In this document: piece by piece, positions 1 through 47,541 of the stretch
Numbering within the stretch: position 1 is the first letter of the stretch
Layout of the letters: every line of letters starts with the position of its first letter
NCBI GenBank assembly: GCA_047620825.1
Contig: JBLHOC010000003.1
Span: 1-47,541 of the forward strand
Length of the DNA stretch: 47,541 nt
Source of the DNA: Bacteroidia bacterium
Lineage (GTDB): Bacteria > Bacteroidota > Bacteroidia > NS11-12g > UBA9320
Direction of reading: 5' to 3'
Position numbers and translations under genes: made by a program
Notes under the pieces: model-generated
Seen by the model: only the letters and a program-made list of their open reading frames with translations
Databases searched by the model: none
What the model was told of the DNA's origin: nothing

Positions 1-42
1 GATGGTAGCGTGAAAATTGTCAAATTCGTTAAGAGCGAATAA
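1..42 (+). CDS. 3' end of a gene entering from the left, probably a T9SS type A sorting-domain protein (partial)
   Basis: Frame 1 reads DGSVKIVKFVKSE-stop, resembling the terminal KxxKxxK strand of T9SS CTDs; a terminator follows. Confidence 0.55.
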   Translation, partial: DGSVKIVKFVKSE

Positions 43-59
43 GACCATTTATTTTTCTT

Positions 60-89
60 AAAGCCCACGCCTTGGTGTGGGCTTTTTTT
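60..89. terminator. Intrinsic terminator between convergent genes
   Basis: AAAGCCCACGCC-TT-GGTGTGGGCTTT hairpin followed by a T-run on +. Confidence 0.85.
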
Positions 90-106
90 GTTTAAATAGG
101 TCAATG

Positions 107-520
107 CTACATTGGGTGACAATGGAACATGAGTTCTTTTGTTTCGCTTGTACCAGCATGGTCGGTAATCGCCTCAATTTTTAACATCATATTCGAATGA
201 TAATTAACGTTATTTACCCAGTGTTCATGAATGTGAAACGTTTTACTATCAATGTGCTCGTGATTATTAAATACAACAGTATCGCTGTTTGATGTGTTGG
301 TAATTGAGACTTTATAACCATGTAGATCTTTCGTATATGAAATCATACCATCGATAAAAACGGTATCTCCTTTTCCGTACATGGCACCAGATATTGGTGA
401 AGAAAAGTCAAACACGACAGACGGGTCTTCCACAATTGTAGGATCATCATCTTTACAAGCTGAAAAAAGTGTTGCCGTTATGGCAAGCATTATGAATATG
501 GTGTTTTTTAAGTTGTTCAT
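107..520 (-). CDS. His-rich lipoprotein, DUF4625-like Ig-fold, putative metal-binding
   Basis: Lipobox FSAC-KDDD; His clusters HEHIDSKTFHIHEHW and C-terminal FHCHPM; 4-nt overlap with the upstream gene. Confidence 0.65.
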   Translation of the reverse strand: MNNLKNTIFIMLAITATLFSACKDDDPTIVEDPSVVFDFSSPISGAMYGKGDTVFIDGMISYTKDLHGYKVSITNTSNSDTVVFNNHEHIDSKTFHIHEHWVNNVNYHSNMMLKIEAITDHAGTSETKELMFHCHPM

Positions 521-1443
521 TTTTTATTTGATTTTAGTAGGTGTAAGAATTGAATGTTAAAAAATTGTGTGGGTTTTGTGTACCCGTTTGAAATTGAATG
601 ATGTATTGGGAAATGGTAATAAGCTCTGATTCCGAAGTCTGAAAAATAGACGGATGAACCAATGACGGCATTGAATAATTGCACACCACTTAATGTATTT
701 GCTTCTTTCCTCGATGCGCTAATCTGATCTTTTGCTCTATGCATTTGATACAAACCAACTTGAGGAATCAGTGTTAACTTTTCTCTTTTAATTCTATAAA
801 AGAATAGATTGTTAGAAGAAACTTCTTGACCAAATCGATAGTCAATGTTGTTAGCTGCATTAAGTCGAGTATTGATTTCTGAGCTAAAACCAAAATTCAA
901 TCTTCGCCAAGAAAAAGTAGAGTTTAAACCGGCACCCCAAGCACCTGTTCCGAGCTGAAGGTTTGGCAAACTACTTTGATTGTCAGAATCAATTTTGCCA
1001 GTTGGTATGGATATGTGGCTACCAATAAACCAGTTTGTTTGTTTGTCAGACATGGTCCCCCCTTTGGATACTAGGGCATAATAGACCTGTAATTGGGCAT
1101 CGCCAAAACCTTTCAGTTCAATCGTCTCGTTTGACATCTTTAAACTGTGTTGTTTGATTGGCAACATGCCAGATAGAAACCAACGTTTGGAGATGTAATA
1201 CCTTCCCCATAATGTTAAAGCGTTAAAATTATCGACGCTTGTTTCATCGGTTTCGTCTGTAAAAAGAGCAGGATGCAGGGTTTCAAAACGGTTGTTCTGA
1301 AAATGTAGTCCAATCATATGTCGTTGTTGGAATGGGATATACCCAAACCCAACGCCACCAGCTGAACATCCGCAAGCATCACACGCTTGTGAAACAGTAC
1401 TGTACATTAACAGTAGTGCAACACACACGAATCGTGTACGCAT
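517..1443 (-). CDS. Outer-membrane beta-barrel transporter-like protein with N-terminal CxxCxC motif
   Basis: Signal peptide ending SQA, mature N-terminus CDACGC; GFGD, IPTG and LQLGTG motifs; alternating aromatic strands. Confidence 0.7.
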   Translation of the reverse strand: MRTRFVCVALLLMYSTVSQACDACGCSAGGVGFGYIPFQQRHMIGLHFQNNRFETLHPALFTDETDETSVDNFNALTLWGRYYISKRWFLSGMLPIKQHSLKMSNETIELKGFGDAQLQVYYALVSKGGTMSDKQTNWFIGSHISIPTGKIDSDNQSSLPNLQLGTGAWGAGLNSTFSWRRLNFGFSSEINTRLNAANNIDYRFGQEVSSNNLFFYRIKREKLTLIPQVGLYQMHRAKDQISASRKEANTLSGVQLFNAVIGSSVYFSDFGIRAYYHFPIHHSISNGYTKPTQFFNIQFLHLLKSNKK

Positions 1444-1501
1444 ACTTTTGTTTAATAAATAAGTGTTTAAAATTGGTAGGTTAGATGGTGTCGGAAGTGA
1501 C

Positions 1502-1855
1502 CTAAGTGATGGGAGGTCTAAAGATTGAATTTGTGTGTTCCGAACTAAGTTTATCCTGAATAGACGGATAATCCTTTACATGGTTATTGTTGGTAAAGTC
1601 CTTTTTGGGGTGATCACACAAGATGAAACTCAGTAGTTTGAATTCCACAGTATATTGATTCTGTTGGTTGACATCTTTGATTTTTTTCTCCAAAACACAA
1701 TGACCACCACATTCCGAATCTGGAACGAAACGATTTTCACATAATTCCGCAGCAATGTAGTTTTGCTCAACTTGAAACCAAGTGTAGATTCCAATGTTGA
1801 TCAAAAAGCCAGAGCAAAGAAACGCAATGAGCGCTATTGAGAGTGTTTTTTTCAA
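1502..1855 (-). CDS. Cys-rich membrane-anchored leader protein (DUF2946/CruR/CutF-like) with C-terminal IFRPP
   Basis: N-terminal hydrophobic helix, LCENRFVPDSECGGHCVL, terminal SIFRPPIT. TTG at 1855 preferred over 1903 because a TAACTTTG promoter element lies at 1861-1868. Confidence 0.7.
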   Translation of the reverse strand: MKKTLSIALIAFLCSGFLINIGIYTWFQVEQNYIAAELCENRFVPDSECGGHCVLEKKIKDVNQQNQYTVEFKLLSFILCDHPKKDFTNNNHVKDYPSIQDKLSSEHTNSIFRPPIT

Positions 1856-1860
1856 CGAGA

Positions 1861-1889
1861 CAAAGTTAGGTATGATCAAAAAGTACAAA
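1861..1889 (-). promoter_or_regulatory. Bacteroidota primary-sigma promoter (-7 TAACTTTG, -33 TTTG)
   Basis: TAnnTTTG at 1861-1868 and TTTG at 1886-1889, 17-nt spacer. Confidence 0.6.
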
Positions 1890-1957
1890 CTGACTAAAAT
1901 CATGGAAGGTTAAGATTTTTACCTTACCAGTACTTTGCAGCAAGCCAGTGATTATAT

Positions 1958-3082
1958 TTGAATATGAAGCGATTTTCGACATACGGATTGTTAGGGTTGT
2001 GCCTCACAGTTTTGGTGGTTTTTCAAAGCTGTAAAGATGACGATAGTGTTGTTATTGATCCAGGTGGAATCGACAACGAAGACGTTTATTTTCCCCCAAT
2101 AATTGGGGATGATTGGGCAACAATATCTGCTCAATCTTTAGATTGGGACACCTCAAAGATTTCGGATTTGTATACTTTTTTGGATGATGGAGGTACACGT
2201 GCCTTTATAGTGGTTAAAAACGGTAAGATTGTGTTAGAACATTATGGCGGCCTCGACATTTTAAAGCGTGGTGCGTTTACCGATAAGTCGGTGTGGTATT
2301 GGGCTTCAGCAGGTAAAACATTAACATCGTTTTTAGTCGGACAAGCACAAGAAGACGGTCACCTAAGCCTGTCAGACAAAACATCAGATTACCTAGGAGA
2401 TTGGACAAGTTTAACTAAAACACAACAAGATAAAATTACTATCAGACACCAGTTAACCATGTCTAGTGGTTTGGATGATAGTGGAAATTCGGACTGTACA
2501 GAAAAGGCATGCATAACCTATAAGGCCGATCCAGGTACGAGATGGGCGTATCACAATGCACCATATACTTTACTGGATAGTGTGATTCAACAATCGACCA
2601 ACAGTAGTTTCGACGACTATTTCAACAACCGGTTACGTAACCCAATTGGTATGGATGGCTATTGGACTTATTTGGACTATAATCACGTTTATTTTAGCAC
2701 AGCTCGTTCCATGGTTCGCTTCGGATTGGTGACACTTAATAAAGGCAAGTGGGATCAACAAACGATATTAGGCGACACCAATTATTGGGCGGACATGGTG
2801 AACACGTCCCAAGACATCAACAAGTCATACGGATACCTCTGGTGGTTAAATGGCAAAGCATCTCATATGTTGCCTGGACTTCAATTAGAAATTAAGAGAC
2901 CAATATCAGAAAATGCACCTTCAGATATGATTTCAGGATTAGGCAAAAATGGCCAGTTATTAAATATCATCCCGAGTCAAAACCTAATCGTTATACGAAT
3001 GGGTGACAATCCAGACAATGCACTTGTACCAACAAAGTTTCTAAATGACATGTGGGGAAAAATCAACAACGTCATTCAATAA
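1958..3082 (+). CDS. Serine hydrolase lipoprotein (class C beta-lactamase/esterase family)
   Basis: Lipobox FQSC; SxxK (SAGK), YxN (YHN), LTMSSGL, YGYLWW, GKNGQ; start may be ATG 1964. Confidence 0.9.
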   Translation: MNMKRFSTYGLLGLCLTVLVVFQSCKDDDSVVIDPGGIDNEDVYFPPIIGDDWATISAQSLDWDTSKISDLYTFLDDGGTRAFIVVKNGKIVLEHYGGLDILKRGAFTDKSVWYWASAGKTLTSFLVGQAQEDGHLSLSDKTSDYLGDWTSLTKTQQDKITIRHQLTMSSGLDDSGNSDCTEKACITYKADPGTRWAYHNAPYTLLDSVIQQSTNSSFDDYFNNRLRNPIGMDGYWTYLDYNHVYFSTARSMVRFGLVTLNKGKWDQQTILGDTNYWADMVNTSQDINKSYGYLWWLNGKASHMLPGLQLEIKRPISENAPSDMISGLGKNGQLLNIIPSQNLIVIRMGDNPDNALVPTKFLNDMWGKINNVIQ

Positions 3083-3106
3083 GAACCACTGAGTCGTTGG
3101 AATAAC

Positions 3107-3114
3107 TAGATTTG
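3107..3114 (+). promoter_or_regulatory. -7 promoter element TAGATTTG
   Basis: Exact TAnnTTTG, 4 nt before GTG 3119. Confidence 0.5.
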
Positions 3115-3118
3115 TCCG

Positions 3119-3823
3119 GTGCAAATATTATCAATCTTAAACCCAACCGTTTTTGTTGGAGAATTTGAGTGGCGAGAGCCAGTAACTACGTTAACAGACT
3201 TTTTAGTCGCTGTCGTTTGCTGGACCGCTTTTTACTTATTTGTGAAACTTAAAACATCAAAATCACCTACGTACGTATGGTTTAAAAACTACTTTTTAGT
3301 TTTTGCAATTGGCATGACCAGTGCCGCATGGTTGGGTCATGGTTTCCAAGCATATTTATTCCCTGAGTTAAAATTAATTGGATGGATTTGCAGTGCAACA
3401 GCCTTGATGTTTTTACAAATGGGTTCATTTAAACAGATTTCAGTACACCTATCTGAGCGATTAACGCGATACCTACCTAAGTGGTTCGTCATTCAATGGG
3501 TGCTTGCAATAACACTTATGGGTTACAACATTTCTGGCGGCATTGAGCAAGCCTTTAAGATAACCCAAGTCAACTCTGTTTTAGCATTATGGGGGTTTGT
3601 ACTCCCTATGCATATTTATGCCTATCGGAAGCTTCAAATTCAAGGGAGTAAAATTGTAATAGGAGCCCTGCTGTATAGCACAGTTCCTGGCGTTGTTTAC
3701 ACCAACCAAATAAGCTTTTCACATTGGTTTAATTACCACGACATCAGCCATGTTTTAATGGCAGTATTTATGACAATAATGTTCTTAGGGTTGTACCAAC
3801 TCGTTAAACCCACAAACCCATAG
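3119..3823 (+). CDS. Multi-pass membrane protein (DUF6962-like; possible CREST-type hydrolase)
   Basis: About 7 hydrophobic helices; EPVTTLTD, LGHG and FNYHDISH (HxxxH) motifs. Confidence 0.65.
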   Translation: MQILSILNPTVFVGEFEWREPVTTLTDFLVAVVCWTAFYLFVKLKTSKSPTYVWFKNYFLVFAIGMTSAAWLGHGFQAYLFPELKLIGWICSATALMFLQMGSFKQISVHLSERLTRYLPKWFVIQWVLAITLMGYNISGGIEQAFKITQVNSVLALWGFVLPMHIYAYRKLQIQGSKIVIGALLYSTVPGVVYTNQISFSHWFNYHDISHVLMAVFMTIMFLGLYQLVKPTNP

Positions 3824-3865
3824 AATGATTGTTATCACATAACATCATTTAATTGGGCTATTTCG

Positions 3866-3873
3866 TAGCTTTG
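3866..3873 (+). promoter_or_regulatory. -7 promoter element TAGCTTTG
   Basis: Exact TAnnTTTG, 17 nt before ATG 3891. Confidence 0.6.
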
Positions 3874-3890
3874 CACAAAATTTAGATTGT

Positions 3891-5171
3891 ATGTCAGCGA
3901 AAGGTTGGATCATATTGTTATCGGTTTTAGCGGTTTTGATGATTATCGAAAAAATAATCGCAATTCGCAGAAATGTAAACACTTATTCGTTCGCAGACTT
4001 TATGGCTAATTTGACCTGCGGAATTCTAGAAAGAGTTTTTGCGTTTTTCTGGTTGTATGTCTTTTACGTAGCCTCCATGTGGGTTTTTGAAAATGTCACG
4101 CTATGGGAAATACCTAAAAACCCAGCCACGTGGATTTTAGCCTTATTTGCCACCGATTTCTTGGCGTATTGGCATCACAGATTAAGTCATGAAATAAATT
4201 TTCTATGGGCAGCGCACATTGTACACCACCAAAGCGAAGACCTTAATGTCTCAACAGTTTTTAGGGTATCTTTTTTCGCTGTAATTAATCGCTCATTTTT
4301 CTTCATTTGGCTTCCAGTCATGGGCTTTCATCCAGATTTTGCAGCAACAGCGATCCTGTTTGTTGGCGCTTTTCAATTTGTAACACACAGCAGGCTTGTG
4401 GGTAAGCTTGGATTTTTAGAAAAGATATTCTCTACACCATCTAATCATAGGGTGCACCATGCAAGAAATGAGAAATACATTGATCACAACTACGGCCATG
4501 TATTTATGATGTGGGATAAAATGTTTGGCACCTACACACCTGAAGAAGAAGAACCAGATTATGGTATAACCACTGGTTTCGACAGTGAGAATGCGTATAA
4601 CTCCAATCTCTTTTATTGGAAGGATTTGTTCAAGAGAGCTGGAATGGCGTCTAGCGTGAAGGATAAAATTAAAATATTTTTCACCAAACCTGATTGGACA
4701 CCTGCAGATGTTGGTTATTTACCGTCTCAATTCAAGACGGATGAAAAAGGAAATAGATTACCACACAGCAGACCCATGTCTAAACAATTTGGATTTTATC
4801 TCTTAATCAACACACTGTTAACGTTGGTATTATTTGTTTCCATGTTTGCCATAGTTGAAGATCCGAAGCGAACCTTGTTTAGAGACTTGATTGACAACAA
4901 ACACTTATTGGTGTTGGTTTTAACCATATTGTTTTCTGTTTTTGTCCATGGTCGTTTATTAGATAATAAACGTGCTAGCAAAATTCTAGATACCGCCAGA
5001 TTAGTCATACTTGCAGTGGCTATTCCATTTATTTATAGCGGAACCAACGTTACAGCATGGATAGGGCCAGTGATTTGGGCATACTCAGCTGTTATGATTG
5101 TATGGTTGTGGATGAGTGATAAAACCCACCTATCTCAGCCACTAGGGAAGCTTAAAGCCCAAGGAGTCTAA
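3891..5171 (+). CDS. Sterol desaturase/fatty acid hydroxylase family protein, alkylglycerol monooxygenase-like
   Basis: His boxes YWHHRLSH, WAAHIVHH, FVTH, HRVHH; C-terminal multi-TM extension. Confidence 0.88.
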   Translation: MSAKGWIILLSVLAVLMIIEKIIAIRRNVNTYSFADFMANLTCGILERVFAFFWLYVFYVASMWVFENVTLWEIPKNPATWILALFATDFLAYWHHRLSHEINFLWAAHIVHHQSEDLNVSTVFRVSFFAVINRSFFFIWLPVMGFHPDFAATAILFVGAFQFVTHSRLVGKLGFLEKIFSTPSNHRVHHARNEKYIDHNYGHVFMMWDKMFGTYTPEEEEPDYGITTGFDSENAYNSNLFYWKDLFKRAGMASSVKDKIKIFFTKPDWTPADVGYLPSQFKTDEKGNRLPHSRPMSKQFGFYLLINTLLTLVLFVSMFAIVEDPKRTLFRDLIDNKHLLVLVLTILFSVFVHGRLLDNKRASKILDTARLVILAVAIPFIYSGTNVTAWIGPVIWAYSAVMIVWLWMSDKTHLSQPLGKLKAQGV

Positions 5172-5756
5172 TAGACTTATTTCGGAGTAATATTTAATTT
5201 GAACATTCAACGGGATTTCTTCGAGCGGTTGATCAGCGGCATTGGTTTGCTCCATTTCAATCGACTCTAACACATCCTGCCCCTTAATAATCATTCCGAA
5301 AATCATATAATTACTATCGAGTTGAGGTAAGCCAGCTTCCTTACTAACAATATAAAATTGGCAGGCATTTGATTGCTTTTTAGGATTGTCGTCTCTACCC
5401 ATACCCAAGGCACCATAACTATGCCCAATGCTGTCATGGAATTCTGGATCAATTAGAAACGGCGAATTTTCGAAATACGAGACGGAATCAGGACAACCGC
5501 CTTGAATTACAAAATTGCGCACCACACGGTTAAATGTAAACTGATTATAGTGTTGGTCTTTCGCCAACTCAATGAATTTAGCTTTGTGAATCGGTGTTTG
5601 GTCATACAACCAAAAGTACATATCACCGAGGCGAGTGCTTACGTATCCAATTGGATAAGTCTCCTGTGGTATATCGTCTTTAATCGTTTCAGTGTCTGAA
5701 CAACCAATAGAAGAGAATACAGCGAGCAAAAGGAAGTAAGTTAATCGACGTTTCAT
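5142..5756 (-). CDS. Cyclophilin-type peptidyl-prolyl cis-trans isomerase, lipoprotein
   Basis: FNRVVRNFVIQGG, GALGMGR, CQFYIV, YMIFG; lipobox SIGC; ATG at 5756 (GTG 5762 possible). Confidence 0.9.
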   Translation of the reverse strand: MKRRLTYFLLLAVFSSIGCSDTETIKDDIPQETYPIGYVSTRLGDMYFWLYDQTPIHKAKFIELAKDQHYNQFTFNRVVRNFVIQGGCPDSVSYFENSPFLIDPEFHDSIGHSYGALGMGRDDNPKKQSNACQFYIVSKEAGLPQLDSNYMIFGMIIKGQDVLESIEMEQTNAADQPLEEIPLNVQIKYYSEISLLDSLGFKLP

Positions 5757-5820
5757 AATCACAAAGATTGTTAAGATTATCAGGAATCAAAATGGGTTTT
5801 AATGTATACTTGGAGCTGCA

Positions 5821-6297
5821 ATGAACACAAAACGTATTCTTTTCGTTTGTTTAGGAAATATATGTCGGTCACCTATGGCAGAAGGGGTGTTTCTTCATCT
5901 AGCCGAGCAAAAAGGACTTACAGAGTTTTATGAAGTAGCATCTGCAGGAACGGCTGGTTATCACATTGGTGAAAGACCAGACAGCAGAATGATTGATACA
6001 GCAGAAGGGCATGGTGTTGTGTTACCAAGTTTAGCACGACAATTAGATACATCAGATTTTGACGCATTTGATTTCATTATTGCCATGGATAGCGACAACT
6101 TAGATAACATCAACCAACTAAAGCCGGATGGTCAGTCAAGAGCGACAATTTTTAAAATGCGCGATTTTGACGATGTTGATCCGAATGGAGATGTTCCAGA
6201 TCCTTACTATGGTGGTCTGAAAGGGTTTGAAAACGTATTTCAAATGCTCAAACGATGCAATGAAAAGTTCATAGTACATTTAGAAAGTAATAGATGA
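5821..6297 (+). CDS. Low molecular weight protein-tyrosine phosphatase
   Basis: P-loop CLGNICRS, SAGT, DPYY. Confidence 0.95.
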   Translation: MNTKRILFVCLGNICRSPMAEGVFLHLAEQKGLTEFYEVASAGTAGYHIGERPDSRMIDTAEGHGVVLPSLARQLDTSDFDAFDFIIAMDSDNLDNINQLKPDGQSRATIFKMRDFDDVDPNGDVPDPYYGGLKGFENVFQMLKRCNEKFIVHLESNR

Positions 6298-8765
6298 GAT
6301 TAAGCAATAAGAGATTTGGGTTTTTAATTATTTTGGGATTGTGGTTTGGAGCCACGACCGGCCAAAGTACAATACCAGCCTCACAGATAGTAGATAAACT
6401 AAAAACGGTTGGGAATGTTCAGTCGGTGTTATACATCGCCGCACATCCGGATGACGAGAATACCAGATTGATAAGCTACTTAACAAAGCACGAACATGCC
6501 GACGTAAGTTATTTAAGTTTAACTCGGGGTGACGGCGGACAAAACCTCATTGGAACAGAAATAGGGGACCAGCTCGGTTTGCTCAGAACGCAAGAACTAT
6601 TAGCAGCAAGACGCATTGATGGCGGCAATCAATATTTTACAAGAGCTATCGACTTTGGATATTCAAAAACACCGGAAGAAACGTTCAAGTTTTGGAATAA
6701 GGACGCCGTATTATCTGACGTGGTGTGGGTCATCCGAAATGTTAGACCAGACGTGATTATAACTCGTTTTTCACCAGATATAAATCCTGATAGACCAACA
6801 CATGGTCATCATACAGCTTCAGCGATGTTAGCGGTAGAGGCATTTAAAGCTGCAGCAGATCCAACTCAGTTTGTAGAGCAGTTGAAATATGTAGATACGT
6901 GGCAGCCAAAGTCAATTTTTTGGAATACAAGCTATTGGTTTTATGGCAGCGTAGAGCGCATGGATGAAGAAGTAGCAAAGTCACCTGGTGACTACGTTAA
7001 GATTGACGTAAATAAATACTTACCCTTACTCGGTCAATCGGGTTCAGACATATCAAGTCATAGCAGAAGCCAGCATAAAAGTCAAGGGTTTGGCAATGCC
7101 CCCGTAATCGGCAACCAGTGGGAGTATTTGCAAGTATTAGAGGGCGGCATATCAGAGCACTTATTTAAGGCAACCTATAAACAGAAAGCATTAAGCACGA
7201 AGCTGGACAAGCGTATTGCGAAGGTGATAAAAGCGTTTGATATGCACCATCCGGAGCATAGCATTTCTGGACTATACGGCGTACGAGACCTAATCGCTCA
7301 AATAGAGGATGACGTCTTACGGAAAAGAAAATTGGACCAAATTCATAAGATAATTTTGCAATGTGCCGGTGTAAAAGCAACCGCTTATTGCAAAGAACAA
7401 ACGGTGCACGTGGGTCAGGATATTGAAACCAAACTGGATATCGTCTCCACACAAATGTTTCGAGTTGTGTCAATGACAAAGAGTTGGAATGGTGTTGGTT
7501 TTGCGAGTACAGAGCAACAACCTTACTTTACGAAGCAAATACAATGGTCGATTCCGAAACATGCAAGCAGTCAACCTTATTGGTTAACCGGAACAAAAAG
7601 TGTCGGATCATATGGTGTGAAAGACCAACAATTAATTGGACAAGCAGTACAAGTGTATCCATTTGTACTTACGATCAGATTAGAAATCGAAGGGGATATT
7701 GTCGTGATGGAAGTGCCTATGTTACATGCGTCTACAGACCCTGTAAAAGGTCAGGTTATACAGCCGATAGTGGTGACACCAAACGTGATGTTGAACATGG
7801 AACGGAAGGTATATGTATTTGCCTCCGAAAAGCCCAAAATGATTTCGGTAGATGTTATCTCAGGTAAACCAAATGAGTCTGGTTATGTGGAAATGGTTGT
7901 TCCAAAAGGGTGGAAGTGTGAGCCAGCTTTTATTAAAACAAGTTTTAAAGGTTCAGGTGAAAGAAAACAGTTTCAGTTTAAAGTGACACCTCCCACAGGT
8001 GAAAGTAATGCGCGTATTCGGGCAATATTTAAGGATGAGGCACTCGTTTATAGCATGGGCATCTACCAATTAAATTATGACCATGTTGCTCAAGTCGCCT
8101 TGTTTCCAAGTGCAGAATCTAGCGTGGTAAAAGTTGATTTAAAAACAACGGGAAATCATATTGCCTACGTTATGGGAGCAGGAGATAAGGTGCCAGAAAG
8201 CATTACAGAAATGGGGTATCAAGTAACCCTATTGTCGGTTGATGATGTTGCTAAAGACGAGTTAGAAATATACGATGCAATTGTATTTGGCGTACGTGCT
8301 TTAAATACAATTGAAGCCATAGAAACTATAAACACGAAAATCACGGCATATGTAAAAGGGGGAGGAAATTTAGTGATGCAATACAACACAGCACACCGAT
8401 TAAAATCACAACCTTTAGGGCCATATAAGATTAAACTTTCAAGAGATCGTGTGACCGACGAAGAAGCAGGGGTAAAACTTTTAAAGCCAGAACACAAAGT
8501 ATTAAACACGCCAAATAAAATAACCTCAATTGATTTTAATGGTTGGGTTCAGGAGCGTGGATTATACTTTCCAGCCGAGTGGGACAGTGAAATGTCAGCG
8601 ATATTATCCATGCACGATCAAGGCGAAGAACCAAAACTAGGTAGTCTACTCATAGGTGCCTATGGCGAGGGATATGTGGTCTATACAGGGTTGTCTTTTT
8701 TTAGAGAGTTGCCGGCAGGAGTTCCAGGAGCGTATCGGTTATTGGCCAATATTTTAAGTTTGTAG
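6294..8765 (+). CDS. PIG-L/LmbE family deacetylase with C-terminal accessory domains
   Basis: Signal peptide; AHPDDE, TRGDGGQN, DFGYSK, HGHH; C-terminal WVQERG and LPAGVPGAYRL. Confidence 0.92.
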   Translation: MRLSNKRFGFLIILGLWFGATTGQSTIPASQIVDKLKTVGNVQSVLYIAAHPDDENTRLISYLTKHEHADVSYLSLTRGDGGQNLIGTEIGDQLGLLRTQELLAARRIDGGNQYFTRAIDFGYSKTPEETFKFWNKDAVLSDVVWVIRNVRPDVIITRFSPDINPDRPTHGHHTASAMLAVEAFKAAADPTQFVEQLKYVDTWQPKSIFWNTSYWFYGSVERMDEEVAKSPGDYVKIDVNKYLPLLGQSGSDISSHSRSQHKSQGFGNAPVIGNQWEYLQVLEGGISEHLFKATYKQKALSTKLDKRIAKVIKAFDMHHPEHSISGLYGVRDLIAQIEDDVLRKRKLDQIHKIILQCAGVKATAYCKEQTVHVGQDIETKLDIVSTQMFRVVSMTKSWNGVGFASTEQQPYFTKQIQWSIPKHASSQPYWLTGTKSVGSYGVKDQQLIGQAVQVYPFVLTIRLEIEGDIVVMEVPMLHASTDPVKGQVIQPIVVTPNVMLNMERKVYVFASEKPKMISVDVISGKPNESGYVEMVVPKGWKCEPAFIKTSFKGSGERKQFQFKVTPPTGESNARIRAIFKDEALVYSMGIYQLNYDHVAQVALFPSAESSVVKVDLKTTGNHIAYVMGAGDKVPESITEMGYQVTLLSVDDVAKDELEIYDAIVFGVRALNTIEAIETINTKITAYVKGGGNLVMQYNTAHRLKSQPLGPYKIKLSRDRVTDEEAGVKLLKPEHKVLNTPNKITSIDFNGWVQERGLYFPAEWDSEMSAILSMHDQGEEPKLGSLLIGAYGEGYVVYTGLSFFRELPAGVPGAYRLLANILSL

Positions 8766-8798
8766 ATTAAAGGACAACAACCAAATGCTGAAAATTTA

Positions 8799-8806
8799 TA
8801 TCTTTG
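8799..8806 (+). promoter_or_regulatory. -7 promoter element TATCTTTG
   Basis: Exact TAnnTTTG in the intergenic region upstream of the HD gene. Confidence 0.55.
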
Positions 8807-8869
8807 GAGGGAAGGGATGATTTATTATAAACCGATGCCTAATTATGATAGCCAGGCCAGGGATAAATC

Positions 8870-9460
8870 ATGCTATTGGAAAGCATGAATATTGGCAAGC
8901 TAAAAAAGTACCTAGCTCACAAGTTCCAAACCGGAATTAGGGGTGAGTTATCATACCATACGTGGGATCACGTGTTGGGTGTTCTGAACGTTTGCAATCA
9001 ATATGCTCGTCGTTATAAAATCACAGGAAGAGAGGCACATCTTTTGAGAACAGCTGCGCTAATTCATGACATAGGTTTTTTATGGACTTATAAAGATCAT
9101 GAAGATGAAGGGGTTAGATTCACAACTAGGGAGTTACCAGCATGGGGTTATTCCAAAAAAGATATCGAAGCGATAGATGGCATGATCATGGCAACTCAAA
9201 TCCCTCAAAAACCTAAAAACCTTTTAGAGCAAATCGTTTGTGATGCGGATCTAGATTATCTAGGTACCGATCAGTTTTATACCATTGGCGAAACCTTGTT
9301 CAAAGAGTTTATAGCCATGAACCAAATTAAGACCAGAGCTGACTGGAATAAGTTGCAAATAAATTTTTTAAGTGGACATGAATATCATACCACTTATGCC
9401 AAAAAATTTAGAGAGCCAGTTAAGCAAAAACACCTACAAGATTTAATAGAAAATTCTTAA
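8870..9460 (+). CDS. HD-domain metal-dependent phosphohydrolase
   Basis: YH...H, AALIHDIG, HE, CDADLDYLG; start may be ATG 8885. Confidence 0.9.
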   Translation: MLLESMNIGKLKKYLAHKFQTGIRGELSYHTWDHVLGVLNVCNQYARRYKITGREAHLLRTAALIHDIGFLWTYKDHEDEGVRFTTRELPAWGYSKKDIEAIDGMIMATQIPQKPKNLLEQIVCDADLDYLGTDQFYTIGETLFKEFIAMNQIKTRADWNKLQINFLSGHEYHTTYAKKFREPVKQKHLQDLIENS

Positions 9461-10339
9461 TTGATGCAAAAGATTAATTGGAAGATTGTGCTCTCCTTTC
9501 CAGCTTTGGCCTACACATGTTTAGGCGTTTTTTGTGCCATTTTAGCATTGAAAGGCTTTATGATTCCCAACCATTTTCTTGATGGAGGTGTTACTGGGAT
9601 ATCGATTTTAGCACACGAAATATTTCACATAAACATCAGTTGGTTCCTAGTGATTTTGAATATCCCATTTGTGATTATGGGTTACAAAAAAATCGGAGTA
9701 ACGTTTGCCGTTCAAATGATGTTGGCCGTCTTGTTGTTGGCCATTTTTATGAATGTAATCAACATTCCAACCATCACAACAGACAAGATTCTAATTGCAG
9801 TATTTGGTGGATTTTTAATGGGGCTGAGTGTCGGATTTGTCATTAAAGGTGGCGGTGTAATTGACGGGTTTGAGGTTGTTGCACATTACACAAATAAAAA
9901 ACTAGGTCTGTCAACTGGAGAAATTGTTCTGTTTGCCAATAGTATCATTTTCTTATCTGCCGCTTTCAACTTTGGGATTGAAGCAGCGATGTATTCCATA
10001 TTGACATATTTCACAGCAGTAAAAACATCGGATTATGTTGTTGATGGGTTTGAAGAATATACGGCGCTAACCATAATTTCAGAGAAGCACGAAGAGGTTA
10101 AGCGAATTATAGTGCAAGACTTTAAGAAGGCGATCTCAGTTTATAAAGGCGAACGAGGCTATTTGCCAAACAGTTTCGACGTTAAACACGACTGCGATAT
10201 AATCATGACGATTGCAACTCGATTAGAAGTGCACAGACTTAAGGAAAGCATTTCTTTAGTGGATCCGAAAGCATTTTTTTACGTTCAACGAATCAAAGAA
10301 GTTACTGGCGGTGTTGTCAAGAAAAAGGGCCATCACTAG
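9461..10339 (+). CDS. YitT family membrane protein (with C-terminal DUF2179-type domain)
   Basis: DGGVTGIS, LNIP, GGGVIDG, GERGY, DPKAF; abuts the HD gene stop. Confidence 0.92.
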   Translation: MMQKINWKIVLSFPALAYTCLGVFCAILALKGFMIPNHFLDGGVTGISILAHEIFHINISWFLVILNIPFVIMGYKKIGVTFAVQMMLAVLLLAIFMNVINIPTITTDKILIAVFGGFLMGLSVGFVIKGGGVIDGFEVVAHYTNKKLGLSTGEIVLFANSIIFLSAAFNFGIEAAMYSILTYFTAVKTSDYVVDGFEEYTALTIISEKHEEVKRIIVQDFKKAISVYKGERGYLPNSFDVKHDCDIIMTIATRLEVHRLKESISLVDPKAFFYVQRIKEVTGGVVKKKGHH

Positions 10340-10408
10340 TAATACCAGTCTTCATTTAAATTTGAGGTTACCTTTATCCAATAAACTGTATTAAAAGACA
10401 GTTTATAA

Positions 10409-11989
10409 GTGAACCATATGCGCACATTCTTTTACGCTCTTTTCTTTTTAACCCCATTTATTGGTCTTGCCCAAGACACCTTATACTATGATACCCTCAT
10501 TAAAACACAAGCCGGGGATTATCTAAAAGTGAGAAGCAAATCTGAATTAACGGGACTGGAAGGTGTGTATTCTTTACAATCTGGTAATTGGCATTTTTAC
10601 GGTGCTACTGGAAACCTATTAAAAGAGGCCGCCTTTAACGCGAATGCCAAAGGTAGAACTTCACGATTGGATGGTGAGGTTATATACTATGATGAACTTG
10701 GCGTAAAAGTGTTAAGCCAAACCTACAAGTCTGGACAGTTATTGTCCAGTATTGGGTACCGAGAGATTGTAGTGATGGCAGGAATTACGCAACTTGATAT
10801 TCGTATAGAATATGGGGACTTTGTCGTTTTTGAACATCGTGATCGATTTAGATCATCCAAAATACAAACGTCATACGCCAATTTACGCGGAGAAGATGAG
10901 TTAGCATATTATCTAAAAGAAGAAGAACGGCTTGCCAACACGCATTTGTTGGACACAGCTATTTTTTGGCCCAACAATCCAAACAACTTAGTGGCAAATC
11001 CGATGATGGAGGAGCACCCAACCATTGGAACTTCATTCGCATCTATTAACGATGAGGTGGAGTCATGGTCACCAGCGTCTCCAACGCCAGATTTTTATTT
11101 TTCAGAAGACTGCAAATCTGGAACAGGCTGTTTGGGATTTCGAGTTTATAGTTTGGTCAAAGACATAGAATATCTGCAAAACAAACTGGTGAAACCGTTG
11201 AAGAAAGACAGTCTGTACTGCTTCTCAGTGTACGTGAAATTAGCAAACCAGTGTGCCTATACAAGTAATGGTCTTGGAGTTCATTTTAGCAAAAAACCTG
11301 TGCAGGATCTTGGAGCAGTCATACGCAACCAACCAGACCTATTATTGAATGAAAACTACCTACCATATAAAACCAAATGGATGCTGCTGCAATGTCGTTA
11401 TAGAGCACAAGGAGGAGAAAGGTATTTAACGATAGGAAGTTTCAAACCGTTGAATAAGATTTCACTTACACCGGTAAACGGCTATTCGGCAGAGGCATAT
11501 TACATCATGGATGATGTAAGTCTGATTTCCATTTCGGATTCAGCCATGTGTAGGTGTAATTTGGATGATGTCCCAGCTTCCGAAGTGGTATATGACACCC
11601 TTTCAAGACCAGCAGAAGTAACAAGAATCGACACGTTAAAGGTTGGTGATCGCTTTGTGTTGGAAAACGTGTATTTCGATGTCGACAAACACGACTTACT
11701 GCCTGAATCGATACTAAGCTTAAGAAAGTTGTTCGAAATATTGGAAGAACACCCAGATATGAAAGTAGAAATTGGAGGACATACGAGTACAGTCGGTGGC
11801 CATAAACACAATGTAGAATTATCGTGGCAGCGGGCAAAAGCCGTCAAGAAGTTTCTGGTCGTTCAAGGTATAGATCATCTGCGGGTAAAGACAGATGGTT
11901 ATGGACCAGATAACCCAATCGATTCAAACGAAACGCCAGAAGGCCGTGCTAAAAATAGAAGGGTCGAGGTTAAAATCTTAAAATTATAA
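10409..11989 (+). CDS. OmpA-family peptidoglycan-binding protein with N-terminal MORN-variant repeats and a central beta-sandwich domain
   Basis: C-terminal VYFD..IGGHT..NVELSWQRAKAV..GYG..NRRVE; N-terminal GNWHFY..G and DGEVIYY..G; signal peptide ending LA-Q; start may be ATG 10418. Confidence 0.85.
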   Translation: MNHMRTFFYALFFLTPFIGLAQDTLYYDTLIKTQAGDYLKVRSKSELTGLEGVYSLQSGNWHFYGATGNLLKEAAFNANAKGRTSRLDGEVIYYDELGVKVLSQTYKSGQLLSSIGYREIVVMAGITQLDIRIEYGDFVVFEHRDRFRSSKIQTSYANLRGEDELAYYLKEEERLANTHLLDTAIFWPNNPNNLVANPMMEEHPTIGTSFASINDEVESWSPASPTPDFYFSEDCKSGTGCLGFRVYSLVKDIEYLQNKLVKPLKKDSLYCFSVYVKLANQCAYTSNGLGVHFSKKPVQDLGAVIRNQPDLLLNENYLPYKTKWMLLQCRYRAQGGERYLTIGSFKPLNKISLTPVNGYSAEAYYIMDDVSLISISDSAMCRCNLDDVPASEVVYDTLSRPAEVTRIDTLKVGDRFVLENVYFDVDKHDLLPESILSLRKLFEILEEHPDMKVEIGGHTSTVGGHKHNVELSWQRAKAVKKFLVVQGIDHLRVKTDGYGPDNPIDSNETPEGRAKNRRVEVKILKL

Positions 11990-12020
11990 AAAAAAAGACC
12001 AATACTATTGGTCTTTTTTT
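11990..12020. terminator. Bidirectional intrinsic terminator
   Basis: A-run-GACCAATA c TATTGGTC-T-run inverted repeat between convergent genes. Confidence 0.9.
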
Positions 12021-12028
12021 GATGGGAC

Positions 12029-12358
12029 CTATTTGGCCAATGTCAATGTTAAAATCTGTTTGACTTTAACGGTCTCGCCATTCTCATCTCCCTCATCGTC
12101 ATAAACGTCCGCGTCTACTTCATTCCAAGTTATAATGAATTTTTTACCTACGTAAGAGTCATCTAAATAACCATAGTCCACATCATCACTAAGTTCTGCA
12201 AATTCATGCGTTGTGTTTGCTGCGTCTTTGTATAAATAGGCTCCATCGTCGTTGGACCCCATAAATGTTGCTGTCAGTTTACTGTCTACGCCAACAGTCG
12301 CCCCAATTTGAAAGAACATCAATGTAAAAATTATGGTTGTTACTAATAGTGTTTTCAT
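12029..12358 (-). CDS. Small acidic secreted hypothetical protein
   Basis: Hydrophobic signal peptide; Asp/Glu-rich mature part; terminator downstream. Confidence 0.7.
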   Translation of the reverse strand: MKTLLVTTIIFTLMFFQIGATVGVDSKLTATFMGSNDDGAYLYKDAANTTHEFAELSDDVDYGYLDDSYVGKKFIITWNEVDADVYDDEGDENGETVKVKQILTLTLAK

Positions 12359-12717
12359 TTGTGTGTTTTTTTAAAAGTAAATGGTTGAGGTTAGTCGATT
12401 TAAGCGTCTAGTTTTCTAAAAACCGACGGTGAAACAGGAAGTTCATTTTACATATAGGCAGAACAAATTATTTCAGTTACAAACAACACTTTTGATGTTT
12501 TAGTGTAATCTGCTATAGTTTTTTATCAAAAAAATCGTAAGTATCTGAAAATCAAAGGGAATATTTTACATCACACAACACATGCGAGTTAATATTACTG
12601 CAATGAAACAACAAGGCAGCAAATAGCACTACGGGTGTTGCGAAAAAATAGATCGGCAAAATTCAATGGATGAATTCCATTAAACCGAGTCTTAATATTT
12701 AATATGATTGGGTGATA

Positions 12718-13920
12718 TTAAGTATTTGCAGTTGCGTTGATCGCTGCAATACCAGGAAGTTCTTTTCCCTCAAAATATTCAAGCAAAGCCCCACCACCGG
12801 TAGATACATAACTTACATCGTTTTTCAATCCGAACTGTTTAATCGCTGCAGCACTATCACCACCACCGATTAATGTAAAACCCCCATTTTTAGTTGCATC
12901 AGCAACAGCATGCGCTACGGACTTGGTACCATTTTCGAAATTACTAAACTCAAAAACACCCATAGGGCCGTTCCAAAGTACCGTTTTAGCCTGTTGTATT
13001 TTGGACACATAGGTCTTAACAGCCCTGGGTCCAATATCTAATCCCACCCAACCATCAGATATAGCATCACTTTCGCAAGTAGCAACACCACCGTCATTTG
13101 TAAAACCATCAGCGCAAACCGAGTCAATAGGTAAAAGGAGTTTAACCCCTTTTGCTTTAGCTTTTTCCAACAGCTCTAAGGCAAGTCCAACACGATCAGC
13201 TTCAAAAAGGCTATTTCCAATTTTTCCGCCCATGGCTGATATGAAAGTATAGGCCATGCCACCACCAATTAAAATGGTATCAGCAACAGTCATTAAGTTT
13301 TCAAGGATCAGCAACTTGTCAGATACTTTTGCCCCACCGACAATAGCAACAAAGGGTTTTTCAGGTTGAGCAATAACCTTATTCGCATTGGCAATTTCAT
13401 TCGCCATGATGTAACCAAAACATTTTTGATTTCCAAAGAACTGAGCGACAACAGATGTTGAGGCATGTGCTCTATGAGCCGTTCCAAAAGCATCATTGAC
13501 GTAAATATCACCGTAACGAGCGAGCTTCTGTGCGAAGTCTTTATCTCCAGCTTTTTCTTCACTATAAAAACGCAGATTCTCTAATAATAGAATTTCACCC
13601 GGTTTTAAGTTTGACGCCATATTTACGGCATCATCACCAATACAGTCTTTTGCAAACGTCACCTTCGCTCCTGTAATCTGGCTTAAATGGCTGATAAGAT
13701 GTTTCAAAGAAAAGGCATCTTCAGAGCCCGTTTTTGGACGACCAAGATGACTCATCAAAACTGCGGAACCGCCATCACTTAATATTTTCTTGATGGTTGG
13801 AACAGCAGCGACCATTCGGGCATCGTCGGTTATTTCAAAAGAACCATTCAAAGGCACATTGAAGTCAACACGTACAAGGGCTGTCTTTCCTGAGAAATTG
13901 AACTGATCAACAGTTTGCAT
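12718..13920 (-). CDS. pgk: Phosphoglycerate kinase
   Basis: RVDFNVP, SHLGRP, LLENLRF, DAFGTAHRAHAS, GGAKVSDK, WNGPMGVFE, STGGGA. Confidence 0.99.
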   Translation of the reverse strand: MQTVDQFNFSGKTALVRVDFNVPLNGSFEITDDARMVAAVPTIKKILSDGGSAVLMSHLGRPKTGSEDAFSLKHLISHLSQITGAKVTFAKDCIGDDAVNMASNLKPGEILLLENLRFYSEEKAGDKDFAQKLARYGDIYVNDAFGTAHRAHASTSVVAQFFGNQKCFGYIMANEIANANKVIAQPEKPFVAIVGGAKVSDKLLILENLMTVADTILIGGGMAYTFISAMGGKIGNSLFEADRVGLALELLEKAKAKGVKLLLPIDSVCADGFTNDGGVATCESDAISDGWVGLDIGPRAVKTYVSKIQQAKTVLWNGPMGVFEFSNFENGTKSVAHAVADATKNGGFTLIGGGDSAAAIKQFGLKNDVSYVSTGGGALLEYFEGKELPGIAAINATANT

Positions 13921-13925
13921 AAAGC

Positions 13926-14609
13926 TTATTTTAAAGAATTAAATGTGGTAACGGCGTCAAACGATTCTGCAGCCTGGCCGACTCTAATAATTGCGATATA
14001 ATGTATTTTGTCTCCAACTAATGTTTGGTCAACACTCAGTTGTCCTTCTACTACCTTACCAAAAACGTTGTAGCTTCCATCTAAACTTGGTTGAGCAGCG
14101 TTTGTAATGTAAAATTGGCTACCGTTGGTATTCGCACCAGAATTGGCCATGGCTAGAGTACCAGGACCACTGTGATTAAGCATAGGGTGAATTTCGTTAC
14201 GAAATTGATAACCAGGTCCACCTTGTCCATTGCCATCGGGATCACCACCTTGTATCATAAAGTTATACGAATCACCATTTGCTTTATTGATTACACGATG
14301 AAAATTCAAGCCATCATAAAAGGGCGTTCCTAATGGTTTAGCATCATTTGGCATTGTTCCTTCTGATAATGCAACAAAATTTGCAACGGTAAGTGGCGCT
14401 TTCTCCACCTCAAGCCGACACAAAACATTTCCTTCCGTTATGTTTATCTGAGCATAAAGGCCTTCTCCGTATTTGGCCAATATTTCAGCCGTGGGGAGCA
14501 CCTTTTTTTCTCTAGTTTTAGTGGTTTGTGTTGTTGGTTTTTTTTCGGTTGGACCACAGCCAACAAAGGCAAATGTCAATAAAAGTGCAGTGTATTTGAG
14601 CAAGTTCAT
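13926..14609 (-). CDS. Cyclophilin-type peptidyl-prolyl cis-trans isomerase, lipoprotein
   Basis: APLTVANF, FHRV, MIQGGDP, GPGY, MANSG, TNGSQFYIT; lipobox FVGC. Confidence 0.95.
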   Translation of the reverse strand: MNLLKYTALLLTFAFVGCGPTEKKPTTQTTKTREKKVLPTAEILAKYGEGLYAQINITEGNVLCRLEVEKAPLTVANFVALSEGTMPNDAKPLGTPFYDGLNFHRVINKANGDSYNFMIQGGDPDGNGQGGPGYQFRNEIHPMLNHSGPGTLAMANSGANTNGSQFYITNAAQPSLDGSYNVFGKVVEGQLSVDQTLVGDKIHYIAIIRVGQAAESFDAVTTFNSLK

Positions 14610-14629
14610 AATATCGTTTTGTTACACCG

Positions 14630-14637
14630 CAAAAATA
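14630..14637 (-). promoter_or_regulatory. -7 promoter element TATTTTTG for the cyclophilin-pgk operon
   Basis: Exact TAnnTTTG, 20 nt before ATG 14609. Confidence 0.5.
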
Positions 14638-14747
14638 GTAAATCGACGCATGTTTATGCACCCATGATTGCCTCGTCCATTCTATTTAACGAACCCATCG
14701 ATAATTCTATTAATTTCCGCTACAATCCACTTAAATTACCGTACGGT

Positions 14748-16073
14748 ATGACAGTAAAAACTTACTTACCGCTTGTGTCATGTTTATTTTTGATAACCAC
14801 GTTTTCTTGTGGAAGTTCAAAAGACAACAAACAGGGGCAAGCACACCTCGACGAGCAAAAGCCATTTTTGGTGCATTTAGGTAATTCAACCAGAATTAGC
14901 AGTAATCACTATGCGGATGTGGTCATGGACAGTAAAGGCAACGCCTACCTTGCTAGTTTTTTTTACAAAAAATGATCGTCGTGATTATATCAAAATAATT
15001 CAAGTGACACCAGCTGGAGAAATTGGGTGGACTATTGGTCAGAAAACTCAAGGAAGAGCAACAGCCATAACCATAAGCGATGATGATGAAATAATTGTAA
15101 CGGGCTATTTTTCAAGTAAATTCACATGTGGTGATCAAGTGTTGATACCAAGTGGGCCTGAAAACATGTTTATCATGAAACTAATTCAAAGGGGGATTGT
15201 GCCTGGGCAATACAAAGTCACAACGGAAGCAAAGCTTTTGATATCAATGTAAATATTCATAGTGAGATATTGGTTGCGGGTATCTTGTCTGATACGGAGC
15301 AATTTGGATCGCTAAGTGTATTTAATGAAAAGGGACATCGACAATTCCTTGGCAAGTTCACTGGAGCTGGTTCATATACTTGGATTAAACAGTTCAATAG
15401 TTCTGTGAGGCGTATTAAAAGTGATAAGCAAGGCATATTTTACGTCTGCGGTAATTACAATCAAAACCTATTTGTTGGTGATTCAGTACATCAGACCACT
15501 GAAAATTATGATTTTGAGGGCTTTCTATTGCAGCTAAGTGATAGCGTAAATTGGATACGAACCTTAGGTATGAAAGGCGTGGTACAATATGGTTACCGCA
15601 CAAGTGATGTTATGTCAGACATTGCCTTTGATTCGGTGGGGAACCCCTGTGTACTGACAATGATAGAGTGGAATGCAGTGCCGAACACAACAGTTTCTGT
15701 AATATCTGGAGTTGTGATGCAATACGATGAAAAGGGGAATTTGTTGGACTCCATTCCCATAGTGACTAGCTTAACAAGAGGGGGAGTTGCGTGTTTAAAC
15801 ATAAACCCAAAAGATGAATTTGTCGTAAGTGGAATGGAACAGACATTAGCCAACGGTGCAGTAGTGCATCAAGGGTTTCTTTATACGTTTAATAGACTCG
15901 GAAAGTTAATAGACCAACAGAAAATTGAACATGAGAAAAATTTTATGTTTAGATCGTCATTCACCAACGAAAGTGGAACTGTTTATACGGGCCATTATAA
16001 AACGCGTTTACAGATAAACGACAGCGCCATTAAAAACGATGGTAATCATGGACTGTTTATGTACAGACCATAA
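14748..16073 (+). pseudogene. Beta-propeller lipoprotein (SBBP-like repeats) split by two frameshifts
   Basis: Three ORF pieces join into about 441 aa: lipobox TFSC, blades DSKGNAYL, DDEIIVTGYF, DKQGIFYVCG; one extra base near 14957-14972 and one missing base near 15183. Confidence 0.8.
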
Positions 16074-16084
16074 AACGAAGGTGT

Positions 16085-16729
16085 TTATTTTTTGCGGATG
16101 ACCATCAAGCCATCACGAATAGGCATCAGCACATTTTCTACACGATCATCACCTTGAATCTTTTTGTTGAAGGCATCAAGCGCTTTGGTTTCTATATCCT
16201 TCGCGAGTTGATTGGCATCAAGTACTTTGCCACTCCACAGTACATTATCTGCAATAAGAATACCACCAGAAGGCATTTTGTCAATAACTAAATCGTAATA
16301 ATTGGTGTAGTTTTCTTTGTCTGCATCTATAAAAACCATGTCAATTTGGTCTGTTAAAGTTGGAATAATATCCATGGCGTTACCAACTCGGTAGTCGAAT
16401 ACTTCTGGGTTTGGAGACTTGTCGAAATACCCACGTGTCATGTCTTCGATTTCCTCGTTTAAATCAATTGTTATGAGCTTGCCTCCAGCTTGTAGGCCTT
16501 CTGCCAAACACAATGCAGAATAGCCAGTATAAGTACCAATTTCAAGAATGACATTGGGTTGAGCCATTTTGCTAAACATACTTAAAACACGACCTTGTAA
16601 ATGACCAGATAGCATCCGTGGTATTAATACATTGGCATACGTATCACGGTTTAATTGCTGTTGTAATTCCGTTTCAGGTGTGGTGTGTTTTTCAACATAG
16701 TCCGATATGTTAGAGTCAAGAAAGTCCAT
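16085..16729 (-). CDS. SAM-dependent O-methyltransferase (caffeoyl-CoA OMT/TrmR-like family)
   Basis: MLSGHLQG, LEIGTYTGYS, FIDADK, DNVLWSG, RDGL. Confidence 0.93.
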   Translation of the reverse strand: MDFLDSNISDYVEKHTTPETELQQQLNRDTYANVLIPRMLSGHLQGRVLSMFSKMAQPNVILEIGTYTGYSALCLAEGLQAGGKLITIDLNEEIEDMTRGYFDKSPNPEVFDYRVGNAMDIIPTLTDQIDMVFIDADKENYTNYYDLVIDKMPSGGILIADNVLWSGKVLDANQLAKDIETKALDAFNKKIQGDDRVENVLMPIRDGLMVIRKK

Positions 16730-16734
16730 GAATA

Positions 16735-17781
16735 CTAATTGATTTTTAGGTCTGCAAAGATGAGTTTATGATCGGAATAAATACTATTGGTAGAGGAATA
16801 GGTTGCGGCCGAAAATGAATCATCGAAAAGGATATAGTCAATCCGAAAAAAGGGAAATGGTTTAAGGAAAGTAGCCTCCAAACCAGAACCAGCCACAACA
16901 AAGGCATCTTTTTTTCCTTCCTTTAGTTTTTGATAGGTGTAGCTCTGAGGGGTGTCGTTAAAATCACCCATAATAATTGTTGGTATTAAACATGCGTCAA
17001 TGTGTTTGCGGATGTCTTGCACTTGGCTTGCTCTAGTCAGCATTGAAGTTTTAAGTCTTTGGGCCACATTTTTAGCATTTTCCGTATAGGTTGAGTCAAA
17101 ATCAAGTTGACTTAAACTATGGTAATCACGAGACTTAATACGTGTTGTTTCAAGGTGGATGCCGTAAATACGAACCAGCTTTTTGTTGACTTCTACATCC
17201 ATAAACCCAGCCATGTTATAAGAGGACTCTGTAAATGGAACCAATCCAGAATGCTTTATTGGTAGTTTTGAAACCAACAATATGCCACTGTTTCTGATGT
17301 CATTGGTTCTTATCTTAACTTGATAAGGGTAGTTCTTTTTGCTGATCTTGCCTTCTTTATATCGCCACTCTATTAGGGTAGCGCAGGCAACATCATTTTT
17401 TACTAAATAGGATTCGATGTCTGACGACGTGTTTAAACCATTATACTTTCCAAGTGCGTAAGTATTAAAGCTAACCACTTTAAAGTTCCCTGAGCCTTCA
17501 GTCTGAGGGTGTATGGAGACCAATCGCAAGATGAAGGGAATGCCGATTGCCAAAACAATTAGGTTTTTGATTCGCATTCTGGTCCCAAGGGTGAGCCCAA
17601 TGAGTAGCAGAATCACTAATGCCAGAATCCATAGATTAAAAGAAAGCCCAAAAAAGGCAATGATCCACGAAAGTTTTGGGTTGACAAACGGCGCTAAATA
17701 GGACAGGAGTACTGCCACTAAAACGATCCAATTAATAAAAATGACTATACCTTTTGTGAGCTTTTTCACCTTACTTATCAC
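16735..17781 (-). CDS. Membrane-anchored endonuclease/exonuclease/phosphatase family protein
   Basis: N-terminal TM helices; SFN, HLE, GDFNDTP, RIDYI, SDH. Confidence 0.9.
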   Translation of the reverse strand: MISKVKKLTKGIVIFINWIVLVAVLLSYLAPFVNPKLSWIIAFFGLSFNLWILALVILLLIGLTLGTRMRIKNLIVLAIGIPFILRLVSIHPQTEGSGNFKVVSFNTYALGKYNGLNTSSDIESYLVKNDVACATLIEWRYKEGKISKKNYPYQVKIRTNDIRNSGILLVSKLPIKHSGLVPFTESSYNMAGFMDVEVNKKLVRIYGIHLETTRIKSRDYHSLSQLDFDSTYTENAKNVAQRLKTSMLTRASQVQDIRKHIDACLIPTIIMGDFNDTPQSYTYQKLKEGKKDAFVVAGSGLEATFLKPFPFFRIDYILFDDSFSAATYSSTNSIYSDHKLIFADLKIN

Positions 17782-18682
17782 TAGCTCTAAACAGCAGGTC
17801 TTTTTCTTCTTTGGTTAAGCTAGGATAACCACTTTGGTTGATTTTATCCAGAATCGCGTCAATTTCTTCTTGACGGGGCTTACCATTTGCATGTGACCTA
17901 GCTTGATGTGGGGCGGATGTAGCCTCTGTTTTTACTTTCTCCTTCTTTCCTCTCAGAATATCGCGCTCATCTACCTCGGCAAATCTTGGTCTAAATGGAT
18001 TTCGAATTTGCCTTAGGAGGGATAAATTTAAACGGCCTTGTTCGTTTAACACAAACAATGTGGCAAATAAAGCACCACCTAAATGAGCCAAATGCCCACC
18101 TTGATTACCTGTGGTGAGGTATAAAACATTGATACCAACTAAAAATAAGGCAATCCATTTGAGTTTGATTCTGAACGCTCTGAAAAATGACAGCTCATAA
18201 TTTGGTACTAAAACGGCTGATGCCACAACCACAGACATGACGCCACCTGACGCTCCCTGCATGGGCAAACCGCTACCAGCAAACGACGGTAGATATTGAT
18301 AAACAAACATGTATAACAATGCACCCATAATACCACCACCAAAATACAGTGTATAAAACTTCTTGTTGTTTTGAAAGTCTAATAGAATTCGTCCGATGTA
18401 AAACAGCAAAATCATATTACCGGCAATGTGAAACAAGTCATTATGGAAGAACATGTAAGTAGCAACCGACCAGGGCTTACTTAAAAAGTCTGCGAAAGCG
18501 GCTGGGGAATGAAAGAATACAAGGAGTTCTTTTGCCTTTGCCGCGTGCTCAACGCCTCGGCCACGACCAATCATTAGTACCAACCCACTGAGTATAAAAA
18601 CAGCGATGTTAATAATAATGAGTTTGCGAATTGGAGAATTCCCTTTGTTAAACCCGTCTTGAATTTTATCCCAATACGACAT
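17771..18682 (-). CDS. Rhomboid intramembrane serine protease with C-terminal DUF6576-like tail
   Basis: HIAGNM, GASG, HLAHLGG; tail IDAILDKINQSGYPSLTKEEK. Confidence 0.93.
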   Translation of the reverse strand: MSYWDKIQDGFNKGNSPIRKLIIINIAVFILSGLVLMIGRGRGVEHAAKAKELLVFFHSPAAFADFLSKPWSVATYMFFHNDLFHIAGNMILLFYIGRILLDFQNNKKFYTLYFGGGIMGALLYMFVYQYLPSFAGSGLPMQGASGGVMSVVVASAVLVPNYELSFFRAFRIKLKWIALFLVGINVLYLTTGNQGGHLAHLGGALFATLFVLNEQGRLNLSLLRQIRNPFRPRFAEVDERDILRGKKEKVKTEATSAPHQARSHANGKPRQEEIDAILDKINQSGYPSLTKEEKDLLFRASDK

Positions 18683-18696
18683 GTAGTTCTAATATA

Positions 18697-19446
18697 TTAA
18701 AAAAAGCTGTCTCTTTTGGTTTTGTTCCAGTATTTGACAATAATAATACCGGCAACCAAACCACCTAAGTGTGCAAAGTGGGCTACATTATCCATCGGAG
18801 AATTGCTGATTCCTCTATATAACTCGTAAACCCCGTATAATGTTACAGCGACTTTTAATTTGATTGGAATAGGAGGGAAAATAAGATATAGTACCGTGTT
18901 GGGGAACAACACATAACAGGCACCCAATATGCCAAATAGTGCTCCTGAAGCACCAACCACTGGCATGTTTACCAGGTTGTTATAAGCAGCCATGGCTGGG
19001 TCGGTATAGTTCTGATAATTTTGTAAATAGCCAAAACCATTAGCAAGCACATCTTGAATTTGAGTGGCACTTAAACTAGAAACGGCAGACTGAACTTGTA
19101 GATGGTTAACCAAGAAATGAAGCAAAGCAGCGAAAAATGCCGTCATCATATAAAACTTAAGAAATCGTTTTGGTCCCCACCGAACTTCTAACATTCTTCC
19201 AAACATAAAAAGTCCAAACATATTCATCGCCAGGTGCATAAATCCACCATGCATAAAAAAGTGGGTCAGAATTTGCCAAGCCTCAAAATGGTCTGAAGAT
19301 GGGTGAAACAAACCCAACGTTGACGATAAACTTACTCCTCTGCTGGATAAGACATAAGTCGCTAAATACATCAACCCGTTTATGATGATTAAATTCTTAA
19401 CCATCGGGGTGAGTGCATTCGGATTTGTGGAGCTATAGTGCTGCAT
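18697..19446 (-). CDS. Rhomboid intramembrane serine protease
   Basis: WQILTHFFMH, HLAMNM, GASGA, AHFAHLGG. Confidence 0.95.
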   Translation of the reverse strand: MQHYSSTNPNALTPMVKNLIIINGLMYLATYVLSSRGVSLSSTLGLFHPSSDHFEAWQILTHFFMHGGFMHLAMNMFGLFMFGRMLEVRWGPKRFLKFYMMTAFFAALLHFLVNHLQVQSAVSSLSATQIQDVLANGFGYLQNYQNYTDPAMAAYNNLVNMPVVGASGALFGILGACYVLFPNTVLYLIFPPIPIKLKVAVTLYGVYELYRGISNSPMDNVAHFAHLGGLVAGIIIVKYWNKTKRDSFF

Positions 19447-19454
19447 AAGTCGTT

Positions 19455-21263
19455 TTATTCAAATAAGTCAGCGAGTTTACTTTGTTCAAACGATACAAAT
19501 GTAAGTTTACCTGACGGTGTATATCTCGGTTGGTTGCAAGTAAATAAATCTTGCACCAAATGTTCAATTTGTTCTTGTTCCAAAACCATGCCGCGCTGAA
19601 TTCCCGCATTTCTGGCAAGGGAACGTGCCAAATTTTCACGTTTATCCAATTTCAAGGATTGCTGATTGAGTTTGTAATGTTCTAAAATACCCTCTAAAAT
19701 ATCCTTCTCTTCACCTTTACTAATATCAGCTGGAGTGCCATTGATGATGATGGTGTTTTTACCAAAAATGCTAATGTCAAAGCCCAACTGATTAATGTCC
19801 TCCATTATGACTTGTATAATTTCAAAATCAGCTTGCTGGAGCTCAACAGTTCTTGGAAAGAGCAGTTGCTGACACGAAACATCGCTAGACTGTAATTGTG
19901 AGCTGTACTTTTCAAATAGTATTTGTTCATGCGCACGTCTTTGGTCCACCAAATAAAGTTGTCTATTTACCATACAAACAATAAAACTGGAATACACTTG
20001 AAACACCATACTCACCTCCACGTTTTCAGGTTTCGACGTAAAGGGCAATTTTTCAGTTCGAGGTTCGGGTTTGTCGGGATCTACAATATCATCGCGAAAC
20101 GGTTCATAAAGTTTTTCCCAAGCCGTTTCATTTTTCTGTTTAACGGAATCACCTATAAACGGATTATAACCTGTTTTGGTTTTGATTTGGGGCGGTTCTA
20201 CGATACGCTGAAACGGGTCAACGGGTCTTTCAAATTGTGGTAGAAATGCGTTGGTATCCATTTCTGGTGTGGTATTATACCCAGAAAGTGATTTGGTGAC
20301 AACAGATTTTATTATTTGATAAATCAACCGTGATTCTTCGAACTTTACTTCCGTCTTGGTTGGATGAACATTAACATCAATCTTGGCCGGATCAATCTCT
20401 AAAAACAAAACATAAAAAGGGTGATGACCTGCCTCTATCAAATTGCTGTACGCATTTGTAACGGCATGATGGAAATAAGGCTCTTTAATAAACCGACCAT
20501 TCACATAAAAGAATTGATTTCCTCTCGTTTTTCGACCCAATTCAGGGCTACCAATAAAGCCAGAAATTTGGACTATTTCGGTGTGTTCCTCAACGGTAAG
20601 TAACTTGCCTTTATTTGACTTGAGCAAGATGTTTTCAATCCGTTGTTGAAGACCTGTGTCAGGAAGTTTATAGACTTCATTTTGCCCGTTAAAAAGGTTC
20701 ATTCGGACATCCGGTCGGCTTATGGCAATACGCTGAAATTCCTCAATGATATATTTTGTTTCGACAGAAACGGATTTCAAAAAATTTCTACGAACAGGGA
20801 TATTAAAGAATAAGTTTTTAACTGTGATGCTGGTTCCAGCAGTCATTGAAATGGGCTCTTGCTTTTTCACTTCTGAAGCCTCAATCACAATGTGACTTCC
20901 TAAAGGATCTTCTTCGCGCTTGGTTTTCATTTCAACCTGAGCGATGGCGGCAATACTTGCCAGGGCCTCACCTCTAAAACCGAACGTAGTCAGTTTAAAA
21001 AGGTCATCTGCTTTTTTAATCTTAGAAGTCGCATGACGTTCCCAGCACATACGTGCGTCAATGTCACTCATACCCTTACCGTTATCTATGATCTGTAGGA
21101 GGGTTTGACCACCATCTCTAAAAACCAATGTAATTTCTGAAGCACCTGCATCAAGACTGTTTTCGAGCATTTCTTTGACAACAGACGCAGGCCTTTGAAC
21201 CACTTCACCAGCGGCAATTTGATTGGCTATAGATTCGGGAAGTAAACGAATTAAATCAGGCAT
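19455..21263 (-). CDS. mutL: DNA mismatch repair endonuclease MutL
   Basis: NQIAAGEVVQRP, ENSLDAG, GFRGEAL, DVNVHPTK, DQRRAHEQ. Confidence 0.99.
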   Translation of the reverse strand: MPDLIRLLPESIANQIAAGEVVQRPASVVKEMLENSLDAGASEITLVFRDGGQTLLQIIDNGKGMSDIDARMCWERHATSKIKKADDLFKLTTFGFRGEALASIAAIAQVEMKTKREEDPLGSHIVIEASEVKKQEPISMTAGTSITVKNLFFNIPVRRNFLKSVSVETKYIIEEFQRIAISRPDVRMNLFNGQNEVYKLPDTGLQQRIENILLKSNKGKLLTVEEHTEIVQISGFIGSPELGRKTRGNQFFYVNGRFIKEPYFHHAVTNAYSNLIEAGHHPFYVLFLEIDPAKIDVNVHPTKTEVKFEESRLIYQIIKSVVTKSLSGYNTTPEMDTNAFLPQFERPVDPFQRIVEPPQIKTKTGYNPFIGDSVKQKNETAWEKLYEPFRDDIVDPDKPEPRTEKLPFTSKPENVEVSMVFQVYSSFIVCMVNRQLYLVDQRRAHEQILFEKYSSQLQSSDVSCQQLLFPRTVELQQADFEIIQVIMEDINQLGFDISIFGKNTIIINGTPADISKGEEKDILEGILEHYKLNQQSLKLDKRENLARSLARNAGIQRGMVLEQEQIEHLVQDLFTCNQPRYTPSGKLTFVSFEQSKLADLFE

Positions 21264-21318
21264 TCTTGAACGCTCGAAGATACTTCATTTCTGTGGTAAT
21301 TCTAGATTTGGAACAAGC

Positions 21319-21654
21319 TTAAACTTGCTTAAAACCATCAAAAATGATATCGATTGTCTTTGTGTAAAACGCTAAATAGGCCAATGATCCAAGTACCAAG
21401 GCGATAAGTATAACTCTGATTCGTGAAACCGTTTTGAGCTGTTGTGCTTTCGGGTCGATGATTTGTCTGCCCCGATTTTTAAATGCAGTTTGTATACGTT
21501 GACGAGAACCTTCAGCAGAATAATTACCTGTAACTTCAGACCTTATTCGTTCGACGCGATTGCCCAAGTCTTCTTTACGTTCATCATAGAATCGAGGGTT
21601 GTAAGTGAAACGTTTGTTTCCCCTTCTACCTATTTTAATACGTGAGAGTTGCAT
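21319..21654 (-). CDS. Small membrane protein upstream of mutL
   Basis: NKRFTYNPRFY motif and C-terminal TM helix; own promoter element. Confidence 0.75.
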   Translation of the reverse strand: MQLSRIKIGRRGNKRFTYNPRFYDERKEDLGNRVERIRSEVTGNYSAEGSRQRIQTAFKNRGRQIIDPKAQQLKTVSRIRVILIALVLGSLAYLAFYTKTIDIIFDGFKQV

Positions 21655-21658
21655 AGGT

Positions 21659-21666
21659 CAAAGGTA
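21659..21666 (-). promoter_or_regulatory. -7 promoter element TACCTTTG
   Basis: Exact TAnnTTTG, 4 nt before ATG 21654. Confidence 0.6.
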
Positions 21667-21728
21667 AGCAGACAAAGGAACATTGTCAATGGGAGTTTGT
21701 GAATGGAGGAAAAAACTTAACCAGTGGT

Positions 21729-23531
21729 TTAGGTATATTTCTTTTTACGGATCCAAGCGTTGATTAATCCGAAAAGCAATAAACCAATAATAGGCAACAC
21801 CATATTAATCACTTGCCATTTTGTTTTTTCAGATTTAACCTTGGCTTTATCCAGTAACCGTAATTGTATTTTTTTAGATCGAACTTCGATTAAATTAGAC
21901 TCATCACAGAGGTAGTCAACACAATTTAAAAAGAACTTTTTGTTGGCAAACTCTACAGGCTCATTAAACGCTTTCGAAGCATATTTGTCATAACCCAATG
22001 GGTAAACTTGCTTCCTTTCTTTGTCTGTTTGGTTCGCAATTAAATCTCCGTCCGAGATAACAATCATCGCATTTTGATCAATACTAGATTTGAATGGGAT
22101 GGCACTTTTCTCATCCCTTGCTCTTCGATGTGCGTATAGGGAACTGAACTTTCCTTCAATAAGCACAGCGGCAATGTTATCGGGATGTCTAAACATTTCT
22201 GGTGTGGGTTTTAAACCCAATAATTCCAGCGATACAGACACAGGGTTTTTAGCTATTCTACTTGTTCCTGATGATTGAAGTAGGACCGTTTTCTTCAAAT
22301 CTGGGCTTGGTAAGGTATCAATTCCAGCAGCAAACCGACCCCAAACCGATGCCATATTTCGCACAATAGGGTGCTCACCTTGTGGGGCGAAAATTGGATA
22401 AAACAACCACGGCATAAATCCAGGTTGTCCACTCGCGCCGTTTGCCAACACAGGTATTCCGTGACAATTTAGATCTTGTATCAAGGTAGGATTGATGCGG
22501 ACGCCATATTTAAACAGTAAATTATTTACGTTCAAATTATAGTCGGCTGTGTTGATTGTGCCATATTTTGCAACGCTATCCATTTCTGCGATAAGCGGCT
22601 CTGCCAACCAAACGAGTTTACCACCATTCATTACATATTGATCTAGTAAGAATAATTCTTCGTCTAAAAAACTAATTCGGGGTTTAGCGATGATTAGGGC
22701 GTTGTATGCACTCATTTGGTTCATCACACCCGTGAGGAGAATCTTTCCTGCGTCGTCGGGATTGGCTGAAATTTCAGCTAAAAACTGTTTTGTACAAGCG
22801 GTATCGGTTAGGTTGATGTTGATGTTTTCAACCGTATATAACTCGGACAGTGATTTCGTGATATCTGCAACATAAACAGGTTCAAGTTCGGCATGACCAG
22901 TCGTAAAGGCTATTTTGATTTCTCGATCTACAACGCACTTTCTAATGATATTGCCAATCTCGTATTCTAAGAGTTCAATACTTCCATTGATGTCTTGTTC
23001 TAGGGGTTGACCAAATTCACGTTTCAACAGGTTTAAAGGGTACTCTTTCCCTTTATAGTTAACCAAGCCAGCTGGTATGATAAACTTTTCGGAAGTAGCC
23101 TCATCCTGACCAATTTCAGGTCGTGTGATTTGGACACCTTTTCCATCCAATTGTTTAAGAATATCGTCTTTTTCTTTGATTGGCTTATCCGTCAGTAGAT
23201 CCTCAAAACGATAGATAATGTTACCCTTACTGATGTGCTGATACTCACTTAAAAGATCTTGAGTTGCATTTTTAAGCCGTCGATATTCTTGCGGGAACTC
23301 ACCATCAAGGAATATTTGAATATAAAGTGGTTCGTTAAGCTTCCCAACCAATTGATGCGTGGTTTCAGATAATGTGTAACGTTTCTCCTTCGTTAAATCG
23401 AAACGGCTGTAAAACATATCCGACAATATGTTTAGCACGGCAATGGTTGCAATTAATATCAGGAACTGCCACAGATGCTTCTGACGAACGCCCAATGTTT
23501 TTAGGCTGCTATTCTTCCCTTTTTTTACCAT
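21729..23531 (-). CDS. gldG: Gliding motility ABC transporter accessory protein GldG
   Basis: RFDLTKEKRYTLS, LDQYVMNGGK, ISDGD, YPLGYD, FANKKFFLN, RLLDK; overlaps gldF. Confidence 0.95.
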   Translation of the reverse strand: MVKKGKNSSLKTLGVRQKHLWQFLILIATIAVLNILSDMFYSRFDLTKEKRYTLSETTHQLVGKLNEPLYIQIFLDGEFPQEYRRLKNATQDLLSEYQHISKGNIIYRFEDLLTDKPIKEKDDILKQLDGKGVQITRPEIGQDEATSEKFIIPAGLVNYKGKEYPLNLLKREFGQPLEQDINGSIELLEYEIGNIIRKCVVDREIKIAFTTGHAELEPVYVADITKSLSELYTVENININLTDTACTKQFLAEISANPDDAGKILLTGVMNQMSAYNALIIAKPRISFLDEELFLLDQYVMNGGKLVWLAEPLIAEMDSVAKYGTINTADYNLNVNNLLFKYGVRINPTLIQDLNCHGIPVLANGASGQPGFMPWLFYPIFAPQGEHPIVRNMASVWGRFAAGIDTLPSPDLKKTVLLQSSGTSRIAKNPVSVSLELLGLKPTPEMFRHPDNIAAVLIEGKFSSLYAHRRARDEKSAIPFKSSIDQNAMIVISDGDLIANQTDKERKQVYPLGYDKYASKAFNEPVEFANKKFFLNCVDYLCDESNLIEVRSKKIQLRLLDKAKVKSEKTKWQVINMVLPIIGLLLFGLINAWIRKKKYT

Positions 23532-24253
23532 TTCCGTCGACCAAAGGATAATTTAGTTAAACCTAAAAAGAACGCTATAAACCCAATAAAATAAGTAATG
23601 TCTCTTGTGTCAACAACACCACGACTAATAGATTGATAATGAAAATCAATGCCCAGCCATTCTAAGTAATAATTTGATGTTCCTGTATCTAACAAGCCAC
23701 TTAACTGTCCCATTACAGAATACGTGACGAAACACAAAAAGGTAGACATGATGAAGGCAACAATTTGGTTTTCTGTTACTGAAGAGGCAAAAAGGCCCAC
23801 ACTCACATAACAGCCACCTAAAAATATGAGTCCTATGTAAGATCCCCACATAGCGCCAGTATCGATATTACCCACGGGGCTGCCCAACTTATGAATGGTA
23901 TAGTAATACAAAAGTGTTGGTATCAGTGCGAATAGAACAAGTGTCAATCCAGCTAAAAATTTACCAAAAATAATCTGCCAATCAGAAATGGGGTGTGTTG
24001 TTAAAAATTCTATGGTTCCAGCTTTTTGCTCTTCTGCAAATGACCTCATGGTTATGGCAGAAATCAAAAATATAAACACCCAAGGGGCCATCATAAAAAG
24101 TGTATCTAAACTGGCTTCTCCATATTCTAGCGCATTGGTGTCTTTATACACCCACATAAACAAACCGATGGCTAACAGAAAAACAGCTACAACAATGTAG
24201 GCTATAAGTGAACTTAAAAAGCTCCGGATTTCTTTTTTGAGAATACTTAACAT
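23525..24253 (-). CDS. gldF: Gliding motility ABC transporter permease GldF
   Basis: KKEIRSF, APWVFIFLISAITMRSFAEE, GTIEFL, ENQIVAF, SISRGVVDTRD. Confidence 0.96.
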   Translation of the reverse strand: MLSILKKEIRSFLSSLIAYIVVAVFLLAIGLFMWVYKDTNALEYGEASLDTLFMMAPWVFIFLISAITMRSFAEEQKAGTIEFLTTHPISDWQIIFGKFLAGLTLVLFALIPTLLYYYTIHKLGSPVGNIDTGAMWGSYIGLIFLGGCYVSVGLFASSVTENQIVAFIMSTFLCFVTYSVMGQLSGLLDTGTSNYYLEWLGIDFHYQSISRGVVDTRDITYFIGFIAFFLGLTKLSFGRRKW

Positions 24254-24254
24254 A

Positions 24255-25163
24255 TCAATTGGTAAGTGCTCTAAAAACGTTTTCTAAACTCTGTTCTTGC
24301 TCTTTTTGCTCTAATATAATGTTACCGGAATCCACTGCGAAAGCAAATATTTTTTCCTGTAAATTATAGTCTTGATCAACAGAAATCTGAAAACGATTGT
24401 CTCCCATTTCTTTAACATTGTTTATTCCCGGAATGGCTTTGATTGCTGCAGTTTTGACTGGGAGCTTGAATTGAACCACAAAAGTTTTATCCTGTTGGTG
24501 TTGATGCTGCAGATGTTCAATACTATCATCAGCTACAAGTTTACCTTGGTTGATAATAATAACACGACTGCACATCGCCTCTACTTCTTGCATGATATGC
24601 GTTGAGAGTAACACCGTTCTTTCTTCACCAATAGATCTTATCAAATTTCTAATTTCAGTAATTTGATTTGGATCCAAGCCAGAGGTTGGCTCATCTAAGA
24701 TCAAAACCTTGGGGTCGTTCATCAAGGCTTGCGCCATACCAACGCGTTGTTTATATCCTTTAGATAGTGCTCCAATTTTTTTAGTTTGTTCCCTTTCAAG
24801 CCCTGTACGTGAAATCATTTCTGCTACACGTTTTGGAACTTCTTTGTTAATTCCACAAAGATTTGCAGCGAACGAGAGATACTCTTTCACATACATATCA
24901 TAGTATAATGGATTCTGTTCAGGGAGATACCCGATCTGGCGTTTGATGGCCATATCATCCATACCAATGGTTAACCCTGAAATTTTAGCAGTTCCAGATG
25001 TTGGGGTTATAAAGCCCGTCAACATTTTCATAGTCGTACTTTTTCCTGCACCATTTGGCCCTAGAAATCCCACAACTTGTCCAGTTGGAATATCGAATGA
25101 AAGGTCATTTACGGCCCATTGTTCGCCGTATTTTTTACAAAGTTTGTTTACCTCAATCGACAT
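24255..25163 (-). CDS. gldA: Gliding motility ABC transporter ATP-binding subunit GldA
   Basis: GPNGAGKSTTMK, LSKGYKQRVG, LDEPTSGLDPNQ, STHIMQEVEAMC; adjacent to gldF. Confidence 0.93.
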   Translation of the reverse strand: MSIEVNKLCKKYGEQWAVNDLSFDIPTGQVVGFLGPNGAGKSTTMKMLTGFITPTSGTAKISGLTIGMDDMAIKRQIGYLPEQNPLYYDMYVKEYLSFAANLCGINKEVPKRVAEMISRTGLEREQTKKIGALSKGYKQRVGMAQALMNDPKVLILDEPTSGLDPNQITEIRNLIRSIGEERTVLLSTHIMQEVEAMCSRVIIINQGKLVADDSIEHLQHQHQQDKTFVVQFKLPVKTAAIKAIPGINNVKEMGDNRFQISVDQDYNLQEKIFAFAVDSGNIILEQKEQEQSLENVFRALTN

Positions 25164-25171
25164 TAATCTAT

Positions 25172-28096
25172 TTATTCAACCACTATCTTTAACGTTGCTG
25201 AACCTTTAGAATTGCCTAATAGAATTAAATAGTTCCCTGCTGGCAATTCACTCACGTTTATGTTTTGAGAGTTTTGACCTGGATACACATCAAATGTATC
25301 TGTTTGAAGAACTCTACCTGTTAAGTCTACCACCTTTGCCGTTAGCTCGTCGGTCGACATTGAACCAAAATCCAAATGCACTATGTTTTTAGCAGGGTTG
25401 GGGTAGTATGTAAGACTTAATAATTGCAAGCTTGCAACACTTAGTTTCGTAGATACCACGATAGATGCACTTCCTTCACAACCATTTTGATCGACCACAG
25501 TTACCGAATAGGTGTTGTCTGTTTTTACAACAATTGAAGGTGTCGTTTCTGTTGTGCTCCAGGTATACTTAGCATAACCAGCACCAGGCGTTAAAACAAG
25601 AGAATCTCCTATAATAATGGTAGTGTCTTTCCCTAAACTTATAGCTGGGTTTGAGGCATTGCTAACAGAAATACTGTCTGTATACGAACACAAGAATTTA
25701 TCAGTTACTTTCAACCAATAGTCGCCTGAGGTTGTAATCCGCAGTGAATCGTTGGTTGTATTGTTGTTCCACTTATACGTCGTCAAGTCCACTGGACCAA
25801 CTAAATACCGACTAGTACCTGTACATAATGCGAAATCAGCACCTAAATTGAATGTAGGCGCATCGCGTTCTACAATTGTAATTGTATCAAATGACGGGCA
25901 ACCAAAACTGTTGAACGCAGCTAAATGATATTGGCCACCAGCAAATACTCTTAAATTCTGTAAGGTGGATGCTGTATCGTTCCAGATATAACCAGATAAG
26001 GCACCAGGTCCAAGAATTAGGAAACTTGAGCCAGGGCATAAAGTATCATCGGCTCCAAGAGAAAATGGAGAAGATGGATTTGTTAAGATTGTAATGGCAT
26101 CTGAAAAGACACATCCATTAGAGTCAACCACATCTAATTTGTGGGTTTTTTCAGTCGAAGTCTTAAAGGTTTGAGCACTTCCTGCACCGTTGTTCCAGTT
26201 GTAAGATGTCATATTTACAGGACCACTTAAAGTGATACTTAATATTTCACAAATTGTTGTGTCTTTACCTAAATCAAATACAGGGTTGCTGAAAACAGAT
26301 ACAACCATAGTATCATTATAAATACAACTATTCCCATCGATACCCGTAAAATAGACCGTATCAGACTTTTTAAATGTATTGGTTCGAGCATTAGAGTTGA
26401 TATGTGTACCAGCCCATAAATATGAAATTAAATTAGAAGACCCAATAATTCGTGCTGAATCGCCGTCACAAAAACTGGTATCTTTTGCCATGTCTTCAGT
26501 CAAAAATTGATTGACTGTTACGGTAACTGTCGATGAATCTGAATCACATGCTTGATCGTCTGAAGACACAACTAATTTATAAGTTGTTGTTGTCGACGGA
26601 GCAACTCTTGGGTCAGCTTTACTACTGACTACTTTACCTGTGCTCGTATTTGTCCAAGTGTATTTCAAACCACGAATTCCTTTGGTTCCGATTGCTACGG
26701 CTAAATTGGCACAAACAGATACTTTGTCTTTAGGTAATGCTGCAGATAACTTACAACACAAGGTAGAATCAGTAACAGTTGATATCGCCGAGACACTTAC
26801 AGATCGGGTTTTTGAAGTATACCCAGTGAGCACTGAGCCGAAAGACCTACTTTGTAGGTTGAGCGTAAATGAGTTTAACGGATCCACAGTCGAGTTACAC
26901 AATGCCGTGCCGTCTTCTCTAATTTTAGTTATAAATAGGTCATCGTCCCCATTAGAATTAAATGATTTTGAAGTAGAAAGAATGACATAACCACCATCGT
27001 CCGTTGATGTGATGTCTGTTGGCCAGTGTCCATCTCTATCAGCCCCACCTAACATAACGGTGTTACCTAGAACGCCTGAACCATTGAAATCGACGAAAAC
27101 CACCTCTCGATTACCGACCATAGGCTCGGCATAACCAACAACCATAAATCCGGTGTTATTAGGCCTCAATACAATATCAAACGCACGATCTTCAGTACCA
27201 GTTGATCCTAGCGCTATAGCGTCTATTGATCCTCCGGAAGTATCACAAGTCATAATAAACATGTCATTATCACCGGTACTTACGGCTTTGGTCCAACCAG
27301 CAATGATGTATTTGTTTCTATCAACCTTAACACCCCAACCAGCATCGTCCTTTGCAGATCCATAGGTTTTCATCCATTTAAATCCGCCAATAGAGTCAAA
27401 TTTGGCAATAAAGGCATCAGAGCTTCCAGAACTACCTGACAAACCACCGTTGGTAATACTGTCGTAAGTTGTTAAGCCAGTAATGATAACATTTCCTTGA
27501 CCGTCTTCAGCCAAACCGTATGCTTCTTCATCTCCAGGGCTACCAAAGGTCCTATGCCATCTTATATTACCACCAGTACCAAGTTTAGCAATGAAACCTT
27601 GGTCACCATTAGAATCATTTTTCACGTAACCTGTGATATAATAACCATTACTATATAAAGACCTGATTATATTATAACCATCTTCTAAACTGTCAGAGGC
27701 TATAGTTCTAGCCCATTCAAATGAACCAGATTTACTCACTTTCAAGACAAGAGCGTCACCTTCGGAGTTATAAGAATTGGTTGACCCAATAACAACAAAG
27801 CCTGAATCATTGGCAATCGTTACGTTCCACCCAATATCGTCACCACTCTCACCATATGCTTTAGACCATTCTACTTGACCTAAACCATCAGTTTTAACAA
27901 GGTAAATGTCTTTTTTCCCTTTTCCATAACTTTCGGTGTAACCGACGCTAATAAAGCCCCCGTCTAATGTCTTTTCAACGGCATAACTATTTTCAGATTT
28001 TGACCCACCTATTGTTCTTTGAAACAAGTTATCTTGGGCAAAAATGGTTGTAAATAAACCAAACACCAACGTCAAGAGTCCAATTGTTTTTTTCAT
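25172..28096 (-). CDS. T9SS type A cargo: beta-propeller plus tandem Ig-like repeats (putative adhesin)
   Basis: Signal peptide ending FA-Q; blades DIYLVKTD..G...W; repeats LGKDTTIC, LGADDTLC, LGADFALC; CTD YPNPAK..DLTGR..LPAGNY..KIVVE. Confidence 0.88.
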   Translation of the reverse strand: MKKTIGLLTLVFGLFTTIFAQDNLFQRTIGGSKSENSYAVEKTLDGGFISVGYTESYGKGKKDIYLVKTDGLGQVEWSKAYGESGDDIGWNVTIANDSGFVVIGSTNSYNSEGDALVLKVSKSGSFEWARTIASDSLEDGYNIIRSLYSNGYYITGYVKNDSNGDQGFIAKLGTGGNIRWHRTFGSPGDEEAYGLAEDGQGNVIITGLTTYDSITNGGLSGSSGSSDAFIAKFDSIGGFKWMKTYGSAKDDAGWGVKVDRNKYIIAGWTKAVSTGDNDMFIMTCDTSGGSIDAIALGSTGTEDRAFDIVLRPNNTGFMVVGYAEPMVGNREVVFVDFNGSGVLGNTVMLGGADRDGHWPTDITSTDDGGYVILSTSKSFNSNGDDDLFITKIREDGTALCNSTVDPLNSFTLNLQSRSFGSVLTGYTSKTRSVSVSAISTVTDSTLCCKLSAALPKDKVSVCANLAVAIGTKGIRGLKYTWTNTSTGKVVSSKADPRVAPSTTTTYKLVVSSDDQACDSDSSTVTVTVNQFLTEDMAKDTSFCDGDSARIIGSSNLISYLWAGTHINSNARTNTFKKSDTVYFTGIDGNSCIYNDTMVVSVFSNPVFDLGKDTTICEILSITLSGPVNMTSYNWNNGAGSAQTFKTSTEKTHKLDVVDSNGCVFSDAITILTNPSSPFSLGADDTLCPGSSFLILGPGALSGYIWNDTASTLQNLRVFAGGQYHLAAFNSFGCPSFDTITIVERDAPTFNLGADFALCTGTSRYLVGPVDLTTYKWNNNTTNDSLRITTSGDYWLKVTDKFLCSYTDSISVSNASNPAISLGKDTTIIIGDSLVLTPGAGYAKYTWSTTETTPSIVVKTDNTYSVTVVDQNGCEGSASIVVSTKLSVASLQLLSLTYYPNPAKNIVHLDFGSMSTDELTAKVVDLTGRVLQTDTFDVYPGQNSQNINVSELPAGNYLILLGNSKGSATLKIVVE

Positions 28097-28368
28097 ATTT
28101 AAGTTGTTCTAATTCAAATTAACACCAGCGCGTTATGACTGGAATTAAAAGCAAAGCGCAATCTATGTATTATTCAAATACTTTAAAAAAAAGAAAAGAC
28201 CAGATTTGGTATTTTTACATTATTCAGTAAGTTAATAATAGACTTTGGTACAGGGGTTTGGGGTAACAGGCCTGTCAATACAAATTGTACTGTTATGCTA
28301 ATTAGAAGAGACAATTAGAAAGCGCGATAATTCAATTAGAGTTGCAACTGCAACAAAACAGTTCACGA

Positions 28369-28950
28369 CTATTTCGCACCTGTAAAACGACTACACAAGC
28401 TTGAACTATAAGCAGTAAAGCTTTGTAACCGTTTGCTATAACCAGTGTCTTGAATGTATTCTCCAGCTTCGCCTAATTCACGTGGCGTGTGGTGAGATTC
28501 AAACTTATTTGGTGAGCATACGGATTGACCACCTAAAAAGAAAATGAGTTTTTCAATAACCGAGGACAGTTGCATAGTAGGGAGTCTACCACCAATTCCA
28601 GAACTTACGCCTACAAAAGCGAACACTTTATTGTCGTACAAATATTTATGATCTTTCCCACTATAATGGTTGGTCATGTTTGCCAATTCTGGTGAAACTA
28701 ACCAGTTGTATTCCGGGCTCAAGATATAGACCAAATCAGCATCACCCCAAGTACCTAACAGGTCTTTTTGAAACGGGGTGGGGTTGGCTTCATCTATAGG
28801 TTTGCCATTAAAAAATGGCAAGTCATAGGCCCTGAAATCAACAACTGAACAATCGTGGTTTTGTGTCTTATGAAGCTGTTCAATAGCCTTGGCTACACGT
28901 ACAGTATTGTTCCCTTTTCTTGATGTTCCTGATAGAATTGCGACTTTCAT
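28369..28950 (-). CDS. NADPH-dependent FMN reductase family flavoprotein
   Basis: ILSGTSR, SPEYN, GVSSGIGG. Confidence 0.9.
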   Translation of the reverse strand: MKVAILSGTSRKGNNTVRVAKAIEQLHKTQNHDCSVVDFRAYDLPFFNGKPIDEANPTPFQKDLLGTWGDADLVYILSPEYNWLVSPELANMTNHYSGKDHKYLYDNKVFAFVGVSSGIGGRLPTMQLSSVIEKLIFFLGGQSVCSPNKFESHHTPRELGEAGEYIQDTGYSKRLQSFTAYSSSLCSRFTGAK

Positions 28951-28952
28951 GA

Positions 28953-29501
28953 TTAACCCACTTGTTTTAAATGTTTACTGATATCTTTATTATTCTTTAG
29001 GTTTCTAGCCATATCAACAATGGCTATAGGACTTTTAGGTCCACTGCTGATTTCAACACCTGCTTCTGATAAGTCCAATGTTAGGATATCTTTAAACCCG
29101 TAACCATTGCGGACTAAAAACTTATAGTGATTATTTGAGCTGTTTAGAAGCGTTAGTTTTTTTGGATGTTTCATCAACAAGACTTCAACCTTGATGCGTA
29201 ATTGTTCAACCGACCATTTACTGTCGGTAATCATGAATTTTTGACGCATTTTTAAGTATTGTTTCGGATCAACGTTACCAACGTTTTCGAATGACATCGC
29301 ATGCCATGTATTAAACACAATTCCAATACCAATAGCGATTACAATGGACCAATTGTGGTCAATGGTTAAGAAGTCATATCCATACTTCATTTTGCCTTGT
29401 TTCAAAGCTACGATGGCCGCACTTACTGGTAATGCGATCAAGCTTATTTTGATCCAATTGATCATATAGATGACCAGTTTAAAAAAAGAATTACTGTTCA
29501 T
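28953..29501 (-). CDS. Hypothetical membrane protein
   Basis: Two N-terminal TM segments; embedded in the tyrS operon; start may be ATG 29465. Confidence 0.65.
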   Translation of the reverse strand: MNSNSFFKLVIYMINWIKISLIALPVSAAIVALKQGKMKYGYDFLTIDHNWSIVIAIGIGIVFNTWHAMSFENVGNVDPKQYLKMRQKFMITDSKWSVEQLRIKVEVLLMKHPKKLTLLNSSNNHYKFLVRNGYGFKDILTLDLSEAGVEISSGPKSPIAIVDMARNLKNNKDISKHLKQVG

Positions 29502-30354
29502 CGGTCGTATTTTTTAAGAGTAAGCATAAGGCTTCAAAGTTTTTATTATCTCCCAGCAACTGTTTGGCCCTAACAAAGGCCTCTGCTTTTGGCAGTGATG
29601 CTGCAGTAACATAATCATTTGGTTGTGGAATAGATTCCAATTGCCCCAATTGTCCAAGATGGTTCCCTGTTAATTCATGCGATAGACGAATTGAATCAGG
29701 AAGTGCATCAACACCAATGCCTATAGACGTAATTGGTTTTGGTATTTCAAATATGGCATCTCCATTTGCACGACAATAGTAATTGCCACCCATACGAGAT
29801 ACTAAGTCGATTTGATAAGGGTCAATGTGATTTTTCTGATCAATGATTGATTCAGAAATGTGAAGCTTAACGATCTCACAGATGATCAAGTTTCCAGCAC
29901 CTCCACCTTGACCAAGTTCTTTTATTTCTATCACCTTACATTCCAATTGAACAGGTGATTCTTTTACTCGAAAAGGCTTGATGAGGTCAGATGCTATCGG
30001 TGTAAATCCAGCTTTCTCAAATTCATTTACGCCTTTTGGGTACGGTGAACTAGCCAAGCTCATTTGCTGAACCATGCTGTAGTTGACCATATTTACAACA
30101 ACTTCTGGGACGGCCGTACAGTTGTCAAAGGTGTTCTTTGTTGCACCCGTTCTACCACTTCTTGCTGGTGAAAAAACCAATATTGGTGGGTTGGCACTAA
30201 AGACATTAAAAAAACTAAACGGGGCCAAGTTAGGTGTGCCCGATTCGTCAATAGTACTTGCGAAGCAAATTGGCCGTGGCCCTACGCTTCCAAGTAAAAA
30301 TTGGTGTATTTCGGGGATTGTTAAATCGCTAGGGTTAATGCTTCTTATGCTCAT
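29491..30354 (-). CDS. Flavin reductase-like FMN-binding protein (DIM6/NTAB family)
   Basis: PRPICFAST, NLAPFSFFN, VKESPVQLEC, RMGGNYY. Confidence 0.93.
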   Translation of the reverse strand: MSIRSINPSDLTIPEIHQFLLGSVGPRPICFASTIDESGTPNLAPFSFFNVFSANPPILVFSPARSGRTGATKNTFDNCTAVPEVVVNMVNYSMVQQMSLASSPYPKGVNEFEKAGFTPIASDLIKPFRVKESPVQLECKVIEIKELGQGGGAGNLIICEIVKLHISESIIDQKNHIDPYQIDLVSRMGGNYYCRANGDAIFEIPKPITSIGIGVDALPDSIRLSHELTGNHLGQLGQLESIPQPNDYVTAASLPKAEAFVRAKQLLGDNKNFEALCLLLKNTTDEQ

Positions 30355-31631
30355 GAGTTTATGCTCAATAAGAAATAATTCTTCTTACCTCTTTGTAACA
30401 AAATAAATCGGTTTTTGATTAAGTCTTTTGAAGAAAACGAGAAGTCTTCCTTTACTTTCTCCCTATTTACCGAAATAGAGTTTTCTTTTAACGCCCGTTT
30501 TGCTTCTCCTTTAGAAGCGGCTAAACCACATTCGGCAAGTACATCAACAATATTCTGTCCGTCAATGGCGTCAACACTTCCTTGTTTTGCACCACTAAAT
30601 ACATCTAGAAAGTCGGCTTCCTCTAGTTTCCTGAGGTTGCCCATCACATCATCGGAAAACAAAATACCAGAGAGGTACTCCGCTTTTTGAAGTTCATCTG
30701 CACCGTGCACCCAAGTTGTAACATGTTGTGCCAGCGTCTTTTGAAGTCCGCGTAAATGCTCATTCCCTTGATGTGCTGCAATAATGCCATCGATTGTCTC
30801 GTGGTCGAGCAGGGTAAATATTTTAATCAGCTTTTCTGCTTCGGCGTCAGGTGTTTTTATCCAAAATTGATAAAATTGGTAAGGCGTTGTTTTGTATTTA
30901 TCCAACCAGATGTTTCCACCCTCAGATTTACCAAATTTGCTACCGTCTGGCTTTGTTAACAAAGGTGCGGTGATGGCATAGGCTTCTTTACCACCTTTTC
31001 TTCGTATAAGTTCTGTACCGGTTACAATATTGCCCCATTGGTCGCTACCGCCCATTTGAAGCTTACAATTTTTGTGTTCGTTAAGGTAATAAAAGTCGTA
31101 GCCTTGAACGAGCTGATAGCTAAACTCGGTGAATGAGATACCATCATCGATTCTGTTTTTGACAGAATCCTTGGCTAACATGTAATTCACTGTGATATGC
31201 TTGCCAATGTCCCGTATAAATTCCAAGAAATTTAAGTCCTTGAACCAATCATAATTATTGGCCATTTCAGCCGCATTCTCACCAGAAAAATCCAAAAATT
31301 GTTCAAGCTGTTTTTTCTGACAGGCTAAGTTATGGTTCAGTGTGTCCAAGTCTAGCAACGTTCTTTCTGCTTTCTTACCCGAAGGATCACCGACCATTCC
31401 GGTTGCTCCACCAACCAGGGCGATAGGTTTATGTCCGGCACGTTGTAAGTGTACCAATAAAATTATAGGTACAAGGTTGCCAATATGTAAAGAGTCGGCA
31501 GTTGGGTCAAAGCCAACATAACCCGTAATTTGTTCTTTAGTCAACGCCTCTTTCACACCTGGGATGTGTTGGTGGTGGAGACCTCTCCACTTCAGCTCTT
31601 CTATTAAATCAAAATTGGGTGTAAAAGACAT
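30351..31631 (-). CDS. tyrS: Tyrosine--tRNA ligase
   Basis: GFDPTADSLHIGN, QMGGSDQWGN, KFGKS, C-terminal S4-like domain ending RGKKNY. Confidence 0.99.
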   Translation of the reverse strand: MSFTPNFDLIEELKWRGLHHQHIPGVKEALTKEQITGYVGFDPTADSLHIGNLVPIILLVHLQRAGHKPIALVGGATGMVGDPSGKKAERTLLDLDTLNHNLACQKKQLEQFLDFSGENAAEMANNYDWFKDLNFLEFIRDIGKHITVNYMLAKDSVKNRIDDGISFTEFSYQLVQGYDFYYLNEHKNCKLQMGGSDQWGNIVTGTELIRRKGGKEAYAITAPLLTKPDGSKFGKSEGGNIWLDKYKTTPYQFYQFWIKTPDAEAEKLIKIFTLLDHETIDGIIAAHQGNEHLRGLQKTLAQHVTTWVHGADELQKAEYLSGILFSDDVMGNLRKLEEADFLDVFSGAKQGSVDAIDGQNIVDVLAECGLAASKGEAKRALKENSISVNREKVKEDFSFSSKDLIKNRFILLQRGKKNYFLLSINS

Positions 31632-31647
31632 GTGATAAAATTTCGGG

Positions 31648-31655
31648 CAAAGATA
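31648..31655 (-). promoter_or_regulatory. -7 promoter element TATCTTTG of tyrS
   Basis: Exact TAnnTTTG, 16 nt before ATG 31631. Confidence 0.65.
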
Positions 31656-31713
31656 AAGTGATAATGGTAAGAGTCAACTGGTCTAATTGGTGTTCGTTGG
31701 TTTAATTTGTCAG

Positions 31714-32193
31714 ATGGTTAGGTTCGACATCAGAATAGCGAAAACGGAAGATTTAATGGCGCTGCAAGGGGTGTTTAAAAGCAGTGTTTCTAACGTGGCA
31801 AATAAACATTACTCAGCTGGAGAAATCTCTGAATGGTTAAAGTCGATTGAAAATACGCAACGGTGGGCCGAATTATTAGGCGAACAATATGTTGTTATGG
31901 CCGTCGCTAAAAATCAAGTGAGCGGTTTTGCCTCGTTGAAAAGCGAGAGGTACATTGACTTTAAATACGTTCATGGAGATTTTTAGCGTATCGGGGTCTC
32001 TCAAAGGTTGTTAGATTATATCATCGAAACCCCGAGGAAAACGGGAACGGATAACTTGACATCAGATGCGAGTATCACCGCCAAACCGTTCTTCGAAAAA
32101 AATGGATTTAAAGTGAGTAAACACAACAAAAACGTTAGAGGTCAAGAAACACTACTCAACTTTGAGATGCAGAAATCGCTTGTTACTGCTTAA
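31714..32193 (+). pseudogene. GNAT N-acetyltransferase (YafP-like) with an in-frame TAG
   Basis: The two ORFs are in one frame: YVHGDF-TAG-RIGVSQRLL; downstream ASITAKPFFEKNGF motif. Confidence 0.85.
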
Positions 32194-34648
32194 TGATTTT
32201 AGCGCTGTAGAAACCTGATTCTGTTGTTAACGATATAAAATATACTCCAGCAACAAGGTTAGACAAGTCTATGGTTTGGTCTAATGATAAACCGCCGCTT
32301 AAAACTTCTGAACCCATCAAAGTTGTTATTATAAAAGGAGGATACAATTGGTGGAAATCAACATCCAATGTAACTGTGCTTTCGGTTGGGTTTGGATAAA
32401 CTGTTAGAGGTGAGGCAGATTTTGTAATGTTAATCACAGAAGACTCTTCCTCGACAAGCGCCATCACTTCATTTGTGAGTTCATCTAATTCGTAATCAAA
32501 AAGTACACGGGCTCTATTGGTAAACGCCATACCTATTTGCAAGTTGTTGTTCAACATCATCGAAAAAGCAATATGGCCTTCATCATTTACTATTTCTCCA
32601 TTTTTGGTTGGATTAGGAGGTAAGTTGATGTTCTGAAATTGATAGATTAGGATGGAATAATCCGAATATTTTGGACCGGCTAAGGTGGTAGGAATAACAG
32701 GATGACTCCACGAAACGTCTCTTATTTCCCAGATGGTATTGTTTAAATCTACGGTATCAATCACGGTAACCGATCTTACAGTGTCTTCTGTGTAATTGGC
32801 GAATGATATTTGATAAGTCATTGATGCTGCACCAGGATTGATGAAAGCAGTGTCGGACCAAGTCGATTCTGGATTAACATATTTTCTAACCTCTTCATCT
32901 TCAGGCATTATTTTTTGAGTCAATGAGCTAGAGTTATTGTCGTCGTCTTCTTCAGCCGCATTTTGGACAATGGTCGTAGTCAACTCAATAAAATCACCAG
33001 CGTTGTCCTTTACCTTAAACAGGCATTTAATGATACCGTTTTCTCCAGGTGATAAGTCGTGAATACTCCAGTAGGCTGTGTCTCCCTCAACTTTCAGAGG
33101 TGGTGGAGATGCAATAAATTTTTCAAGGTTCTTGTCGAAAACCAATTCAACGATACCCTCAACAAGTTCCGAAGACCCTAAGTTTTCGTAGTTGATATAA
33201 TATTGTTGCACATTGGCAGCTATGGCTCTAGGGCCTGATGATGCAGTTAGTTTTACAGAGAGATCTTTAATATTGCTTTGTTGTACGAGTGGAAAATCTA
33301 CATTCCTTTTAACATCGCCCGCCTTAACCACAACAGTTTGAGTTAATTTAGCACAAGACGATGCTCGCCAATATTTATTTGGAGTAACAGTAATGGTATA
33401 ATTTCCTTCTTCAAGATATATTTTATATTGACCATCCAAATTTGGTCGAATTACCCGATTACCAGGTTGAATGCGAATGAGGTTTTTACTTAATTTTTCA
33501 TCTCGATTATCAAATTTGCAATTATCCTCTTTGTCATGATAAACCGTACCGGATATAATGGCATAATTCTTTTGAGTTGTCAACACAGCGACCTGATTAA
33601 GTCTAATGCCACCATATGATTTAAAGTCACCAATAACAGCCAAAATACCATTGCGATACAACAGATTTTTCACGTTATCTAATTGCCCAACAGCTAATGG
33701 CGTCCATTTTTCATCCTCATATTTAACAATAGTGTAAGTTGTTTGATCTCCAGATAACTTAAAGATTCCAGAGGCGTAAATAACATCACCAGCAGCCACA
33801 ACGTCAGACACGTAAGTAACCTGATCAAAACCTGTCATCATTTTCTTTACCGTATCGCCATCTACCGCGAAGAAATACATAGATGTTTCTGCAGCGTTAA
33901 TCGTTCCAACAGCAACCACACCCTTGTTATATTCAATCAAGTGGATTGGCCTGGCATAATTGTATTTAAACGGGATTAATTCGCCTTTTTTGAAACGAGC
34001 CATGTATTTCGATTGTGTTGTTCCTATTCTTGTAAATACACCACCGATATAAAGGTCATCGCCAGAACTAAGGGTGGTTATTACCGCACCGCTGACACCA
34101 CTTTCTAATACCTTTATTCCGGATGTCACCCATTTTTCTCCATTAAAAAAACCAAGGTTCGCACTGTTTGCAACTACAGTGCTTGAAAACTGTCCCGCAA
34201 CAACCAAAAGGTCATTGTAAATATTTAAATCAAAAATCGTTTCGAAATGCTTAATGGCGCCGGTACTGATATTCGGCACATTGACGTATGTACTACGTTT
34301 CGACAACTTGACTAGACTTCGAGCATTTACAATGGCATTTAGACTATTGAACTGTCCTGCGACATAGAGTTCCTCTTTATACCATTTTATACTATTAATA
34401 CGCGCACCAGAATCACATTTAAGGGTTGGGTGTTTTACCCAGCTGCTGCCATTCCAAGTGGAGATACCAAATAGGACACCAGAAGCACCTTTGTCAATGA
34501 TTTTATATGCCACGGTTATGCCTATTCGTGCTTCAGTCATAGCGACAGGGCTATTCGTGAGACCTTCTCCTAACGGTTGCCAAACTTGTGCGGCACTGGT
34601 ACAGTAAATTAAACTAAGGGCAGAACATAATAATAGTACGTGTCTCAT
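32183..34648 (-). CDS. T9SS type A cargo: beta-propeller, Ig-like and DUF11/DUF7619-like domains
   Basis: Signal peptide ending AA-Q; blades LYVAGQF, LYIGGVF; YYINYENLG, YQISFAN, NRARVLFD; CTD YPNPT..LVAGVYF..KIIKQ. Confidence 0.87.
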   Translation of the reverse strand: MRHVLLLCSALSLIYCTSAAQVWQPLGEGLTNSPVAMTEARIGITVAYKIIDKGASGVLFGISTWNGSSWVKHPTLKCDSGARINSIKWYKEELYVAGQFNSLNAIVNARSLVKLSKRSTYVNVPNISTGAIKHFETIFDLNIYNDLLVVAGQFSSTVVANSANLGFFNGEKWVTSGIKVLESGVSGAVITTLSSGDDLYIGGVFTRIGTTQSKYMARFKKGELIPFKYNYARPIHLIEYNKGVVAVGTINAAETSMYFFAVDGDTVKKMMTGFDQVTYVSDVVAAGDVIYASGIFKLSGDQTTYTIVKYEDEKWTPLAVGQLDNVKNLLYRNGILAVIGDFKSYGGIRLNQVAVLTTQKNYAIISGTVYHDKEDNCKFDNRDEKLSKNLIRIQPGNRVIRPNLDGQYKIYLEEGNYTITVTPNKYWRASSCAKLTQTVVVKAGDVKRNVDFPLVQQSNIKDLSVKLTASSGPRAIAANVQQYYINYENLGSSELVEGIVELVFDKNLEKFIASPPPLKVEGDTAYWSIHDLSPGENGIIKCLFKVKDNAGDFIELTTTIVQNAAEEDDDNNSSSLTQKIMPEDEEVRKYVNPESTWSDTAFINPGAASMTYQISFANYTEDTVRSVTVIDTVDLNNTIWEIRDVSWSHPVIPTTLAGPKYSDYSILIYQFQNINLPPNPTKNGEIVNDEGHIAFSMMLNNNLQIGMAFTNRARVLFDYELDELTNEVMALVEEESSVINITKSASPLTVYPNPTESTVTLDVDFHQLYPPFIITTLMGSEVLSGGLSLDQTIDLSNLVAGVYFISLTTESGFYSAKIIKQ

Positions 34649-36039
34649 TATTTTTTCAGTTTAAATTGAAGGGATAGGTCGGTTCCAAAACCGGACAATT
34701 TTTGCGATATATCGTTGTGCTTCATCATATCTAATGCGTCTGCATCAATTCTCATGAGTAGTTTGAGTTTCATACGGTCATTGAGGGCGTAGCCAACATT
34801 TATATAACCACCGTATGTCAACGACAGACGGTTAAACGCGGATAAACGCTGCACGTTTGTAAGAGATAGGTTTTCGTTGAGGATGGTTCCTGTTCCGCCT
34901 ACCAAGTATTGAACGTTCGTATTGATTCCGACGGTTAGATCAAATTGCCTTGAATCGTATAATTTTTTGCCAAACGAAATTGGTAAGGTGATGTATCTAT
35001 AGGTTGGACTAGGCACACCATTTATAGTAGTATCTCTATAATTCCAAGGCAGATAAAAAACGTCACCATTGCTATCTACACGACGAATGGAGTCATAGAT
35101 TTCATATGTATAATTTGGGTTGCTTTGTTGTCCTTTTTCTTGGTATTTGACACCCGAGGCGATTTCGAATCCTTTGAATCCACTACCTATATCAAGTCCC
35201 AAGTTTGGTAACATCCGAGCACCTTCGTTGCCGTTTCTATACGTTGTATAATTTGCAATATCAGATTTTACGTTTTGATTTAGGCGACTGACACCAAGGG
35301 TAATTCCAACATATGGGTCGAGGAACCTCTTTGTAGGATCTAGTGTGTCATTCGAACCAAACATCGGTGGGCAAGAAATTGTCACAGAAGTATTTTCAGG
35401 TCTTCGTCCGCCTAAGATAAAGGTATTATTCCTCCAAGGAATATTAATCTGGGTTTTAGCATAAACAGACACCAAATCAGCACGTGTGGTTCTTTTTTGA
35501 CCAACTGTATTAGCAACATTTATTGTTTGGGTTATAGGCTTGGTTTTACCATTACTTTTCGACCCAGCATCGTCACCTTTTTTCTCTGTTCTTTTTTCTC
35601 CGCTCGCTTCTTTTTGTACTTTATCCTTCTGTGCGTTGTCACTAATTAAAGCGTCTTGGCTCGCAGCTGTTTTCTCTATTTCCTTTGTTTTATTTTCTTT
35701 TCTGTCATCAATTTTTTCCTCGATGCTCTTATTACGCTGTTCTATGCGCTCTTCTCTATTTTCTTTATTATTTATTCTTTCATTTAGGCTCTTTTGGGCG
35801 TCCTGTAACACAACAGGTGTATTGTGGGCAGTAGATTTAGAATTGAAGTTAGAATACAAAAGACCCGCCGCAGAAACGACAAGGATACCGATAGTAAACC
35901 ACCACCAAGCGAATCCTTTTTTCTTTTTGGGATGTAGGTCGTTGAACAACTTATCCCATTCGGAACCATCTAAAGGCAACTGCGATCCTTGCAGGTTGTC
36001 TTTAAACAAATCATCGATATGTTTCTTGTTCTTAGCCAA
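34648..36039 (-). CDS. Putative dual-membrane-spanning anti-sigma factor (anti-sigma domain, TM helix, charged linker, C-terminal OM beta-barrel)
   Basis: IDDLFKDNL..EWDKL, KKKK plus TM helix, long K/E-rich linker, barrel strands YITLPISFG, VGYAL, LSLQFKL; overlaps the ECF sigma gene. Confidence 0.75.
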   Translation of the reverse strand: MAKNKKHIDDLFKDNLQGSQLPLDGSEWDKLFNDLHPKKKKGFAWWWFTIGILVVSAAGLLYSNFNSKSTAHNTPVVLQDAQKSLNERINNKENREERIEQRNKSIEEKIDDRKENKTKEIEKTAASQDALISDNAQKDKVQKEASGEKRTEKKGDDAGSKSNGKTKPITQTINVANTVGQKRTTRADLVSVYAKTQINIPWRNNTFILGGRRPENTSVTISCPPMFGSNDTLDPTKRFLDPYVGITLGVSRLNQNVKSDIANYTTYRNGNEGARMLPNLGLDIGSGFKGFEIASGVKYQEKGQQSNPNYTYEIYDSIRRVDSNGDVFYLPWNYRDTTINGVPSPTYRYITLPISFGKKLYDSRQFDLTVGINTNVQYLVGGTGTILNENLSLTNVQRLSAFNRLSLTYGGYINVGYALNDRMKLKLLMRIDADALDMMKHNDISQKLSGFGTDLSLQFKLKK

Positions 36040-36610
36040 TGTTCAGTTGTTCTTTTACTAATTTCTTCAGCATCTTTCTGGCTCTAGCCAATTGCGATTT
36101 AGAAGTTCCAGCACTGATTTTTAATTCTTTTGCAATATTGTTATGCGAATATCCTTCAATCACATATAAATTAAAGACCATTTTATAACCATCTGGAAGC
36201 TGAGCTATGATTTTATATAAATCGCTCAGCCTGACTTCTTCTTCGTCATCTTCCAAATTAAGTATATAGCTAGAATCATCATCACTGTATTCGTGCACTT
36301 TTTCAGCTTCTTCGAAGTGCAAATATTTTGTACTCTTTTTAAATTGGTCAATGGCCGTATTGATCATCAACCTTGTCATCCAAGTTTCAAGCGTACTCGT
36401 ACCTTTAAATTTTTCAATACGTTGAAAAACTTTAATAAATCCTTCATGGAGCGCGTCCTTCGCGTCTTCCATATTTGAGCAATATCTAGCACATACCCCT
36501 AACATTTTGGGTGCATAATTTTCAAATAATATCTTTTGGGCACGTGAATCATTGTCAATACAGGCAGATATGATGTCCTGTTCGCTTGTCAAGTTTCTTT
36601 CTTTACCCAT
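36032..36610 (-). CDS. ECF RNA polymerase sigma-70 factor
   Basis: AKDALHEGFIKVF, WMTRLMINTAID, LPDGYKMVFNLYVIEGYSH, GTSKSQLARAR. Confidence 0.96.
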   Translation of the reverse strand: MGKERNLTSEQDIISACIDNDSRAQKILFENYAPKMLGVCARYCSNMEDAKDALHEGFIKVFQRIEKFKGTSTLETWMTRLMINTAIDQFKKSTKYLHFEEAEKVHEYSDDDSSYILNLEDDEEEVRLSDLYKIIAQLPDGYKMVFNLYVIEGYSHNNIAKELKISAGTSKSQLARARKMLKKLVKEQLNIG

Positions 36611-36612
36611 TA

Positions 36613-36638
36613 GTCTATGGAATCAACCAAAGGTTGCA
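36613..36638 (-). promoter_or_regulatory. Candidate autoregulatory ECF promoter
   Basis: TGCAACC...TAGAC with AAC-N17-GAC spacing directly upstream of the sigma ATG. Confidence 0.4.
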
Positions 36639-36749
36639 TCATCAAACATAAAAGAATAAAAATTTATTTTTTGACTATAGAACGGATTGTTATTCAGGTT
36701 GTTACGGTGCCTGACCTGAATCTAATACAGTTGGTTTTTGATACAGAAA

Positions 36750-36983
36750 TTACAAATCCCAAACCGAACGACGGGATTTGCCGAGTTGACTTCTTATTTC
36801 AAGCCAAAAAGCAACAAAAAGGTAAATCAATACCGGAGATCCAAAGGTGATAAACGACAGATAAATAAAGTACAAGCGGATGCGCGAATCTTTAAGTCCA
36901 AGTTTTTCACCTAAATAGGAGCAAACACCAAAAAAACGTTGTTCAATAATAAACTTCCAAGTATTTAAAAACTGTTGTTTCAT
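36750..36983 (-). CDS. PspC domain-containing small membrane protein
   Basis: FGVCSYLGEKLG, IRLYFIY, GSPVLIY. Confidence 0.88.
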   Translation of the reverse strand: MKQQFLNTWKFIIEQRFFGVCSYLGEKLGLKDSRIRLYFIYLSFITFGSPVLIYLFVAFWLEIRSQLGKSRRSVWDL

Positions 36984-36984
36984 A

Positions 36985-38259
36985 CTATGTACGCTTTAAT
37001 ATGTGATGTCCTATTTGACAATTCAAACAATCCTTAAAGATACATAACTTATTATGCAACTGCAAAACACCTTGCGATTGCAACGCATTAGTGATTGTAA
37101 GCCCGCGTGTTTGGTAGTACAATGTAATGGCATTTTGTTCAGCTGGTATGGACTCAAGAAGTTCAAGGCACTGGTCTTGCAACATTAAATTATTCTGTTT
37201 AAGTCCGTAGCAGTATAAGATTGGGACAACAGCGTTAATCAAAATGTTGTGAATTAAATTTTTACCAACTTGTTTGCTTTTATTGGCAGAGACCTGATCA
37301 AACCGATAATGTGTTCGCCAATAGGCAGATGGTTCAATTCGGAATAGGGCCAGAAGGTTATCGTACTGAAGTTCATCTTTCACCCTAGAAAACAGACCTT
37401 CTTTTTGATGCAGCAATGTGGCCAACTGGGCCAAACGGATGGTCGGAAAATTCGCTGGACGAAGTCGGAGAAACTTCCATGTTTCGACAGGAATGGGTGT
37501 AATCTGATGTTTCGTAGACAAGAATATATATTCCAGGAACAGACTTTTGCCATAAGCGTCGACGTGGTGTTTATGCAAAAAACCCGCGCTACCAAACACT
37601 AAGGCTTCCATCGTTTCAAGGTTATTCCTGTACTTCGAAATGAGTTTGAGAGGCAGCTGTTTTGCCAATAATTCAAAAGGAACCTTATTTACCCGCATGC
37701 CTAATGCAATCGCAATCATCTGGTACAGGACTTCCTGCCAATCGTTCTGACATCTCTCTAGTTTATTAAGAATGACAACAGACTTGTCCTTTAAGCGATC
37801 AATTGCTTTGGCCTCAATAGTAAATATCGCAGTTTCGTTTGCCATGTGCGGCAACATATTGTGACATGGGATTTTGTCGGAGTTATTGGTCAAACGTTCA
37901 TAACCCAAAAGCAATTCCTCACCTATCCTAGGTTTTAAAATGAGGCATGGGATTATCGTACCATTGCTACGCCTTACGTCAGCATCATATTCGTAAACAA
38001 CATGCAATACGGTGTTGTCGTATGCAGAGTCAAGATGGTGGTTGTGTTTAAACCAGTCACTACTTTGAATGTGAATTTCCACCTGGCCAGCCCAAGTCTC
38101 AGAATCGAGTTTAATAAGGGCATTTATAAAATCTGGACCACCATCTTGATGTGGACTGCCTTTTTTGAGGATGGTAAGGTGTGCACCAGATGTTGTTGTT
38201 AGGTCGGTATGATCAAACTGGGCGGTTTGCCATATGTAATGTAAGAAGGATTCTTTCAA
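36985..38259 (-). CDS. DUF2851 family protein
   Basis: KESFLHYIW, GPDF, GQVEIH, LHVV, RLRPANFPTIRLAQL, CLNCQIG; TTG 38259 fits the family start (ORF open to 38310). Confidence 0.92.
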   Translation of the reverse strand: MKESFLHYIWQTAQFDHTDLTTTSGAHLTILKKGSPHQDGGPDFINALIKLDSETWAGQVEIHIQSSDWFKHNHHLDSAYDNTVLHVVYEYDADVRRSNGTIIPCLILKPRIGEELLLGYERLTNNSDKIPCHNMLPHMANETAIFTIEAKAIDRLKDKSVVILNKLERCQNDWQEVLYQMIAIALGMRVNKVPFELLAKQLPLKLISKYRNNLETMEALVFGSAGFLHKHHVDAYGKSLFLEYIFLSTKHQITPIPVETWKFLRLRPANFPTIRLAQLATLLHQKEGLFSRVKDELQYDNLLALFRIEPSAYWRTHYRFDQVSANKSKQVGKNLIHNILINAVVPILYCYGLKQNNLMLQDQCLELLESIPAEQNAITLYYQTRGLTITNALQSQGVLQLHNKLCIFKDCLNCQIGHHILKRT

Positions 38260-38386
38260 GGGGTTTATCGTGTTGGTTCTAAAAACCAAATTAGACGATA
38301 AATTAACCAATCAATACCTCCGTGATTGCGAAAGCTCCTGAACCATAAGAAGAAACTCCTGAAGGATATTTTATATTTATCTGACC

Positions 38387-39184
38387 TTAAAGATAAGAGG
38401 CCATTTCGGTTTGTAATTTCTTGGCTTCTAGTCCTGCAACTTCAGCAAAATTCGTCCCAATAGATTTGTAAATAATACCTCGTGATGAATTTACGAGCAA
38501 TCCACAAGAAGCATTAATGCCGTTTTTCGACACTTCGGCTAAACTACCACCTTGGCTGCCTACACCTGGAACCAAGAGAAAATTGTCTGGTACGATGGAT
38601 CGAATTTTCTTTAATCTTTCGGCTTGTGTGGCACCTACCACAAACATCATATTATCAGCATTACCCCATGTTGCCACTGTTCGAATCACTTCTTCGTACA
38701 AAGGGCCAGTCGGCGTGGAAAGGTGTTGAAAATCCTGACTTCCAGCATTTGATGTTAAGCCCAAAACAATCACCACTTTACCATAGGACAGAAATGGTTC
38801 AACCGAATCGCGGCCCATATACGGACTGACAGTAATACTGTCGAAATCCATGTTTTTAAGAAAGGCTTTGGCATACATTTTTCCAGTATTGCCAATGTCG
38901 CCACGCTTAGCGTCAGCTATGGTAAAACAGTTTTTAGGAATTAATGCCAACGTCTTTTCCATGATGGTCCAACCTTCGGCACCATACTGTTCGTAAAACG
39001 CCGTATTGATTTTATAGGCTACGGCGAACTCATGTGTTGCGTCTATGATGGCCTTATTAAATGCCAATATAGATGCTGTCGTTTTTGGAAGGTGACTTGG
39101 AAGTTTTTCGATATCGGTATCAAGGCCGACACACAAATAACTTTTTTTGGTCTGTATTTGCTGGATTAAATCGGAGACAGTCAA
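38387..39184 (-). CDS. pyrF: Orotidine-5'-phosphate decarboxylase
   Basis: LCVGLD, DAKRGDIGNT, VVGAT, LVPGVGSQGG, VNSSR. Confidence 0.98.
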   Translation of the reverse strand: MTVSDLIQQIQTKKSYLCVGLDTDIEKLPSHLPKTTASILAFNKAIIDATHEFAVAYKINTAFYEQYGAEGWTIMEKTLALIPKNCFTIADAKRGDIGNTGKMYAKAFLKNMDFDSITVSPYMGRDSVEPFLSYGKVVIVLGLTSNAGSQDFQHLSTPTGPLYEEVIRTVATWGNADNMMFVVGATQAERLKKIRSIVPDNFLLVPGVGSQGGSLAEVSKNGINASCGLLVNSSRGIIYKSIGTNFAEVAGLEAKKLQTEMASYL

Positions 39185-39219
39185 GAGTAATTATTTCTGC
39201 GAAGATAAGTAACAATGAT

Positions 39220-40053
39220 TTACTGAATGATGCTGCGTTGACTACGAATGCCATCGGTAGAAATAATATTTAGTTGGTAAACTCCTGATAAAAGAAGGCT
39301 CACATCAAGTACAGCACTTGAGCCAACAATAGGTTTGGTTAATACTTGCCTACCGTTAACATCATATAGTTTTAGCGTTCTGCTGGATGCAGTTAGGTTT
39401 GTGATTTTAATTAAATCAGTCGCAGGGTTAGGATAAACCAACATGGTGGTTGATTCTATTCCTTGTACAGATATCACAGGACCAAAAACGTCAATATATA
39501 GTGTAAAAGGTCTTGAATAATTGCCCGATTCGTCGAAAGTAATAAATGTAGCTAAATAAAAACCGGCCACGTTCCATTTGTAATCACTAAATACTGTTAT
39601 TACACTATCTTTTAAATCAGAAGGGGCAGTATAGTTGTCGTAAAATTTTAGATGATCTATTAAATTCTCGTTCTTATCATATTGAAGTTTGATCACGGGT
39701 CGTTCACTAGTAATCGTTGGTGGGGTTGTATCGCCAATAATAACCCAACGAATTTTTAACGCTTCATTTCCAGCTGAGTCAGTAACGGTATACCGGTCTG
39801 TATAAATTCCAAGATGGTAAGGGTTTACATTACTTGATTTAGTGATGGAAATTTTTGAACTGTCAGAATTATTGTCGGTAACTGTTACAATCACAGGGTT
39901 GTATGGATAATTAACTTCATGGTAAACAGTGTCGGCAGTGTTGAGCGTTACAACAGGTGGGATTGTGTCCAGCACTTGCGCTTTTAAAACGCTTGGGCAT
40001 GTTAGAATCAATAAAGCAACAACAGTTTTAATAGCGATTTTCAATTTCGGCAT
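39220..40053 (-). CDS. T9SS type A cargo with DUF5011-like Ig domains
   Basis: Signal peptide ending KA-Q; DTIPPVVTL and DTTPPTIT repeats, YTVTDSAGN; CTD YPNPATD..DVNGR..SGVY. Confidence 0.85.
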   Translation of the reverse strand: MPKLKIAIKTVVALLILTCPSVLKAQVLDTIPPVVTLNTADTVYHEVNYPYNPVIVTVTDNNSDSSKISITKSSNVNPYHLGIYTDRYTVTDSAGNEALKIRWVIIGDTTPPTITSERPVIKLQYDKNENLIDHLKFYDNYTAPSDLKDSVITVFSDYKWNVAGFYLATFITFDESGNYSRPFTLYIDVFGPVISVQGIESTTMLVYPNPATDLIKITNLTASSRTLKLYDVNGRQVLTKPIVGSSAVLDVSLLLSGVYQLNIISTDGIRSQRSIIQ

Positions 40054-40119
40054 GGTTGATTTCGATTTAATTACAAGATACAGCATATCTAAACCATGAT
40101 GGTATCTGAGGTTTTAAAA

Positions 40120-40827
40120 TTACAATCCGAGTACAAAAACCGCCGGTCTTTTGTGCAAGGTTTCTTCTTTTTCAGCCCAATCTTTCAATGGCTTAGTTGT
40201 AATATTTTGCGTTTCAAGTGTTAAGTCAACGGCCACACATAGTTTCGTTTGACCGGGAAACGACTTCTTCAGTTCAGCAATAAACGCAGTATTGCGATAA
40301 GGCGTTTCAATGAAAATCTGCGTTTCGTTGTGGTTTAAATCTGATAAAGCCTGACTTAACTTCTTTTTTTTATGAGACTCGTTATGCGGCAAATAACCAT
40401 GGAACTTAAATGACTGTCCGTTAAACCCAGACGCCATCAAAGCCATCATGATGGAAGAGAAACCAACCAAAGGAACCACTTCGATATTTTTGAAATGCGC
40501 CAGTCGTACTATCTGGTAACCAGGATCTGCGACACAGGGTAGACCTGCGTCAGAGATAAGTCCAACATTTTTGCCGGCTAAGCAAGAATCCAAAAAACCA
40601 GGAAAATCCCTTACATCTTCGTGTTTTCCCATGAAATGAAAAACGAAGTCATTTTGATGTATCGGAGATTGAATGGATTTTAGAAAGGCTCTAGCGGGCT
40701 TTTCATTTTCCACAACAAACTCATCCAGTGTATGAATGATGTCAAGATTGTACTTCGGAAGAAAGTCTTGATTTCCGTTACCTAGGAAGTTCGGAATCAA
40801 ATACAGCTTTCCCTTATTGTCGCTCAT
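40120..40827 (-). CDS. RsmI-like SAM-dependent methyltransferase (tetrapyrrole methylase family)
   Basis: LYLIP, ISDAGLPCVADPG, ASGFNGQSF, FIETPYRN, KRPAVF. Confidence 0.9.
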   Translation of the reverse strand: MSDNKGKLYLIPNFLGNGNQDFLPKYNLDIIHTLDEFVVENEKPARAFLKSIQSPIHQNDFVFHFMGKHEDVRDFPGFLDSCLAGKNVGLISDAGLPCVADPGYQIVRLAHFKNIEVVPLVGFSSIMMALMASGFNGQSFKFHGYLPHNESHKKKKLSQALSDLNHNETQIFIETPYRNTAFIAELKKSFPGQTKLCVAVDLTLETQNITTKPLKDWAEKEETLHKRPAVFVLGL

Positions 40828-40828
40828 G

Positions 40829-42916
40829 TTACCCTAATTCTTCTGCAATCTGTATGGTTTCATACAAGTATATATCCTTTCGTAAAGCGTTGTGCCAGCT
40901 TTTCGCTCTGACTGCCTTTGTGGAATCAGCTTTGAGGACTTTCTTATCGTCTTTTAAGGTTTCAATTTTTAACGCATCAAATGGTTTGAATAGTTTCGCG
41001 TATTCATCTGCGATCACTTTTTTTGCTGCTGTTTCAGCTTGATATGCTGCCAAGTTAAGCGTAAAAATGTGCTTGTCTCTTTGTGCTTTCCACCTAACTG
41101 CGTTTTTGTCTATTTCAATAAAGACAGGGTTTTCTTTAATTCGTTTTGTGCTTGACGAAATAATATCTGTAAAATGAGAAGCACTCGTGCTGTTTACCGT
41201 GTAAGTTGTAGGTTCAATTTTATCCCATTCAAGGCTGTTATCTTGCTCTTTTTCACCAGTTGGAATGTAGGTGTAGTTATCCGGCCAAATGATATCAGGC
41301 GTTACACCTTTTAATTGCGTTGTACTGCCATCTATTCTATAAAACTTTTGAGTTGTGATTTTTAACGCACCCAAGTCAGGATAACCAGTGCCTCTTAATG
41401 TTCTGTTTAGATCAAAAAACTGTTGCACACTTCCTTTTCCATGCGTTGTATGGGAACCTACAATAATACCTCGTCCGTAATCTTGAATGGCTGCCGCTAA
41501 TATTTCGCTTGCAGAAGCACTAAACTCATTGACCATAATAACAACAGGCTTGTCCCATAATATGCCGCCAGCTTCATCTTCCAAAATACGTGGCGGGTAA
41601 TTGCGTGCCTTTACTTGAACAACAGGGCCCTTATCTATAAAGAAACCTACGATCTCTACAACATCTTGAAGAGAACCACCGCCGTTATTTCTTAAATCGA
41701 ATATGAGTGACTTTGCACCATCCTTCATCAATTTTTTTAGTTCTTTTTTAACGTCTTTAGAGCTTGAAGGTCCTCCTTCACCACTAAAGTCAGCATAGAA
41801 GCTTGGTAGGTATAAGTAACCTACTTTTTTATTAGACTCGTCATGCAACATCACAGACTTGGCGTATGTTTCTTCAAGCATAACAATGTCACGGACAATT
41901 GGAATAATCTTAACTGTACCGTCTGGTTTTTTTACTGTAAGGCGCACTTCGGTGCCTTTATCCCCTCGGATTAGTTTAACCGCATCATCAATTCTTGCAT
42001 TGACAATGTCTACAGCTTCACCATCACCTTGAGCTACTTTTAAAATAAGGTCGTTTGCCTTCAGTTCTCCTTGTAATGCAGATGGTGATCCTGGTACAAT
42101 AGAAGTAACACGAATGTATCCGTCTTTTTCTTGTAATTGAGCCCCGATACCTTGAAGCTGACCACTCATTCGAATATCAAAGTTTTCTTTGTCTGCTGGT
42201 GGGAAATACGTTGTATGTGGATCGTATAATGTCGTGATTGCATTCACATATGTCGTTAATCTTTCACGTCGATCTAATTTTTTCAAACGTTCAAACCAAT
42301 CGTTGTGATTCTTTAGTACAGCGGCTCTTGTATCCTTTTCAATCATTTCGAATGATTTGATTTCATCGGTATTGGTAGAATCCGCTTTTTTAGCATTTTC
42401 AATGGATAATGCCGTAGCAACACGTGTCATCACATTGTATTTCAAGTATTTACGCCAGCGCTCTTTCATCTCAGCCTGGTTCGCTGCATAAGGCAAATCC
42501 TCCCCAAACTCAACAGTCTCGTTTTCTGTAAAAACAAAAGGGGTCTCTAAAATACCTCGGTAGTAATCTTGGCATTCTTCAATTCGGTTATTTAACAAAA
42601 CAAGGCTGTTATCAAAAAAGACATAACTACCTGCAATCGTTTGGTCGTCAATTTTTAATCGGTCAACTTCAAGTTGTTTTATATCAGAAGCGAGCAAAAA
42701 CCGTTTGTTGCCATCAATGAAATCTAGGTATTTATCGAAAGCCTTTTCACTTAACGCATCGTTCATTTCAAGTGGTGCGAAATGCATGTAATCCAGATTT
42801 TCCTTAATTACTTTAAGTAACACCTCTTCTCCAGTGTCATTTTGTTTAAGGAGGAAGCCCCAGCTTATTAAAGCAATGGGTACAATCACCATAGATATTT
42901 TTAAAAACTTTCTCAT
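40829..42916 (-). CDS. prc: Carboxy-terminal processing peptidase (S41A, Prc/Tsp-like)
   Basis: DPHTTY, PDZ GIGAQL, DLRNNGGGSL, SASASEI, GKGSVQ, QLKGVTPDI. Confidence 0.93.
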   Translation of the reverse strand: MRKFLKISMVIVPIALISWGFLLKQNDTGEEVLLKVIKENLDYMHFAPLEMNDALSEKAFDKYLDFIDGNKRFLLASDIKQLEVDRLKIDDQTIAGSYVFFDNSLVLLNNRIEECQDYYRGILETPFVFTENETVEFGEDLPYAANQAEMKERWRKYLKYNVMTRVATALSIENAKKADSTNTDEIKSFEMIEKDTRAAVLKNHNDWFERLKKLDRRERLTTYVNAITTLYDPHTTYFPPADKENFDIRMSGQLQGIGAQLQEKDGYIRVTSIVPGSPSALQGELKANDLILKVAQGDGEAVDIVNARIDDAVKLIRGDKGTEVRLTVKKPDGTVKIIPIVRDIVMLEETYAKSVMLHDESNKKVGYLYLPSFYADFSGEGGPSSSKDVKKELKKLMKDGAKSLIFDLRNNGGGSLQDVVEIVGFFIDKGPVVQVKARNYPPRILEDEAGGILWDKPVVIMVNEFSASASEILAAAIQDYGRGIIVGSHTTHGKGSVQQFFDLNRTLRGTGYPDLGALKITTQKFYRIDGSTTQLKGVTPDIIWPDNYTYIPTGEKEQDNSLEWDKIEPTTYTVNSTSASHFTDIISSSTKRIKENPVFIEIDKNAVRWKAQRDKHIFTLNLAAYQAETAAKKVIADEYAKLFKPFDALKIETLKDDKKVLKADSTKAVRAKSWHNALRKDIYLYETIQIAEELG

Positions 42917-43135
42917 TTCCAATACTTTTTTGTGGTAGCTGGTTGTTACAGCAAATCAAGCAAAATTTATGCTAAACTAAAACGAGTCATTTGAATGACT
43001 GCAGAATAAACGTAAGGTAAGGCGAAAACGTGTGCAATATGAAGCTTTTTCGATGTTTTGGGATATTTGAACGATAAAGTTAAGGGGCTCTTTTAAAAGT
43101 ATTTTATTTGTAATTCAATAGTTAAGAAACAGAAG

Positions 43136-45169
43136 ATGAGAAATCTAAAAATTATCGGTATCGCTGCCGTCTTGTTATTAATACTTCAAAGTGTAAGTAA
43201 AGAAAAGCCAACTGGACCAGTGAACCCTGTCGCTTTTGATTTAGGTAATATCAATTCGTCTGCACAACCCTGTGATAACTTTTACTCCTATGCCATCGGA
43301 AATTGGCAGAAACTCAATCCCATTCCCTCAACGGAAGGTCGGTGGATGAGTTTTAATGTCTTAGCAGAAGAAAATCGTGCTAAAATACAAGGCATACTGG
43401 ACAAAGCACTGTTAACTAAAAGCACGCCAAAAGGCAGTGATTTGCAACTGATTAAGGACTTTTATAAATCTGCATTGGACTCTACCAAAAGAAATGAAGG
43501 GTCGTTTGAGGCCTTACAGCCATTGTTGCAGTCCATAGAAGGCATAGGGGATTTACTTGCACTGAACCGAACTTTTGCAAGTCTGCGCAGGTCCAGAGTC
43601 ACTACACCAATTTCACTTCATGTGGGTGTTGACGATGAAAATAGCAATGAGCATATAGTAAGTGCAACTCAGTCGGGCTTAACCTTAGGAGATAAATCTT
43701 ATTACTTAAAAGGAGAAGAAAAATTCGAAGATATACGTGAAAAGTATGTGCGGCACATTCAAGAAATATTTATGTTGGCGGGGGTAGAAGCCGAGAACCC
43801 AGGGCAACGGATATTAGCATTGGAGACCAAGTTGGCGCAAATAAGCTGGGATAGAAAAGATTTAAGAGATGCTGATAAAACATACAATCGAATGCCAGTT
43901 GCGGAATTTGATGATAAGTTACAACACATTGAAATTCAGCAAATACTTGAAGAAATGCAATTGGGTCAAGTAGACGAAATCGTGGTTCGAACTGTAAGTT
44001 ATTATACGGAACTGGATCGATTGATGAATGAAATCTCTTTAGCCGATTGGAAATTGTATTTAAAGTGGCATGTGTTCTCGAGTTTTTCGGCGCACATGAA
44101 TGATGAATTTGAGCAAAAGAGTTTTGAATTTTTTAGTGTCGAAATACAAGGTGTAAAAGAAATGCGTTCGAGAAAAGAACGTGTTTTGAGAACCATCAAT
44201 GGGAATTTATCTGAGCCACTAGGTAAGCTGTTCGTGGAACAGTATTTTCCTAAAGAATCAAAAGTATACATGAGTGAGTTGATTGAAAACCTGAGAGATG
44301 CTTACAAAGAAAGTATCACAGAGTTAACTTGGATGGGTGATGAGACTAAAGAAAAAGCGCATAAAAAATTGGCTTCATTTACATACAAGATTGGCTATCC
44401 AGATGAATGGAAAGATTATTCTAAACTTGATATTTTACCAGATGAATATCTTCAAAACATAATTAACCTGGCCAATTTTAAATACGACAAGATGATTGCC
44501 AAGTTAGGCGAGCCTGTCGATAAAAAAGAGTGGCACATGTCACCTCAAATGGTAAACGCTTATTATAACCGTAGTGGAAACGAAATCGTTTTTCCTGCTG
44601 GGATTTTACAGCCTCCTTTCTTCCACCCGACTTTTGATGATGCCATTAATTATGGTGGAATTGGTGCCGTAATTGGACATGAATTCACTCATGGTTTCGA
44701 CGATCAAGGTGCCAAATACGATTGGGACGGAAATAAAAATGACTGGTGGACAGAAGAGGATAAAGCAAGGTTCAAAGTATTAACGCAAAAATTAGCAGAG
44801 CAATACAGCAGTTATGAAGTATTACCCGGTGAATTTGTCAATGGACAACTGACTTTGGGGGAAAACATCGCAGATTTGGGAGGTTTAACATTGGCCTATA
44901 TGGCTTGTGAAAAGGTGATGAAAACTAAAAAAGATCCTAAGATTGATGGGTTTACTTGGCAACAAAGATTTTTCTTAGGTTGGGCAAATGTGTGGAAAGG
45001 AAACATTACTGACGAAGCACTAAGAAATAGAATATTAACGGACCCTCATTCTCCTGGAGAACAACGCGTAATTGGACCGTTAATTAACCTTCCACAGTTT
45101 GAAGAAGCGTTTAATTGTAAAGGGAGTTCAATGTCAAAGCCCGATGTCGAACGGATAAAAATTTGGTAA
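43136..45169 (+). CDS. M13 family metallopeptidase (PepO/neprilysin-like)
   Basis: PCDNFY, VNAYY, FPAGILQPPFF, HEFTH, GENIADLGG, DPHSP. Confidence 0.97.
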   Translation: MRNLKIIGIAAVLLLILQSVSKEKPTGPVNPVAFDLGNINSSAQPCDNFYSYAIGNWQKLNPIPSTEGRWMSFNVLAEENRAKIQGILDKALLTKSTPKGSDLQLIKDFYKSALDSTKRNEGSFEALQPLLQSIEGIGDLLALNRTFASLRRSRVTTPISLHVGVDDENSNEHIVSATQSGLTLGDKSYYLKGEEKFEDIREKYVRHIQEIFMLAGVEAENPGQRILALETKLAQISWDRKDLRDADKTYNRMPVAEFDDKLQHIEIQQILEEMQLGQVDEIVVRTVSYYTELDRLMNEISLADWKLYLKWHVFSSFSAHMNDEFEQKSFEFFSVEIQGVKEMRSRKERVLRTINGNLSEPLGKLFVEQYFPKESKVYMSELIENLRDAYKESITELTWMGDETKEKAHKKLASFTYKIGYPDEWKDYSKLDILPDEYLQNIINLANFKYDKMIAKLGEPVDKKEWHMSPQMVNAYYNRSGNEIVFPAGILQPPFFHPTFDDAINYGGIGAVIGHEFTHGFDDQGAKYDWDGNKNDWWTEEDKARFKVLTQKLAEQYSSYEVLPGEFVNGQLTLGENIADLGGLTLAYMACEKVMKTKKDPKIDGFTWQQRFFLGWANVWKGNITDEALRNRILTDPHSPGEQRVIGPLINLPQFEEAFNCKGSSMSKPDVERIKIW

Positions 45170-45237
45170 GTCACTAAAGTATGTGTAAAATGCTGCTGTG
45201 ACTGCAAGTATTACGCGTCTAACCAGAAAGATAAACC

Positions 45238-45939
45238 ATGGATAAATTACATAGTTCACAGTACAGACTAAGAAAGATTGTTGGAATTTTGGGAATTGCT
45301 TTGCCAATACTCTTGTTGCTGAATCATGACTATTTGCTTTCGTCAATGAGTCACTATTACTATACATCGTCTAGTATATTTTTTATTGGGATTTTAGTCT
45401 CTTTTGGTTTGATTTTATTTACGTATCAAGGGTATCCTTTAGATGAAACGAAAAGGGAATTCTTAAGTGACGAAACCACTACAACCCTTGCTGCTATTTT
45501 CATTTTTATCGCTGTTCTTATTCCAACCGAGTGGGATGGTGCAATGGGTGACATTCATTTTGAAGACAATGCAAATTATCTGTTTGGACATGATAATGGC
45601 ATCAAAGGGGCCGTCCATTTAATAAGCGCAGGCTTGTTCTTAAGCTTATTAGGTTATATGTGTTTTGCTAAATTCACTTTAAGCCAAAATGATCCTCCAA
45701 GCAGAAAGTTATTTTATAAAATCAGTGGTGTAGTTATTTGGAGCAGCCTAGGTCTGTTATTGATTCTTTTTGTTATTGATTCAGCCTTACTAGATGGCAA
45801 TTTGAATTGTTATTTCCCGGGTTATACTTTCTGGTTAGAGTCTATCGCGGTCTGGTCGTTTGGTATCTCTTGGCTTATTAAAGGTAAATTTGATAGAGAC
45901 GTAAATGGTTTATTTAAAAAAGAAAGCGGCATAGAATAG
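45238..45939 (+). CDS. Multi-pass membrane protein (DUF998-like)
   Basis: LRKIVGILGIALP, SMSHYYY, VHLISA, FWLE, SWLIKG. Confidence 0.7.
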   Translation: MDKLHSSQYRLRKIVGILGIALPILLLLNHDYLLSSMSHYYYTSSSIFFIGILVSFGLILFTYQGYPLDETKREFLSDETTTTLAAIFIFIAVLIPTEWDGAMGDIHFEDNANYLFGHDNGIKGAVHLISAGLFLSLLGYMCFAKFTLSQNDPPSRKLFYKISGVVIWSSLGLLLILFVIDSALLDGNLNCYFPGYTFWLESIAVWSFGISWLIKGKFDRDVNGLFKKESGIE

Positions 45940-46031
45940 CATCTTGGTTGACATACATTTATCTGGATTTTGTTTCAGTTATACTACGGTAAAATAACTT
46001 CAGTCGTGTTCATATCGCGCCAATTTGCAAT

Positions 46032-46039
46032 TACCTTTG
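46032..46039 (+). promoter_or_regulatory. -7 promoter element TACCTTTG
   Basis: Exact TAnnTTTG, 4 nt before ATG 46044. Confidence 0.6.
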
Positions 46040-46043
46040 CAAT

Positions 46044-47333
46044 ATGATTAGGATTACATTTTTACTACTCTTTGTCTCTCAATTAACATCGGTTTTTGCG
46101 CAAGACACCATTCGGTTCATGCACTATAATTTATTGAATTATAGAAATACAACGAATCAGTGTACAAACAGCACAAATAATCCAGAAACTAAAGAGGGGC
46201 ATTTACAAACCATCGTTAGCCATATAAAACCTGACATTCTAACTGTAAATGAGATGGGCGCACATTGGTTGAATCCCAATAAATTATTGACCAACGCCTT
46301 GAATAAAAATGGTGTTACCCATTACGATCAGGCAGAGTACGCCAACAATAGTTTTAGTGGACTAACCAATATGTTATTTTTCAATTCAGACAAGCTTGAG
46401 ATTCTTAGTCAGGTGGCCCTGTATAAAGACACAAGTGGTCAGGATATGGTTCGTGTGATTGACGTGTATACATTGTTTGTTAAAAACGGAGCGCTTAAAA
46501 CGGGAGATACTACTTTTTTGACTGTTTTTGTGGCACATTTAAAAGCTGGAAGTGGTTCTGACGACAAAGCGAAACGTGCTCAAATGGCTGAAGCAACAAT
46601 GACCTACTTGAAGAACAATCATTTCTCTCATAGTTACTTCTTTGCTGGAGATTTTAACATTCAAACAAATACAGAAGCATGTTACCAAACCATAACAAAG
46701 CATTCGGCAACTACAATAAGATTTTATGACCCGAAAGACGCTCCAGGCAGGTGGAATAATGCGAGTTTATACTCAAATCTACATACGCAAAGTACACATG
46801 ACGGCGATTCTAGAGGAGGGTGTTTCAGTCTTGGCGGTATGGATGATCGATTTGACTTTATTTTATGTGGCAAGGAAGTATTAGACGGGAAGTATGGCGT
46901 AAGTTTTATCTCTGGAACGTATGCGTCTTTTGGTCAAGACAGTCGAAGATTCAATGGGAACATTAAGAACCCTTCAAGTAACATCATTCCTGCTGCGGTT
47001 TCAAATGCATTGTATGAAATGTCGGATCATTTGCCAGTGGTAATGAACGTTGCAGTGAAAGACAACACAGTTAACGTAGATGAAATAGAATCAAACAAAG
47101 CTCAGTTGGTTGTGAATTATGTTGGTGATGAAACCATACAAATATTCTTACCTGCATCTTTTCAATTCGAAGCAGTTTACCTCATTGATAATATGGGTAA
47201 AACTGTGGCTACAATGGGTCAAAACCAATCAAAGCAATGGACAATTACAACCAGTAGTTTGTCAAAAGGGATATACTACATAAAGGCTATGACCACGAAC
47301 GGTACTGCTTTGATGCATAAAGTGAGTTTGTAG
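46044..47333 (+). CDS. Secreted endonuclease/exonuclease/phosphatase (DNase I-like) with T9SS CTD
   Basis: Signal peptide ending FA-Q; YNLLNY, HLKA, GDFN, DRFDFIL, SDHLPV; CTD DNMGK..LSKGIYYIK. Confidence 0.88.
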   Translation: MIRITFLLLFVSQLTSVFAQDTIRFMHYNLLNYRNTTNQCTNSTNNPETKEGHLQTIVSHIKPDILTVNEMGAHWLNPNKLLTNALNKNGVTHYDQAEYANNSFSGLTNMLFFNSDKLEILSQVALYKDTSGQDMVRVIDVYTLFVKNGALKTGDTTFLTVFVAHLKAGSGSDDKAKRAQMAEATMTYLKNNHFSHSYFFAGDFNIQTNTEACYQTITKHSATTIRFYDPKDAPGRWNNASLYSNLHTQSTHDGDSRGGCFSLGGMDDRFDFILCGKEVLDGKYGVSFISGTYASFGQDSRRFNGNIKNPSSNIIPAAVSNALYEMSDHLPVVMNVAVKDNTVNVDEIESNKAQLVVNYVGDETIQIFLPASFQFEAVYLIDNMGKTVATMGQNQSKQWTITTSSLSKGIYYIKAMTTNGTALMHKVSL

Positions 47334-47339
47334 TCCAAA

Positions 47340-47498
47340 ATGAAGGTCACCAAATATATAAGTCTACTAAGTTTGGTGTTGTCCTTCATGCCAGTCTCTG
47401 CACAATATGATTTCTATAACAAACCTAAATTGGGTCTGCTGAGAAAGTCAGATCAACACGCTATTATTAATTGCACTTCTCGTTTCAAAATGTTTTGA
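47340..47498 (+). pseudogene. 5' fragment of a secreted-protein gene, probably truncated by an insertion
   Basis: MKVTKYISLLSLVLSFMPVSA-QYDFYNKPKL is a signal peptide plus mature start; the frame then runs into a TIR-like sequence and stops at 52 aa. Confidence 0.55.
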
Positions 47499-47541
47499 GG
47501 TTCGTATTTCGCTTTTAATAATTTATTTAAGGCTAATATTA
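47432..47541 (-). mobile_element. Probable end of an insertion sequence (IS5-like), cut by the window edge
   Basis: GGGTCTGCTGAGAAAGTC (47432-47449) resembles IS terminal repeats from memory; a minus-strand frame open from the edge stops at 47453-47455, just inside it. Confidence 0.5.

What the first reader, a model, noticed from the sequence alone, without database searches (positions are those of the whole stretch)
107..1889. Metal-sensing leader protein with RPP arrest motif heading a CxxCxC beta-barrel and His-rich lipoprotein operon
Seen: promoter, then a 117-aa protein with a membrane helix, C-x9-C-x3-C and terminal IFRPPIT; then a barrel whose mature N-terminus is CDACGC; then an overlapping lipoprotein with HxH clusters ending FHCHPM. 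Known: proteobacterial DUF2946 leaders (Bordetella CruR, Rhodobacter CutF) pair a CxxC motif with a C-terminal RAPP-type stalling motif to control downstream copper genes. Inference: this is a Bacteroidota counterpart with a different Cys spacing. It would control a minimal barrel-plus-lipoprotein metal (possibly Cu) acquisition unit that has no TonB-dependent receptor or MbnP/MbnH gene in the operon.
Basis: partly seen in the sequence, partly recalled or inferred. Interest (0 to 1): 0.75.

Follow-up and report, generated by a model that had tools for sequence, protein, structure and literature searches.

The report
Bacteroidota copper-operon leader peptide family
A small membrane-anchored protein with three fixed cysteines and a proline-proline tail heads this probable copper-uptake operon and thousands like it in Bacteroidota; it looks like an unnamed counterpart of the copper-sensing, ribosome-stalling leader peptides known from Proteobacteria, but nobody has tested this.

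Summary
The minus strand carries a promoter-like TTTG-17 nt-TAACTTTG, then a 117-aa protein (TTG start) with a membrane helix, C-x9-C-x3-C and the end IFRPPIT. A 308-aa barrel (mature end CDACGC) and an overlapping 137-aa lipoprotein ending FHCHPM follow.

The leader belongs to a large family with no Pfam or NCBIfam model. It has 7262 cluster representatives and occurs in 142 of 401 sampled Bacteroidota genomes. In 154 sequences the Cys spacing never varies. A PP lies in the last 15 residues in 152, and the Cys-to-PP distance stays at 60-78 although the linker is unconserved and modelled as coil.

Genes upstream are unrelated. Genes downstream are copper genes: TonB receptors (27 of 58 leaders), MbnP (19, 15 of them with MbnH), SCO1, PCuAC, YHS, and relatives of this barrel. 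This is the cargo reported for DUF2946 (CruR/CutF).

No homology to DUF2946 is detectable, so this is an analogue. A second Bacteroidota family, DUF6660, has the same aromatic-[QH]-PP tail in front of CusA/CzcA pumps.

Stalling and regulation are inferred, not shown. RNA folding after the leader was no stronger than at control junctions. A C-rich, G-poor stretch after the stop codon was specific. Best reading: a copper-sensing regulatory leader (0.55).

The parts
1886..1889 (-). -33-like TTTG of the putative promoter
   Evidence: Read. It lies 17 nt upstream of the -7 box. The consensus for the phylum is recalled; the -7 box consensus is quoted from PMC9723704.
1861..1868 (-). -7 box TAACTTTG (TAnnTTTG type), 5 nt before the TTG start
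   Evidence: The same box starts at -13 in 7 of 11 related loci. In the phylum sample it lies at -11 to -17 in 15 of 57 leaders.
1502..1855 (-). Leader gene, 117 aa from TTG 1855 (the open frame reaches ATG 1903 = 133 aa); stop TAG 1504-1502
   Evidence: Family of 7262 cluster representatives. No Pfam or NCBIfam model.
1775..1843 (-). N-terminal membrane helix (about residues 21-43 of the 133-aa frame), preceded by KK
   Evidence: AlphaFold helix 14-45, pLDDT about 90. Hydrophobic columns are conserved. The N-in/C-out topology is inferred from the charges.
1697..1741 (-). Sensor motif LCENR-x6-C-x-G-x-C (C55, C65, G67, C69)
   Evidence: Invariant in 150 of 150 aligned sequences. Spacing of 9 in 154 of 154.
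1526..1696 (-). Spacer: helix 68-82, conserved F93, then an unconserved stretch 94-126 modelled as coil
   Evidence: Information content mostly under 1 bit for columns 94-126. pLDDT about 60 and no secondary structure. The last Cys to first Pro distance is held to 60-78 residues.
1511..1525 (-). Tail motif I-F-R-P-P, two residues before the stop
   Evidence: Columns 127-131: I/V, F 138 of 150, H/R/Q, P 148 of 149, P 149 of 149. PP lies 1-10 residues from the end, mode 2.
1444..1501 (-). 58-nt spacer between leader and barrel, C-rich and G-poor (C 0.28, G 0.04 in the first 50 nt), no strong fold
   Evidence: z -0.71; z +0.50.
517..1443 (-). Outer-membrane barrel, 308 aa, signal peptide then CDACGC (codons at 1383-1366)
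   Evidence: BLAST-related to 21 of 23 other ~300-aa proteins that lie next to leaders or after MbnP-MbnH. C21 and C24 are invariant in 22 sequences. Pfam Phenol_MetA_deg is hit by 6 of 22 members, not by this one.
107..520 (-). Lipoprotein, 137 aa, lipid Cys22 followed by KDDD, His clusters, C-terminal FHCHPM (127-110)
   Evidence: AlphaFold 7-strand beta-sandwich, pLDDT 87. DUF4625 at E 6.9e-4, 20.3 bits, below the cut-off of 27.
60..85 (.). GC-rich hairpin between the operon end and the convergent upstream gene; probable two-way terminator
   Evidence: 11 pairs. The T-run is on the + strand only.

Best explanation
The 117-aa protein is a regulatory leader that couples copper status to expression of the barrel and lipoprotein behind it, while it is still being made.

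Proposed course (steps 1-2 rest on sequence; steps 3-5 are inferred):
1. The gene sits directly behind a sigma-A type promoter with almost no 5' untranslated region.
2. Its N-terminal helix inserts N-in/C-out. The conserved LCENR...C-G-C hairpin therefore reaches the periplasmic face.
3. When the ribosome reaches the terminal F-R-P-P, about 60-70 residues separate the cysteines from the peptidyl-transferase centre. That is enough to span the exit tunnel and the translocon.
4. Peptide-bond formation at Pro-Pro is slow. Whether the pause persists or is relieved depends on the state of the cysteine motif (copper-bound, free or oxidised), as described for CutF and CruR.
5. The paused ribosome covers the stop codon and the start of the C-rich, G-poor spacer. 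That decides whether transcription or translation goes on into the barrel gene. A Rho-type attenuation as in CruR is my favoured output, and start-region accessibility is the alternative.

Because the cargo is acquisition machinery, I expect expression under copper scarcity and shut-off by copper. The cargo here is a small outer-membrane barrel with an N-terminal CxxC and a probably surface-exposed His/Cys/Met-rich Ig-like lipoprotein. I read them as a copper uptake pair.
For: **Family signature**
- C-x9-C-x3-C in 154 of 154 sequences.
- PP in the last 15 residues in 152 of 154.
- Tail columns I/V-F-[HRQ]-P-P carry 2.5-4.3 bits, while the 30 columns before them carry mostly under 1 bit.
- The Cys-to-PP distance is held at 60-78, mode 65-68.
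- The last 40 residues are modelled as coil at pLDDT about 60, whereas residues 21-80 are at about 90 or more.

**Context**
- 56 upstream neighbours are unrelated housekeeping genes, except inside composite copper clusters.
- My hand tally over 58 leaders in 55 of 60 sampled loci counts the first three downstream genes: a TonB receptor in 27, MbnP in 19 (15 with MbnH), YHS/SCO1/SOD in 2, an AraC regulator with YHS in 2, a barrel of this family without the others in 5 (one with SCO1 + PCuAC), another gene set (DUF2911, COX1) in 1, nothing in 2.
- This is the cargo list reported for DUF2946 leaders: TBDT, PepSY_TM, Sco, PCuAC, MbnPH (PMC9426467, passages read).
- Several genomes carry 2-3 copies, each before its own unit.

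**An independent family with the same tail**
- In DUF6660, 29 of 34 loci examined held an ORF with a CxPFxxCxxC motif. All 29 end in [WLF][QHK]PP plus 2-6 residues, with a 40-45 residue spacing. A CusA/CzcA-like pump follows in 25 of the 29.
- hhalign aligns only the last 24 columns of the two families.

**Promoter and spacer**
- A promoter box lies directly before the start codon.
- The first 50 nt after the leader stop are C-rich and G-poor (C 0.194, G 0.132, C>G in 46 of 65). Control junctions in the same loci show C 0.165, G 0.167, C>G in 28 of 68.

**Factors and fusions**
- EF-P and Rho genes are present in this genome.
- No longer, fused forms were found (weak evidence).
Against: - No experiment exists: no toeprint, ribosome profile or reporter, and no RNA run holds this DNA.
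- The tail is not RAPP. HPP and RPP are not, to my recollection, among the strongest EF-P-dependent pause motifs.
- RNA structure around the leader stop (mean z -1.25, 16 of 65 below -2) is no stronger than at control junctions (mean z -1.34, 22 of 68 below -2). The window's own spacer is unstructured. So no output element has been identified.
- The C>G test counts related loci, so its p-value is overstated.
- Bacteroidota do not use Shine-Dalgarno pairing, so the CutF output (unmasking a ribosome-binding site) cannot be copied directly.
- The membrane helix and the Cys hairpin are well conserved and confidently folded, with a polar Q in the helix in 85 of 148 sequences. That would also suit a stable membrane protein with partners.
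- 47 of 68 leaders have a same-strand upstream gene, and 11 of those gaps are under 25 nt. The gene is therefore not always first in its transcript.
Confidence: 0.55

Rival explanations
1. The small protein is a stable, membrane-anchored periplasmic copper-binding component (a chaperone, sensor or adaptor). It works with whichever outer-membrane importer is encoded next to it. The C-terminal F-x-P-P would then be a docking motif for a partner, or a protease signal, and not a translational pause site.
For: - The helix and Cys hairpin fold confidently (pLDDT 90 or more over residues 21-80).
- There is strong conservation within and just after the membrane helix, including a polar Q.
- The gene sometimes lies inside clusters, 4-8 nt after SCO1, SOD or a receptor gene.
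- No specific RNA output element was found.
Against: - The same tail occurs in DUF6660, which has a different sensor and the opposite cargo (efflux pumps). A docking motif would then have to serve unrelated partners.
- The 30-40 residues before the tail are unconserved in sequence but fixed in length, and are modelled as coil.
- The cargo is modular: receptor, MbnPH, barrel, or an AraC regulator.
- There are no fused forms (weak evidence).
- The two readings are not exclusive: CruR and CutF are also exported proteins.
Confidence: 0.28
2. The leader works as proposed, but the metal for this particular operon is not copper. It could be zinc or nickel, since the lipoprotein is above all His-rich.
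For: - His clusters (HEH, HIHEH, H-C-H) suit Zn or Ni as well as Cu.
- The lipoprotein family is small (18 clusters) and has no characterised member.
- Earlier notes of this scan describe DUF2946-type leaders before zinc operons (unchecked).
Against: - The leader family's cargo is copper-specific wherever it can be named: MbnP/MbnH, SCO1, PCuAC, YHS, COX1.
- The barrel's relatives sit behind MbnP-MbnH, and 22 of 24 barrels examined carry a C-[DE]-x-C motif at or near the mature N-terminus.
- The lipoprotein ends in H-C-H-P-M, which has Cys and Met ligands typical of Cu(I).
Confidence: 0.12
3. The conserved PP tail has no function in translation or binding, and the gene is simply a conserved small membrane protein of unknown role that happens to be co-located.
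For: Nothing specific, other than the absence of experiments.
Against: P130 and P131 are the most conserved columns after the cysteines across 150 sequences of 23-55% identity. The motif also recurs in a second family.
Confidence: 0.05

Closest known systems
CruR (Bp2923) of Bordetella pertussis, prototype of Pfam DUF2946 (PF11162); PMC9426467 (abstract and passages read)
   Same: - A small exported protein placed before copper-import genes.
- A Cys motif and a C-terminal x-x-P-P a few residues before the stop.
- A fixed spacing between the two.
- The same cargo spectrum (TonB receptor, PepSY_TM, Sco, PCuAC, MbnPH).
- Cargo that is acquisition machinery, so shut-off by copper is expected.
- A C-rich spacer that would fit its Rho-dependent output.
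   Different: - No sequence relationship: no PF11162 hit and hhalign 10.7%.
- C-x9-C-x3-C instead of CxxC.
- [IV]F[HRQK]PP instead of RAPP.
- Spacing of 60-78 instead of 45 residues.
- A signal-anchor helix rather than a cleavable signal.
- A short spacer (58 nt here) instead of 162 nt.
- The phylum lacks Shine-Dalgarno use.
CutF of Rhodobacter capsulatus (DUF2946); preprint 10.1101/2025.02.05.636593 (abstract and discussion read), PMC9973294 (listing only)
   Same: - Periplasmic copper sensing by the nascent chain during co-translational export.
- A pause at C-terminal prolines near the stop codon.
- The long Cys-to-PP distance here fits such a transmembrane geometry better than 45 residues does.
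   Different: - CutF uses PPP and EF-P, and unmasks a Shine-Dalgarno site for a detoxifying oxidase that copper switches on.
- Here the cargo is uptake, and no masking stem-loop is seen in the window.
Pfam DUF6660 (PF20365), uncharacterised Bacteroidota family (no paper holds the name)
   Same: - Same phylum and same size class.
- N-terminal hydrophobic helix and a Cys cluster.
- Fixed spacing, and an aromatic-[QHK]-P-P tail 2-6 residues from the stop.
- Placed directly before metal transport genes.
- It is the nearest named cluster in the ESM Atlas, at score 0.90.
   Different: - A different sensor (His-rich region plus CxPFCxCxCC).
- Spacing of 40-45 residues.
- The cargo is CusA/CzcA efflux pumps.
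- No HMM hit from the window's family.
- hhalign aligns only the tail (14%).
RAPP/RAGP arrest peptides of the Sec/YidC monitors (SecM, ApdA, ApdP and the RQH family); PMC10987492 (passages read), PMC10951233 (listing only)
   Same: N-terminal localisation signal, a variable linker, a conserved proline-containing motif next to the C-terminus, and placement before the regulated gene.
   Different: - Those monitor protein export, not a metal.
- The listed motifs (RAPP, RGPP, HAPP, HGPP, QAPP, RAGP...) have a small residue between the basic residue and the prolines. That small residue is missing here.
MbnP/MbnH copper-acquisition operons and Pfam Phenol_MetA_deg (PF13557) barrels
   Same: The window's barrel is BLAST-related (E 1e-29 to 4e-11) to the third gene of leader-MbnP-MbnH-barrel operons. 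6 of 22 family members hit PF13557.
   Different: - This operon has no MbnP/MbnH. A lone MbnP lies elsewhere in the genome.
- The window's barrel itself has no PF13557 hit.
- The N-terminal C-[DE]-x-C-G motif is not, to my knowledge, a described feature of that Pfam family.

Membership tests
DUF2946 / CruR-CutF (PF11162) | Match to the Pfam model | tested here: not met
   No hit for the window protein at E up to 1, nor for 10 diverse members at E up to 10. hhalign against six DUF2946-like proteins of the same phylum gave probability 10.7%, with only the membrane helix aligned.
DUF2946 / CruR-CutF (PF11162) | Conserved CXXC (CutF: CXXXC) motif | tested here: not met
   The motif is C-x9-C-x3-C in 154 of 154 sequences.
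DUF2946 / CruR-CutF (PF11162) | C-terminal RAPP (or PPP) a few residues before the stop | tested here: inconclusive
   PP lies 1-10 residues from the end in 152 of 154 sequences, but the context is F-[HRQK]-PP, not R-A-PP. Some distant members have PPP.
DUF2946 / CruR-CutF (PF11162) | Fixed spacing between the Cys motif and the proline motif | tested here: met
   60-78 residues, with 114 of 152 at 65-69. The value differs from the 45 +/- 2 reported in PMC9426467.
DUF2946 / CruR-CutF (PF11162) | N-terminal export signal or N-in/C-out helix | tested here: met
   AlphaFold helix 14-45 preceded by K/R. The topology is inferred from charge, not computed by a predictor.
DUF2946 / CruR-CutF (PF11162) | Placed before copper-homeostasis genes | tested here: met
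Ribosome arrest peptide (functional class) | Demonstrated elongation arrest at the motif, and a cis effect on the downstream gene | not testable with these tools
   No RNA or ribosome-profiling data for this DNA.
DUF6660 (PF20365) | Match to the Pfam model and the CxPFCxCxCC cluster | tested here: not met
   No hit. G000 has no DUF6660 match. Only the tail aligns.
Phenol_MetA_deg (PF13557), for the barrel | Match to the Pfam model above its cut-off | tested here: inconclusive
   The window's barrel has no hit at E 0.01. 6 of 22 BLAST-related barrels do (best E 1.1e-10).
DUF4625 (PF15418), for the lipoprotein | Match to the Pfam model above its cut-off (27 bits) | tested here: not met
   20.3 bits, E 6.9e-4. 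One relative reaches 31.5 bits (L009). The fold is a generic Ig-like sandwich.

The most novel reading that the evidence does not exclude
Bacteroidota have their own phylum-wide class of nascent-chain metal sensors, built on a shared arrest tail (hydrophobic-[FW]-[HQRK]-Pro-Pro, 1-10 residues before the stop). This tail has been joined to at least two unrelated sensor modules. One is the C-x9-C-x3-C family described here. It gates copper uptake and sets about 66 residues between sensor and tail, so that it reads the periplasm through the translocon. The other is DUF6660. It gates CusA/CzcA efflux with about 41 residues. Many of these genes would be transcribed without a 5' leader, so that the first ribosome runs right behind the polymerase. 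The output would work without Shine-Dalgarno masking, probably through Rho acting at a C-rich tract. That would be a new arrest motif and a new output logic for this kind of switch.
Probability: 0.35. Interest if true: 0.85.

Novelty: new variant of a known kind. Interest (0 to 1): 0.7.

Why it matters
Copper sensing by a nascent exported peptide has been shown only for two DUF2946 proteins of Proteobacteria. If this family does the same job, several things follow.

- The principle extends to a second large phylum through an independent protein family of thousands of members that has no model in Pfam or NCBIfam.
- There would be a new proline-based tail motif to test on ribosomes.
- It would show how such a switch can act in organisms that do not use Shine-Dalgarno sites.
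- The family offers a handle for annotating copper-acquisition genes in Bacteroidota. The handle is simple: whatever follows this leader is a candidate. That includes a family of ~300-aa barrels with an N-terminal CxxC, YtkA-like lipoprotein plus receptor pairs, BNR_2 proteins and DJ-1/PfpI-YHS fusions.
- The parallel with DUF6660 suggests the same for metal efflux.

Tried and rejected
- **RNA structure as the output element.** Folding of -15 to +70 nt around the leader stop gave mean z -1.25 (n 65). Junctions between downstream genes of the same loci gave mean z -1.34 (n 68), so I do not count structure as support. The window's own spacer is unstructured.
- **Homology to DUF2946 or DUF6660.** Not detected.
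- **NCBIfam name.** I recalled a name 'HYC_CC_PP family protein' as a possible label. No NCBIfam model hit either this family or DUF6660, so the recollection stays unverified and is not used.
- **The search for related loci.** With the alignment it was not possible: no conserved 7-10 column stretch. I used the genome search and the fetch from genomes instead.
- **Fused or longer forms.** None found (weak by the tool's own note).
- **Solved structures.** No relative by sequence for the barrel or the leader. Foldseek of the lipoprotein model gave only generic Ig-like sandwiches (best TM 0.60); CopC appeared at rank 38 with TM 0.45, which I do not count.
- **Complex prediction, barrel with lipoprotein.** No verdict.
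- **Sequencing runs.** No RNA holder is listed.
- **Sigma-70 type scan.** 5 promoter-like sites found against 6.9 expected, so not informative.
- **Earlier notes of this scan.** Nothing on this genome or this family.
- **Literature.** Searches for 'DUF6660' (0 papers), for Bacteroidetes + MbnP + copper + upstream, for arrest peptide + Bacteroidetes and for Flavobacterium + copper limitation gave no paper describing this family. Subscription journals are not covered.
Full report
**What is there.** The unit lies on the minus strand. It begins with TTTG (1889-1886), 17 nt, TAACTTTG (1868-1861), then 5 nt before a TTG codon (1855). The open frame runs to the stop at 1504-1502. It could start at ATG 1903 (133 aa). 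However, in a 150-sequence alignment the column aligned with codon 17 is the first residue of most members (M 96, L 24, V 12 of 144), and 10 of 11 related loci have TTG at that spot.

After a 58-nt spacer comes a 308-aa protein with a signal peptide followed by CDACGCS (517-1443). A 137-aa lipoprotein (107-520) overlaps it by 4 nt. This lipoprotein has His clusters and ends FHCHPM. A GC-rich hairpin at 60-85 closes the unit.

**The leader is a member of a large, unnamed family.**
- Pfam and NCBIfam give nothing for the window protein, nor for ten diverse relatives at E up to 10.
- Source names are only 'hypothetical protein'.
- The nearest ESM Atlas clusters are unnamed Bacteroidota clusters.
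- A word-indexed search found only 5 relatives. A profile of 14 sequences run over 1.84 billion representatives found 7262 at E 1e-3 or better and 3085 at 1e-10 or better, nearly all of 95-190 residues.
- In whole genomes the family is present in 19 of 41 close relatives and in 142 of 401 sampled genomes of the phylum, often in 2-3 copies.

**Its anatomy is that of a sensor, a ruler and a tail.**
- In 154 sequences the spacing C-x9-C-x3-C is invariant. A PP lies in the last 15 residues in 152, with 1-10 residues after it (mode 2).
- The motif is FHPP 95, FRPP 20, FQPP 12, HPPP 8, FKPP 5, LRPP 5, and others 7.
- The distance from the last Cys to the first Pro is 60-78, mostly 65-69.
- Conservation is high from the end of the membrane helix through LCENR-KP-C-G-KC-L-KKL (columns 43-75) and at F93. 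It is very low in columns 94-126, then high again at I/V-F-H/R/Q-P-P.
- AlphaFold with this alignment gives a long helix 14-45 and a helical hairpin carrying the three cysteines (pLDDT 90 or more). From residue 94 to the end it gives a coil at pLDDT about 60.
- A folded domain would not normally combine an unconserved, unstructured 30-40 residues of fixed length with a nearly invariant terminal motif. A nascent-chain switch would.

**Context ties the family to copper.** I fetched 60 loci spread over the phylum, called ORFs by script and scanned the neighbours with Pfam.

The genes upstream (56 of 64 scanned) are unrelated: IspD, phosphoglucomutase, citrate synthase, OTCase, Omp85 and so on. 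The exception is where the leader sits inside a larger copper cluster, after SCO1, SOD or a receptor.

Downstream, by my hand tally for 58 leaders in 55 of the 60 loci, the first three genes hold:

| First three downstream genes | Leaders |
|---|---|
| A TonB-dependent receptor (often with a YtkA-like lipoprotein, PepSY_TM, BNR_2, SCO1 or DJ-1/PfpI-YHS) | 27 |
| MbnP (15 of these with the di-haem peroxidase MbnH) | 19 |
| YHS-SCO1-SOD | 2 |
| An AraC regulator followed by YHS proteins | 2 |
| A barrel of the window's kind without the others (one with SCO1 and PCuAC) | 5 |
| Another set including COX1 | 1 |
| Nothing on the same strand | 2 |

The five loci with no leader in that script do have one when non-ATG starts are allowed. 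The CruR paper lists TonB receptors, PepSY_TM, Sco, PCuAC, YcnI, CopC, MbnPH and AhpC_TSA behind DUF2946 genes (PMC9426467, passages). The overlap is close.

[quoted passage not shown] CutF pauses at a C-terminal PPP during co-translational export and thereby opens a stem-loop that hides the next gene's ribosome-binding site (preprint 10.1101/2025.02.05.636593).

The window's family shares the architecture but not the sequence. There is no PF11162 hit. hhalign against six DUF2946-like proteins that I found in other classes of the same phylum (CxxC plus SRAPP or RGPP) gives 10.7%, with only the membrane helix aligned. PF11162 itself matched 15 of 201 sampled genomes at E 0.01 or better, 2 of them over the cut-off. 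None of these were in the families labelled 'same class' as the window. I therefore treat the family as an analogue.

**A second family with the same tail.** The ESM Atlas pointed, weakly (0.90), to DUF6660.
- It occurs in 53 of 301 sampled genomes.
- Of 34 loci examined, 29 had an ORF with CxPFxxCxxC. All 29 end in [WLF][QHK]PP plus 2-6 residues, with 40-45 residues between the Cys cluster and PP. 25 of the 29 are followed at once by a CusA/CzcA-like pump.
- hhalign between the two families aligns only the last 24 columns (14%).
- No paper in the library holds the name.

So two unrelated sensor modules, with opposite cargo, share one terminal motif. That is what one expects if the tail acts on the ribosome rather than on a cargo-specific partner. 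I regard this as the strongest single argument for the regulatory reading.

**Promoter and start.** The sigma-A -7 box of flavobacteria is TAnnTTTG at -12 to -5 of the transcription start, and only 5.5% of Flavobacterium psychrophilum mRNAs are leaderless (PMC9723704, passages). Here the box ends 5 nt before the TTG. The same holds in 7 of 11 relatives. In the phylum sample, 15 of 57 leaders have the box starting 11-17 nt before the start codon, and 27 of 57 start with TTG or GTG. This predicts transcripts with almost no 5' leader. I did not expect that, and it needs 5' mapping.

**The output step is open.** Structure around the leader stop is enriched against shuffles (mean z -1.25; 16 of 65 below -2), but so is structure at control junctions in the same loci (mean z -1.34; 22 of 68). 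The window's own spacer does not fold.

What did differ is base composition. The first 50 nt after the leader stop have C 0.194 and G 0.132 (C>G in 46 of 65). Controls have C 0.165 and G 0.167 (28 of 68). The Mann-Whitney p is 1.3e-4, overstated because the loci are related. In the window the values are C 0.28 and G 0.04.

A C-rich, G-poor tract is the usual mark of a Rho loading site (general knowledge), and CruR acts through Rho. Rho and EF-P genes are present in this genome. This is a lead, not proof.

**The cargo of this operon.**
- *Barrel.* It is BLAST-related to 21 of 23 other ~300-aa proteins that lie either right behind a leader or as the third gene after MbnP-MbnH. 22 of the 24 carry C-[DE]-x-C at or near the mature N-terminus. 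C21 and C24 are invariant in 22 aligned sequences. Six of the 22 hit Pfam Phenol_MetA_deg, but the window's does not.
- *Lipoprotein.* It belongs to a small family of 18 clusters. In 15 of 22 aligned sequences the residues H66, H85, H87, H94, H96, H107, H121 and the end H-C-H-P-M are kept. In a sister clade of six, all these histidines are replaced together while the Cys stays. This points to one metal site. The model is a confident 7-strand sandwich (pLDDT 87) with only generic Ig-like neighbours in the PDB.
- *Surface exposure.* The residues after the lipid Cys (K-D-D-D) resemble the surface-export signal of Bacteroidota lipoproteins. That motif is recalled, not checked in a call. A surface metal-binding lid working with a small barrel is therefore plausible but inferred.
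- *Elsewhere in the genome.* It has one further MbnP, without MbnH or a leader.

**Verdict.** The copper link of the family is strong (I put it near 0.85). The reading as a cis-acting, proline-dependent regulatory leader is the best explanation (0.55). A stable membrane-anchored copper-binding partner is the main rival (0.28), and the two are not exclusive.

The family is not a member of DUF2946. It is a new variant of a known kind of switch, and to my searches it is undescribed. Earlier notes of this scan list many DUF2946-type leaders in other genomes but none of this family.

Noticed in passing
window 1853-1889 (-); L003-L012; L043-L102: The sigma-A -7 box lies so close to the leader's start codon that the mRNA should have a 5' leader of 0-2 nt. 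The box starts at -13 in 7 of 11 relatives, and at -11 to -17 in 15 of 57 leaders of the phylum sample. 27 of those 57 use TTG or GTG. Leaderless mRNAs with non-AUG starts would be unusual.
   Followed up: partly
L112-L146 (DUF6660 loci): Pfam DUF6660 looks like a second leader-type family. It is about 105 aa with an N-terminal helix, a His-rich stretch and CxPFCxCxCC, then 40-45 residues and [WLF][QHK]PP. It lies directly before CusA/CzcA efflux pumps in 25 of 29 loci. In one locus a Fur-family regulator gene lies just upstream (L113).
   Followed up: partly
L104-L110: True DUF2946-like leaders (CxxC plus SRAPP or RGPP 3-4 residues before the stop) occur in other classes of the same phylum. 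Two of 201 sampled genomes pass the Pfam cut-off. Three genomes (G052, G079, G177) carry both this type and the window's type.
   Followed up: partly
L067 and L089: In two loci the leader is followed first by an AraC-type regulator, then by PepSY_TM/YHS or SOD/YHS. Their tails are diverged (LQPPKLA, DNPPELV). This may be a leader that controls a transcription factor.
   Followed up: no
L044, L054, L056, L064, L074, L076: Leader-cargo units stand in series on one strand, for example leader-YHS-SCO1-SOD, then 6-7 nt, then leader-MbnP-MbnH-barrel. The leader is therefore sometimes internal to a long cluster.
   Followed up: partly
alignment A6 (P0175-P0180 against the rest): A sister clade of the lipoprotein has lost every conserved histidine at once (Y, Q, D/N, T/I, N, N, K, N) while keeping the fold-defining residues and the C-terminal Cys. 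This looks like a natural metal-site knock-out.
   Followed up: no
L111 (G000 contig C121, 1396-2139 +): The window's genome has a lone MbnP-family lipoprotein (247 aa). Its start overlaps the end of a 458-aa multi-pass membrane protein. There is no MbnH and no leader nearby.
   Followed up: no
L048, L050, L051, L060, L069, L073, L093, L096: Two kinds of protein recur right after leader-gated TonB receptors: BNR_2 (sialidase-like propeller) proteins and DJ-1/PfpI proteins, the latter sometimes fused to a YHS domain. They are candidates for handling an imported copper chelate.
   Followed up: no
window 1964-3823 (+): The divergent neighbours are a beta-lactamase-family lipoprotein (372 aa) and a DUF6962 membrane protein. 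They keep their place next to the operon in five other loci, all from genomes of the same genus (L001, L003-L006). No functional link to copper is evident.
   Followed up: no
L099, L072: A second kind of Phenol_MetA_deg barrel follows some leaders. It lacks the CxxC and instead begins RPDGHAP...VMGDHYH, a His-rich start. In L099 it is followed by SCO1 and PCuAC.
   Followed up: no
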